The translations under genes and the position numbers were made by a program. Source: Octopus vulgaris (Eukaryota). Taken from it: 64,000 bases of DNA. Within the stretch, counting starts at the first letter, position 1, and each line of letters begins with the position of its first letter. The DNA lies in contig OX597819.1 of the NCBI GenBank assembly GCA_951406725.2, forward strand, positions 114,328,001 through 114,392,000. The letters run 5' to 3'. Under the pieces are notes generated by a model. That model did no database searches. It was not told where the DNA came from and saw nothing but the letters and a program-made list of their open reading frames with translations. This document shows, piece after piece, positions 1-64,000 of the stretch.

Positions 1-496
1 CCTTGCAAATTATTTGGTGACCTTGTTGGCGCTACCTAAAAAGCAGTCTGTAAAGTGGTTTAAGTCGGGAAGAGTATCTAGCTGTAGAAACTATGCCAAA
101 GCAAGCAAGTAGAGTTTGGTGCAGTCTTCTGGTTTTCCAGCTCCTGTCAAACCACCCAACACATACCGGCATGGAAAACAGATGTTAATAGTGATGGTAA
201 TGATGAAAATGTGATTTGGTATTATTTCTATGATAATAATGCTGATTAAAATTTCATTCATGTGGGAGATGCAAAATTAAATGGGGTAGATTTCATACCT
301 TTCTCATGAATTTGATGAGTGAGCAGTAAAGAATTGGGAATAGAAATTATTCTATAGACTTTAGATAGAAACTTACCCTTACTCAATAAGGATATCACCT
401 AATAAGGATACAAAATATATAGAGTTGTTGGCATCATTTCGTCTTGGGAGACAATGGAGTTGCGCATAAATTAATCAAGTCTGGTTTTTACATTTC

Positions 497-830
497 ATGT
501 CCTCTCCAGTTTCCTCTCCAGTTTTGCGCAGGCCTGGGCTAGATGTAAGAAAATCCTAGGTAGCCCAATCATCAGGATTCCTTCCTCGACCTTGCTGACG
601 TAGTCCAAAGGAGTGCAGAGCATTACATTTGGCACTAGCTTGGTTGCAGGAGCTGCCAGAAGAGTGTTGAGTCGAACACTAAACTGCCTACGGGGCTCCA
701 CTCAGGATTTCTTTGAAGGTTGTCTCCTTCTGTAACCCTGGATAGGGGCCCATACTGGGTGCTGCCAGCCTAAGCCAGCTGAGCCTGGGACTCACATCAG
801 ACAGGGTCATCACTCCCTGAAGTAGTGAAG
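497..830 (-). mobile_element. Probable RTE-type LINE 5'-UTR remnant
   Basis: GC-rich island whose minus strand (ggcagctcctgcaaccaagctagtgccaaatgta...cctttggactacgtc) resembles RTE/BovB-type 5' UTRs as I recall them. No credible ORF. Confidence 0.45.
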
Positions 831-2001
831 AAAATCGCTACCCACTACCTACATATAGAGTAAGGGTGTAGTCAATAAATAACTTGTGCTTATAGTATGA
901 AGGTAGATGGACTAATGGTTACAGTGTTGCGCCTACAAGATCATGGTTTCAGTTCCTGGACTGAGCACTGCATTGTGTTCTCAACCAAAATTTCATGTTG
1001 CTTCAGTCCAGCTAGAAATTAGTAACCCTGTGATAGACAGGTGTTGGAAATGTTATGACCACAGAAATGAGTAACTGGCCCTATGAGTCCTAGGTCTTGC
1101 CATAGTACTTACTCCTAGAGAGATGAACAGAAAGTTGAGTTTTGTGGGACTTGAACACAGCATGGTAAAGAGTCTTAAGTAAATGCTCTTTGGCATTTTC
1201 CCCAGTGCTTTACTGATCTACCATTCACCATTATAGGTTTGTCATTAAAGCAGTAATATTTTCTAAATTAGATACAATGCTACAAATATATTTTTATGAG
1301 TGACAGAAGCAGGTTGGTTGATTGAATTGCCTCCAGTAACTATTTTATAGACTCCAGAAGGATGAAAGCCCAAAACATCCTTGATGGGATAAAGGAATGT
1401 AACTATCTAAATACCACTGGAGATTTTGTTTAGCAGCTCTACTGATTCTGCTGTCAACCTTTGCCAACATTGCAACAATAGTATGTTTTCTAAAATAGTC
1501 ACAAGATTAAGTATTTCAACGGAATCATGGCTGATTAAATTCGTTTTGTTGGTTTATTCAGAGGAGATGAACATGTAGCAGCCATGAATATTTTGTGGCA
1601 CTCATCCACTTCCAAGACTTCTGGAGGGAGAGGTGAAGAACTATAACTCTAAGATTATCCTTTGACTTGCTGGAGCCCTGAACCAAATATTTGCAATCTG
1701 GTGGAATTTGATAAAGATAACCAAAATCAATGTAGTGGTGTTAAACTGGTTGAAGGATTAAATCTATTGAGTTATACTTATTTTGTGAGGCCTATGAAAA
1801 CTAGGCAAAATTAATTTCTGTGATTTAAATTCAAACTTTAGTCCTTTAGTACTTAAACCAGTTATATCCATCCCAAATATTCTATCTGTTTTATGTTCAA
1901 ACTGGTCATGTCAAGCTTCTCACACTTACTCTACAATGTCACTGTAAAAATAAACAACCACATCATCAAAATCTTGACGCTACAAGATGATGCATGATTA
2001 A

Positions 2002-2205
2002 CCCTTTCAATACCAACCCGGCTGAACTGCCTCTGGCTCTAGTACAAATGTTTTGTTTTTATAAGTTTTGAATTAAAATCTTCCACCAATTTATGCTCTT
2101 AACCCTAGCTGAATGATAACTAAGTTATTTTACTAAATACTTTGTTTTATTTAAAATTAATTGAAAGAAACAGAGCATCTCAAAATATATATGGTAACGA
2201 AAGGG
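2002..2205. mobile_element. piggyBac-like MITE nested in a related MITE (~1842-2257)
   Basis: TTAA|ccctttc...gaaaggg|TTAA. A second copy lies at ~56763-56984. The host MITE matches the uninterrupted copy at ~23081-23289. Confidence 0.75.
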
Positions 2206-2258
2206 TTAATCCAAAACAGTGTGAATAAATAAACATTACATCTGAATGCTAAAGGGTT

Positions 2259-4472
2259 AGAGGGACCAGCTATCCGAGTTGATAGTTCCGTGGTAGCTAA
2301 GGCAATTAGAAGCATGAAGACAGGGAAAGCCCCAGGCCCATCAGGAATCACTGCAGAGATGCTCAAAATGTCTGGTAGTGTCGGCTATAGCCTAGTCAAC
2401 CGTATAGTTAATCAGGTGATACACAAAGGAGTCATACCCAATGACTGGTGTAGCAGCATAATAGTCAACTGCTACAAAGGTAAAGGTGATGCCCTAGATA
2501 CAAATAACTACAGAGGTATCAAGCTGTTGGATCAGGTGATGAAGGTTACGGAGAGGGTCATAGCCCAACTAATTAGAGAGAGAGTTAGTTTAGATGAGAT
2601 GCAGTTTGGGTTTGTGCCAGGGAAAAGTACCACTGATGCTATATTCCTGGTAAGGCAGCTGCAGGAGAAATACCTCGCCAAAGATAAGCCCCTGTACCTG
2701 GCTTTTGTTGACATGGAGAAAGCCTTCGACAGGGTCCCCCGATCCCTTATCTGGTGGTCAATGAGGAAACTAGGGATAGATGAATGGTTAGTGAGAGCTG
2801 TGCGGGCCATGTATAGGGACGCTGCTAGTAAGGTGAGGGTTGGCAACGAGTACAGTGAAGAATTCCGGGTAGAGGTAGGGGTCCACCAAGGCTCAGTCCT
2901 CAGCCCCTCCTATTTATCATAGTCCTCCAGGCAATAACGGAGGAATTCAAGACAGGATGCCCTTGGGAGCTCCTCTATGCTGATGACCTTGCTCTAATTG
3001 CTGAGTTGCTATCAGAACTGGAGGAGAAGTTTCAGGTGTGGAAACAAGGATTAGAATCGAAGGGCCTTAGAGTCAATCTAGCTAAAACCAAAGTCGTAAT
3101 CAGTAGGAAGGTAGACAAATCACAAACGCCTTCAGGTAGATGGCCCTGCTCGATCTGTAGAAAAGGTGTAGGTAGAAACTCTATAAGATGCACTAAGTGT
3201 AAGCTATGGATACATAAGAGGTGCAGCAATGTCAAAGGAAGGCTAACTAGGAAGATGGTTTTTGTATGTGGCAGATGCTCAGGAACAATAAACACTGAAA
3301 ATGCTCTGAGACCAACTTCCGTCACTTTCCAGGGAGAAAAACTAGAAATAGTTGATAGTTTCCGTTACCTAGGTGACCAAGTCAGCAGTGGGGGCGGGTG
3401 TGCTGAAAGTGTAACTGCTAGAGTAAGAATAGCTTGGGCAAAATTCAGAGAGCTCTTACCTCTGCTGGTGACAAAAGGCCTCTCGCACAGAGTAAAAGGC
3501 AGACTGTATGATGCGTGTGTATGAACAGCCATGCTACATGGCAGTGAAACATGGGCCATGACTGCTGAGGATATGCATAAGCTCGCAAGAAATGAAGCCA
3601 GTATGCTCCGATGGATGTGTAATGTCAGTACTCATACTCGGCAGAGTGTAAGTACCTTGAGAGAAAACTGGACCTAAGAAGCATCAGTTGTGGTGTGCAA
3701 GAGAGACGTTTGCGCTGGTATGGTCATGTGGCGAGAATGGATGAAGATAGTTGTGTGAAAAAGTGCCACACCCTAGCGGTTGAGGGAACCTGCGGAAGAG
3801 GCAGACCCAGGAAAACCTGGGACGAGGTGGTGAAGCACGACCTCCGAACTTTAGGTCTCACTGAGGAAATGACTAGAGACCAAGACCTCTGGAAGTGTGC
3901 TGTGCGCGAGAAGACCTGGCAGGACAAGTGAGTCCATAACCTGTGGCCTCCTACATGGGATGGAGCCAGCCTACGTATGCATACCTTCCCTTCTTGGGAC
4001 ACAAAACTCTACTTGTTAAGACCTGTTGAGGCAAGTGAGGATCAGAGTCGAAATCGATCAATGGAAATTGCAGATGTGTTACCAGTGCCGGTGGCATGTA
4101 AGAGAACCATCCGTTTGCGACTGTTGCCAGCGCCGCCCCGACTGGCCTCGTGCCGGTGGCACGTAAAAAGCGCCATCCGTTCGTGTCCGTTGCCAGCCTC
4201 ACCTGGCCCCCGTGCCGGTGGCACATAAAAAGCACCATCCGTTCGTGGCCGTTTGCCAGCTCTGTCTGGCACCTGTGCGGGTGGCACGTAAAAAGCACCC
4301 ACTACACTCACGGAGTGGTTGGCGTTAGGAAGGGCATCCAGCCGTAGAAACACTGCCAGATCTGACTGGGCCTGATGAAGCCTTCTGGCTTCACAGACCC
4401 CAGTTGAACCGTCCAACCCATGCTAGCATGGAAAACGGACGCCAAACGATGATGATGATGATGATGATGATG
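2259..4472 (+). mobile_element. RTE-clade LINE, 5'-truncated young copy (RT, PHD-like finger, repeat-containing 3' UTR, (GAT)n tail)
   Basis: RT motifs [65 protein letters not shown]. Two 1-nt deletions relative to the second copy (~2905, ~3668), TGA at 3522-3524, (gat)n tail at ~4448-4472. Confidence 0.95.
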
Positions 4473-4851
4473 AAACACCACAAGGCATTTTGTCCAGGTC
4501 TACTGGTTTTATCAGCTACTGCCAACAATATCTTAATACTATTACCCCACCATTTGTAGAAATCCATTGTTGCAGTTATAAATAATGTTTCTGTTCTTGT
4601 AATGATAACTTAGTGGGAAAAAGTCATATTGTAAATGTGACTTTTGTTCATTCTATTGTGTAAATATTTAGGAGTTGCCTTAGGTTTTAAGAAAATTATA
4701 GAGGGTGTGTAATTTTTGGTGTTGCTTGTTAATAATGAATAGTAACTGTTTCAGGTAGCTGAGAAGGAAAACAAGTTGTTTTAAAAAGAAAGTAGGGCAT
4801 TTCTTTGTTTTTTCTGTATAGGTGAGAGTGGCTGGGAACATGTGCAAAAGC

Positions 4852-4853
<2 letters not shown>

Positions 4854-4886
<33 letters not shown>
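4854..4886. repeat. (GT)n microsatellite
   Basis: Perfect dinucleotide run. Confidence 0.95.
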
Positions 4887-4887
<1 letters not shown>

Positions 4888-5584
4888 TGCTGTGCATGCA
4901 TGCACACATACACTTGTAATGTATGAATATATTTCTACTTGAATATACTCACACCAATAAAAGAAACTGAGAGTTTTTAATAGCAGCTAATTCACCCTCA
5001 AATCACACTTTATCAACTGAAAAGAAAATGAAGTAGCCATGGTTGGAATGTCTTGATTGTAGATCTACCGATTCACAGCTGATTTGATGCTAACAGAAAC
5101 AAACAAAATATGTTAATGTTTATTGTAAATTTGAATACCTCATTATTTAATCTGATAATTATTAGGATTATTATGAGATGGCAGAATTGTTAGATCATGT
5201 GATATTTAGTCCCTTTTGAGTTCAAATCCTGCCTAGTTTGACTTTACCTTCATCCTTTCATCTAAAGTTTGAATTAAGTAAAAAAGGCGGATATGAATAG
5301 CCTCATGCCTAATTTACAAAAAAATTATATAGCTTAAAATTTTCTTCTAAATCCATTTGTTCATTAACACTGGTGGGATTATGAAAATCTTGAAACAGAC
5401 AAATTTTAGGAACACCATTGTTTCAAACTGAACATAAAGGACAAATAAATAAATATAAAAAATCCTTGATAAAAAAAAGTCAAACTTGAATACAGTCATG
5501 TCTGTAATACATGCACATGTATACATATGTGCATATGCTTTATATACATTCATGTCTATGTATGAATGTGTGTGTGTATATGTG

Positions 5585-5810
5585 CATCATCATCATTGTT
5601 TAACGTCCGTTTTCCATGCTAGCATGGGTTGAACGGTTTTGACTGAGGGCTGGCAACCAGATGGCTGCACCAGGCTCCAGTCTTGATCCGGCAGAGTTTC
5701 TGCAGCTTGATGCCCTTCCTAACACCAACAAATCCGAGAGTGTAGTGGGTGCTTTTTACGTGTCACCTGCACGGCTTTTTACATGCCATCTGCACGGATG
5801 TGCCACCTGC
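5585..5810 (-). mobile_element. Short RTE 3'-end fragment (similar ones at ~40-205, 7707-7855, 14878-15040, 17323-17467, 22658-22855, 25396-25640, 29578-29855, 36497-36772, 46902-47209)
   Basis: Shared core ggttggcgttaggaagggcatccagc..catgctagcatggaaaacggacgttaaacgatgatg, matching the 3' end of the RTE copies. Confidence 0.85.
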
Positions 5811-5847
5811 ATGGACATGCCACCTGCACGTATATGTAATATAAATA

Positions 5848-7678
5848 TCATCATCATCATCATTTAGTGTCCATTGTCCATGCTAGCATGGGTTGGACTG
5901 TTTGACCAGGGCTGGCAAGCTGAGGGGCTGCACCAGACTCCAGTCTGGTTTGGCATGGTTTCTATGGCTGGATGTCCTTCCTAATGCCAACCATTCTGAT
6001 AGTGTAATGGGTGCTTTTACGTGCCACCAGCATGGGTGCCATTTGTGTGACACTGGTATCTACCATGACTGCAATTTTACTTGGTTTGATGGGTCTTCTT
6101 CTCAAGCACAACAGAATGCCAAAGGTCTTGGTCATTGCCTCTGTAAGTTACAACACTTGAAAGGAGTTTTTCATGTGCCACCAGCATCTGCTACTTTGCC
6201 TCTGTGAGACCCAACACTCAAAAGATGCTTTTTATGAGCCACCAGCACAGGTACCAGTTACATGACACCAGCATCAGCCATGACTATGATTTCACTTGGC
6301 TTGACAGGTCTTCTCAAGCACAGCATATTGCCAATGGTTTTGGTTACTAGTCATTGCCTCTGTGAGGCCCGAAGTTCGAAGATCATGTTTCACCACTTCA
6401 TCCCATGTCTTCCTGGGTCTACCTCTATGGGTTCCCTCCACAGTTAGAGATCAGCACTTCTTTACACAGCTGTCCTTGTCCATATTCATCACATGACCAT
6501 ACCAGTGCAGTTGTCTCTCTTGTGCACCACATCTGATGCCTTTTATGTCCAACTTTTCTCTCAAGATGCTTATACTCTGTTGAACATGCACACTGACATT
6601 GCACATCCAGCAAAGCATACTGGCATCATTTCTTTCAAGCCTATGCATGTCCTTGGCTGTCACAGCCCATGTATCACTGCCATGTAGCATAGCTGTTCAC
6701 ACACAGATATCATACAATTTACCTTTCACTCTGAGGGAGAGGCCCTTTGTTGTCAGCAGAAGTGGGAGCTCCTGAACTTTGTCCAGCCTATTCTTATTTT
6801 CACAGCTATGCTCTTGGAGCATCCACCTCTGCTATTAACTTGCTCACCTACATAATGGAAGTTATCTACTACCTCTAGATTACCCAACTGGTAGTTGTTG
6901 GAGTCTATTTTTTGTAGTTTCGTTGTTTATTGTACTTGTGCATCTTCCACACACAAAAGCTATTTCCCTTGTTAACCTTTCTCTGATATTGCTGCACATT
7001 TTATGTGTCCAAAGCTTACACTGGGTACATCTTATGGAGTTTCTACCTGTGCTTTTTCTATAGATTGAGCAGGGCCATCTACCTGAAGGGATTTGTGATT
7101 TGTCTACCTTCCTACTTACTAAGACTTTGGTTTTTGCTAGGCCCTTCAATTCTAGACCTTGTTTCCATACCTAGAACTTCTTCTCTAGTTCTGGTAGTGA
7201 TTTAGTTATAAGAACAATGTCATCCGCATAGAGGAGCTCTTGGGGGTAGCCTGTCTTAAATTCCTCTCTTATTGCCTGGAGGACTATGATGAACAAGAGG
7301 GAGCTAAGGACTGATCCGTGGTGAACCCCTACATGTACCTGAATTCTTCACTGTACTCATTGCCAACCCTCACCTTACTTGTAGTGTTCCTGTACTTGGC
7401 TTGTACAGCTCTCACCAACCACTTGTCTATCCTTAGTTTCTACATTGACCACCAGATAAGGGATCAGGGGACTCTGTCAAAGGTTTTCTCCAAGTCAACA
7501 AATGCCAAGTAAAGAAGTTTATCTTTAGCTATGTCTTTCTCCTGCAGCTGCTTTACTAGAAATAAAGCATCAGTGGCACTTCTCCCTGTCACAAAACTAA
7601 ACTGTATCCCATCTAGACTCTCTCTCTAATTAGTTGGGTTATGACCCTCTACATAACTTTCATCACCTGATCCAACAA
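5848..7678 (-). mobile_element. Older degraded RTE LINE copy
   Basis: Minus-strand fragments MLHGSDTWAVT..., [26 protein letters not shown]..., the YADD region, and a (cat)n tail at ~5848. Many stops and frameshifts. Confidence 0.92.
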
Positions 7679-9136
7679 TTTGATACTATATATACTGTAT
7701 ATATACAAGTTGGTGTTAAGAAGGGCCTCCAGCTGTAAAAACCCTGCCAAAACAGACAATGAATCCTGGTGCAGTCTTCTGCTTAGCGAACTTCTGTCGA
7801 ACCATTCAACCCATGCCAGCATGGAAAAACGGACGTTAAATGATGCTGATGATGAAATAACAATTACAGCATGGAAAATATATTAGCCATTCAAAAACAC
7901 ACAAAGACTATCAACTTCACTTAAACATTTATAGTTTGGAACTGTGTCATTGACTGGGTCACAGTTGGTATGATAAGAATTTTGACATCATATAATAAAA
8001 GTGAAGTTAACAGTCTTTGTCTGCTTTTTACTGGCTTATATTTGTCTATTTGTCAAATGACTGAAACAAGTAAAAGAATATAAAATATATGCCCTTCCAT
8101 CATACTCTTACTCCTTTCATTTATCCATTCTGGTCCTTCTGATGTCACTACTTCTTTTCTATTCTTTTTATCCACCTCTACAAATGTATATACTTGACAT
8201 TATTTACTACACTTACTCTGACCTTTATGTTGTCATCACCCTCTCCTTTTGTCTCTCTCCTACTCCCCTCTGCAGTCTTCATGTCTTAGATTACTGTGTA
8301 TTCTCCACCTCCTGTGTTGGTACCACAACACACACCTTTCCACACTGTGCCTCCTGTTCAGTGATTGGAGAATGAGACAACCTCTCTAGTGCTGGTGCCA
8401 TAAAAAGAGCACTTAGTACTCACTGTAAAGTGGTTGCAAATGAGCAGAGAAAGTATAGGGTTGTGAGGTCCCTTAAGTGTTCCTCTAGTGTTGGTACCAT
8501 GAGAAAATGCTCCTCATATACTCTGTAAATGTTTGACAATAGGAAGGGCATCTGGCTGTAGGAACTAAGCCAAAATGACACGTATGAGCACCAGTCTATT
8601 GGAGCAATGGTTCCCATAGACTGATTACCTGTTCAATCCATGCTTGTATAGGAAGCAGGTGTAAAATGATAATGATATGTGTTTGACTGACTATTTCTGT
8701 GCTCCTAGATATCTGATTGGCTGAATAGGGGTAAGGAGAGGCTTACTAAACAACAACAACATCAGTCTGTGGGTATGTGAAACTGGCTATTGAAACCGGT
8801 TAATCTTGCTTTCATTGTTTTGATTATGGGTTGAGAAATGATTAAAATACTTTAAAACATATTTTTTTACATTAATTAAAAATGACACCATCAAACTATG
8901 GATTTTGTGACTATCTCTAAATGTTGCTATTTAAATATCTTTGGTGTTATTTTTCTCTCAATCTGTGAACAAGTGTATATTTCAATGTGCATGAAATTGG
9001 CAGGAGAAACAATAAATTTATTGTGACAAAATAAGTACTGCAGTCAGTTTGTTTGACTAAGCCCTTCAAGATGCTCCCTGAGGTTGGTCACAATTGAATG
9101 ACTAGAACCACTAAAAGACTGTAGACGGTGAAAAGT

Positions 9137-9680
9137 ATTGGGCCATCCCATAAATAATGCATTTTTTTTTATGCTTCTTTCATTTTTCAAAATTAAGATT
9201 AACAAACTCTAAAATATACTCTCCTTCATTCTCTACAATGCTCTTCCATCTATCTGGAAGACTTGCAAGGCCCTTCTTCTAAAATTCACTTGGACGTGAT
9301 GGAAACTACTCCTCCAGTACTGTTCTGACCTCGTCTACAGAATTCATATATTTTCTGTCCAAATGATTTTGAAGACTGCAGAATAAATGATAATCGAATG
9401 GGGCAATGTTCAGCAAATATTGTGGGTGGGGCATCGTTTCCCATTTAAAGTACTCCAGACTTTAGAATGTCATCCTCGTTGTATGTAGCTGAGCATTATC
9501 CTGATGGAAGAACACCTTTCGTCTTGAAACCAATGATGGTCATTTTTCTTCTAGTGCTGACTTCAGTAGATCTCCTTTGTTATTGTTTGGTTTGGGTTTA
9601 AAAGTTCAAAGAGGACCAAACCTTTCATATCCCACCAAACAGATAACAACATATGTGGGTGAAGACCGTCTTTAGCCCAG
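9137..9680 (-). mobile_element. Mariner transposon remnant (3' part of transposase plus terminus)
   Basis: Minus translation W.TMPHPQYLLNIAPFDYHLFCSLQNHL matches the mariner HPPYSPDLAPSDYHLF motif. TIR-like end tattgggccatcccataaataatgc. Confidence 0.8.
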
Positions 9681-10110
9681 GGTGCTGGTGTTTCTCCTTT
9701 CCCTACCTACTGTCTTTGGTGCTTGACAGTTTTGTAGAGAACCTATTTCTTGTCACTAATCAAAGCCTTGTGAATGAATTTGGTAGATGGAAACTGAAAG
9801 AAACCCATTATATATATATATTTTTTTCTCATAAGGTATTGGAATCTTATATATATATACCATTCTGCCTAAAAAATGGATCTACAAATTCAATATCCCT
9901 ATATATCTCACATCTATTTTTTTTCTTCCACCTCACTCTCTATTTTGTATCCTATCTAAATTAATTATTACTTAACCATCCTCTCCCACCATCTCCGATG
10001 AAGGGATATAATTAATAAATATCCTGGAAACAGCTGTAAGACCTTCTATCTATAAATGTTCTAATATCTACACAGCCTTGGTTTTTTTTTATCTCACTAT
10101 GCAAAAAATT

Positions 10111-10144
<34 letters not shown>

Positions 10145-10514
10145 GTGTGTGTCTTTGTGTTTGTTATTACTCCCACCACCACTTGACGACCTGTGTTGGT
10201 TTGTTTACATCCCCATAACTTAGTAGATCAATAAAAGAGACTGATAGAGTAATTACCAGGCTCAAAAAGAAAATAAGTATTGGAGTGGGTTTGCTTGAGT
10301 AAACTTTTCAAGGCAATGCTCCAGCATGGCTGCAGTCCAATGATTGAAACAAGTAAAAGATTTTAAAAAAACCCAATTACTCAGATAAACTTGATATTCT
10401 GTAATTGTATACTGTGCAGGGGCTTATCATGTTTGACCACAAGTTACCCTGTTGCTAATGCAACATTCTTGCACTCTTTGATTTTGGTTTCTGTTTCTCT
10501 GTTTCCTTTTCCAG

Positions 10515-10625
10515 GTTCCAATCGAGTATAATTTCCAGTTTGATGTTGATGATGAAGCGTTAGTGGTGGAGGCCAGCTTTGTTCCTCTTACACCTTCTAC
10601 CATGAAGAAGATTATTGAGGAAGGT
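10515..10625 (+). CDS. SELENON: SELENON exon (first visible): [37 protein letters not shown]
   Basis: Polypyrimidine tract + ccag acceptor, gtaagt donor. Resembles vertebrate SelN EETLTIEARFQPLLPETMTK. Confidence 0.85.
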
Positions 10626-13600
10626 GTAAGTATCTTTCAGTTTGTAGATGTCTGCATACAGGTATTGCATGAGGGGCTTGAATATCTGAATAATGCTTAC
10701 GTTTTTGAAACAATTATCTCACCTTTTAATTAGTTGTTCTTAGATACACTCTTTCTACATGTAAACCAGTTACACACACATGATACATAATATTCTTTTA
10801 CACATACATACATTCACTCTCTCTTTATCTCACATGCACCACACACAGATACACACATTCTGTTATTGGCGATGAGCTGGCAGAAACGTTACCACGCCGG
10901 GCGAAATGCTTAGTGGTATTTCGTCTGCTGCTACGTTCTGAGTTCGAATTCCGCCGAGGTCGACTTTACCTTTCCTCCTTTCGGGGTCGATTAAATAAGT
11001 ACCAGTTACGCACTGGGGTTGATAATCGACTTAATCCGTTTGTCTGTCCTTGGTTGTCCCCTCTATGTTTAGCCCCTTGTGGGTAATAAAGAAATAGGTA
11101 TTTTGTCTGCTGCTATGTTCTGAGTTCAAATTCCGCTGAGGTCGACTTTACCTTTCCTCCTTTCGGGGTCGATTAAATAAGTACCAGTTACGCACTGGGG
11201 TTGATAATCGACTTAATCCGTTTGTCTGTCCTTGGTTGTCCCCTCTATGTTTAGCCCCTTGTGGGTAATAAAGAAATAGGTATTTTGTCTGCTGCTATGT
11301 TCTGAGTTCAAATTCTGCCGAGGTCGACTTTGCCCTTCATCCTTTTGGAGTCAATTAAATAAGTACCAGTTACGCACTAGGGTCGATATAATCGACTTAA
11401 TCCATTTGTCTGTCCTTGTTTGTCCTCTCTGTGTTTAGCCCCTTGTGGGTAGTAAAGAAATAGGTGTCAGTCATTGGAAGTTGCCTATGCTAATTCTAAT
11501 TCTGAGGTGATCTAACAAAACCAAAACAAATTACCATTCTAAGGCAAAGATTAGATTTGCTCTCCATTGCATTGCTTACATTCTATTTTTAATCAGTTAA
11601 CATTTCAGGATTATCTTCCCCACCTTTCTTGATCATTAAGCTATGATCATTTCTTCTCCCCATACATGGAATAATTATTGATTAAAATATCTTGACTCAT
11701 TGTAACATGAATCTTGTCAAAAGAACCAGTTAAGTATTGTAGTTGATATTGTCATCTATCCCCTCTCACCAAAATGAATAGGGCTGATTACTCATTAAAT
11801 GATACCTTTGATTATGGAAACTTCAATTAAGTGCTTCTTTTTATTCAAATTAACATGTGGGATAAATAAATAATTGTAAGTAGTGATTCGAAAGATAATT
11901 ACAATTTTGCCTATTGATTTTTCAAGTTCTAAGAATCAATTAAATGCTATAAACCACTTATGTTAAAGATATATGGTTTTGTGTCAATATCGGTTTCAAA
12001 TTTAGGCACAAGGCCAGCAGGATTGGAGGTGGAGCTGAGTCAATTAAATCGACCCCAGTGTTCAACTTGTACTTACTTTACCAACCCTGAAAAGACAACT
12101 GGCAAATTTGACCCTGGGGGAATTTGAACTCAGAATATTAGGACAGCTGAAATGCTGCTAAGTGTTTTGCCCAGCATGCTAACAATTCTGCCAGCTTGCT
12201 GCCTTGTTTTGTGTCAATATTTGAAAGTATGATTATTATTTCCCTTTTTTTTTTTTTTTAAATTTAGGAACAGATTATGGAAACTCAGAAGTGTTTTTCT
12301 GGACTCAAAGAATGGAAAAAACCAGCGAAGAATCTCATGATATATTCTGCTAAACACTTCAAACCTTTTCTGCCAACCAACCCAGATTTCATGAACTCTG
12401 TGGGTAAAGTCTACACACTGTGGGAGGGCAGTAGATTCCAGTACATCACTGGACAGATGCCAAGCAGCAACAGATATTTTCCATCTCTATTCAAAGACAA
12501 CCAAGCTATTTTTCACAGTCTCCTTTCTATGTTTCACCCACGCCCATTTCTCCTGTCGCGTTTTGAACCACAAGGAGCTGTGGCTTGCGTTAGAGCATAC
12601 AATTCTGAGTTTGTGGACATAGCTTTTAGGTAAGAGATAACATGTAACATCTCATGTTCTTTGAAATATATTTAAATTGCTATTTTGGCAGAAGACCACA
12701 TTTAACTGATTGACTCAGTCCTATGCTGTAAATGAAGGCATGACTAGGTGGTTGAGAAATTTGTTTGCGCACATATCATCTATGAGAGCCTTGGTGTAAT
12801 CATGCATGTGAGTGAAAGTTTCCCTATGAAAGCTGTGGAAGTCATCAGAGCTGTTGCTGGTCTTGGGTGGTAGATTTAATCCATTGCCGGATTTAACACT
12901 ACACTTCATATGTGGTGTCTTTAACAGGGACCGCCCTATCGCTAGGATCTGGGCCATGTTTCTGGTCTAAGGATAACTTCATCTCTTCCTTCCACCTGTC
13001 TCAGAAAAGGGTTATGGGAGTAGTCCTTATTTCTCTAACTTAAGCCATTAAAGAATAACAAATGAGTTGTAATCATTTAAAATTTCTTGAATGAAGTTGG
13101 TTTAGAAAGAAAAAAATTGAATAAGGTTAGATATCAAGCTTGGTGCCCTGTCACTTATGCTGGATCACCTCACTCATTACCATCACCATCATCATCATCA
13201 TCGTTATCACTCAAATAATTATTATAGGAGTCAGCAGAGAAACTTTTATAACAGCAACAATTTTTCTAAAGAGATTGCATAAGCTAATTACAGAAATTCT
13301 TTGTACTTGCTCAACCTGTTCAAGGGAGCCTCTTCATTGTTGCCTGGCTTTCCAGAAACAGTAGTCAAATCTCTTTTAAATCACACTCTATTGTTTTAAA
13401 CAATAATTTGATGGATAATATAATCAGGAGTACACTCTTGCTTGGAAATAAAAAGCAGGGTTGGTCATGGTTGGAATACCTTCGATTACAGATCTGCTCA
13501 GTCATAGTCAGCTTGGGGCTAAACAGAAACCTGTTCAAGTGCAAGCCAACAAGTGTGCTTCTTTGTGATAAGATTATTCTGTCAAATGCAATGCTTATTT

Positions 13601-16600
13601 ATTCAATTGTTACCCCATAACGTACCCCCAAAATAAGTACTGGGCTTCATTTGTTCAATTAAACCCTTCAAGGTAGTGCCCCAGTATGGCCACTGTCCAG
13701 TGGCTGAAACAAGTAAAAGGTAGAAGATAGAACTCATTAGGAAAACCTGTATTCATTGCATAACCTCCAAATTTATGCTGGAGAAAAGAGGTTGTGATGT
13801 TTATGCCTTTATCATGAAGGATGAGAGTTACAAGAAGTAAATGTTACAAGTAAAAGATTGCTTAGAAATCACAGGTTCAGTCCAACGTTATTTTACTGAT
13901 ATATGTTAATACATAAAGCATGATGGGCCACGATCGTGGCTGTCAGGCACAGGTCAACAGGCCACAATCATGGCTCGGATAGATGCATTTAACTTATGGG
14001 TGTTTGTTGGGGTCTAATGTCACTCGAAGGCTCTGATACCCCCCCCCCCCCTCCGCCCCAGAATGCAAGAGGACTAATTGTTCAACTTTTCAGATGATGT
14101 AGATGATGACTTTTCAGATGATGTAGAACTTGCTACCATTATATACTAAGAAGATATTTTAACCATTTTTTGTTTTTTATGTGTGCATGGTAGTTTCATT
14201 GTCATAAAATGTGCTCAGGAGTCCATGCTATGTAAGTGCAAATCCCAGTGCTTTATGGGTTAAACATAAAATGTGTCTTTCTTATCATCAGGCATAAACC
14301 ACACAGATTTAAGTAATAATTTTTGTAGTCATAGTTGTACATGATCTGTTTGATAATCTGAAATAAGTCATGATTTGTCTCCTAATCTATGTTAATCTAT
14401 TCAGATTAATCAGCCACTCAGATTTTCATTGAGATTTTATTTCTCAATATCTATCACTACTAAAGTGACGAACTGACAGAATCATTAATTAACACTCTGG
14501 GCCAAATTCTTAGTGGCATTTCGTCCATCTGCATGTTCTGAGTTCAAATCCCACCAAGGCATGCCTGTCACTAAGGAGGTGGGGGGAGGGGGGCCACTAG
14601 ACTGCACTGCTCCCTCACTATTGGTGCACCCTCAGATTTAGAAAATACAATTTACAAAAATCTTCCTGCAATACAAATTTGTGCCTACCCAGAATATTCT
14701 GAAGCACCCCCAGGTACCAAAGTCTAGCAACACGCCTGCGCTGATGTCAATTTTACCTTTCATCCTTTTGGTGGGGGTCGATAAAATAAGTGCCAGCTGA
14801 GCACTTGGGTCGATGTAATTGACTTACTCCCTTTCTTGCAATTGCTGGCCTTGTGCCAAAATTTGAAATTAATATCTACACTCACTGAGTGGTTGGCGTT
14901 AGGAAGGGCATTCAGCTGTAGAAACACTGCCAGATCAGACTGGAGCCTGGTGCAGCCTTCTGGCTTCCCAGATCCCCGGTCGAACTGTCCAACCCATGCT
15001 AGCATGAAGAACGGACGTTAAATAATGATGATGATGATGATAGAAGGAGCGAGCTAGCAGAATTGTTACTGCTCTAGACAAAATGCTTAGCAGCATTTCT
15101 TCCAGCTTTGCATTCTGAGTTGAAACTCCACCGAGCGGTTGATACAATAAGTACCAATCAAGCACTGGGGTTGATGAAACTAACTGACCCCTTCCTATGG
15201 AATTGCTGGCCATGTGCCAAAATTTGAAACCAATAGCTATCATTATTATTTTTCTTTGTTTTGTTATTATCAGAATTTTAGAACAGTGCTTTTTAAACTA
15301 TGGGTCACGACCCAATTTGGGGGTCGTGAAGTGAAATGCTGGTGTCACGAAGATTAAATTCAAACACTTGAATTTCAGTTTATATGTTACTAGCAGCTAA
15401 GCCCAGTTTCACCCGGTCTGTTTGGATGGACATGTATGTGTGCATGTGTGCATGCTTGTGCTTGTGTATGTGAGAGAGAAAGAGGGTGAGAAAGAGAGAT
15501 AGAGTGAGTGAAGGTATGTGTCATGATGATTGACGTCTTTTAAGGTACACACACATACATAGAAAATGTGAGGTCATCATGTAAAATTTTTACAATAGTT
15601 GATTGATGGAAAAGATTATATTAAATTTTTGAAATGCAAATATGTGAATGAAAATTAAGTTCAGACCTCTACATGGTAGCTAGACATGGTAGAAATAGCT
15701 GCCAAATCTCCCTCAAAACACCCTACTGTCTTAATCCGACAATTCTGCCTATTATGTAGTTTTAATGAGAAACTGTAACTAAAGATTAAGATTATTAACC
15801 TCACAAAGAGGTGAAAGAAGAGAGACAGCATAGCGAAATTTTTAGCTGACTGTCATCCTGTACTCCCCTTGCTGCTAGCGAAATGGTATATGCTGGCTGT
15901 ATGAGCAACTGGCTGTTTTAATGGTGGAACAAACAGGGGAATTCCATTAGTAAAAGTTTTAATCGATTTTCTCTGTAACTATGGGGGCTAGGAAAAAAAT
16001 ACAAACCGCATTCCAATCTATGCACCCATCTCCACATGTGTGCCATTTTTCATGCAAATCCACCCAGCCGTTTTACTGTGAACCTGAAGACAAGAAAGAA
16101 TATAACGATTGCCCATGTTCAATTTATATCATAGATTTCACAAATGCATATTTAATACCTAGGGTTGTGAAAAATCTTGCGATGAAAAATGGGGTCATGA
16201 ATGAAAAAGTTTAAGAAATGCTGTTTTAGAACATGTGACAAAGTGCCTTAGTATTTAGTTATAGCCCTTTAGAACATCTTATAGTATTTAGTTAGAGCCT
16301 TTCACATACTGAATTCAAATTTAGCCGAGGCTGATTTTGCATTTCATTCTTTCAGGGTTATTGAAATAAGTATCACTCATGTACTTGGGTTGATATTATA
16401 AACTACCTTTTCTCACCAAAACTCTCTCAGTATTTCCTGTCTACTCTAGAACCATCAACAGGAGTGTCTTGGATTTAACATCAAGACACCTGCCCATCAA
16501 GTCTGCTTGGATCAGAGCTTAGATGGACTGTCTGATACTCAGACATTCCCATGACAATTACATGTTTTCAGAGTATTTATAATCACTGTGATTATGCAAA

Positions 16601-19600
16601 TCATAATCAAGATTGTATAAAAAGTGACGGTAAATGCCATGTACACATGGATATTGAAGTAACAGTATATGGGAACAAGATGTCATGTTTCCCATCATTA
16701 CTAGTCATTATGGCAATACCTAGCGCTAATCTTCTCATGAGATTGTTCTGTGCTAGGTATGGGTGTGTATACGAAACAACTGACTAAGACAGAGAAATAT
16801 ATATACAATTAGATTCTTATAAAGAGCTGAAACTTTACATTTGCAACTTAAAGTTAGTTAGTTAGTTAATTTTTTGGCTCAAAAAGCAAAAAGCAAGGCC
16901 ATGTAGGGGGACATGGAGTTATGTACAGCGTAGTGTTCATGTAAAGAGTTCAGGCCACTTGTGGTCAAGGAAGACTTTGAACCGAGCGGTCGTCGGCATC
17001 TTCACCATCTCGTCTGGCAGCTTATTCCACAGATCTGCAACCTGGATGGAGAAAGCCCCTCTCCTTCGATTGAGATGAAATTGTTGCAGATAGAGCTTTT
17101 CGGAATGACCCCGCAGCCGACGCTCTGGAGCAGGAGTGAAGAACAGCTCTTTTGAGAGGTTACACTTTCCGCTTATGATGTTGTGAGCAAGAATGAGATC
17201 ACCACGACGTCGTCGTTTTTCTAGAGAATAAAGGTCGAGCGTCTTCAGCCTTTCTTCATAAGACAAATTTCCACCTTTCACCTTTTAGTTCCCCAGACGA
17301 CATACATGATCATGATGATGATCATCATCGTTTACGTCTGTTTTCCATGTTAGCATGGGTTGGACGGTTTGACCGGGGTCTGGGAAGCCAGGAGGCTGCA
17401 CCAGGTGCCAGTCTAATCAAGCAGTGTTTCTACAGCTGGATGCTCTTCCTAACACCAACCACTCCGTGGCAGCTGCAGGAGAAATACCTAGCCAAAGATA
17501 AGCCCCTGTACCTGGCTTTTGTTGACATGGAGAAAGCCTTCAACAGGGTCCCTCGATTCCTTATCTGGTGGTCAATGAGGAAACTAGGGATAGATGAATG
17601 GTTAGTGAGAGCTGTGCGAGCCATGTATAGGGACGCTGCTAGTAAGGTAAGGGTTGGCAACGAGTACAGTGAAGAATTCCGGGTAGAGGTAGGGGTCCAT
17701 CAAGGCTCAGTCCTCAGCCCCCTCCTATTTATCATAGTCCTCCAGGCAATAACGGAGGAATTCAAGACAGGATGCCCTTGGGAGTTCCTCTATGCTGATG
17801 ACCTTGCTCTAATTGCTGAGTCGCTATCAGAACTGGAGGAGAAGTTTCAGGTGTGGAAACAAGGATTAGAATCGAAGGGCCTTAGAGTCAATCTAGCTAA
17901 AACCAAAGTCGTAATCAGTAGGAAGGTAGACAAATCACAAACGCCTTCAGGTAGATGGCCCTGCTCGATCTGTAGAAAAGGTGTAGGTAGAAACTCTATA
18001 AGATGCACCAAGTGTAAGCTATGGATACATAAGAGGTGCAGCAATGTCAAAGGAAGGCTAACTAGGAAGATGATTTTTGTATGTGGCAGATGCTCAGGAA
18101 CAATAAACACTGAAAATGCTCTGAGACCAACTTCCGTCACTTTCCAGGGAGAAAAACTAGAAATAGTTGATAGTTTCCGTTACCTAGGTGACCAAGTCAG
18201 CAGTGGGGGCGGGTGTGCTGAAAGTGTAACTGCTAGAGTAAGAATAGCTTGGGCAAAATTCAGAGAGCTCTTACCTCTGCTGGTGACAAAAGGCCTCTCG
18301 CACAGAGTAAAAGGCAGACTGTATGATGCGTGTGTATGAACAGCCATGCTACATGGCAGTGAAACATGGGCCATGACTGCTGAGGATATGCATAAGCTCG
18401 CAAGAAATGAAGCCAGTATGCTCCGATGGATGTGTAATGTCAGTACTCATACTCGGCAGAGTGTAAGTACCTTGAGAGAAAAGCTGGACCTAAGAAGCAT
18501 CAGTTGTGGTGTGCAAGAGAGACGTTTGCGCTGGTATGGTCATGTGGCGAGAATGGATGAAGATAGTTGTGTGAAAAAGTGCCACACCCTAGCGGTTGAG
18601 GGAACCTGCGGAAGAGGCAGACCCAGGAAAACCTGGGACGAGGTGGTGAAGCACGACCTCCGAACTTTAGGTCTCACTGAGGAAATGACTAGAGACCAAG
18701 ACCTCTGGAAGTGTGCTGTGCGCGAGAAGACCTGGCAGGACAAGTGAGTCCATAACCTGTGGCCTCCTACATGGGATGGAGCCAGCCTACGTATGCATAC
18801 CTTCCCTTCTTGGGACACAAAACTCTACTTGTGAAGACCTGTTGAGGCAAGTGAGGATCAGAGTCGAAATCGATCAATGGAAATTGCAGATGTGTTACCA
18901 GTGCCGGTGGCATGTAAGAGAACCATCCGTTTGCGACTGTTGCCAGCGCCGCCCCGACTGGCCTCGTGCCGGTGGCACGTAAAAAGCACCATCCGTTCGT
19001 GTCCGTTGCCAGCCTCACCTGGCCCCCGTGCCGGTGGCACATAAAAAGCACCATCCGTTCATGGCCGTTTGCCTGCTCTGTCTGGCACGTAAAAAGCACC
19101 CACTACACTCACAGAGTGGTTGGCGTTAGGAAGGGCATCCAGCCGTAGAAACACTGCCAGATCTGACTGGGCCTGATGAAGCCTTCTGGCTTCACAGACC
19201 CCAGTTGAACCGTCCAACCCATGCTAGCATGGAAAACGGACGCTAAACGATGATGATGATGATGATGATGAATGTATAATATTGTATATATCAAAAACCT
19301 CAGTATTCAGTTTCATGTTTACATATTTAAAATATTCTTTCTTCTCATTTCCATCTTTAATTCATACAGAATACATGCAGAATTCCAGCTGAATGAACGA
19401 CCAAACCTTCCATTTTGGTTCACTCCAGCATATTTCTTTGGCAATCTCATCATCAACAAAAATGCTACATCTCTCCTGAAGTTCAATCTTGCTGTACCAA
19501 CTCACAATAAACTCAATGTTGGTTAGTAGAAGTAATTGAAAATATATTGTATTGCTGTGTTGTGGTTTATGTGCCTGGTGTGCATATGTCTGTCTGTATG

Positions 19601-22600
19601 TGTATCTGTGTGTTTATGATGCTATTTGAAGACTGGTGTGTGAATAAACTACATTTATACAACCCTAATAATGTATAACCTGTTGATGGGGTGTTGCTCA
19701 TTTGAATTAGTGGTACCCAGACTGAAGGGGAAATTGGTTTCTTGGCTGAAAGTTCAAATAGTTTCTTTTCCTGTCACCAGTACTGCACTGTGCCCATAGC
19801 CAAAACACCTATGCTATCTCCCCACACCTAACTGTCATTAGCAACTGTAAGCTGAGACAGTCTATCAGTATATGCAAGGATAAGATGCTCCTAGTACTGG
19901 GTTCTTCAAATTCTTCTATGAATATAGCTTGAAGAAAGATAGAATGTTTCAAGACTGTATGAATAAGGAGTTTGCTTTTTGACCTTGTGGTTTTGGATTC
20001 AGTCCCACAGCATGGAAAGTGTCTTATACTATGGTGCTGGGTCAATAAAACCCTGTGAGTGGGTTTGGTAAATGGAAACTGAAAGAAACCTGTTGCATAT
20101 GTGTGTGTGTATGTGTGTGTGTGTGTTCTTGTCTTGACATCATAGAATACTTATGAGTTACTATCATTCAAGCAGAGTCCTTCATTTCCAATCTTCCAAG
20201 AACACATGTGAGGCCTTGGTGAAGTATTATCTTGCCTGGACACAAGCCAAAGTTGGTGACAGGAAGGGCATCTAGCCATAGGAAAAATCTGACTCCTGCA
20301 AGCATGGAAAATGTGGATGTTAAAACAATGGAGATGACAACGATGGTATATTCAAGCCAGCATCTTATAATGCAATAGGATTTAGAAAGTACTCATGCAT
20401 ACACACACATAAAAATGCTCATGCATGCCTATACATACTTGCACGCACACAAACACACCATGTATACATAGACAAATGTACACATACTCTCCTTCACAAA
20501 CTTATATACCCATACATGCAAAACATCCCACAATACAAACGTTTCATGTTTTACAACTCTGAATGTCTTTCAGACATGGAATGGCTGACAAATGTGGCTG
20601 ATGAAGTCAATATGGAAGTCAACATTGGATTTCTACCCAAAATGGAACTGAAGTCCCTCAGCAGATCTACTGTTCACGCTAACCAGCTTGATTTTGAAGG
20701 TATTGATGAGGCGGTCACCAACCAAGAAATATCATCTATTTCATGGACGGAAGAAATCTCCATGGAAGAAGCAATGAAAAGTATGGAAGTCAAAATGTTT
20801 CCCTTTAAGGAAGTAGGTTACTTTAGTAGAATATTTTATTTCTTTTGTTGGACTTTTTGCATTGTGTTTGTTGGAACTGTTGCTAAGCAACAGACCATGT
20901 GTATGTTTATATACATTGTGTGTGCATATTTATGTCATGTAGTGTGAGTGTTTTAAGATATACCCTACATAATGCAGTTGTGCAGATTATAAGGAAGGGG
21001 CCTTTTACATGCTTGCTTGACCAATGAACCAATAAGAACCTCTGTACAGTCACTCGACATAATAGAAATAGCTGTCAAATATTCTTTAAATTATACTCTA
21101 TCATCTTAAAATATAAGATATCAAAGTCTATCTAAATGTGGAATTCTGTCTGTCTGGGACACCTGTATCTCAGACTACATTTGCTCCGTATAGAAATATC
21201 ATACCTTTTTGGAATCAGGATGATCCCTGGATTGAAAATCTGCCCTTCATTTGGTTCTTGAACATCCAGTATTGGGATTTCATTTTAAAACATTTGGATT
21301 GCTATTTCTAGCAGGTAAAGCTTGGTTGATTCATGCTTTCTTGGTTGGCATTTGTCAGATGATGCCAGAGATGAAGGAGTGTGATAAATGACATTAATTT
21401 TGTTAATTTTATGCCGAGATGAAAACTTTTGGACAAATTGGCCAACTTGGGACTGGAACAATAGAATGATTGCAATCCAGAATGAATTTTCATCTGTCCT
21501 TAACTTCTGATCACACCACTGGGGCATATAATCATTATAGATGTATTATAGTCATGTTCTTTAGCTCTCTTTAGTTTTGGGCCTCAGACCCAATTAGCCC
21601 TCTGCAGGAGTTAGACTAAAAGTCTGCATGGAGTGCAGCTTTTAAGCTTGTATTAGATAAATGAAACAAGATAGAATGGTTACAGTTGGAATACATTTGA
21701 TTTTTGTCAACCAAAATTTGGCTAAAAAAACAATATAAACTTGGGCTAAAAACGACATAGATTATAATACAATGTGTGTATTATAAAAAGTGATGTATGA
21801 TTGTGCACAATATAAAGGATGTTTCTGTGTTAATACACATATTCTGAGTTGTGTGTGCATATGTTTGTACATGTAGGTGAGCATATAAAAAATTCTTTAT
21901 TATTATTATTATTATTATTTAGCCCCTATTTTAATCCTGCTTATGCAAACCTATGACAAAAAGTGTTCCAGCAATGGCCATCCAATCTATTTAAAAGTAT
22001 GTTGTCTCATGTTCTTTTTTTATTTAAAATAGTATGATGTGATCTGAAGGAAATTAGACTGCTATTTGTAGCAAGTTGAGCAACCATGTAGAGGCTTCTC
22101 CCTGTCATGTGGAAACTGTGCATGATGAAGCTAATCTACATGGTTCAATACTTGAAGAGTGTATGTAGTGTGTAGAGTCAAGTGTGTATGATTTTGTGTG
22201 TGTAGTGTGTGTGTGTGTATATAGTGTTTTTTGTATGTATATTGTGTGTATTGTACCTGTATGTTGAATTTCTACTAAACGCGGAATTATATTTTCAGGT
22301 CCCTTATTACAACTTTACTTCAGCCTTTAAAAAGGCCCAGGCTGTACAGAAATTAGTTCACTCCATCATATTATGGGGTGTACTAGATGATCAGAGTTGC
22401 TGAGGTTCCGGGCGAACCCTGCGAGAGACTGCTCTCCAGAGTTCGCCCGTTATGTCTTTCCTTAAGGAACACTTTATCAGTACTTCCTGCCTTGTTGTTG
22501 ATCTTGAGGTAAGTTGTTGCCAATTTCTGTTCCTTCTCTGCTTGTCGAAAGCTTGTTTTAGGTTAATTTTGGGCAGAAGTTGCAGCTAGTAGTAAAAAAA

Positions 22601-25600
22601 AAATCACCATACTTCTATGTTTACCTTTGTAGCAGGAATAATGATGATGATATATATGAAGGGCATCCTGCTGTAGAAACTCTGCCAGATCAGATTGGAG
22701 TCTGGTGCAGCCATCTGGTTCACCAGACCTCAGTCAAATCGTCCAACCCATGCTAGCATGGAAAGCGGATGTTAAACAATGATGATATATATATATGCAT
22801 GATTGAATCCAACCCATGCTAGCATGGAAAGCGGATAAATGATGATGATGATGATATATATATACACACATGATATTTATCACATGAACTATGATGAAAA
22901 AATGTTAGATATGGTATATAGATTTTCTTGTGCAGGGGTTTCTTGAGATATAATTTATTGTATGGGTTGTGCAAGGGTAAAAGGGTTGAGAAACACTGGT
23001 ATAGAGTGTACTGGGTGCTTTTTATCATGACACCAGCACTAGAGAAGTTGCCTTGTCCTCTGAAAGACTTGAGAGTTCATCCCTTCAGCATTTAAACTGA
23101 CTATATCAGGCTCATATATTCTTCCTGTTTTATGTTCAAACTGTCTGGATCCAGCCTCTCACACCTATCCTACAATGTCATTCTAAAAATAATCATAGAA
23201 ATCTCAAAGCTATAAGATAAGACAATTCAAAACAATGTGAATAAATAAGCATTACATTTGACAGAGTAATTTGAATGTTAAAGGGTTAAGGCAATGTGAC
23301 TAAAAGGGGAAATGGAAGAGAGAGTATGAAAGGAGAAACAAAGTGATAAGGATGAGAGGTTGATAGGAAAAGGAGACAGTAATAGGCAGTTACTTGTTAG
23401 TAAAGAGACTGAGTAGAAATACAAGTTTGGACAGTGGATTAAACGCATTATTCAGACCATAGAGCTTTGCTCTACTCCAGTGTTTCTCAAGGAAATGTGG
23501 ATGGGTAGATGCTGTGAGGATTGAAAAGTTGGGCAGACAAATTGCCATGTTTAATAAATTTTAGATGGATTTCAACTTTTTAAATTAGCCACTACCATTG
23601 TGAAGAAAAGAGAATTATATGGATACAAGTTTAATTTTTGTCTTCTCGTTAACAAAAATGGAAGAGGGACAGAAATTTCACTAATAATTTGGATGGGGCC
23701 TGGTTTTTGTTAGATTGAGACCACTGCTCTACACAGGTTATCCACCTTATGACGATGATGATTAATCAAAATTATTTTGTTCTTATTTGTTGACTTCAGG
23801 ATCTGAAGAAAGGCAAAGGTGAGGCTGCTAAAGTTGCAACTATGTTCCTTGAGAATTATAAATTCCCTGTCATGATGATGGTATCTCTCTCCAATGGCAC
23901 TATCTTGAATAAAGTAAATGCCAACGATCTCCTTGATGCTCCATCTGACTTCTGGAATACAGGGTATGGCATTTTAAAACTTTTTTATCAACTGTTTGTA
24001 CAATAAATCACTTACATTTCTGTTATTTTCTTACTGATTTCATTCATTAGACAGGGCATTGTCTTCATGGATTTTGTAAGTATTCGTTCGTTCGTTTAAG
24101 TATATCAACTTCAGTAGTTAAATTTTGTCTGTTATTTATCAATCTCTAACTTCAGAGGTATAAAAGGACACATCATAAATACAGACACTGTCCCCTACCA
24201 CATAAATACTGTATAGTTCTACTTACCAAATTCCATACACAAGGTATTGGCTGACCCAAGGCTTTCATGAGGTGCTATACAGTGAGATTGCACCCAAGGT
24301 CATATGGTTATGAAACAGACTTCCTACCTACACAACTATGGGTGTCTATTTTTTTTTTTTTGAATAGGTCTCAGGACAGACTCTCCTCTTCACCCAATCC
24401 CTGTTTCTTCAAGTTCCACTTAGAGAAAAAAGAAAGGTTGAAGAAAGTGATACTGCCCTACAATAAAGTTGTAGAACTAGGAGTGGAATTGATGACTATG
24501 GCCTGAATAAATGAGCCTACTTACAGTATACATCTATAAATTGAAGAACATAGCAGGGAAAGAGTAGTTTTGGAAATCAATTGTATGCATAACACCTTGG
24601 GCAACTATATTCAACTGTAGTCTTGTGTTTGTCAGTATTACCATCCATCCGTTTTTACTGTCCACTATCCCTAGGAGGGTTGAGCCATCAGGCACTTCCT
24701 CCACAGAGTCCTATCAGAAGCAACCATTATTAAAATTTCTTACTGGATTCCCACACACAACCGAGACTATGGATATTATCCAGCTAATGGTACTTCTTAA
24801 ATACGGAGGTCCTGACGCACGCATCTATGTAATGATATAAAGGAAAGGTAACCCTAACCCCTCTGTATTTAAGTAGTGCCCAACTATCTTGGTCGTGGTC
24901 TACACCATGTGGTGCCCAACTATCTTGGTCGTGGTCTACACCATGTGGTGCCCAACTATCTTGGTCATGGTCTACACCATGTGGTGCCCAACTATCTTGG
25001 TCATGGTCTACACCATGTGGTGCCCAACTATCTTGGTTGTGGTCTACACCATGTGGTGCCCAACTATCTTGGTCATGGTCTACACCATGTGGTGCCCAAC
25101 TATCTTGGTCATGGTCTACACCATGTGGTGCCCAACTATCTTGGTCATGGTCTACACCATGTGGTGCCCAACTATCTTGGTCATGGTCTCCTGGTTTCAA
25201 GAATTTATTTTGTGATTCTTTTCTGCAGCATTCTAACCATGTGTCTGTAGTGCCAAAGGTGTGACCTCTCAATGTGGAGCAGTAGCAACTCAATCTAGTG
25301 AAACACCCTTATCTCCAGGCTACACTCTCTGTTGGGTAACGCTTATGAGTAGAATTTGGTAGGTAGGAATAGGAACTCAGAATTTATATATATATATGCC
25401 GGTGGTACGTAAAAAACACCAACTGATCGTGGCCGTTGCCAACCTCCCCTGGCACCTGTGCCGGTGGCATGTAAAAAGCACCCACTGCACTCATGGAGTG
25501 GTTGGCGTTAGGAAGGGCATCCAGCTGTAGAAACACTGCCAGATCAGACTGGAGCCTGGTGCAGCCTCTTGGCTTCCCAGACCCCGGTCGAACCGCCCAA

Positions 25601-26143
25601 CCCATGCCAGCATGGAAAATGGATGTTAAACGATGATGATATGCAGATATATCTTTCACTGATGAATGTCAGCAAAAGATAAAATGTCAGAGAGAAAGCG
25701 AACCAAAAAAAAAATCCTTACAAATGAAGCCCTTAAGTTATTTATTCTGTATTGAGTGGCAGACACCCTTTTGTCATTCTTACAATCAGAAACAGTAAAC
25801 TCTTGTATTCAGTGATGCCATTCTTCAATTATAAGATAAATATGCAATGGGGGTCTTATTGACTAACAATAAAAATGCCTTTGTGATGCAGTTTTAGTGA
25901 AGATAGGGATTTTAGGCTGCAGTTAGATATTCCAAGAAAAGTTTTTTTTATACTACTATCTGATGTGACCTTGGATATCAGAACTGCTATTTGTTGCTTA
26001 AAATGTTTAGCTCAAAACTTCTTTGATGTACTCAACCAAGTTCTTGACAAGAGAAGGACAAAATCTTTCAAATAATAATGTGTGCGAGCACATGTAGTAA
26101 ATTCTATGAGGAAATTGTAATTCAGTCATTATACATCCATCTT

Positions 26144-26184
<41 letters not shown>

Positions 26185-26808
26185 CAGGAGTGGCTGTGTG
26201 ATAAGTAGCTTGCTAACCAACCACATGGTTCCGGGTTCAGTCCGACTGCGTGGCATCTTGGGCAAGTGTCTTCTGCTATAGCCCCGGGCCGACCAATGCC
26301 TTGTGAGTGGATTTGGTAGACGGAAACTGAAAGAAGCCCATCGTATATATGTATGTGTATGTGTGTCTGTGTTTGTCCCCCTAGCATTGCCTGACAACCG
26401 ATGCTGGTGTGTTTACGTCCCCGTCACTTAGCGGTTCGGCGAAAGAGGCCGATTGAATAAGTACTGGGCTTACAAAGAATAAGTCCCGGGGTCGATTTGC
26501 TCAACTAAAGGCGGTGCTCCAGCATGGCCACAGTCAAATGACTGAAACATGTAAAGAGTATACATATATATATATATATATATGCGTGTGTATGTATTTA
26601 AATTCATTAACTGTTTGTGATTCCTTTACAATATATAGTAAAATGTTTAACTATTAGGAAATTATATGGAAAAATAATTATTAAGTAATTTATCTTTCTT
26701 TCTTTCTTTATCTCCAGGTTTCAAAACCCAACCACCGTGTCTTACTTAAATTTCTTGAAGACAGGTTTTCAAAATAGTTTAAAGTACAAAACGAGACCAA
26801 ACATATAA
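10515..26808 (+). CDS. SELENON: Selenoprotein N orthologue, spliced and 5'-partial: join(10515..10625,12268..12629,19370..19521,20574..20812,22299..22508,23800..23963,26718..26808); TGA 22401-22403 = Sec
   Basis: All introns are GT-AG with consistent phases (0,2,1,0,0,2). Summed length is 1329 nt = 443 codons. The translation matches SelN motifs in order: [118 protein letters not shown]. The N-terminal TM/EF-hand exons were not found in the window. Confidence 0.95.
10868..11465 (+). mobile_element. tRNA-derived SINE (Meta/MESC-like core) with its body tandemly triplicated
   Basis: Head ggcgatgagctggcagaa.., B box gagttcgaattcc, core gtcgactttacctttc.tcctttcggggtcga..aagtaccag. A 182-bp unit restarts at ~10916, ~11098 and ~11280. 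Confidence 0.85.
12268..12629 (+). CDS. SELENON: SELENON exon: [16 protein letters not shown]...[38 protein letters not shown](R)
   Basis: Poly-T/ttag acceptor, gtaaga donor. Contains the conserved MFHPRPF and PQGAVAC motifs; overlaps ORF 12277..12633. Confidence 0.95.
15390..16135 (-). mobile_element. Non-autonomous Helitron nested in a hAT-like MITE (~15284-16224)
   Basis: Minus strand begins TC (tctatgatataaatt) and ends with hairpin + CTAG at an AT site. The flanks cagtgctttttaaact.. / ..agtttaagaaatgctg form hAT-like TIRs. Confidence 0.6.
16852..17281 (-). mobile_element. CR1-clade LINE 3' end
   Basis: [47 protein letters not shown], with a (taac)n tail at ~16852-16868. Confidence 0.88.
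17468..19270 (+). mobile_element. RTE-clade LINE, second near-identical 5'-truncated copy, in a SELENON intron
   Basis: Nearly base-for-base match to 2654-4472. ORFs 17347..18339 and 18346..18747 are in one frame, separated by a single TGA. (gat)n tail. Confidence 0.95.
19370..19521 (+). CDS. SELENON: SELENON exon: [50 protein letters not shown]
   Basis: cag acceptor, gttagt donor, phase 2 to 1. Contains the conserved IHAEFQL and PFWF motifs. Confidence 0.95.
20574..20812 (+). CDS. SELENON: SELENON exon: [26 protein letters not shown]...[16 protein letters not shown]
   Basis: tttcag acceptor, gtaggt donor. Contains the conserved DMEWL, NMEV.IG and M.PFK motifs. Confidence 0.93.
22299..22508 (+). 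CDS. SELENON: SELENON selenocysteine exon: [70 protein letters not shown]
   Basis: ttttcag acceptor, gtaagt donor, 210 nt. SelN similarity continues in frame past the TGA at 22401-22403 (SCUG motif). Confidence 0.97.
22409..22449 (+). promoter_or_regulatory. Selenocysteine redefinition element (SRE) stem-loop in the SELENON CDS
   Basis: cgggcgaac (22409-17) pairs perfectly with gttcgcccg (22441-49). Inside that are ctg/cag, gagag/ctctc and an actg loop: 17 bp, starting 5 nt after the Sec TGA. Position and shape match the vertebrate SELENON SRE. Confidence 0.85.
23800..23963 (+). CDS. SELENON: SELENON exon: [54 protein letters not shown](G)
   Basis: ttcag acceptor, gtatgg donor. Resembles vertebrate [26 protein letters not shown]. 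Confidence 0.92.
24876..25189. repeat. 36-bp minisatellite, ~8.7 near-identical copies, in the last SELENON intron
   Basis: Unit gtgcccaactatcttggtcatggtctacaccatgtg, head-to-tail with no spacers. Variation is confined to tca/tcg/ttg. Confidence 0.97.
26184..26560 (+). mobile_element. CORE-type tRNA-derived SINE (second family; well-preserved minus copy at ~45172-45580)
   Basis: tRNA-like head (gtggctgtgtg.taag..ggttcagtcc), CORE-like cttgggcaagtgtctt, internal (TG/TA) tract, and tail ccagcatggcc.cagtcaaatgactgaaac..gtaaagag. Confidence 0.8.
26718..26808 (+). CDS. SELENON: SELENON last coding exon: [29 protein letters not shown]
   Basis: Long pyrimidine tract + ccag acceptor, phase 2, TAA at 26806-26808. 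Resembles FEDPSTATYMQFLKEGL. Confidence 0.92.
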
Positions 26809-27000
26809 CCTGTAAAATCGGGAATTGCAGATTAACAAATTTATGTCCTGTTTTTTTATTATTATTTTAATTATATGAAATATATATTTTTATATAGAAT
26901 TCGGCTAAGAACTAAAGCAAGTTCTGTGATATGACTTGTTAAGATTTCTTCCAAAACCTGCATATACACACACACACACACACACATGTATTTAGTTATG

Positions 27001-27074
27001 CACACTCAGTTGATACCTGAATGATGGCACCAATGTAAAACCTTGTGGTGAGTTTGTGCCTGATGCTGAAATGT
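27001..27074 (+). promoter_or_regulatory. SECIS element, type II, in the SELENON 3' UTR
   Basis: A-TGAT (27021-25); helix II ggcaccaatgt/gagtttgtgcc; AAA at 27037 (11 nt after the quartet); apical mini-stem acc-ttgt-ggt; 3' TGAT (27061-64); lower helix tcagt/gctga. About 210 nt after the stop codon. Confidence 0.88.
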
Positions 27075-27831
27075 GGGTACATACTGGATGTGCACAACTG
27101 AACTGAGAAACAAAAACAAACTCTTAGCCATATATTTAGGTACACCTTCAATAGAAGATGGAGGTTAATTTTTCTACTGTTGCGAAATTTTATATTCAAC
27201 AAGTTAAAATAAATTTAATAAAGATCTGTTTATATGTATATATTCTGCAGCATTGGTTGCAATATCTGTCTCACACATACTTACCTGTTATACTCTTCCA
27301 GTCTTATTTTCTCTACATAAACAACTAGTCACACTTAGACATACAAATATAAATATACATATAGTTATTCTTTCCCCTCAGACACACACTATATTATTCA
27401 TTCCAATCCTCTCTCAAAAAATAATTTGATTTTGTAAAATGCCAGGCTACTGGTAAGAAGTTCATATCCTATCATCAGTTCTGCAGTGTCTCTTTTGATA
27501 AGGGAGAAAAAGAAACCTGAATTTTCTCTCACCTAGTCTGCTTCCTTGCTATGTTGATATTTTGGCCCAGATTAGCAATGATAAAAAGCATTCAAACTTT
27601 GACTGTTTCATCTTTTATTCACATAGTGTATCTAAGAATTAATTAGCTAATGTGTCCCATGTTTGCTTTAAAAATATTAGGGTATTATTTTAGGGAAGTT
27701 TGGTTGCTATTTCTAGCTGTATATTATTTCTTGAATCACTATTATGATATGATCAAGGGTACCTTTGTAACCCTGTTGACAGGTACATTACTTACACATA
27801 CATAAAAGCTGGTAACTTGACATTTAAAATA

Positions 27832-28041
27832 CAGTAATCCCATGACTATCACAGGTGTCACGTTCCGAAAGCCCCCATGATAGTTGAAAATCTGCCAAGT
27901 AGAAACAGTATTGTACTGTATATATTTTTAAAATTATTTTTATAATTTGTATATATTTATTTTATTATAAATGCAAAACAACACCACGGAACAATCAACA
28001 TAAGCTTAAATAATAAACCACTACATGGCGAGGGATTACTG
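27832..28041. mobile_element. Tc1/mariner (pogo/Tigger-like) MITE
   Basis: TA|cagtaatccc...gggattactg|TA terminal inverted repeats. Confidence 0.75.
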
Positions 28042-29416
28042 TACTCTTATTCTGGTACAATAGAAATAGCAAGAAGCTTTTATCTTTCAAGGCTTTTAAC
28101 TGCATTTAAAGGCAGGTCTTGGATGTGAGTGAAATCTAGCAGCTGTTGCCAGAAATGTGGCACAGATGAATTCAAAGACCCAGTCTTCATGATGTGGTTA
28201 ATAATATACAAACATACATTATCTTACATACCTATATACATAGTGAAGTTCACATACATAATTTAGTCATTATTTAAAAGGTTTTGCTTCTCTCTCTCTA
28301 GCCTGGGACGCTGTAAGGTTCTTCATGAGAGATTTGGAACTCAGTATTTCAATCTGACAAAACTCTCATTGTTCTTCATACTCAAATAGAAAGCAATGCC
28401 CAAAATATTAGATTCTGCAATTGTCTCACTCATTAAACTTTCCTGTTGATTAATTGTTACTAATACAGACCACCTCAATCAATATACAGTGTTGTTGTCA
28501 TTTGCAGCAAGGAGTGCCACATCATGACACCTATTCACATATCTAGGATTGAAAGGGATAAATGTCTTAGCTGTAGACATCATGCAGTACTCATGATAGG
28601 ATATAAACATCATATTATAGGATAGTCGGGCACATTTGTAAACTTCTCATTTGGACATACAAGCTGTAAATTTTCATATGGAATTCATTTAAAATATCTA
28701 CTGATAAATTTTCACCAGTAAATTGTATATATTTATATATACATACCTGTACACAATGGGCTTCCACACAGTTTCTATTAAGCAAATTTGTCTCTGAAAT
28801 TATCAGTGAACCCCAAATTATGGGAGAAAACACTTGCCTGAAGTGCACATCACTTTTGGGGTTAAGTTTGATAACACATGGTTGTGAAGTGAACTGTTTG
28901 ACCCCACAGCTAGGCCTGCATCCATATATAATTGTCTCTCTTACACCTGCATTCATACACACATACATACACACTCACTGACCTTCATTTCTAGTTAAAT
29001 GAGGCTTACCTAGTTAAGTTCTAATTCATGAATGGATTAGGAAAATTTAAATAGAACATGGGATAGATTACTCCATCATTTACATTTCAAGAAGTTCAAA
29101 ATTATGTTTGGTACTAATATTTGAGTTTATACATATTGGAACCACTTTGAATTTGTTGTTTGAATGCAGTGGATTGGGAAACTTCCTTTCTTTACCTTGA
29201 AGTTACACTGGATTAAAAAATCAAAACTTCACATCCCACTGCATTTGATTGTAAAACATAAGACCTGTAAAATTCTCAGCTAATCCCTCTCATTTGCCAA
29301 AAGTGTCTTGAACGTAATTCAAACGAAATGTTTATACAAAGAGTGTCAAGTTTTCTTTTCTTTTTTTTTAACTGTAAAGATTCTGATAAAGAAACATTTA
29401 TGTAATCCCATTAAAA

Positions 29417-29426
29417 ATAAATAAAT
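29417..29426 (+). promoter_or_regulatory. Candidate polyadenylation signal for SELENON
   Basis: Overlapping AATAAA followed by a T/GT-rich tract. Other AATAAA hexamers lie upstream (e.g. ~27148, ~27157), so the real 3' end is uncertain. Confidence 0.3.
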
Positions 29427-32400
29427 TTTGTTATCTCTTGTTTTTGCCTTGTTCATTATATTTCACAGCTCTAATGAGTGACAATCATTAACATCCTTTT
29501 GATTTTCTTTTACTCAGGTACATTGTATTCTTGAATATAATATAAGCTCCTATTTTCTATCTAACAATTATTATTCGAGTGCGGTCGTTGCCAGTGCCGC
29601 TGGACTGACTCCTGTGCTGGTGGTATGTAAAAAAGCATCATTTGAGCATGGCCGTGGCCAGTACTGCCAGACTGGCCTTCGCGCTGGTGGCACATAAAAG
29701 CATGCACTACACTCTCGGAGTGGTTGGCGTTAGGAAGGGCATCCAGCTGTAGAAACTCTGCCAGATCAGACTGGAGCCTGGTGCAGCCATCTGGTTCGCC
29801 AGTCCTCAGTCAAATCATCCAACCCAGGCTAGCATGGAAAGCGGACGTTAAATGAAAAAAGATATCTTTATTTTTCTGTCTCAATATATTGCACACCTTC
29901 AATTTTGACCTTGTGTTTTGTATCAAATTTCTCATATAATATATACAAGTAAATATGGGGCTATTTTCTTTCCTGATGCAGTGGATTGATCAGGTTTACA
30001 AAAGTGTCAATTCTGTTTCACCTCATCTGTTAACCCTATCTTCAGGTTTGATCTAACCGTGACATTTCAAGTCTTTTGTTTACAACAACGAGGGAATTTA
30101 AACTCAGTCATTTGAGTTGCTAGAAATAGTAACTAAATCTCCTTTGAATTGCACTAGTTGTCTTAAAGAGGGAAAACATTACTTTTGTCCAGGATAGACT
30201 GTGCCTGAAAAATAACCCAACAAGACAATAACAATGCATGGAAAACAGAGAGAGAGAGAGAGAGAGACTATTTAATATTTCAACCTGCTACTAATAGTTT
30301 TCTCATGTTACTTATCTCAATTAAAGCCAATAAGTGAGCCTCCTCCTGGTCAGTTGACTTGCTAGAACTAACAGCAAAATCACTGCAAACTATCTTAAAA
30401 GCACATTAGATAATGTAGACAGAAATATTATGCCTGAAAGATTTAAAAAAAAGAGTCATGACTAATGCATTTTTCTGTCAACATTCTTACTATATCACTA
30501 CTCACTCAGCTGCCGTAATTAGAGTAGAACTGATGTAATTCCATTCCCTCTTGTACTAGCATTTATTTCTCTCTCTCCTTGGAATCACTTCTTTTCTCAT
30601 TCAACCTGTCCTGAATTCTCAATATCATCTCTTTCCACTTTATTTTCAACTGAACATCTCTTTCCCTGAAGTTACATCTTATGACTGCCATACCAAATCT
30701 GTAATACTGCAGTATTGCTGCTCTCCATTTCGACACCTCTTCCTCTCCTTGATCCACTCCTATTCACCATCAACCATACCTCCACCTTTGTTCACCATTC
30801 ACTGTATCACCTCTATTCCCCCATCTGTCACTCCTTTCACATTCACCCTTCCTAATCCTCTGTTCTTAGTCTCTCTCTTATATTCACCTTGTACCATGAG
30901 GGTATGCCCTGACACTTTGTTACCACCATCTCTTCCTCTTTCCAGCTGGGGTAGGCATGTATCTATGCTACAGCAAAACACCTGTTCTGTCCTCGCAACA
31001 CCTGGCATAAAGCCATCTACCTCTCTATTGCTCCCCCACTCAACTGAGAGTGCATGTCTAGTATGTTACTTGGTGATCTCATTAGTGGCAGCCACTGAAT
31101 AAAGTACTCTAAGTGGTTGGAATTAGAGATGGGCATCCAACCATAGCAACCATGCCAAAATAGACATTATAGCTTGATGCAGTTTTCTGGCTTGGATCAT
31201 GTCAAACCATCAGCCAATGCTGGTATGGAAGATAGATGTTAAATGATGATGATGTCTGCTGAATCAAGATAGACTGACCTGAGCCTAAACAACAAACCTG
31301 CATTTTTATAAATCCAAATTGCTATTTTCATTCACAGACATATCTAAAGTCGTCTTCCTTACAATATACATTATCTAATGACTTTTTATATATCTGACTG
31401 CTTTCTTTTAATTTCCTTTGTACTCAGATTTTGCCCTAAGTTAATTAGTGATATTTGACATGCTATGACTATGGAGATGTATTATATGACACATGCAAAA
31501 AAAATCTCAATTCAAATTTGCCTATTAGTTGGAAAAAGAAAACGAAAACTTTTAAGCGATTGTTAGTAACTCTCAAAGGAAAGGAAACAGTTCTAGAAAT
31601 TAATTACTTTTACAAAAATATTAATCTATAGGCTGAAGAGAAAATCTGTTTTTGGACTTTATTAAGTCTTGTTCTTGAAATATAGATAAACTTGAATCTG
31701 TTTGATCAACCAACAATGATTCCACAAGTAGGAAAAGGGTTTAAAAGGTTTGGCCATTAGCACTTGATGTTAAAAGATATAAGGGAAATAACTCAAGCAG
31801 ATCAGTAGCATGAATTGTAGGTACATCAAGTGGGGATGATATACTGGATCAACACACAAAATTCTCAGTTAAAATATGCATCATACTTGGAGAAAGAAAA
31901 TAAACCTAGTAGTAACTGTAACCTTCAAAGACAAGCTGAAGATAATTTCATGCAATTAAGAATTAATTTTACAAAAAAGTACAAATTTGCATGCTTAAAT
32001 GAAAATCCAGTTTTAGTGAGCAAATAAGGTGGAACCCATATTTCTCTCTTCCTTTCCAGTTTCTCTTGATCCTCTTACATTCACCATTCTAGTTTAACAG
32101 ACATACACTATCACACTTCATTGAAATAGTCTATTATACCTTTTGGCCTGAAATCACTTATTTACATATCTACTCTTTGGTGCCTTTAGCAGACACCACC
32201 CTGTTGTAAGCATTCAGGCTAGATCCCTAGTTTGAAGATTGTTTCCTCCTTGCCTTCCATGAGTCACAGAGACTCTGAAAAGGCACATGGATACTGCTTT
32301 TACTTTACAGAATAAATAATTTTAAAAACATCTCATTAGACCAAAAAAAAAAAAAAAAATCGTTCTTAAATTGACAAAATAGTTTTATAGCAAGGATTCT

Positions 32401-32857
32401 CAGCATCACCCTTCCCACTTTCATTAACAAGAATTATAAACAAGAGGTAATTTTGTACTGCTTCACGCCATCAACATCTCTTGCCATGCCACAAGAAATG
32501 GACTCTGTCTCTTGCCTTATGCAAAAGTAGAATTTCACTCGACTGCTTCTGACAATCTACCTGAACATTCCATGGTTACACAACAATATTGGATAAAATA
32601 ACACAAGACTCACAGAAACAGTTCAAAAATAATATATGAAATCAAAAGAAATAGTGATTAGGGGTTAAAATAAATTAAGCAGAAGATTTCACTTTTATGC
32701 TTTTAATTTTGGTTAATATTTATTGACCTTTTGAACAACAACAACAACATGGTATTTGTTAACAGAAAGACAAATGAAGGAAATACAATTAAAAAATTTT
32801 AAGTTAATTAATGAAGGAAAACTCACACACACACGCACACATCTAACTGCAACATTT

Positions 32858-32907
<50 letters not shown>

Positions 32908-33836
32908 AAAATATTCCCCCCCCAAAAAAAACAAAAATGAATATTTTTATTAGAACAGATGATGACTTTAATGTTAGTCACAATTTCAGTTTAGAATGTT
33001 ACTATTATAATTAATTCTAATTATAATAAGCAGTCACATTACCAAAAGTGGAAAGGTCTTTGGATTTGCTTATGCATCACATTCCTGTCATTAATATCTA
33101 ATTCCCACAGAGAGGGGAGTGTGAAGGGAAGCTTCTTCACTGCATTCAAGCTTTGTAGGGAGAAAATACATTGTGAGATTTCAACAGCCTCAACTTAATT
33201 TCATTTTAGGATAATAAAAAAATAAAAATTAATTTGATGAATGAAGCAAGCTTAGTCAATTATAATTTGATTAGTAGAGTTTATAGAAATTATTTTTTTT
33301 TGTTTTAATTAAGTTTTTCATTGATAGATATTTTACATTTTGATACAAGTTAATCAAAAGTTGTTGCTTTTTGAATTGAGGATTTCATTATAGATTGGAG
33401 TAGGAGGACACAACTGGTAGGTGATAATGCAAGTTTTTGTCAGATATCATCCTATTTAAATATTTTAAATAGGAAATATTCTACAGTAATTATTCATTGA
33501 AATAAATGACACAGCTGCTTCAAAAGCAGCTTGAAAAAATCCCAATTTAGGAGAGTACGTAACCTATTTTGATGTTTGTAAGGTATTTCAAAACAAAAAC
33601 AAAACAATGCCTGTAGATATTATTATTTACAACAGTGGAGCACCAGACGAAATGCTTTACAAAATTTAGATACATCCTGAGTTCTAAATTCAAACCCTAC
33701 TGAAGTTTACTTTGCCCTTCATCTATCCAGCGTCTATATTATAAGACAGACATGTATTAGGGAAGAGAGTCAGTTCAACCATGTTCCAAAGTAAGAAACT
33801 GTTATTCTTACTGTTCTATTCAAAATTAATACAATA

Positions 33837-34046
33837 AGTACCTATTTCTTTACTACCAACAAGGGGACAAACGGATTAAGTCAATTATATCGACCCCAGT
33901 GCATAACTGGTACTTAATTTATCGACCCTGAAAGGATGAAAGGCAAAGTTGACCTCAGCGGAATTTGAACTCAGAACGTAACAGCAGACAAAATACCGCT
34001 AAGCATTTTGCCCGGTGTGTTAACGTTTTTGCCAGCTTGTCGCCTT
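33837..34046 (-). mobile_element. SINE of the same family as 10868 (other copies at ~11993-12205, 15046-15232, 36170-36381, 38485-38680, 47570-47787, 63201-63398)
   Basis: Reverse complement of the head, B box and core. Confidence 0.85.
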
Positions 34047-37000
34047 TTAATACAATAAGTACCAGTAATATACTGGATCCGGTCTAGTTCATCACACTGT
34101 CTTTCCTACAAATTGGTATTACTAAGAACAGGTGAATCTTTAGTAGCATCTAGTCCATTATATTAGATACCAGTAAAATACAAACAAGTTATACACTGCA
34201 GTTGATTCAGTTGACTATACACTCTACTTTGTCATGAAAAATCCAACTGTTGTAATACAGGGGCAGATTTGTTGAGCCCAGTCTAGGAGTCATTTCAATT
34301 CAGTTGGAAATACTTCAATTACATTGCTAATTAATGTCTTTGGGAAACATATTAATGTTGAGGCAACACATGGCAATCTTTCTGAAGTTGGGGTTTCATA
34401 TTAATATGGGAAACTATCAGCATTGTCTGGAGGTTGGCTGATAAATTTCTGAAAGAGTTTTCATTCATCTGGGATGCTTAAAACATCTTAAGGTGCCACT
34501 ATTAGTATTTAGGAATGCAATAAATTAGTGCTATTGACAGCATCAACCTATAATGGGTTGCATTATGTCTATGTTTCTGAGTATGTGGTTGCATGTGAGT
34601 TCATACTGGAATGTGTGAATGGAGATATGTGCTTATAGATATATGTGTGTGTGTGTTTTCATAGATATATAATAAGCATTCAATAAATAAGGCAATATTT
34701 AAACATTGTGATGAAGTTAAGTGCTATCTTATTTAATGCATACGTGGGTGTACACTTAAATGTTTGTGCACACATGTCTGATAATCTATGTACACTTGCT
34801 TCTAACTAAGCACATAACTGTACCTTTATATATACACACATATATGAAGAAATTGAACGAAAGGTTATTTCATATATAATTCAATTAACCCCTTGATCTG
34901 AGAAGATTAAACTATCACAGAGGACACACAGATAGTTTGATCTAGGAACCTCTCTGGACAAAATATGAAGTTTAACTGAAACCATAGCAACCAAAGTAAG
35001 AAGAAAATACTTTGTAATTAATAGTATTTCTTCTCATAGAGACAAAATCATTGTTGCCTGCTATTTGATAGTGATCGCTTCGGATACTAGTTTATCTATA
35101 TATGTTTGTCTCTTTTTGTCTATATGCACATTTTCATGCATAATTTAAATTACACATATTTACATACATAAGTGATAGACAAGTATCTGAAGCAATCAAT
35201 ATTTTAGATATCTTACTGGTTAAAATCAATAACCAGAAAAATATTGCATAATCTTGATAACAGCAAAATTAATAAATGATTAAAACTGGAAGATAATATT
35301 GTAAAAAATCAAGAAATATTTAACAGAGAATGGCTAAAAATATAATTTCCCAATATTTCTTCAAAATTTCCATACTTTCATCAGTTTTAATCCGATTTTA
35401 AAAGACCTTTCCAAAAGAAAAATTACAGAAGGGAACCTTTTTGTACCCTGTTTCTTAAAGTATATTTTCTTCTGGTAAATATCTTTTGAGAACAAGGTAA
35501 TTGTGTAGAAGAGTGTATCTAGGAATTTCTGGCATTGTTAAACAAATCAGCACAAAGGATGAGACAGAAGGGAAGGAGTGAGGGAGCATAAGAGAGAGAA
35601 AGCCCAGAGAAAGTTAAACAAGCCAAGACCTTAAACAAGAGAGATAACCTTGCTACACAAACACTGTGGGCAACCTGTTGCAGGAACAAAGTCTGCTGTC
35701 TTCCTGCAACGGTCACTTCTCGTAGCAGGATTCAACATTGATTTGAAAGAACAAGTCATTGTTTCAGACCAGGTTTAAACAAACAATTCAATTGATGCAC
35801 CTGGTGTATGTTGTGTAATGTATGGTTTCAGAGAAACTCTTATAGAGATATTTCAAACAAATATCTAAGAGAGGAAAGCAATAAAGAGGGAGGAAGTGGA
35901 GAAAGGAATATGCAAATGAGAGGGAGAAAACAAAAATGAAAAAAAATGAGAGGTTTTTAGGATAAACATATAGAAGTTTATCTTGGGGTAGAAAAAGGGT
36001 TAATTTTTTAAAATCATTATTTCCAATTAATTCAACTATGAAAGCCATCATGTTTTAATTTTGGATTTAGTCATTTCACTTCTTGCATTGCTGATGTCCT
36101 CCAGAAACTTATGACCTGTTTTCTATAAACTGAAAATCTTACACCTGTCTTTGTAGACAACCAATATTCTTTCTAATATTGGCACATGACCATCAAACTT
36201 CAAGAGAGGGGCTAGTTAATTACATTGATCCCACTTGACAGGTATTTTATTTCATTGACCTTGAAAGGATAAAAAGCAAAGCTGACCTCAGCAGGATTTG
36301 AACTCAGAATGTAAAGAGTTGGAAGAAATGCTGCTGAGCATTTTGTACCATGTACTAATAATTCTGCCAGCTTGCTGCCTTTGTAGGCTACTAATATTGC
36401 TTCTGAGAAAGGCATGAATGTAACACTTTCTCAGCTTTTCCCTATAAATCTAAATACTTATATCTACAAAGGTAGCTAATATTTCTTAGCAGATATCCAT
36501 CATCATCATCATCATCGTTTAACGTCCGTTTTCCATGCTAGCATGGGTTGGACGGTTCAACTGGGGTCTGGGAAGCCAGGAGGCTGTGCCAGGCCCAGTC
36601 TGATCTGGCAATGTTTCTACAGCTGAATGCCCTTCCTAACGCCAACCACTCTAAGAGTGTAGTGGGTGCTTTTTATGTGCCACCTGCACAGGTGCCAGAC
36701 GAGGCTGGCAAACGGCCACGATCGGATGGTGCTTTTTACGTGCCACTGGCACGGGGGCCAGACGAGGCTAGCAAGCTCCAGCTGGGATACAAAGTTGAGC
36801 TGTAGACTGTTCACTACGAGCTTATCTCAACTATATGACATAGTAACTATTATTGATATCATTATTATTATTAAAAGTTTTCACATAAGACTAGAGGCGC
36901 AGGTTAGTTGATGCCATCAACTCCAGTACTTGACTGATACTGTATTGATAAAGTATCAGTCCCAAATGGATAAAAGGCTAAGTTGATTTTGGTAGGATTT

Positions 37001-40000
37001 GAATAGAGAATGTAAAAGACTCAGAACAAGGACTGCAAGGTATTTTCTTCCCAAGTTCTATTGATTCTGACAATCTACTGCCCTAAAAATGATAACAATA
37101 ATTATTATTTCAAAGAAAATAAGGACGTCTAATTGAGGTGCAAGGCCAGCAATTTGAAGAAAGGTGGTTAAGTCTGACATACAAATTGTGGCCGAGTGAT
37201 TTCTTATTTTATCATTCCTGGAGAGATGAAAGGCAAAGTTGATCTTGGCAGGATTTGAACTCAGAACTTGAGGGCTGGAACAAATATTGCAAGTATTTTT
37301 TCTGATGCTTTAACAATTTTGCCAATCCACCCTTAACAACAATAATAAAAATAATAATTTTAAATATTGGCACAAGGTTTTGGTGTGATGGAACAAGGTT
37401 GATTAAACTGACCCCAGTACATGACTGGTACTAATTTTATTGAACACAGAAAGAGGAAAGACAAATTTGACCTCACCGGGATTTGAACTCAGAATGTAAT
37501 GGAATGCAACCAAATAAAGCAAGTCATTCACATTACCAATACTGCCAATCCATCTCTCTTTGATAATAACATCTTAGGCACAAGAAAATAGTTCTAGGGT
37601 GGGTTGTAACAATGAAGCTGTGAGACCCAGACCTCTTACAAAGCTCAATGGCATTAGAGTACAAATGAATTTGGTTTCAATTTAGAATTGAAACTGCCTT
37701 GCAGAAAATGTAAACAGTTCATTATATATTTTAAAATATAAATTGTAAGACTTGAAAAAATAAAATTAAAAAATGTCCCCTACCTCCTTGCAAAATGTTA
37801 TGACTTCTTTAGTTTCGTTTCCTTATCGATAGGAAAGGTTTTCATCATCTGACTGCTCATTGAATTAATTATTAATCACATGTGGTGCATGATTTTTTTA
37901 AAAACAAATCTGTCTTTGCCTTTGCCCCTCATTTCAGAGGAATATAAATACATACACATATAGCTATACATATTAGCATTATATATATATATATACATAT
38001 ATACATACATACAAACACATATACATGCATACATACTTACATACGTGTGTGTGTATATATATATATGCATACATATATGCACATGTGTGTATGAATACAG
38101 AACATGGTGGAAGGTGAATGGTGACAGTGTGCAAACAATTTCAGTTAGTTTAGTTAGAAATATTTGTAAATGTTAATGAAACAACAATAACATTAACAGT
38201 GATTATAAACTGTTGAATGAGAAACAAAACAACAGAAAATAAAAAAATAAACATAGCATGAGGTTTAAAAAAATACTAATAAAAGCAAACAAATTCTTAA
38301 AAAATTAGAAAATTATAACAACAACATAACCTTTGATATTTTTGTAGACCTTCAACATTTTTTGAAAATTATGAACATCTTTGCTAAGCCTGAATATTTC
38401 TTAACAAAGATCTCAGGTTTCAAAGATGTATCTTATCCTTGATTTAAGAAAGGAAGCTCTTGACATTATTTCTGCATAATAATAAATCTTTCTACTAAAG
38501 GCACAGGGCCTGAAATTTTTGTGGGAGGGAGTTAGTCGACAGTATCAACCCCAGTGTTTGACTGGTACTTATTTTATCGACCCTGAAAAGATGAAAGGCA
38601 AAGTTAACCTGGGTGGAGTTTAAATTCAGAAAAGAAAGACAGACAAAATCCTGCTAAGAATTTTGGCCAGCATGCTAATGTTAATAAATTCCTAGTATAG
38701 GCGCAATGCCACAAAATTATGAGAGAAAATAGTCAATTAAATCAACCCCAACATTAGAGAGAAAATGTATTTAATTGACTGCTGAAGTATAAAAGATAAA
38801 GTTGATATCAATGTTATTTGATCTCAGAACATAATGATTTCTAACAATAGCGCAATACCTCAAATTTTGGTGATTGTATGAAGTTGGTATTATCAACTTT
38901 AGTAAAACTTGAAGTAAAAAAACACAAAAAAAAAAAAACACAGAGGAACAAAACTAAGCACTGAAAGATATTTATTCCAGTACGGTTTGGTTTCTTTCCT
39001 CAATCATTCATACAAGGGAAAAGAGAAGAAAGATATTTTGAAAGATGAGACATTTGAAAAAGACAAAAATTTTTAACTGTCTTACATCCACTTATCCAAA
39101 CTTGCATGGGTGGGTGGAGTGTTTTGGTAGAGTAATGGTTTTTACAGTTGGATGCGTTTCTTCCTACCACAGGCCACTCGTCTGTAAAGTAGCAATTAGA
39201 AGCTGTCCTTTATTCAGTCAGGATAACTGGAGTGAAGGAAGCACAATTCTGTCTGTTCTGGTTCTGTTGTTTGGAGGTACAACACAGTGACAGTATCTAG
39301 ATTTGAACTTATAGCCATGTGGTTACTAGATGTATTTCACATTACCTGTTTGGGATAAACTCTGCAGGTATGGTCACATTGGAACCACCAGTAACTGAAT
39401 GTCTGGTTCAAGAGCTTATGTAGTATGCATTTGTCTTGTTCAATGTTCATGCATTGCTAATGTGTGAGGTTTTGTTGGTCAGCCATTATCACATGCAGGA
39501 TGGTTCCTGCTATTAGCTGAGCCTCGGCCTACCCTTTGGCAAGGAAGAGCAGGTAGTCTTCCATTGTCAGGTAGTTATGACAAAGGAGATTATATGGTGG
39601 ATGTGATCTGAATGTTTAAGGAGTGAACTTTTCATCTCAAGCCAAACCCTCAATCAACTTCTTTAAGTAAAAACTGAGGGTGTAGGTGAAAATAGAGAGG
39701 GAAGTGTTGCTGCCTAATAAATTTTATAAAAGGTGAGAGTGACAAAAACACCATGGCTAATTGGATCCATGTTAACTTAACAACTTGGCTAGTGGCAAGA
39801 ACTGGGAGAAGGCACTTGCCTTTGGCAAGTAATTCAGGATTGTGTGTAGGGTGCTCTGAGTCACTTCATGTGTTTACCCCAATCTACACTGGTTTTTGTT
39901 CTCTATTGTAAGTGCTATCTGTTATTAGCTATCCATTGATTAGTATTTTACTAAGCCTAGAGTTGATCCTGATAGAATTTGAGCATTCAGTGTGGCTTTC

Positions 40001-40079
40001 TACTGTTTTTGCCATTCCACTACCTTAATAATGACAGAAAAAAAAGGGGTTTATTTTATTTTATTTTTATGTTAACAAT

Positions 40080-41985
40080 GATTGTGTCTAGGCACAAAGC
40101 CAACAATTTTGAGGAGTAAATACTACTGGCCCCAATACTTGGCTGACTTTTATTTTATCAACCCTGGAGGAATGAAAGGCAAATTTGACCTCAGCAGGAT
40201 TTGAACCCAGATCATTGATCCCAGTACCTGACTGGGACTTTATTTTAATTGATCTTGAAAAAAATGAAAGGCAATGTGAACTTTAGTGGGAACCAGAACA
40301 ATTATTACAAGATATTTTACCTGATACTCTACTGATCCACTGCCCCTAATAATAACTACTTCTAATTTGGGCACAAGATCAATAATTTTGGGGAAGGGGA
40401 TTTGTTGATATCACTAACTCCCAGAATTTGACCGGTACTTTATTATATTGACCCTGGAAGAATGAAAGGCAAAATTTTACATCAGTGAGGTTTGAACTCT
40501 GAACATAAAGAGCCAGAACAAATATCATGTGTTGTCTGATGCTCTAATGATGATGATGATGACGACGATGATGATGAGTCACACACTCAGATACACAGAA
40601 AATTTAATGAGCAAGACATTTAAAATATGATATTAAATTCAGAGAAAAATATACAAAAACAATTACAAACAAAAAAATTAAATAAATTAAAAAAAATAAG
40701 TGTTTTATGAATGTCTTTTTTTGTTTCTGTGTATTGTTATTTGTTAATGTTGTTTGTCCTTGCGAAATGAGAAATTGCGAAATATGCCAGGTTTCTTTTG
40801 ATGGTTGGAATCAGGTTTACCGTGTACCAGTTCTACTTCAAGTTCTATGTTGTTGTTTAGCGTCAACCATTTACGGACTGTACCACTTTCATTTTCTGCA
40901 ATGAGAATGATGATAATAATAATGATTTCAAATTTTTGCTACGAGAGTAGCTTGTGGGGGTGGATTCAGTTGATTACATCGATCCTAGTCTTTCACTGGT
41001 AGTTAATTTATTGACCCTGAAAGGATGAAAGGCAAAGTCGACCTTGGCGGAATTTGAACACAGAACATAGTGACAGATGAAATACTGTGAAGGATTTCAT
41101 CTAGCATGCTAATGATTCTGCCAGCTCACTGCCTTAATCTGAGTTCAAATTCTGTTGAGGTCGACTTTGCTTTTCACCCTTTTGGGGTCAATAAATTAAG
41201 TATCAGTTGCGTACTGGAGTCAATCTAATCAACTGGCCCCTTCTCCAAAAAGTTTGGGTCTTGTGCCTAGAGTAGAAAAGAATAATGATAATAATAATAA
41301 TAACAATAATGATGATTTCAAATCTTGGCAGAGGGCCAGCAGTTTTTTGATGTGAGGAGAAAGTTGATTACATCAATACCCTAGTACCTAACTGCTACTT
41401 ATTTTATCTACTCCGAAAGGATGAAAGGCAAAGTTGACCTCAGTGACATTTGAACTTCAAATGTTAGGATGGAAGAAATGCTGTTCAACATTCTGTCCAG
41501 TGTGCTAACAATTCGGCCAGCTCACCACCTTAACAACAACAACAATCCTTTATACTGTACGTACAAGGCCTGAAATTTGTTTTTGGTGGGGGAGGGCAAG
41601 TCAACTACACTGAGCTCAGGTACTTATTTTATCAACCCCAAAAGGATGAAAGGCAAAGTTGACCTTGGCGGAATTTGAACTCATAATGTGAAAATGGACA
41701 AAATACTGCTAATAATAATAATAATAATGGTTTCAAATTTTGCCACAAGGGCAGCCATTTATACTGCTAATAATAATCCTTTCTACTAAAGGCACAAGGC
41801 CTGAAATTTGGTGCAAGGGGACTAGTCAATTACATCGACCCCAGTGTTCAACTGGTACTTATTTTATCGACCCCGAAAGGATATAATTTAGACACAAGGC
41901 TATAATTAGAGGCAAGGGGTAGTTGATTAAATCCAATACTTAATTGGTAATTTACTTTTTTTTTTACCCCAGAAGGATGAACATG
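40080..41985 (-). mobile_element. Dense cluster of SINE copies and fragments flanking the terminal exon of the C2 gene
   Basis: Repeated ggtactta..ttt.atcgacccc..aaggatgaaaggcaaagt.gacct..gg..ga.tttgaactcaga units separated by (aat)n/(gat)n. One plus-strand copy at ~41138-41282. Confidence 0.8.
40744..40895 (-). CDS. C2-domain gene last coding exon: ENESGTVRKWLTLNNNIELEVELVHGKPDSNHQKKPGIFRNFSFRKDKQH*
   Basis: ttgcag acceptor, phase 1, TAA at 40746-40744. Confidence 0.85.
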
Positions 41986-44900
41986 TCTGTTGAATGCTCA
42001 GCCACTTACACATTTAATTCAGTTGGTTAAACTGAATCCTCATTATTGAATGACAAAGATTCACCAATTAAATGCCCCAGCCTCCATTACTACCCCCAAT
42101 TTTAAATACTTTCACAAAGCTAACCAAATACTCAAAAACTTAACTTCACTTCAATATTTATTATTTGGTATCCTCACTTTTGTTGCACCCACTGCATGTT
42201 GATCACTGACACAGATCCACTTTCAGAAAATAAATTCTGAAAGGTTTTGATGTTCAAGTCATTCAAGAGCATTAATGTTATATGAGCAGAGTGAAATAGC
42301 TCCAACCAGGTATTAAAACTATACTTCTCTGAGAATATGCACTCATACCAGTAAGAAATATATTAAAGTAATTGAGAAAAAGAAGTGGGACAGTAAAGGG
42401 TATATGCATAGTATGTATAGACATTATGTCTTTCAAAACTTCCATGCTGCCTGAAATTTGCCAACAGTACACCTGATGCCCCCACCCCAATTTCTTCTCT
42501 TTTTTTAAAAAGACTTTTTCACTGTTCACTTCCTGTGCTTATTCTATGTACTATTCATGCAATTTTAGTTACTTTTTCTAAAATAATAATAATGAAATTA
42601 TTGTCTGTAGTGCTCAGGTGCACTACAACTCATCAAAGGTGCATGTATAGTACATAGAATTATGTAAAAAAGTCAGGAAAGTGAACAGTGTATGAGTCAT
42701 GATATACCTGTGTGCATGCATATGGAGGTGGGGGATATCAGGTGTAGTGTTGGCAAATTTCAGAAAGTATGGAGGTTTCAAAGGATACAATGTCTCGGCA
42801 GCTAACAACTGATGCAGGTGAAAATATGTGAAAATATGTGAAAATATGTTTCCTGAGAAAGATAGGGGTTCCAGACTGATGATGCAAAATTCCAAGTGTG
42901 GCTGCACCGTAGCCATATACAGCCTCAAATAGATAGCTGGAGAGCGGCTAAAAAAGGTCTTGCTGAGTGATGCTGAGACACCCTTGGCCTTCTTGACAAT
43001 TTTAAAGATATGCTTTATCCAGCGCAAATTGCTGCTGACAGTAATGCTCGGATCATGTTCACAAGAAGACTGCTTGATATTAGTGTTGTGTAGAGAGTAT
43101 GTGGATACTGGGGATTTTTCTCTCAAAATGCATGGTGGTACACTTGTCCAAAGCCAGCTTGAGTTGCCAGTCCATGATCCATTGTTGCATTGCATCCAGG
43201 TTTGATTGCAGGAAAGCTCTATAGTGTTCAGGATCTGTCCTTTTTATCTCAAGGTACATTTTGATGTCATCTGTATATTTCAGTCCTGTGGCATTCTTTA
43301 AGTTGGCATCTATGTCATTAATGTATGCAACAAACATGAGTTGTAGTGCACCTGAGTTCATTATTATCATTTTTAAGTTGAGAAGAATATGTACAGGGTT
43401 AACTAATCTCTCAGGGGTTCTTCACCGACTTCTAATGCTTCTCACACCAATTTAAAGTAACATTTATCAACTCACCTCCCAATAATTCTCGTATAGTGAA
43501 AGCTTTTGAAGCCAGATGTTCTTTGGTTGCTTTCTTCATATCAAAAACAAGCAATGCTTCTGCAGAGACACCAGCTCCTCGGTCAACCTGAAGAAGAAAA
43601 AATAGACTAAGGTGACCAGACTAAAGGGACATTATAATGGCAGACTGCTGATTGAATCCATAAGAAAAAAATAAAATAAACAGAAAACAATACAGAACAA
43701 CGCCTCAAAAAAATCCAATCTATTTAATAACAATAATGATGATGATGATTATTATTATTATTATGAAAAATAATTAATTATAAATAAATTATTGAAAAAA
43801 GAAAACCTTATATTAAATTGAAACAAATCTTTAAACAAGATGTTGAGATTATTTTAATTCTAAATGTCTTTCACCTACAGCTTTTTATGTTTCAAGTTCA
43901 AATTCAACAAAGATAAACTTTGCATTCTATCATTCTGGGATCAATAAAATACCAGGCATGCACTGAAATTCATTTATATTCCTATAATGTGAAGCCCAGA
44001 CAAGGAGACATGGCTCTGCATGGTTGAGGAGCTTGCTTCCCAACTATGTGTCTTAGGTTCACTCTCCTGTGCGGCTCGGTCTTCCACAGTGGCCTTGTAT
44101 GTGGATTTGGTAGATGGAAACTGAAAGAAGCCTATTGCATATGTGTATCTTTGTTTTGACATCATGTGATGATTGTAAATGGGCATCACTGTCACACAGG
44201 TGATGGAGTTTGTTTCCAACCAGCTGGTCATGCTTGGCATCAAGAAGGATCTCCAACCAAAAAAAATCTACCTTAAAAAAATTCTACCTGACCAATGCAA
44301 GCATGGAAAAGTGGATGCTGATGATGAATGATGCTGATATCTTTATATATAAAAGAGAGGGTGTGTGCTGTCTGTCTCCTACGATTTAGATTCCTAACTA
44401 CTCCCACATGTTGCGGTGCAGTTTAACCAAAACCGGGTATCTTATAGTCGTGATTCATATCGAGCCCTTCTGGGTATTAGCGTGCGTCTACGATGAGTCT
44501 ACGATTTAAAAAAAAATTTACCATCAATTTTCCCCATTTTTAATGCATTTTTGGCATATATAAGGGAAGTAACTCTCTAAAAATTTATTATTAAATCTCA
44601 GAACGTAAAAAGCTACAGTAACACCCCCTCCCCTTGTGGTTAGCCATATTGAGATGGCTATTACACTTTACATCTCTAAAAATGCCTATATAGTTATTTC
44701 CCTTTCAAACCCGAGCAACGCTGGGCGATACTGCTAGTTGTAGCTAAAATATAAATGGAACTATAAAAGAAGATTAAGAACACATGCTTCATATAATGTT
44801 TTTCCTTACTGCTAATACCTTAATATTATTTGTAATGGCTTGGTAATGTTTAAGATAAATCAATATAAGTTTGTTTATAAGAAAAGTTTTGGCATTGAGC

Positions 44901-47900
44901 TATCTTAAATAAACAAGGTTTCATCAATTTAATCTTGTTAGTTTATAGTTCGAGGTTTTAACAGAGATTTTAGTAAAAGAAACAAAAAAAACCCCACAGA
45001 AGGTATGTTGGTATGTTATGTTTAATGGCAATAGAGATAATCAGCTAATATTGTACATCACAGAGAGGATTTATGTTCGGATAGCACTTAAAAAGCTGAT
45101 GATGATGTGTGTGAGATGTAAATAAATGATGTGTGCTAATGGTGGAGGTACAAGTAGTAGAGGTAGACTCTCTCTTTATTCTTTTACTTGTTTCAGTCAT
45201 TTGACTGCGGCCATGCTGGAGCACTGTCTTTAGTCGAGCAAATCGACCCCAGGACTTATTCTTTGTAAGCCTAGTATTTATTCTATCGGTCTCTTTTGCC
45301 GAACTGCTAAGTTACGGAGATGTAAACACACCAGCATCGGTTGTCAAGCGATGATGAAGGGGGCAAATATAGATACACAAACACATACACACATGTACAT
45401 ATATATATATATACATATATACGATGGGCTTCTTTCAGTTTCCGTCAACCAAATCCACTCACAAGGCTTTGGTTGGCCCGAGGCTATAGTAGAAGACACT
45501 TGCCCAAGGTGCCACGCAGTGGGACTGAACCCGGAACCATGTGGTTGGTAAGCAAGCTACTTACCACACAGCCACTTCCGCGCAAAATGTTAGAAAGGGC
45601 AAAAGGGCAAAATGTTAGAAAGATTTATAGAAATTGTACTCAAGACCTGTTTAACTGATGATGAAAATGATGATGATTGGTTGAAATAGTTGTTGTTATT
45701 ATAATTGTTATTAGAACAATGAACTGGCAGAATTGTCAGTGTCTCAGAGAAAATGCTCAGCTGCATTTTTTCCAGCTCTTTACATTCAGAGTTCAAATTT
45801 TACCAGTGTCTTGATTAAATAAATACTAATGGAACATGGTGTTGATGTATTTAACTAGCCCACTCCCACAAAATTCCAGGCATTGTGCTTATAATAGAAA
45901 GAAGATATTTCATGGTTTAATTAGAAACAACTACAAAGTATTAAATAGCCATGAGTGTGTGTGTGTGTGTGTGTGTTATGTGTAGTTTCGTTCTCGATGG
46001 GTGATAGACAACTCAAATGAAGGCGTTGTTATTGTTTACGAGTTTATTTGCTTTACATGTTACACGAACTGTCAACATTCGGTGTAGTAATACATATATA
46101 CTTTAGACACAGTTCGTACTGTTTACTAACAAAATAGTGCCAAAAGTGGGGATGTATTCTACACACGTATACCTACGTATACACATAGATATCAATGTGT
46201 AACAGTGTGTGTGTGAATACCAAATAACATTTGTATTTATGTGAGTGTCTGGGCAAGTAGTGTTTGTTGGAATCTGTCTGTTGCCTTTCTCTCTCTCTCT
46301 ATAGCATACACGCCCACTTTTACTATTCTCTTTACACAGTATGACAAGATTGCTTATACAACAGGAATCTGTCATTAGCACTTTAATATAACAGATTATT
46401 ACTGATTTTGATGGCTGGCAAAATAGGTGGATTGTCAGTTGATATTACTTGGTGTAGTAATGACAACCATTCTAACAATAAGGATGTCCATAGTCACTAA
46501 CATGGAGGCCTTTATATGGTTTCTTGATCTGCTAGAAATAGTAGTCAAATTTCCCCTAAACCATGATCTGTCATCTTAAGAAAGGAAGAATGTATTGAAT
46601 TATATAATTCTAGATACACAAAGTTTAGTAAACAAAGATGAGTTGTACATGATCAGAATGCTTTTGTTCACAGGTCTATTTGATCAGTGCTGTATGCACA
46701 AGGCCTGGAATATTAAGGAAGGGGTAGTCAATAACATTGACCCCAGTATGCAATTGGTACTTATTTTGTGGACCCCCAAAAAATGAAGGGTAAAGCTGAC
46801 TTCAACAGAATTTGAACTCAGAATGTAAAGACTGGAAAACTACTAAGCATTTTGTCTGGTATCCTAAGAATTCTGTTGGCTCGCCACCTTATCAAGTTAT
46901 ATCATCATCATCATCATCATCATTTAGCGTCCGTTTTCCATGCTAGCATGGGTTGGACGGTTCAACTGGGGTCTGTGAAGCCGGAAGGCTGCATCAGGCC
47001 CAGTCAGATCTGGTAGTGTTTCTACGGCTGGATGCCCTTCCTAACGCCAACCACTCTGTGAGTGTAGTGGGTGCTTTTTACTTGCTACCCGCACAGGTGC
47101 CAGACGGAGCTGGCAAACGGCCACGAGCGGATGGTGCTTTTACGTGCCACCGGCATGGGGGCCAGGCGAGGCTGGCAACGGACATGAACGGATGGTGCTT
47201 TTACGTGCCTAATAATAATAATAATAATAACAAAACAAAATATCAGACTTACTTCAAAGTTCAAGTTGAACTGAGGTTCAAGCTGGGCTTTAACAGTGGT
47301 GGAACGGCCAAGAATCCTCCCGCTTGATCGTAATTTAGTTCGCGCATTTGAGAGATGGTTCCTGCAGAGAATAGAAGTGTACAAGAAATTACTCGTGAAG
47401 ATAATGATAATGGTTTCTTACAGTAGCACATTAAGGAAAGGGCATAATCAAATCAACAGCAATATTTGACTGGTACATATTTTATTCCCTACCTAACTGG
47501 GTAGGATGAAATACAAAGTAGAGTCCAGCAAAATTTGAACTCAGAACATAAAGTAGTATAACTGCATACTTCTTTTCTACTCTAGACACAAGACCTGAAA
47601 TTTTTGAGGGAGGGGGCTAGTTGATTAGATAGACCCTAGTACGCAACTGGTACTTAATTTATCGACCCCCAAAAGGATGAAAAGCAAAGTCGACCTTGGT
47701 GGAATTTGAACTCAGAACATAATGACAGACGAAATACCGCTAAGCATTTCGCCCAGCATGCTAACATTTCTACCAGCCTGCCGCCTTCACTACATACTGT
47801 AATATATATTTCTAACTTTGGTACAGTACTAGCTTATGAGATATGGGATGTCAGGAAGGAATAGTACTTTTTGTAGAGTTTGACCGATTGCTCTTCACAA

Positions 47901-50900
47901 CAGCTTGTCTGCCACTTTTTGCACCTGTCACCTAGCTGTTACTGGCTCTTCACAAATTGTCTGCATTTTGCAGTGCGCCACTACTAGGCAATGGCATTAG
48001 CAGACAGGATTTCTGATGGACTGTGCAGAAGAAATCAAAACCATCAGTGGTCAAGTTTCAATGGGAAAGTGGAAAGAATAAAGAAAGTGTGAAGGGGGCT
48101 AAAAGAAAGAGTAAAAGGATCGTACAGAATTTAGATATATATATTTATATATATATACTTACCCACAGGTGACCAAATGTGTATGCATGCCACTATATGT
48201 ATATATAAAAAAACAAAACAAAAAATGGAACAAGAACGTAACAAGTGACAACAAAACATCTGGACAGTTAGACGTTACAAAAAAGGACAGGTGAAAAAAC
48301 AAGGATGGGTCATTCAGAGCTTTCAATCATCAGCCAAGTTCCAGATCATCGTTACAGTTTTGGCTGGTTACATTTGAGACTGCTCCAATCTGACCGGCCC
48401 CAAAAAAATCTAAGCTAAGAGCACTAGATTCTTTGGAAGAAAGCAAGCGAATGTATACGAAAACAAGGATGCCAAAAATGGTACACAACTACATGCCGAA
48501 AAGTTCCTGGCTTTGAGTAAAAGAATATACAAGAGGGTCAGTTAATTATGATTTTACTCAAGAGATAGAAAGCGAGTGAGAGACACATAGATAGGTAATG
48601 TCTAAATTACGTAGAAATAAAAATACATACGTTTGCAACCTGACTTTACAGTAAACATCTCCTTCTAGCAACATTAGGTGACGTCCCTGCACTACTGTGC
48701 CACTTACACTGTAGTACTTGTCTGCAGATAATATACTGCCATCTGAAATAAATAACAATAAGAATTGAGGACAATGAAAGCATATAGGCAGGCACACACA
48801 TTCTGTTTCCATAAGCAAGGACATGCCACCTGGGTAGGCAGTGCCTACCCTGAATAAAATAGATCGATAGTAACATTTTCCTTTTATGGCAAAATATGCA
48901 CCTAAGTCAATAAAATTATGAAGGTTACTCTGATTACTATGCATAAAATACAAAATATTTTATTTTTTTGTAGATTAGGCAGGCATAATTTGCCCCTAAC
49001 TGTCAATCTCAGTATTAAAGCTATGCGTAGAACCGCTGTAGTACACATGCTGCGTACATTCCTACAACAACATTTTCTTTATGCGCTATGAAGGCAGAAG
49101 TAAATCTGCCTACAACTCAGTCGTGCGCCTGTGTTTCACTTATTTTTTGTATGTTTTACTACATAAACGTCACCAACTGCCTACCCTGTACTGACGGCAC
49201 ATGCCAGGTTGACACCTGCTAGGAAGTTTCAGTTATGTAACCATCTACAGACTGTCTGATCAAAGCTATGCTATATAGCTGAAACATGTAAGTAACTTGC
49301 TCAAATAATGTTAATATGTTACTCTACTGAAAGGCATAGATTAATCATTAAATTAATGTTTGACAAATATATGTATGTGTGTGTGTATGTGTGCATATAT
49401 GAACGTGTGTGTGATATACCCCGTTCATTGTTTTAAAGTTTACATTTACAAGCCAATATGAGTTCATTTCTTATAATCTCCCTGATGTATCCAAATGAAG
49501 CATGTTCAAAAATCATGATCTTAAATATATCTATTTTAATATATCTTGGTTGTTGATTTGCAGATATAACATTCTTTGTTAGCATGGAAAACGGATGCTA
49601 AACGATGATGATGATGATGATGATGATATATATATATATAGAATCCAGGTATTTACATATTAATTTTGCATGGAATACATCATTTTTGAAATAAACAAGT
49701 TATGTCAAACTTAATGACAACATACTTTGTTTTATATATATATATATGCTGGATGTGCATTGTCAGTGTGCATGTATGGCAAGGTGTAAATGTTTTGAGA
49801 AAAAACTGAGTATAAGAGGTCTCAGTTGTAGAGTGCAAGAGAGAAGACTGCACTGGTATGGGTCATGTGATGCATATGGATGAGGACAGCTGCATAAAGA
49901 AATGCCAAACTCTGAATGTAGATGGAATCTGTAAAAGAGGAATTCCCAGGATGAAGTGGTGAGAAATGATATTTAGGTGCCAAATTGCACAGAGGACATG
50001 ACAGAGGAATGAGACAATTGGTAATTTTCTGTGCTTGAGAAGACCCACTCACTTAAGTAAAATCCAGGTCATGAGGATGTGTCCCTTATGTCCATGGTCC
50101 CTTCCCTCTGTTCTCCGTCATGGACCTCCCTACACAAAATACATTTCTGCTGAATCACTTTCTCACAATATAGCCTTCTAATACCCCTTCCCTCTACCCG
50201 GGCCCACTCATGACATTCCTCACTCTCCATCAGCTCCTGCTCTCCTTTCATAAGCTTATGAACTGACCCACCCACTCACCTTCCCCAGTGTCTGATCCAC
50301 TTCACTTTATACACCTATAATCGCCCTGTTACATCTTCACCTTCTCCCTTTTTCTACTTGAGGTAGCTATGTTTCTCATGTAATGCCAGACATTTTTTTT
50401 GTCTCTCAATACTTCTCCCCACCAAATGAGGGGTCTGACTTGCAAGTTACTTGGTGACCTCACTGCTGCTGATGCCACATAAAAAGTACCCAGTACACTC
50501 TGCAAAATGGTTGGCATTAGGAAAGGGTATCCAACCACAGAAACCAAGCCAAAGCTGACAATAGAGCTTGGCGTAGTCTTCTGAGTAGTCACTTCCTGTC
50601 AATGCATCCAACCCATGCCAGCATGGAAAACAGACATTAAATGAGGATGATGATGATAATATCCATCCATCCATCCATCTACCTATAGTCCCTCTGCCCT
50701 CTTCAACTCCTCCCCTACCACATAATTGCTGTCCGGTTCAGGCACTGTTGTCCTTTTTCGGCCGGCCACCTTTGAGATCAGTTGTGTCTATTCTGTTCTG
50801 TCTTGCCGCCTGGTCTGTTAAAATTTTTCCATTTCCATTTTCCTTGTGCTACACTCGTCTGATAGTCGAAAGACCCTTTCTGTTGTTTACTTATATGTTT

Positions 50901-53492
50901 TCGTATATGTACATTCGTTTGCCTTGCTCAGAGGCTTAATGCTTTTAGCTTAAGTCCCTGGCCCAGTTGGTTTTGAGCAGTATTGGAGATATGTGGGTGA
51001 AACTATATGGACATTCTGGACTCCAACTGAAGAGGCAATTGGCTGTGAATGATCCTTGTATCTCGTTTTGTCCTGCTACCATCCTTTTTTGCACATGATG
51101 TGTTTTGATGGTTTCCATTTGTTGTATATTTTCTGTTCTACCTTTGATATATATATATATATATATATATGGTGACAGGAAGGGTGGCTGGCTGTAGAAA
51201 ATCTGCCTCAATAAACTCTGTCCAATCCATGCAAGCATGGAAAAGTAGAAGAGAAAATAATGATGATGATATAAGCTTCAGACATGGCTATGTGAAAAAG
51301 TTGAAGAGGTATGTGGCATCAGAATGAGACAGTACCTTTGGCTATTCCTACTTCAGAACAGCTCATCTGCCACTGGCTCCATCTGGTAACAACCTCTCAC
51401 CTGCAGTACCATCTCCTGCGCAACTGCATTAGCATGCTGGCTAAACAGAGTTGAGTGTAGCTACTGAGTTTCAAACGCTCAGTGAAATTCCTTAAGGGCT
51501 TGTTACCCTATACACGCAAAGATTACATTCTTGATGGACTGCAGTTAATAGTCCAAAAAATTACAACCTTACAAAAGTCTGTAACGCACTTTTTTAAAAA
51601 TCAGTACCCCTTTTCCTGGTTCAAGATTATCTTATCCAACAACACCCTTGTTTATTTGATATGAAGTATTTTCTGCTTTGGTTAAAGAAATATTATTTGA
51701 GGAAGTAATGAAGGTGATGGTTAAAGCAGGTATCTAGTTATAATTGTTATTTTGTCTAAACTGTGATAATGATGTTTAACATATACTAGAAGATGAAACT
51801 GACAAGAAGAGAGACAAAATATGATTCGAAAAAAGTGTAGCTGTAGAGTTTGTCTATGGGATAAAGTGGCAACTAATAGCTCATGAAGAGGAAGTGTGTA
51901 GTTGAGATGGTGCATATTTGCAGGATACTAGGGCGTACAAGGTGGGTATTTGAAATGTTTTCAAAACAAAAGGATACAATGTGCTTAGCAAAAAAGCTCT
52001 AGATATGGGTGGAACACATAATGTGTTTTATCTTAAGAATTCTGTGCGACTCTGTTCCAAAAGGTTTGGGAACATCAGATACAACATGCTTGGTATCAAC
52101 AGGATGTCAAATGGAACAGAGATTATGAGTGATGCTAAAGACTATTTGGGGAATGGAGGATCTCCACTGAAAAAAGAAAAGTAGCTGATGGTGTTGGAGT
52201 TGTTTTGCCTATTAATGATTGTCTAAAAAAAATGATTGAACATGAAAAAATAAAGTGTTAGTAAAATGATTATGTTGGTTAGAGCAGGTGCTAGACAGAG
52301 GTAACTGTAAAACTATGTACTACAGTGTTTGTTCTATAGTCCTAACTGAAAATACATACCTCGGAATGACCGTCTCCATATGCTGGGTTTTCCCAGACAT
52401 CCTTCAGATAAAGAGATGTAGATGATTTACTAACAGGTAACTGAAGAGTAACTGATTTAACTAAGAGACCGAAGATTGTAAGGGAATGAATTATTGATAG
52501 TATCTATGACTTCATATATTTTCATTGAATTTAATTTCCAAGCATTAAAAAAAAATATGCATAGCCTCTAAAGATAACCAAACAAATTTGAAAGTATCAG
52601 AAATATAGTCATAAGAGTGTTAAGGTGGCAGGGTGTTATTGGGAATGAAGGAGATTTAGCAGCCATTTCTAGAAAATTCTTCATTAGCTCAAATTGGTAT
52701 TAGTAATAAGGAAGGAAAATCATAATATAAAGATATTAGAGATAGCCTGTAACAAAAAGGGGAAAAACACAATGTAGAAAACAACTATTCAGTTTTTTAT
52801 GTACAGCTATTCATCAGTGAAATACCACACTTTTAACACTAACATTAAAATCCTAGAGTAGATATATTAAAATAATATATAATGAAATAATAATACTCTA
52901 CATAAAAGTATTGAGTAATCCTATAGTGATAGAAAATAGGGTTTGAAAAAATCCAAGTGAATACCTCAAGCAGCCCTCCATACAAAAAAGACCTGGCTAA
53001 CAGAATGTCAAGTAAGGAAGATGGGAATCTCAAACTGTAAATCCAAAGAGATTCATCAACTTTAAGATCTGATAAGAATGCTGAGGGCCAACTATTTAAT
53101 TAATTAATTAATTAATATTATGCAACAAAATTCTTTTCAGTTCTCTCTCTCTATATATAAAGCAAATAAGTAACAAGGATGTCAAGATTATAGTGCATTA
53201 TAACCATTTCAGGTGGCTCCATTTAATTGAACAATGCAAGCACTAAATCAATTTGAAATACACCACCATCTTCAGATGCATGTATCCGAAGATGGTGATG
53301 TATTTCAAATTGATATAATGCTTGCATTGTTCGATTAAATGGAGCCACCTGAAACGGCTGTAGTGCACTATAATCTTGACATCCTTGTTACTTATTTGCT
53401 TTATATTCACCTTACTTCAAGCTGGGCAGATAACACCGGACTGACTTGGTGCCTCAACTTAAGTACCTAATTCAACTGAATTGTAATTATTT

Positions 53493-53531
<39 letters not shown>

Positions 53532-54578
53532 CACAAAGTAAGACAGGGGTTATGAATGTAACCCACTATGGGATATCAATTATCCAATATACTGTTGGTA
53601 AAGTACCCAAATTCTTAATCCACAAATGTTTTTAATTGCAATGCAATTAATTCATTTATTGTATTAAATGGGTGAAAGTAAAAAAATATTTTTACTGTAA
53701 ATTTATAATACAAATAAGAAAATGGGGAAACAAATTCAGCTTGTTCATCAACTTACGGATATTACAATGTTACATTATTTATTCATTTTACAAATGAGAA
53801 CATCAAAAGCAAACATCATATATATATATATGCATGTGTGTTTGTATGAGTAATAGAGACATCACATACCAAGTGAGCTGCCATCTTCAGGTGGGTAGCA
53901 AGCAGGTCCAATAGAGTTAATTCTAAATCAAAGGAAATATAATATATCAATATATGTTGTATTGGTCGCAATATGAAACAGATAACAAAAAAATTATACA
54001 CAAAGAGAACCATGAAATAATATCAAGTGAATATAACTGATTGATGTTGAAACAATAAGGATCAAAAATAACATATTTTTGAAATATGAATGAAGCTATC
54101 AATCTGTCACAGCCAATTAGATATGAAAGTGAAGTTACAGTATGAATTTTGTGATGGTTTCATGTGACAGGCAAATAAACAGAGTTTGCATTGGTCTAGA
54201 ATAGGGGTTGGCAAAGAGGTGGGCCATAGCCCACAAGTGAACCATTGTGATGTACTCTGTGGACATTGGGCCTTTTGCAAACATTGTTCAAAATTTAATG
54301 TATTTGTGAACCGGTGAGCAGTTGATAGCATTTTTTGATGGTCTTCTGCATTGTGATTAGTTTAATTTTTATTTACATAAGAAGCATTGCTATTGATGAA
54401 ATGAGGGCTACACAGAGATTTTTTTATATTCAAGATATGATATAATTTGCATGTAGTTCATGGAAGAATGTTAAAAACAAAATTAAAACTGAGCCATAAC
54501 AAAAAAAGTGGCCGACACCTGATCTAGAGACAAGAGGCTTGTTGAAGAGAAATGCAGACTGAAAGCTAGAAACACACA

Positions 54579-54630
<52 letters not shown>

Positions 54631-57600
54631 TCATGTGCACACACACAAGTATATGGAAAAAGAAAAAGAGAAAATGGGAGTTAGCTAGAAAAGAGTACCA
54701 ACCAATGAGTTATAAAAGCCCTTACTCCTCCAAAACAAGTAGTTAGTATTGAGTTAAAAGAGTAACTCAAACACAGAGAGAAAGAGAGACAGAAATGTAA
54801 GACTGGAAAGGAATTCAGCTTCTCAGTACCTTATTATTTTTTTATGGTACAATGGAAATGCACCTCACTGTGTTACATCCACTCCACAGCCTCATTTAAA
54901 CTCATAATGTACTGTAATGTGCTGATAATAAACAGCTTAGTTAGTGACTGCATGGCAGATGCAATAACAAAATAGCAAGGAAAATGCTTTAGCCATAATG
55001 GGAGGTTTAACTGGACACAGGAATATCTAGGTCACTCATCAAGAAGATGAGTGTAGGTAGATCCTTGTAGAACATCATATTATACAAAACGGGTGTTTGA
55101 AATAGAACCTTAAATAGAAATGTATATAGTGTATTCAGCAAAGATGCTCCCTAAATTCAAGGGATTATATGTGGTGTAACCCAGGGGAAATATAAGGAAG
55201 ATTTTATGATATACCATTCCAAGTAGTTTTGGTGACATCAAATACAACAACAATAGTGGTTATAAAAATAACAATAACAAAAGCAATGACAGCTGTATGA
55301 TCTATAGTCTATACCTTGAGTCACAAAAGTCTTTTTGGTTCTGGTACACAGTAAGATGAACATATGGTAAATTCAAACATAAACACTATAATATTCATAT
55401 TTTAATGAAGCAGAAGTATATTTGTAGATAATACACAAAATGTCGATTAAATGTTGTTGTTTGAACCCAGATAATCCCAAATCAAATAGATCTATGATCA
55501 AAGGTGTTCCAGTAGTGGCTCTCTTGTCTTTTCATATATGAAAGACCATGCTGTCTATTGTACTCTGCTTTATTTAAGATGGTAAGGCATGATTTGTGGG
55601 AAATTGGTTGCTATTTTTAGCGAGTTTAGCAACCATTTAGAGATTTCTTGTTCGCAGAGTAACAGCATACCATTGACATATGCTGAGTGTTCTGCTTGCC
55701 TTGACAAGGAAACACTAATTGTAAATAAATGTTACCATCATACAAGCTATGTCATTCATTTACAATCCTCTGTGAAATCCAGTCCAACCACTCTGCTGCC
55801 CATGGTTGAAGGACTAGTGAAAATATTATCTAACATGAAAACAAGAGAAGATTGATGACAGGAAAAAACAAATCAGGCTATGCAAAATCTGCCTTAATGA
55901 ATTTCATTTGACTTCTTGCAAGAATGGGAAAGTAGATGCTGCTGATATATGTGAGTGTGTGTGTGTCCACATTTGGATGTACAAATGTGTGAAAGAGAAC
56001 TGAATACATGTAATATAATTTATCCATTCATTCAAAAATGCTGATTCACATTAGTTATCCTGTTACCATTGTTGTTTCAGTGTTTATTTTCCCATTCACT
56101 AATCAATTTGACAAAAAAAAAAAATAAATAGATAAATAAATAAAAAATAAAAAAGGAAATATATGGTAACAACTAAAAATAAAATGGGAGAAAAACAGCA
56201 AGAGAGTTACTGTCATATATGTTATACATAAAACAAGCAATAATTTGGAAGGGACAAAATTTCATAGTATTTAAAAAATATATTTTCAGACGCTAAATGA
56301 TGATGCTGATGAGGTTTTTTTTTTATTTGACAACTGGTATACTTGGCTCCTTGAAATTTAATAATCCATTTATGCAATTAGTTTTGTGGATGGTGGATGT
56401 TAACTGTTCATTAGAAGCAGTAAGAACAGGAAAGAATGTTTCAGATTAGTAAGCAAGCAGGCATAGAGTAAGACACATTTAGTAAAATTATCTTAATCAA
56501 TCACCAGGTAAATAAAGTTAACATTTTCATGAATCACAATAGTCAATTAGACCAGTGCTTAATTCTACTTGCTAAAGCATGAAGTGGATGATAGATAGAT
56601 CTATCTCCTCTTGGTTAGAATGCTAACCTTTCTTGTATTACTCTAAAAAAAACTCAGTACCTATTTCTGATAACTTAGTAAATGAGATTATGTATATTTA
56701 AGTGTCTTGCTCAGAGACATAATGTGATGTCTGCAATGGGAAATGAACTAATGCCTATTTAACCCTTTTGATACCAACCCGCCTGAAACCGCCTCTGGCT
56801 CTGTAGTACAGATGTCTTGTTTTCATAAGTATTGAATTAAAATCTTCCACCAAACCTTAGTGACAATCTATGTTCCTAAAACTAGCTTAATGATAACTAA
56901 GTTCTTTTACTAAAGTCTTTGTTATATTTAAAATTAATTGAAAGAAACACAGAGCATCTCAAAATAAATACAGTAATGAAAGGGTTAACTAGCTGGTCTT
57001 TATTTTGTTTTCCCAAAAGTAATGGTGGAGTGGCTGAGTAGCTAAGACTGATGAAACTATCAGCTAATAGATTATGAGTCAAAATTTGTATCTCAAAACA
57101 AAGCAACTACTTTACGGCAGCTCAGTTTAGTTCATTGTCAAAGATAAGTACAACAAGGAAAGTTAACATGTGACAGACTAGAGTTCTGCCCTGATGAAGG
57201 TCGCTCACTCATCCATAAGAATCAAGATTTAAGTACTGGTCAAATAGACACATGATTTCTTGAAAGGATTAACTGTTTTAGTAAATATTATGTCTAGTTC
57301 ATGTCTAACTTTATCTCAAACTGTTCTGCTTACATTTTATAAACAAACCAGTCTTTAAATTGCACTCTATGAGACAACTTGATTAGGATAAACAAGTCAA
57401 AGAAAAGAAATGACAATAACAACAAATTTTACATATTAGAAACTAAAAAGAACAACAAACAGAACAATGCCACATGGTCTGTACTAATAACAACACTGTC
57501 AAACATATTTCTATTTCATATTTACTTGTTAAGGAGTGAACTCATACATATGTTATAGTTTCTCATTTAGGAAGATCTTTATTGCAACAATGCTATATAG

Positions 57601-60600
57601 ATTTTCCTAGATAAATAATATCATATAAACATATCGACATTACCACATGGTACTTCCACAACAATATTGTAGTCATAGCAACAATACAACAGAGAGTCAA
57701 CTAAATAATATTAATCATGTCAACCACTTGGCATGTCACTCTTCTGTAACATGCTTTGGTGTTTTCTGACAAACTACAAAATAAGATTTTGCGGAGATTG
57801 GGAAGAAAGTTACTGAATTATGCCCATTATATACCAGATACTTATTTTATTGATCTAGGATGAATGGAAGACATAGGCAACACAGCGAATGTACTATAAT
57901 GCATTGAACTCAGAATGTACTATAATGCATTTAGCTTACAATTTTAGCCATCATACCACCTTAACAATATGCAATATTGTTTTTTCTTTTTATAATTCAA
58001 TTTTAAATCCTAAGTGTAGATAAAATCGATATTAGTTATCATTGATCCAAATCCCTCTTTACTTTAGACAGTATACCTTAAACTATATTATCCAAAGTCC
58101 GTCTGTAGTGACACAGTATTCCCTTGCAAAATATTTGCCATTAAAATGCTAAGTGCTATTTGAAAGAGATTTACTAAACTGCCACATTCCTTTTTGAAAA
58201 TTTGTTTACCATTATAAACTTCAGTGAAACAAAGAAAAAGAATAATAAATTAAATTGACTTCAGTATAGAACTGGTACCTATTTAATCAACCATAGAAGG
58301 ATGGAAAGGAATTCAACACTTGTAGGATTTTAACTTAATAAATTATGTGGTCATAATAACTAAACAAGATTCTTCCTAGATTATTTACCATTGACGGATA
58401 TTTGTCCTCATCTTGTTTATTGTTAACACAACATTTCAGCTGATATACCCTCCAACCTTCATCAGGTGTCTTGGGGAAATTTCGAACCTGGGTTCTCATT
58501 CCTAAGGAATTTTTTGATGTTGTTGTTGTTGTTGTTATTATTATTATTCAGGTCACTGCTTGGAATCGAACTCGGAATCTTGGGGTTAGTAGCCTGTGCT
58601 CTTAACCACTATGCCATATGCCCACTGGCACAACAACAACGCCTCTGCCGCTGCCGACAACAACAACAACAACCACCACCACCTCCTCAAAAAATTCCTT
58701 AGGAAGGAGAATCTAGGTTTGAAATGTCCCCAAGACACCTGACGAAGGCTGGAGGATATATCAGCTGAAACGTGTTAACAATATACAAGATGAGGACAAA
58801 TATCCATCAAATGTAAATAATGTAAATAGTGTACATAATTCCTCATCTCTTAAATATAGAACAAGATTCTTCCTTACACAATACATGCACACACACACAC
58901 AAACACACAATATATATTGCTTAACAAAAAAATCATCCAGGATTATTAGATCAATGTACCTAAATAACCTCTTTCTAGATCAGGGGTTTCCAAAGTGGTC
59001 GATATCGATGTCTAGGATGGGAGGGTAATTGTTGATGGGACTATTCATCTGCTTAATTATTATTTATTTATTTTCTTGCACATGCCTGGGGGTTGATGAG
59101 GGGCCAATAGTCTAAAACGTTTAGGGACCCCAATTCTAGATAAAGAGTTCCACAGCTAGCTAGAATTCAGTGTTATAAGTAATAGAAACATTCTATAACT
59201 GGATGCTAGTTTCATGAGCTTGCAGTGAGTTGGCCACTGGGATGTGTAACAATGACAGCTATATGAGCCAGTCTATATAAACACTCATAAGGAACAGCAA
59301 AAATAAAAACAATGATATAAATATTGAAGCTTAGGAGTGGCTTGGGACTAAAATTTAGGCAAAAGGGTTTACTCTGTTTAACAGTTTGACTGGCAGTCAT
59401 TTTATCACATCCAGAGAGTTTCTAGGAGGGAGCAAAAAAAAAAAAAAAGAAGATAACACAAACTTAAGTGAAACAACAACATATCTAACTATGTAAAAAC
59501 TGAAGACTAGAACATGTGTTCTGATTTAAAGGGTACTATACATCAAAGTGGCATCAACTAATTCTTATTCAAGTAAAATAGATATATTTGGTAAATAGCA
59601 CAAAATAAGGATAAATTTTAAAATTCATATATTTAATAAGAGAGCTCATAGGCTGAATTATATTCACAATGCATGAGATATCTATGATCTGTTGAATATT
59701 TCTAATGAATCACAACTTTTTATGAATGAATGACACCTTTTTATGAATGAATCATATTTTTAAAAACAAATTGTACATTTTTATGAATGAATCTCATTAT
59801 TATAATGAATCATAAATTTTAATGATGGTGATCACCATAAAAGTGCATGACTCGGTCATAATTTTTAAGACTGAATTATTATTAATCGCATTTTTATGAC
59901 GAATCACTGATTTATCTGATGAATTATGTTTTAATGATAAAATACACATTTTTATGATACATCATATATTTCTTTGATACAGTGCATATTTTAAGAGGCA
60001 TCAAATATCTGTGATGAATCATATATTTAGAGTACAAGTAAAACCCCATATAATCTATGTTGTTTTGGTCAAAAAAATACAGCTGATTATCATATGGGAA
60101 TAATATAGAACTTTTAAAAAAATTAAAAAACAACAAAAGAAACAAGGAACTAAATTTGACATAATTTCACAAAAACTATAGACACTTCACTAAAGGAAGA
60201 AAAATATCCCAGAGCCATAATTTACGACAAGTGTATTAGAAATTTCTTTTGACTAGGCTGTAGATATATTTTATAGAGAGTGTGAAGAAATAAGATTATC
60301 TCAACTAACTGAAATCAAAGAATAATGATGAATAAATTAGGCCCTGGTGGGACTTGGGTAGAGAATTTTGAGACATTCAACTCACAAAACATCTCATCTA
60401 CTTCCAACTAATTTGCACCATCTTTACCATTACAACAACAACAATTACAAAACTAGGAAAACTGACCACCACTGATGTATCTCAAATATATTAAAAAGAA
60501 CTTTACATGAGTTTATTTAATTATATATGAATAGATTAAACACATGTTTGTGCTATGTCCATGACAAAATTGCTGGCCAGCTCCACAATATTGTTTGTTG

Positions 60601-63600
60601 TTTAGTTCTAGCTTAATTGTGAAAGAGCAGACCTATGACCCAAGGCATTCCAGCTATGGTAGCCTTGTCATATATTTATATACTGTGTATCTAGGACTAC
60701 CTTTAATCAAAGGCATTGATCATTGATCATAGCTATGGTAATCCTGTTGTATATTTATATACTGTGTATCTAAGACTATCTTATGTGACCTTCCATTTTC
60801 AAGGATTCTAAGGTATAGTTTGAGGAAACTTTGGCAGCTATTTCTAGCAGATTGAGTGGCTATGTGACAATTACCTCAGCTCAAACAGCTTTGAGTTGTT
60901 GCATTTGTTGTTTAGTGCCAGAAGAGCCCACTTTCTAGTTTTACCAAGAACAGCTCTTACTGAGAACTGAATTGGAGTTACAGACTTGGCTTATTTGGAG
61001 CCTACTTACCCCTCACTTTTATATTGTGAGCTGGACACTCAATATGCTATTGTGAAGTTCTACAGATAAAACAGCTGTCAAAGAACAGGAGACAACTTCC
61101 ATGTTTCAATTGTGATCAATAAGTCTGAAGCAGATCGCAAAAGCAAATATCTTACTGAATCACCTTGCAAGTTTATCCTACTTCAGACCCTAAATCCGAA
61201 ATTCTAGCAGCAGCAGGTTGTTCCCTTTGGCCAGGTTCAACATAATTATCAAGACTCTAGCAATGTTATTTGCAAAAGACGAGTCTTATTTAGGGAATAT
61301 TTTTCTCACCTTTTTAATTTTCATCATTACAGTTTCCAGAAGGGTCAGGGGTATATTTTTATTATTAGATTTTCCAGAAGGGTTGGGGTAAGTACCTATA
61401 ATTTTTGCAGCCCTTTCCCACTCTTTAACCAATAGGTAAGAAGACCAGAGTTAAGCATAATATCAAAGAATTTTTCTGATTTGTGAAATGATGAGCTTTT
61501 AATGATAATGAAAATCTACAAATCTGTAAGTGTATCATGATAAAAAGAAATATAACTGTGATAGAAGCAACAGGGTGAGGGATAAGTTTATCATGCATCA
61601 GTCATTAACCAATAGGCACTAGAATACTACCAGGCAAGCTATCTTTAAATGTAATAATTTTTGATTGTTTGATTTTTGTTATTATTATTATTAGAGTCAG
61701 CAGAACATTGGACTAATGCCTTACAATATTTAGTCACTCCTTCATGCTCTATGTTCAAATTTCACTGGGATCAACTTTGATCTTCGTCTCTCCACAATTC
61801 ATAAAATAAGTACCATAATCCAATGAAGAATCCCCTATGCATTCACTTAAACTGCTAGAAATAGCAGTAAAATCTCCTTGAATTACAGTCTACTATCTTA
61901 GGAAAGGAAGGACACATTGGATAATGTAATCCTGTCTAAATAAAAGACAGGACGATCAAGGAAAGACAAAGTTGACCCCGGCAGGATTTGAACTTGGAAT
62001 GTAAAATGATAAATGAATACGTGCATGAGAATGAATGCATGTGTGCAAGTGATATGCATGTGTAGACAAGAGAACGTATATGTACATGAGTATGTGCATG
62101 TATGCACGCAAGTGAGAGCATGTGTAAGTGAATGCATGTGTACATAATGAGTGCACATATATATGTGAATGTCTGTGTGTATGTATCTATGTGTGTACAT
62201 GACTGAGTACATGTGTGAGTGCATGTGCACACAAGTAAGTGTATGTATGCGATGGTCTGCATGTGAGTGCATGAGTGTGTTTTTTATGTTTTAGTCTGAG
62301 TATGTACATGCTTCTGTGAGTATTTGAAGGTGCACACACAGATCTGAAGCTCAAGAGAAACTATGTTACTAATTCAAGCCAAACCAGACCAGATTAGTTG
62401 AATAGTAGAAGTAGTATTAGTAATAATAGAGATAACAGTTGTGCTAGAAACAGTATTAGTAGTAACGGTGACAGTGTATCTTGCAACAGTTAATGTGCTG
62501 TGAGTTCTATAAATTTTTTTTCCCTTAATATATATATATATATATATATGTACATATATATATTTCCTCTAGATGGTGAGGTGCTATTGTTCTGTTACTC
62601 ACGATGCCGATGGCTGCAGCGTGGTGCTAGCCTTGCGGAAATTGACTATAGAGGAACCAAGCAGGGACCATCTTGCATTCTGTTGCCTTAGAAAGTTATG
62701 TGAAACAGTACGGGTTAGGGAAGTTTTCCTATTGAGGTGGTTGTTAGATTTTAAGACAGACCTCGAACTTCCTGGAGAAGCAATATGTGTGTCTGATGAA
62801 CTTCGGCCATATGATGATTCTTCTTGCTGTGAAAATTAGAGCAGAAAAGAGTGCAAAATTTTAAAATAAATAGACTAAAAAATTTCAATTATAAAAAAAA
62901 AATTTTTGCAGTTAAATAAAACATTAAAAACAATAGTATCATTTCTTCCTCATTTTCCCAATGTCTCAAAGACTTCTTCAGTTTATATTTTGACTTGAAA
63001 CCACTCAAAGCAAGAATCATAGGATGCTTCAAGACAAAAGAATACAGGAAAGAGGGAAATGGCATTAATTATACAAAAAACTCTGCAGTATACTTGCAAA
63101 TAAATGACGACAATAAAATAACTGATAAAGATTTAAATGAAATTCAAGGTAATAAAAGAAGTGAAAAATAATTAATAACTAGTTAAATAATGAAATGTTA
63201 GTTTCAAATTTTGGCACAAGGCCAGCAATTTCGGGGGAGGTGGGGACTAGTTGATTACATTGACCATAGTGTTCAACTGGTACTTATTTTATCGACTCCA
63301 AAAGGAAAGGATGAAAGGCAAAGTCAACTTCAGTGCAATTTGAACTCAGAACATAAAGACGGGTGAAATGCTGCTAAGCATTTTGCCCGGCCAACATTCC
63401 AGTGTTAATTAAATGATAAAATACTGTAAACATAATTAAATGATAAAATACTGTAAACAAGACAACAATAAGGGAGCTAATAAAAGGAGAGTTCAAAAAC
63501 CAAATGAAGTAAAATAGAAGAAAATAAATTTCAACACTTACTAAAGATGATTGTGTTGGTGATTTAGTGGTCTTTGATTTTGAGACATCATGGTTTAATT

Positions 63601-63634
63601 CTTCAGAGGATACATTTTCTGCTTTACCATTTTC
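40744..63634 (-). CDS. C2-domain protein, C-terminal part, 5'-partial: complement(join(40744..40895,43476..43587,47253..47361,48631..48742,53870..53922,62603..62826,63542..63634))
   Basis: Seven GT-AG exons with compatible phases (0,2,1,2,0,1); 855 nt = 285 codons, no internal stop. The product is a Ser-rich linker followed by YSVSGTVVQGRHLMLLEGDVYCKVRL..GRSTTVKAQLEPQFNLNFEV..LLVFDMKKATKEHLASKAFTIRELLG..RKWLTL..IELEVEL (C2 strand pattern), ending KKPGIFRNFSFRKDKQH*. Family not recognised with certainty. Confidence 0.85.
42860..43355 (-). mobile_element. CR1-clade LINE RT remnant, in the last intron of the C2 gene
   Basis: FVAYINDID..KYTDDIKMY..LQSNLDAMQQW..WQLKLALDKC..MHF, then LRW.KHI.KIVKKA and LY...V.PHLEF in a shifted frame. 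Confidence 0.85.
43476..43587 (-). CDS. C2-domain gene exon: VDRGAGVSAEALLVFDMKKATKEHLASKAFTIRELLG
   Basis: ttcttcag acceptor, gtgagt donor, phase 0 to 1. Confidence 0.87.
44340..44737 (+). mobile_element. Non-autonomous Helitron
   Basis: 5' TC start (a|tctttatatataaaag), 3' GC-rich hairpin ccgagcaacgctggg followed by CTAG|t, inserted at an AT dinucleotide. Confidence 0.75.
45172..45580 (-). mobile_element. CORE-type SINE, same family as 26184-26560
   Basis: Reverse-complement match over the full length. Confidence 0.8.
47253..47361 (-). CDS. C2-domain gene exon: NHLSNARTKLRSSGRILGRSTTVKAQLEPQFNLNFE
   Basis: ctctgcag acceptor, gtaagt donor, phase 2 to 0. Contains the C2 'T.V....P.FN..F' motif. 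Confidence 0.88.
48631..48742 (-). CDS. C2-domain gene exon: DGSILSADKYYSVSGTVVQGRHLMLLEGDVYCKVRLQ(T)
   Basis: tttcag acceptor, gtatgt donor, phase 1 to 2. Contains the C2 'V..GR.L....D.YCKV.L' motif. Confidence 0.88.
49745..50658 (+). mobile_element. Highly degraded RTE LINE 3' portion
   Basis: ERRLHWYGSC.. / MDEDSCIKKC-like remnants at 49840-49910 and the family 3' end (catgccagcatggaaaa..gatgat) at ~50610-50658. Confidence 0.75.
53156..53405. repeat. ~250-bp spacerless palindrome; each arm carries a type I hammerhead-like motif (probable Penelope-like element terminus)
   Basis: Arms are reverse-complementary around 53280/53281. Minus arm: tgcat-CTGAAGA-t-ggtgg..ccacc-t-GAAA-tggtta-TA-atgca. 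Plus arm: tgtat-CCGAAGA..GAAA-cggctg-TA-gtgca. Confidence 0.75.
53870..53922 (-). CDS. C2-domain gene small exon: INSIGPACYPPEDGSSL
   Basis: tttag acceptor, gtatgt donor. Phase 2 to 1 exactly bridges the neighbouring exons. Confidence 0.65.
54580..54628. repeat. (AT)n microsatellite (others at ~10114-10142, 26147-26179, 32860-32897, 51146-51170, 53495-53530)
   Basis: Perfect dinucleotide run. Confidence 0.95.
56763..56984. mobile_element. piggyBac-like MITE
   Basis: TTAA-flanked ccctttt..aaaggg termini; same family as 2002-2205. Confidence 0.75.
58381..58820. mobile_element. Inverted-repeat element (~135-bp arms) with hammerhead-like cores enclosing a tRNA-derived Pol III head
   Basis: 58381-58517 is the reverse complement of 58687-58820. 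Each arm has gacac-CTGA(T/C)GA-a-stem II-GAAA..gtgtt. The centre (58623-58546, minus) has A box TGGCATAGTGG and B box GAGTTCGATTCC. Confidence 0.7.
62015..62340. repeat. Degenerate purine-pyrimidine (TGCA/TGTG/TGTA) low-complexity tract
   Basis: Alternating R/Y sequence, which accounts for the His/Thr-rich spurious ORFs here. Confidence 0.85.
62603..62826 (-). CDS. C2-domain gene exon, Ser/Arg-rich linker: QEESSYGRSSSDTHIASPGSS...RKASTTLQPSA
   Basis: ttttcacag acceptor, gtgagt donor, 224 nt open frame with raised GC. Reading through the donor gives an immediate TGA. Confidence 0.75.
63542..63634 (-). CDS. C2-domain gene exon: ENGKAENVSSEELNHDVSKSKTTKSPTQSSL
   Basis: ttttgaag acceptor, gtaagt donor, 93 nt, phase 0-0. 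Confidence 0.65.
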
Positions 63635-64000
63635 CTTCAAAAATAACAGGAATAAAAACCAAGACAATATTAAATTAGAAGAAAATTCTCTTTATCCTAT
63701 ACTCAGCATTTCTTTTATATAAGCCCAAAAAACTCACACAAAAAGTAAAAAAGAAAATTAAAATAAGGGTGCAGGTTGCTTGACTAGGAAACTTATTTTG
63801 CAGTCATGTGGTTTCATGTTTAAACCCACCACACTGCTCCTTAAATAAATATTTTCCACCACAGCTTGGGGTTTACCAATGTCCTGTGAGTAAAATTTGG
63901 CTGATGGAAATTGTGCAGGGGATCATAGTGTGTGTGTGTGTGTGTGCAGTACCATATTTGATGGCATACTGTTTCTTCTCCAAAAGTATGCCTCAATAAC

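Follow-up and report, generated by a model that had tools for sequence, protein, structure and literature searches.

Does an in-frame TGA that interrupts a selenoprotein N-like (SelN) frame of Octopus vulgaris end the protein, or is it decoded as selenocysteine (Sec)? The question is raised by a stretch of 64,000 nucleotides (hereafter the window), AT-rich and repeat-rich animal DNA in which an earlier note had described a complete Sec recoding system. The stretch very probably contains the last seven coding exons of octopus SELENON, with the UGA read as Sec, aided by two predicted RNA hairpins. Its standing as an octopus SELENON orthologue with the expected cis signals, an ordinary member of a known family, is well supported, and conservation suggests that the product is a functional selenoprotein.

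Seven exons between 10515 and 26808, all flanked by AG and GT, join into a single frame of 443 codons in which the only internal stop is a TGA at codon 323. The open frame at 22206-22403 runs through ...LDDQSC to this TGA, after which GSGRTLRET continues in the same frame, and the joined frame closes at a TAA. The features of the locus are as follows.

10515-10625, plus strand: first coding exon in the window, with AG/GT flanks and a match to the database protein P0002; residues 179-215 of the annotated protein
12268-12629, plus strand: second coding exon, 100% identical to P0002
19370-19521, plus strand: coding exon with the motif RIHAEFQL
20574-20812, plus strand: coding exon with the motif DMEWL
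22299-22508, plus strand: exon bearing the TGA and the start of a predicted thioredoxin-like domain, the domain being drawn from the predicted fold of a homologue
22401-22403, plus strand: in-frame TGA in an SC-U-G motif, likely a selenocysteine codon
22410-22448, plus strand: SRE-type hairpin after a 6-nt spacer from the TGA, recognised by folding, recoding and covariation
23800-23963, plus strand: coding exon after the TGA (YKFPVMMMV...NGT...NAND)
26718-26808, plus strand: last coding exon, with the stop TAA at 26806-26808 and a C-terminus identical to CAI9724857.1
27013-27072, plus strand: type-2 SECIS-like element, with AUGA at 27021-27024, AA from 27037 and the 3' UGAU at 27061-27064
27208-27222, plus strand: two AATAAA hexamers, likely used as poly(A) signals past the SECIS-like element

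The earlier note had the frame halting at LDDQSC and SelN similarity resuming as far as the TAA at 26808; these coordinates are right, and the 119 residues encoded beyond the TGA match homologues. Its count of seven exons is sound in so far as all are AG/GT-flanked and share one frame, but the gene must have additional exons upstream of the window, because nothing in the 64 kb matches residues 1-178 of the annotated protein, and the locus is only partly contained here. The same missing residues, together with the finding of no tRNA genes (and hence no tRNA-Sec gene) in the window, tell against the description of the system as complete. The TGA stands 105 nt before the next exon junction, and two introns follow it. 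Stop codons upstream of exon junctions make a transcript an NMD target, and thus the TGA, if it acted as a stop, would expose this mRNA to NMD.

The introns also harbour two near-identical broken copies of a non-LTR retrotransposon (17197-18747 and approximately 2280-3930, both on the plus strand), the second of which has a 380-aa open stretch with a reverse transcriptase (Pfam RVT_1, E 2e-21) and a PHD-like finger. Just past the first exon, at 10915-11465, a 182-nt unit that is SINE-like by eye is repeated three times in tandem, and the last intron contains 8.7 tandem copies of a 36-nt unit (24876-25189, 98% matches) that give rise to spurious long ORFs. Between 27500 and 64000 no convincing gene was found, the 13 frames of at least 110 codons there being repeat-derived or of low complexity by eye.

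Decoding of the TGA as Sec is favoured in the first place because there is one internal stop in 443 codons and conservation extends over the 119 residues beyond it. These residues share 42-43% identity with four fish SelN proteins (E approximately 1e-28), 48% with Sepia and 75% with Argonauta, the cephalopod and bivalve models together spanning 48-75%. It is favoured in the second place because TGA occupies the codon in all 31 metagenome loci of homologues, which were picked by the exact pattern QSC-TGN-GSGRTLR, permitting TGN at this codon; TGY or TGG occurs in none. Ten of these loci (nine distinct) are contigs that have no introns and resemble transcripts; the TGA is preceded by 418-466 open codons and followed by 118-134, the latter in agreement with the 119 in octopus. 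The nine full-length loci all fall outside the vertebrate clade in a quick tree. Among the 67 representatives recovered in a search with the TGA exon, 34 stop exactly at the preceding cysteine; the others have tryptophan (n=18), cysteine (n=5), a gap (n=4) or another residue (n=5) at the Sec position, or start after it (n=1). The tryptophans likely result from translation of the TGA under a code in which TGA encodes Trp.

Several relatives depart from this pattern. P0087, P0094, P0097 and P0111 are divergent homologues with CC at the motif and without the animal N-terminal region; P0087, P0097 and P0111 lack the N-terminal anchor and the EF-hand region and show 23-31% identity. P0066 (SCFGPG) and P0069 (SFRGSA) are SelN-like, with F or R at or adjoining the Sec position, and are possibly Sec-less paralogues or pseudogenes. 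Three of the metagenome loci (L013, L018 and L027) encode C-termini ending in KDEL, KDEL and KEEL, a tail that is not present in the octopus protein and that suggests an ER-retention signal added in one lineage. A scan of prokaryotic genomes with the octopus TGA exon, a single animal sequence and thus a query uninformative about bacterial homologues, gave only one locus (L032) from 451 candidates, which was rejected as a chance match with upstream stops and no flanking similarity.

The hairpin that the earlier note saw after the TGA is borne out by folding. The 60-nt stretch containing it has a folding energy of -33.1 kcal/mol (z -5.55), equalled by 0 of 200 dinucleotide shuffles, and no other of the 427 CDS windows reaches the stability of the hairpin (-29.4; the best window not overlapping it, -14.3). 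The spacer of the human SRE is 6 nt. Of the 31 homologue loci, 28 form the same hairpin, with z of -3.0 or lower against synonymous recodings and with compensatory changes. One further locus (L010, positions 472-525) has a weak hairpin only (z -1.9); it belongs to a contig of 72% GC with a divergent SelN-like frame in which the TGA is kept, and is possibly non-animal. Two others (L009 and L022, minus strand, with the TGA at 845 and 1429) have a 52-nt GT-AG intron that cuts the hairpin. When this intron is spliced at the acceptor supported by homology the hairpin is restored (-23.0, with 3-4 of 1000 recodings as good), which is not the case with the other in-frame acceptor that was tried.

Covariation was assessed over 23 distinct rows, consisting of the window and 22 loci, with the weak L010 kept and both the duplicates (L008, L014, L015, L016, L019, L020 and L028) and the intron-split L009 and L022 dropped. 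Across these rows 93.1% of cells pair, compared with 29-53% in slid-register controls, and two-sided changes occur in 5 of 12 pairs, figures to be read in the knowledge that the QSC-TGN-GSGRTLR selection fixes part of the 5' arm and that the pair-shuffle control ignores relatedness. The same stem is recovered by RNAalifold.

Sec insertion could be real and the hairpin still be a by-product of amino-acid conservation instead of a selected RNA signal, since much of the stem falls on invariant codons (GRTLRE; SSP) that were selected by the pattern search. However, synonymous recodings hardly ever reach the same stability (0 of 20000 with uniform codon usage, 0 of 20000 with the usage of the gene and 7 of 20000 when GC3-heavy), so the peptide does not explain the hairpin. 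Moreover, the third-position column 15 and its partner appear as AU, GU, GC, CG and UG, certain stem changes also alter the amino acid, and the intron-split copies regain the hairpin once spliced, all of which makes the by-product explanation very improbable. Because the hairpin is found in 28 of the 31 loci, covaries and re-forms in the two intron-split copies, we consider it highly likely, if a degree less so than Sec decoding itself, that the SELENON SRE is not restricted to vertebrates and is an animal-wide structure of the mRNA, with selection acting on the spliced transcript. The more ambitious combination, in which this conserved structure is in addition a relic of a bacterial-type SECIS from SelN-like bacterial genes, is doubtful; it is raised because of the general proposal that SREs derive from bacterial SECIS elements (PMC4561486).

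Eukaryotic SECIS elements are described as having a 5' AUGA and a 3' GA core, with an unpaired AA at a fixed distance and a helix 2 (PMC2761289). The octopus element is located 212 nt past the stop on the same strand and approximately 135 nt before the two AATAAA hexamers. It reads AUGA-12 nt-AA-23 nt-GA, with a UGAU/UGAU quartet, 8 nested pairs and an apical mini-stem (-10.8 kcal/mol). It is the one structured match among 40 pattern matches on both strands of the window (128 kb), and 0 of 2000 shuffled 3' regions yield such a match, although the structural thresholds of the scan were chosen after the element had been seen. Looser settings give 7 matches on both strands of the window and a SECIS-like element on 3 of the 10 transcript-like homologue contigs. 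The Rfam model SECIS_1 aligns to the element over its whole length, scoring 21.4 bits where the cut-off is 35 (E 0.21 over 4227 families), and at the curated cut-off Rfam has no matches in the whole window. Two homologue elements detected by SECIS_1 also score below the cut-off (28.7 and 25 bits), and SECIS_1 therefore appears insensitive for invertebrate elements. Folded without constraints, a 76-nt piece adopts a non-SECIS structure (z -1.17, 24 of 200 shuffles as good), and a 96-nt piece adopts the SECIS fold (z -2.43, 2 of 200 shuffles as good). This SECIS is probably genuine, although the SRE is better supported, and it would share one mRNA with the TGA. The earlier note's term 'canonical SECIS' thus applies to the consensus motifs and their spacing, but sits poorly with the Rfam score and the 76-nt fold.

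This score leaves room for near-cognate tRNA readthrough under the hairpin alone, with the SECIS-like element inactive, and the human SRE without a SECIS has been reported to yield Sec-independent readthrough (PMC4561486). Nevertheless, the AUGA, AA and GA motifs stand at consensus spacing (PMC2761289), and the element lies in the expected place as the only structured match in the window, so that readthrough of this kind is hardly credible.

Comparison with the databases identifies the gene and accounts for its present annotation. The part of the model before the TGA is identical to the last 322 residues of the O. vulgaris protein CAI9724856.1, a 500-aa 'selenoprotein N-like isoform X2' that ends in DDQSC and to which the exon at 12268-12629 is 100% identical. 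Over its final 103 residues the model equals CAI9724857.1, a 'hypothetical predicted protein' whose accession number follows directly. Exon junctions of both records agree with the model on either side of the TGA, and neither record includes the Sec codon or the 16 residues that follow. Joined across this gap, the two records give a predicted protein of 620 aa. Judged by these identities, the GenBank annotation splits one gene at the TGA, as the earlier note had anticipated in expecting automated annotation to truncate or mis-splice it there. A search with the exon at 12268-12629 gives 34 homologues, the named ones mostly SelN or SEPN1, and 22 of the 34 end at DDQSC, as does UniRef100_A0A0L8HM81 of O. 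bimaculoides; database entries are usually truncated at this codon. That selenoproteins are often mis-annotated is well established (PMC3473315, PMC13134290). Outside the octopuses, homologues share 38-55% identity with the model (fish and marsupial, 43-47%). A quick tree, in which the joins of long branches are unsure, groups the model with O. bimaculoides and Sepia (99% SH-aLRT), apart from bivalves and vertebrates; this grouping and the identity with the tail of CAI9724856.1 uphold the earlier note's attribution to a probable cephalopod.

Predicted folds bear on what a stop at this codon would mean for the protein. The model of a homologue (P0060, pLDDT 80.5) shows a thioredoxin fold at residues 343-503 (3f9u, Z 12.9, rmsd 3.0, 124 aligned), which begins approximately 40 residues before the Sec site and spans it; hence a stop at the TGA would cut the domain, as predicted on this homologue and not on the octopus protein. 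The octopus C-terminal piece on its own folds poorly (pLDDT 53), and the single-sequence fold of P0046 is of low confidence. Foldseek returned nothing at E <= 0.001, the top of its list being thioredoxin-fold proteins. Towards the N-terminus, within the 178 residues encoded outside the window, P0002 has a hydrophobic segment at 104-122 (hydropathy 2.16) and an EF-hand loop, DFDEDGYLSLNE, at 155 (Pfam EF-hand E 8.5e-4, under the curated cut-off). The family profile search gave EF-hands only among the matches listed, neither Pfam nor NCBIfam yielded a model for the SelN core, and no solved relative of P0002 was found by sequence.

Taken at face value, the two GenBank records describe a true stop, with a 500-aa protein followed by an independent 103-aa gene, and the 22 of 34 database homologues that likewise terminate at DDQSC would fit such an arrangement. 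However, in-frame conservation extends over the 16 codons that separate the TGA from the methionine of CAI9724857.1, the frame is continuous in the transcript-like homologues and each piece supplies half of a single predicted thioredoxin domain, whereas a gene finder that takes TGA as a stop would be expected to yield just such truncated homologues; a true stop thus retains almost no probability. The same negligible chance attaches to removal of the TGA by splicing to give a Sec-less protein, as in database models from Sepia (P0037), Mytilus (P0032), Sinanodonta (P0006) and Megalops (P0014) that skip the motif, since the skipped stretches differ among these models, the best-conserved residues are lost with them and intronless homologue contigs keep both the TGA and the hairpin.

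Under Sec decoding, and by analogy with the scheme described for vertebrates, SBP2 would bind the kink-turn/core of the SECIS and recruit EFSec with Sec-tRNA, while the SRE would make termination at the UGA less favourable. Translation would then yield a protein anchored in the ER membrane by its N-terminal part, with an EF-hand as well as a luminal thioredoxin-like domain bearing SCUG, comparable to the vertebrate ER calcium sensor and oxidoreductase (PMC12839072, PMC8704476, PMC3541580, PMC12936836, PMC2761289). By the same analogy, octopus SELENON likely couples ER calcium to redox control.

The octopus gene shares with human and vertebrate SELENON (SEPN1) the N-terminal hydrophobic segment, the EF-hand (seen in P0002), the SCUG motif, the hairpin after the UGA and, as predicted features, the 3' UTR SECIS and the C-terminal thioredoxin-like domain, as far as the vertebrate protein is described in PMC12839072. 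It differs in its predicted length (620 aa, including a long basic N-terminus, as against 590 aa in human) and in its SECIS, which is of type 2 with an apical mini-stem, whereas PMC2761289 assigns that of human SelN to type 1. SelN has been reported as one copy each in the sponge Amphimedon, Nematostella, the mollusc Lottia, Capitella and amphioxus (Branchiostoma) (PMC3473315), and a C-terminal model from Lottia (P0117), of the same family, shares 49% identity with the octopus part after the UGA. That invertebrate set includes no cephalopod, and the SRE goes unmentioned in the main-text parts of PMC3473315 on SelN.

Characterisation of the SRE of human SELENON is reportedly due to Howard et al. 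in 2005 and 2007, and the 2005 study may already cover invertebrates. The human element is thus the characterised one, whereas those of octopus and of homologues outside the vertebrate clade are known by folding and covariation. For the human element, and for that one only, stimulation of Sec insertion has been described (PMC8704476), and an EvoFold analysis placed a SELENON stem-loop fewer than 10 bases after the UGA in an eight-way human-based alignment (PMC1440920). Our literature search, which covered mostly titles and the openings of abstracts, found neither a cephalopod SelN nor an invertebrate SELENON SRE. Wide conservation of the SRE outside vertebrates is the only potentially new part of these results.

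For the octopus itself, the gene model is corrected, in that the annotated 500-aa protein stops short of the likely catalytic residue and misses most of the predicted thioredoxin domain, and its 'hypothetical' neighbour CAI9724857.1 is the tail of octopus SELENON. For the family as a whole, the natural compensatory variants of the SRE from distant animals provide ready-made pairs for testing the importance of individual base pairs in an element in which mutations occur in human SELENON-related myopathy; they are also relevant to the question of a descent of SREs from bacterial SECIS elements.

Follow-up and report, generated by a model that had tools for sequence, protein, structure and literature searches.

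The octopus SELENON gene very probably carries an SRE (selenocysteine redefinition element) of its own. Within the window (the whole 64-kb stretch of Octopus vulgaris DNA that was analysed), a predicted hairpin lies just downstream of an in-frame TGA. We put at about 85% the probability that this hairpin and the human SRE are orthologs and that a larger fraction of ribosomes would, with it, read the UGA as selenocysteine, a reading drawn from sequence comparison. The SRE has been described in vertebrates, and there are patients in whom SELENON mutations disrupt it. Its basal helix is kept in octopus and in many invertebrate-type genes, which suggests that the base and its spacing matter, not the loop or the tip, and the conserved base and spacing may help to rank human variants in these codons. 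The comparison would also present an RNA structure steering amino-acid change beside an active site, and with bacterial homologs of this gene at hand, ideas on where SREs came from can be tested.

The SELENON gene and its hairpin in the window

The part of the gene found within the window (Table 1) comprises seven exons with a total of 442 codons. The first 178 codons were not found there, tblastn of residues 1-177 returning no match in the window. Over the 322 residues preceding the TGA, the translation matches without a difference the tail of P0003, a public Octopus model with the source name Octopus vulgaris selenoprotein N-like. P0003 ends at the Cys just before the Sec codon, and the last 120 residues are therefore missing from the public model; false splicing skips the Sec codon in many vertebrate SELENON models. 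Past the TGA, the reading frame stays open for 119 further codons, up to the TAA. The last five exons are joined, with zero letter differences, in contigs from two sequencing runs that belong to different studies (sequencing runs X2 and X12 being classed as RNA by guess). Since these spliced contigs match exactly, the spliced form does contain the TGA, which cannot be put down to faulty assembly. A sequence-only reading of the window had assigned the gene to SELENON, an assignment on which the identity with the P0003 tail, the trees and the spliced contigs agree. Two reverse-transcriptase-like fragment copies of 1.8 kb, 98% identical and with broken frames (2654-4470 and 17467-19270), which we take to be LINE-type, are located in or close to SELENON introns, and the last intron holds a tandem array of about nine copies of a 34-nt unit (24877-25190).

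Table 1. Coordinates of the SELENON features in the window
Feature	Position	Strand	Comment
SELENON (selenoprotein N) gene, 3' part	10515..26808	+	seven exons; tail match to P0003
SELENON exons, first four in the window	10515-10625, 12268-12629, 19370-19521, 20574-20812	+	
SELENON exons, last three	22299-22508, 23800-23963, 26718-26808	+	TGA in 22299-22508; TAA 26806-08
Gln(CAG)-Ser-Cys(TGC) codons 5' of the TGA	22392..22400	+	CAG and TGC fixed across animals
In-frame TGA, inferred Sec codon	22401..22403	+	motif DDQSC-U-GSG; exon 22299-22508
6-nt spacer, Gly-Ser codons	22404..22409	+	last C may pair with 22449; also 5' arm of the unsupported switch
Conserved basal helix, 5' arm	22410..22420	+	C22418 mismatched in octopus; 191/198 cells paired in 18 rows
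Apical part	22421..22437	+	G22421-C22437 pair, bulged C22422, stem 22423-27/22432-36, loop 22428-31; register varies between animals
Basal helix, 3' arm (22438-22448), plus extra G22449	22438..22449	+	
SECIS-like element, 3' UTR	27013..27072	+	AUGA 27021-24, AAAA 27037-40, UGAU 27061-64
Two AATAAA hexamers	27208..27222	+	candidate poly(A) signals

The SECIS-like element of the 3' UTR possesses the core motifs and the helix and scores 21.4 bits against Rfam SECIS_1 (E 0.73), which falls short of the gathering score (35). It is the sole match of a motif-and-helix scan of positions 26809-28600, and no one contig covers both the hairpin and the SECIS. Among the 20 related loci scanned, many of them short, 8 have SECIS-like elements, and an Rfam SECIS search of six mRNA-type loci found none. 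A GUGA-type SECIS, of the kind reported in sponges (PMC3473315), was looked for in the deep-branching loci and not found.

The predicted hairpin comprises 17 bp (22409-22449) and starts after 5 nt (ggttc) 3' of the TGA. Its lower stem of 9 bp (cgggcgaac, 22409-17, with gttcgcccg, 22441-49) is followed by a C.A mismatch (22418/22440), a ctg/cag helix (22419-21/22437-39), a bulged C (22422), a gagag/ctctc stem (22423-27/22432-36) and the loop actg. Pairs, mismatch, bulge and loop are exactly those described in the sequence-only reading; what had to be corrected is the start of the conserved helix, which begins 6 nt and not 5 nt past the UGA, the extra basal pair being possible in just 7 of the 18 animal-type rows compared below.

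As a predicted fold, the hairpin is real. Its energy of -29.4 kcal/mol (z -5.7) is equalled by 0 of 200 dinucleotide shuffles. With the peptide held fixed, synonymous re-codings that fold as well number 1, 3 and 21 per 20,000 under gene, uniform and GC-rich codon weights, respectively. Along the 442 codons, the hairpin is the best-scoring place among 142 scanned segments (z -6.4 and -5.1; next best -2.8), and the two segments that contain it rank first and second. The earlier remark on GC- and CpG-rich codons in an AT-rich gene is borne out by a GC content of 0.65 versus 0.40 and by 5 CpG in 48 nt versus 14 in 1275 nt; the contrast in GC3 is small (0.56 in the hairpin versus 0.42). When the first 8-9 nt after the UGA are held unpaired, the predicted helix still has -20 to -17 kcal/mol. 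Rfam at gathering score reports 0 matches in the 64-kb window, and there is no Rfam family for the hairpin.

Selection on the basal helix in animal-type genes

Selection on synonymous sites, together with compensatory changes, is shown by alignment for the predicted 11-pair basal helix across 18 distinct animal-type rows. These come from a scan of metagenome contigs with a pattern that fixes residues and leaves third positions free. From its 26 matches, L021 and L025 were dropped as not being SELENON and 7 duplicates were merged before counting; the 24 animal-type SELENON loci give 17 distinct 55-nt rows, the window being the eighteenth. Close kin are found among them (L013/L017/L008, L015/L022 and L003/L007). 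As the scan finds only genes retaining the motif residues, the count of 24 out of 24 does not exclude loss elsewhere. Run on viral contigs, the same residue pattern returned no match.

All 18 rows fold better than their own codon-aware null (z -2.9 to -5.6). The basal helix, formed by columns 10-20 with columns 38-48 and starting 6 nt past the UGA, is paired in 191 of 198 cells (96.5%, versus 29-55% for slid-partner controls), its first conserved pair (column 10) being present in 17 of the 18 rows. Double changes occur in 5 of its cells, a figure reached by 0 of 500 shuffles, and are limited to 2 of the 11 pairs, a pair count reached by 72 of 500 shuffles in a control that ignores kinship between rows. 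L003 and L007 are sister rows, and the independent events therefore number about four. The double changes alter residues and keep the pair: Ser+13 becomes Cys in L003 and L007, and Ser+14 becomes Leu, Pro or Ala in L003, L020 and L026.

Where residues are retained, the helix codons are nearly invariant: Ser+14 is TCG (15/15), Ser+13 AGT (16/16), Gly+3 GGG (17/18), Pro+15 CCC (15/18) and Arg+4 CGN (18/18). The respective background frequencies in six coding sequences are 13/233, 52/233, 29/154, 21/180 and 50/138. Codons of invariant residues outside the helix (Gly-8, Leu-6 and Leu+20) vary freely. The sequence-only reading had proposed selection on structure at synonymous sites and had named pairing at such sites in relatives as the check. 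Both points are upheld: a single re-coding in 20,000 is as good as the octopus sequence, every animal row beats its codon-aware null, and the helix is kept in 18 of 18 animal-type rows with rare codons fixed.

Upstream of the TGA, CAG (position -3) and TGC (position -1) are fixed in the 17 distinct rows with upstream sequence, namely 14 of 14 intron-free rows and 3 of 3 distinct intron-type rows with an upstream exon. In the six background coding sequences, CAG accounts for 40/105 and TGC for 10/25, and the choices at the two Asp codons beside them are split about evenly. These fixed codons are likely to form a second, sequence-level part of the same signal, and they may act through the P-site or exit-side context. 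A small CAG/CUG hairpin over the UGA, considered as the cause of their fixation, was rejected, being predicted in just 2 of 14 rows. TGC is likewise present, as a raw count, in 19 of 19 Poribacteria sites.

Comparison with the vertebrate SRE and proposed role in decoding

The human SEPN1 SRE is described as a 16-bp stem with a 1x1 internal loop, a 5-nt loop and a 6-nt spacer (PMC3159437). The fish row L010, which clusters with a teleost (support 98 in a quick tree), folds with the same 16 bp, 1x1 loop, 5-nt loop and 6-nt spacer. L010 thus has the published human geometry, and the octopus hairpin may on this ground be regarded as an SRE ortholog: L010 and the window are equal at 36 of 46 positions and share the basal helix pair for pair, in line with the earlier claim of the same place and base as in vertebrates. 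The octopus hairpin belongs to a SELENON ortholog and shares with the human and vertebrate SELENON SRE the codons, the 6-nt spacer to the conserved base and a stem of 16-17 bp with a 1-nt symmetric (1x1) internal loop and conserved pairing; its mRNA has a SECIS-like element where the vertebrate one has its 3' UTR SECIS. It differs from the fish SRE by a mismatch one column lower, one added basal pair, the bulged C, an apical stem one register over, a 4-nt instead of a 5-nt loop, and a G-C for C-G swap tied to a Glu-to-Gln change. Loop and apical register vary among the 18 rows, and the octopus hairpin is therefore a variant and not a member of another family.

The upper stem had been said to differ from the vertebrate one and still pair, and it does so; however, it is not a covarying copy, as its pairing is shifted by one register, and the only true double change is C-G in fish versus G-C in octopus. 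This pair, 21-37, is broken in 6 of the 18 rows, and L020 exhibits the same Glu-to-Gln change as octopus, uncompensated. The octopus register is preferred by 10 rows, the fish register by 2 and a third register by 4, while 2 rows are undecided; the loop letters are not conserved among rows. RNAalifold reports a 3-bp apical helix, which was not counted as covariation because the other two registers already account for most of its pairs and, of the 5 rows that have a pyrimidine at column 24, just 3 are paired there.

An intron is located one base after the UGA, between the UGA and the hairpin, in L010, L012/L024 and L013, with a matching acceptor in L017. It is common to the fish row and a long-branched animal group; octopus and the other genomic rows lack it. 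The mRNA distance from the UGA to the hairpin is equal with or without this intron.

In the human SRE, mutants of the stem, loop and spacer are reported to lessen Sec insertion, and the loop is said to matter in reporters (review PMC8704476). Disease variants are located in it (PMC3541580, PMC8584023), and SREs are described as enhancing Sec decoding without being essential (PMC5727441). EvoFold, applied to an alignment reaching from human to fish, likewise detected the vertebrate SELENON hairpin (PMC1440920). The SRE/HRE stem-loops of SPS genes, for which invertebrate examples exist, and the SREs of SELENOP (bioRxiv 10.1101/014928; PMC5727441) are similarly coding-region stem-loops near a Sec UGA, thought to favour recoding; SPS and SELENOP are other gene families. 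The 3' structures of viral and Drosophila readthrough (PMC3159437) resemble the SRE in placing a stable stem a few nucleotides 3' of a leaky stop, but, unlike it, they insert ordinary amino acids and need no SECIS.

With the UGA in the A site, the G+C-rich base of the helix, 6 nt downstream, would stand at the mouth of the mRNA entry channel. By resisting unwinding, the helix might slow or disfavour release-factor action, and the delay would give the 3' UTR-tethered SECIS-SBP2-eEFSec machinery time for Sec-tRNA delivery. The working part would be the basal helix and its distance from the UGA, the apical stem just closing the helix while its register and loop letters stay free.

It is improbable that the structure is selected mainly for a non-decoding role, such as guarding against nonsense-mediated decay, binding a regulator or defining an exon. 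The octopus UGA does lie 105 nt upstream of an exon junction, and SRE variants lower transcript levels in patients (PMC8584023); lower mRNA would result from poorer decoding anyway. In contrast, the distance to the UGA is the same in 18 of 18 rows, those with an intron after the UGA included, and the human element is reported to work in intron-free reporters (PMC3159437), both of which argue for a role in decoding.

We give little credence to the idea that the hairpin promotes readthrough without need of a SECIS, an ordinary amino acid being inserted at the UGA, which is the proposal made for insect SPS1-UGA. Some human SRE readthrough is reported to occur without a SECIS (bioRxiv 10.1101/014928; PMC3159437), but the octopus 3' UTR contains a canonical-looking SECIS, and the SECIS-like elements of related loci point in the same direction.

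The sequence-only reading had also suggested that a competing 5-bp ggttc/gaacc hairpin (22404-08/22414-18) could act as a switch; such a two-state switch, tuning readthrough in competition with the SRE, must be abandoned as very unlikely. The complement exists, perfectly so in the window and L004, and it arises from the likeness of the Gly-Ser codons to the 3' arm. The five pairs can all form in 7 of the 18 rows and are broken in 11. The 80% of cells paired, versus 31-59% in slid controls, reflects the fixed Gly-Ser codons; shuffles reach 80.5% against the observed 80.0%, and no double change is seen. In the window, the switch has a pair probability below 0.0001 and would cost 14.3 kcal/mol; its predicted share is at most 0.002 in 14 of 14 rows, and its five bases would presumably sit inside the ribosome during UGA decoding.

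Finally, the view that a conserved active-site peptide, together with local G+C, gives rise to the hairpin as a side effect is largely refuted, for although the residues beside Sec are strongly conserved and alone supply about 6 of the 11 basal pairs (null means), the codon-aware nulls, the rare codons fixed in A+T-leaning genes and the residue-changing compensations all speak against it.

Age of the element and the Poribacteria hairpins

The trees used here are quick searches. They place octopus, the annelid Owenia, L002, L015, L020, L022 and L026 in one clade (98). Protostome-type and vertebrate rows both have the helix, and a bilaterian age is therefore well supported, as the claim that the element dates back at least to the bilaterian ancestor had anticipated. 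With bacterial homologs as the root, the earliest branches are L004 and L003/L007; L014, L018 and L019 group with Porites and Nematostella, outside the bilaterian group (89). The other trees give a similar picture. An arrangement with all loci joined to the named bilaterians, apart from the cnidarians, is not rejected by the AU test (p 0.393). As this test is not decisive and the trees lend moderate support, a pre-bilaterian age of the SRE is probable and not more.

SelN has been recorded from a sponge, an anemone, a limpet, an annelid and amphioxus, and the passages of PMC3473315 reporting it there leave the SRE unmentioned. A full-text search of the literature, including PMC12839072, PMC3316567 and supplements of PMC4561486, found no invertebrate SELENON SRE and no Poribacteria SelN; the primary SRE papers lie outside this search and may show non-vertebrate examples. 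It is plausible that the octopus copy extends the age of the SRE beyond vertebrates, the element and its mechanism being already known in kind. Deuterostome invertebrates may be among the sequences reportedly aligned in Howard 2005, Howard 2007 and Maiti 2009.

In 13 Poribacteria loci (L027-L039), the motif caught 19 SELENON-like Sec sites, with none caught in L028 and L032. A Poribacteria locus often contains several SELENON-like genes, each of which has a small hairpin placed 17 nt past the UGA. This 6-bp hairpin (columns 21-26/31-36) is 99% paired, with 2 double changes, among 18 distinct rows, and covers the apical half of the animal hairpin in the third register, the one preferred by 4 of the 18 animal rows. 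The basal helix is 17% paired in the Poribacteria sites, and model R1 finds 0 of them. Compared by position and register only, this bacterial SECIS-type hairpin shares with the animal SRE a homologous protein and the codons of the apical half. Unlike the animal SRE, it is devoid of the basal helix, starts 17 nt past the UGA and is presumed to bind SelB, whereas octopus SELENON is a eukaryotic gene with a separate SECIS-like element. Shared residues alone could give the overlap, so that a kinship of the animal and Poribacteria hairpins is no more than a possibility.

A derivation of SREs from bacterial SECIS elements has been published as an idea for SPS genes (bioRxiv 10.1101/014928), and the likeness of the two is also noted in PMC12936836. 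We regard as speculative, and rather unlikely as a whole, a scenario in which the SRE dates back to the origin of animals and has a tip that is a descendant or donor of the Poribacteria SECIS hairpin. Animals would then have added the long basal helix, the tip would have drifted over three registers once the 3' UTR SECIS took over, and CAG/UGC would represent another conserved component of the signal. If true, the published proposal of SREs as demoted bacterial SECIS elements could be tested within one and the same gene.

Replacements of Sec occur among vertebrate-type proteins. In P0016, from a vertebrate-type contig, the residue is Trp, which may be a variant, an error or an annotation code. 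Eight marsupial SELENON-like sequences (P0086, P0088, P0089, P0090, P0095, P0097, P0100 and P0102), a natural control for a tie between hairpin and UGA, have Phe at the Sec position and have lost much of the SRE-encoding residue motif, most of which other marsupial entries such as P0081 keep.
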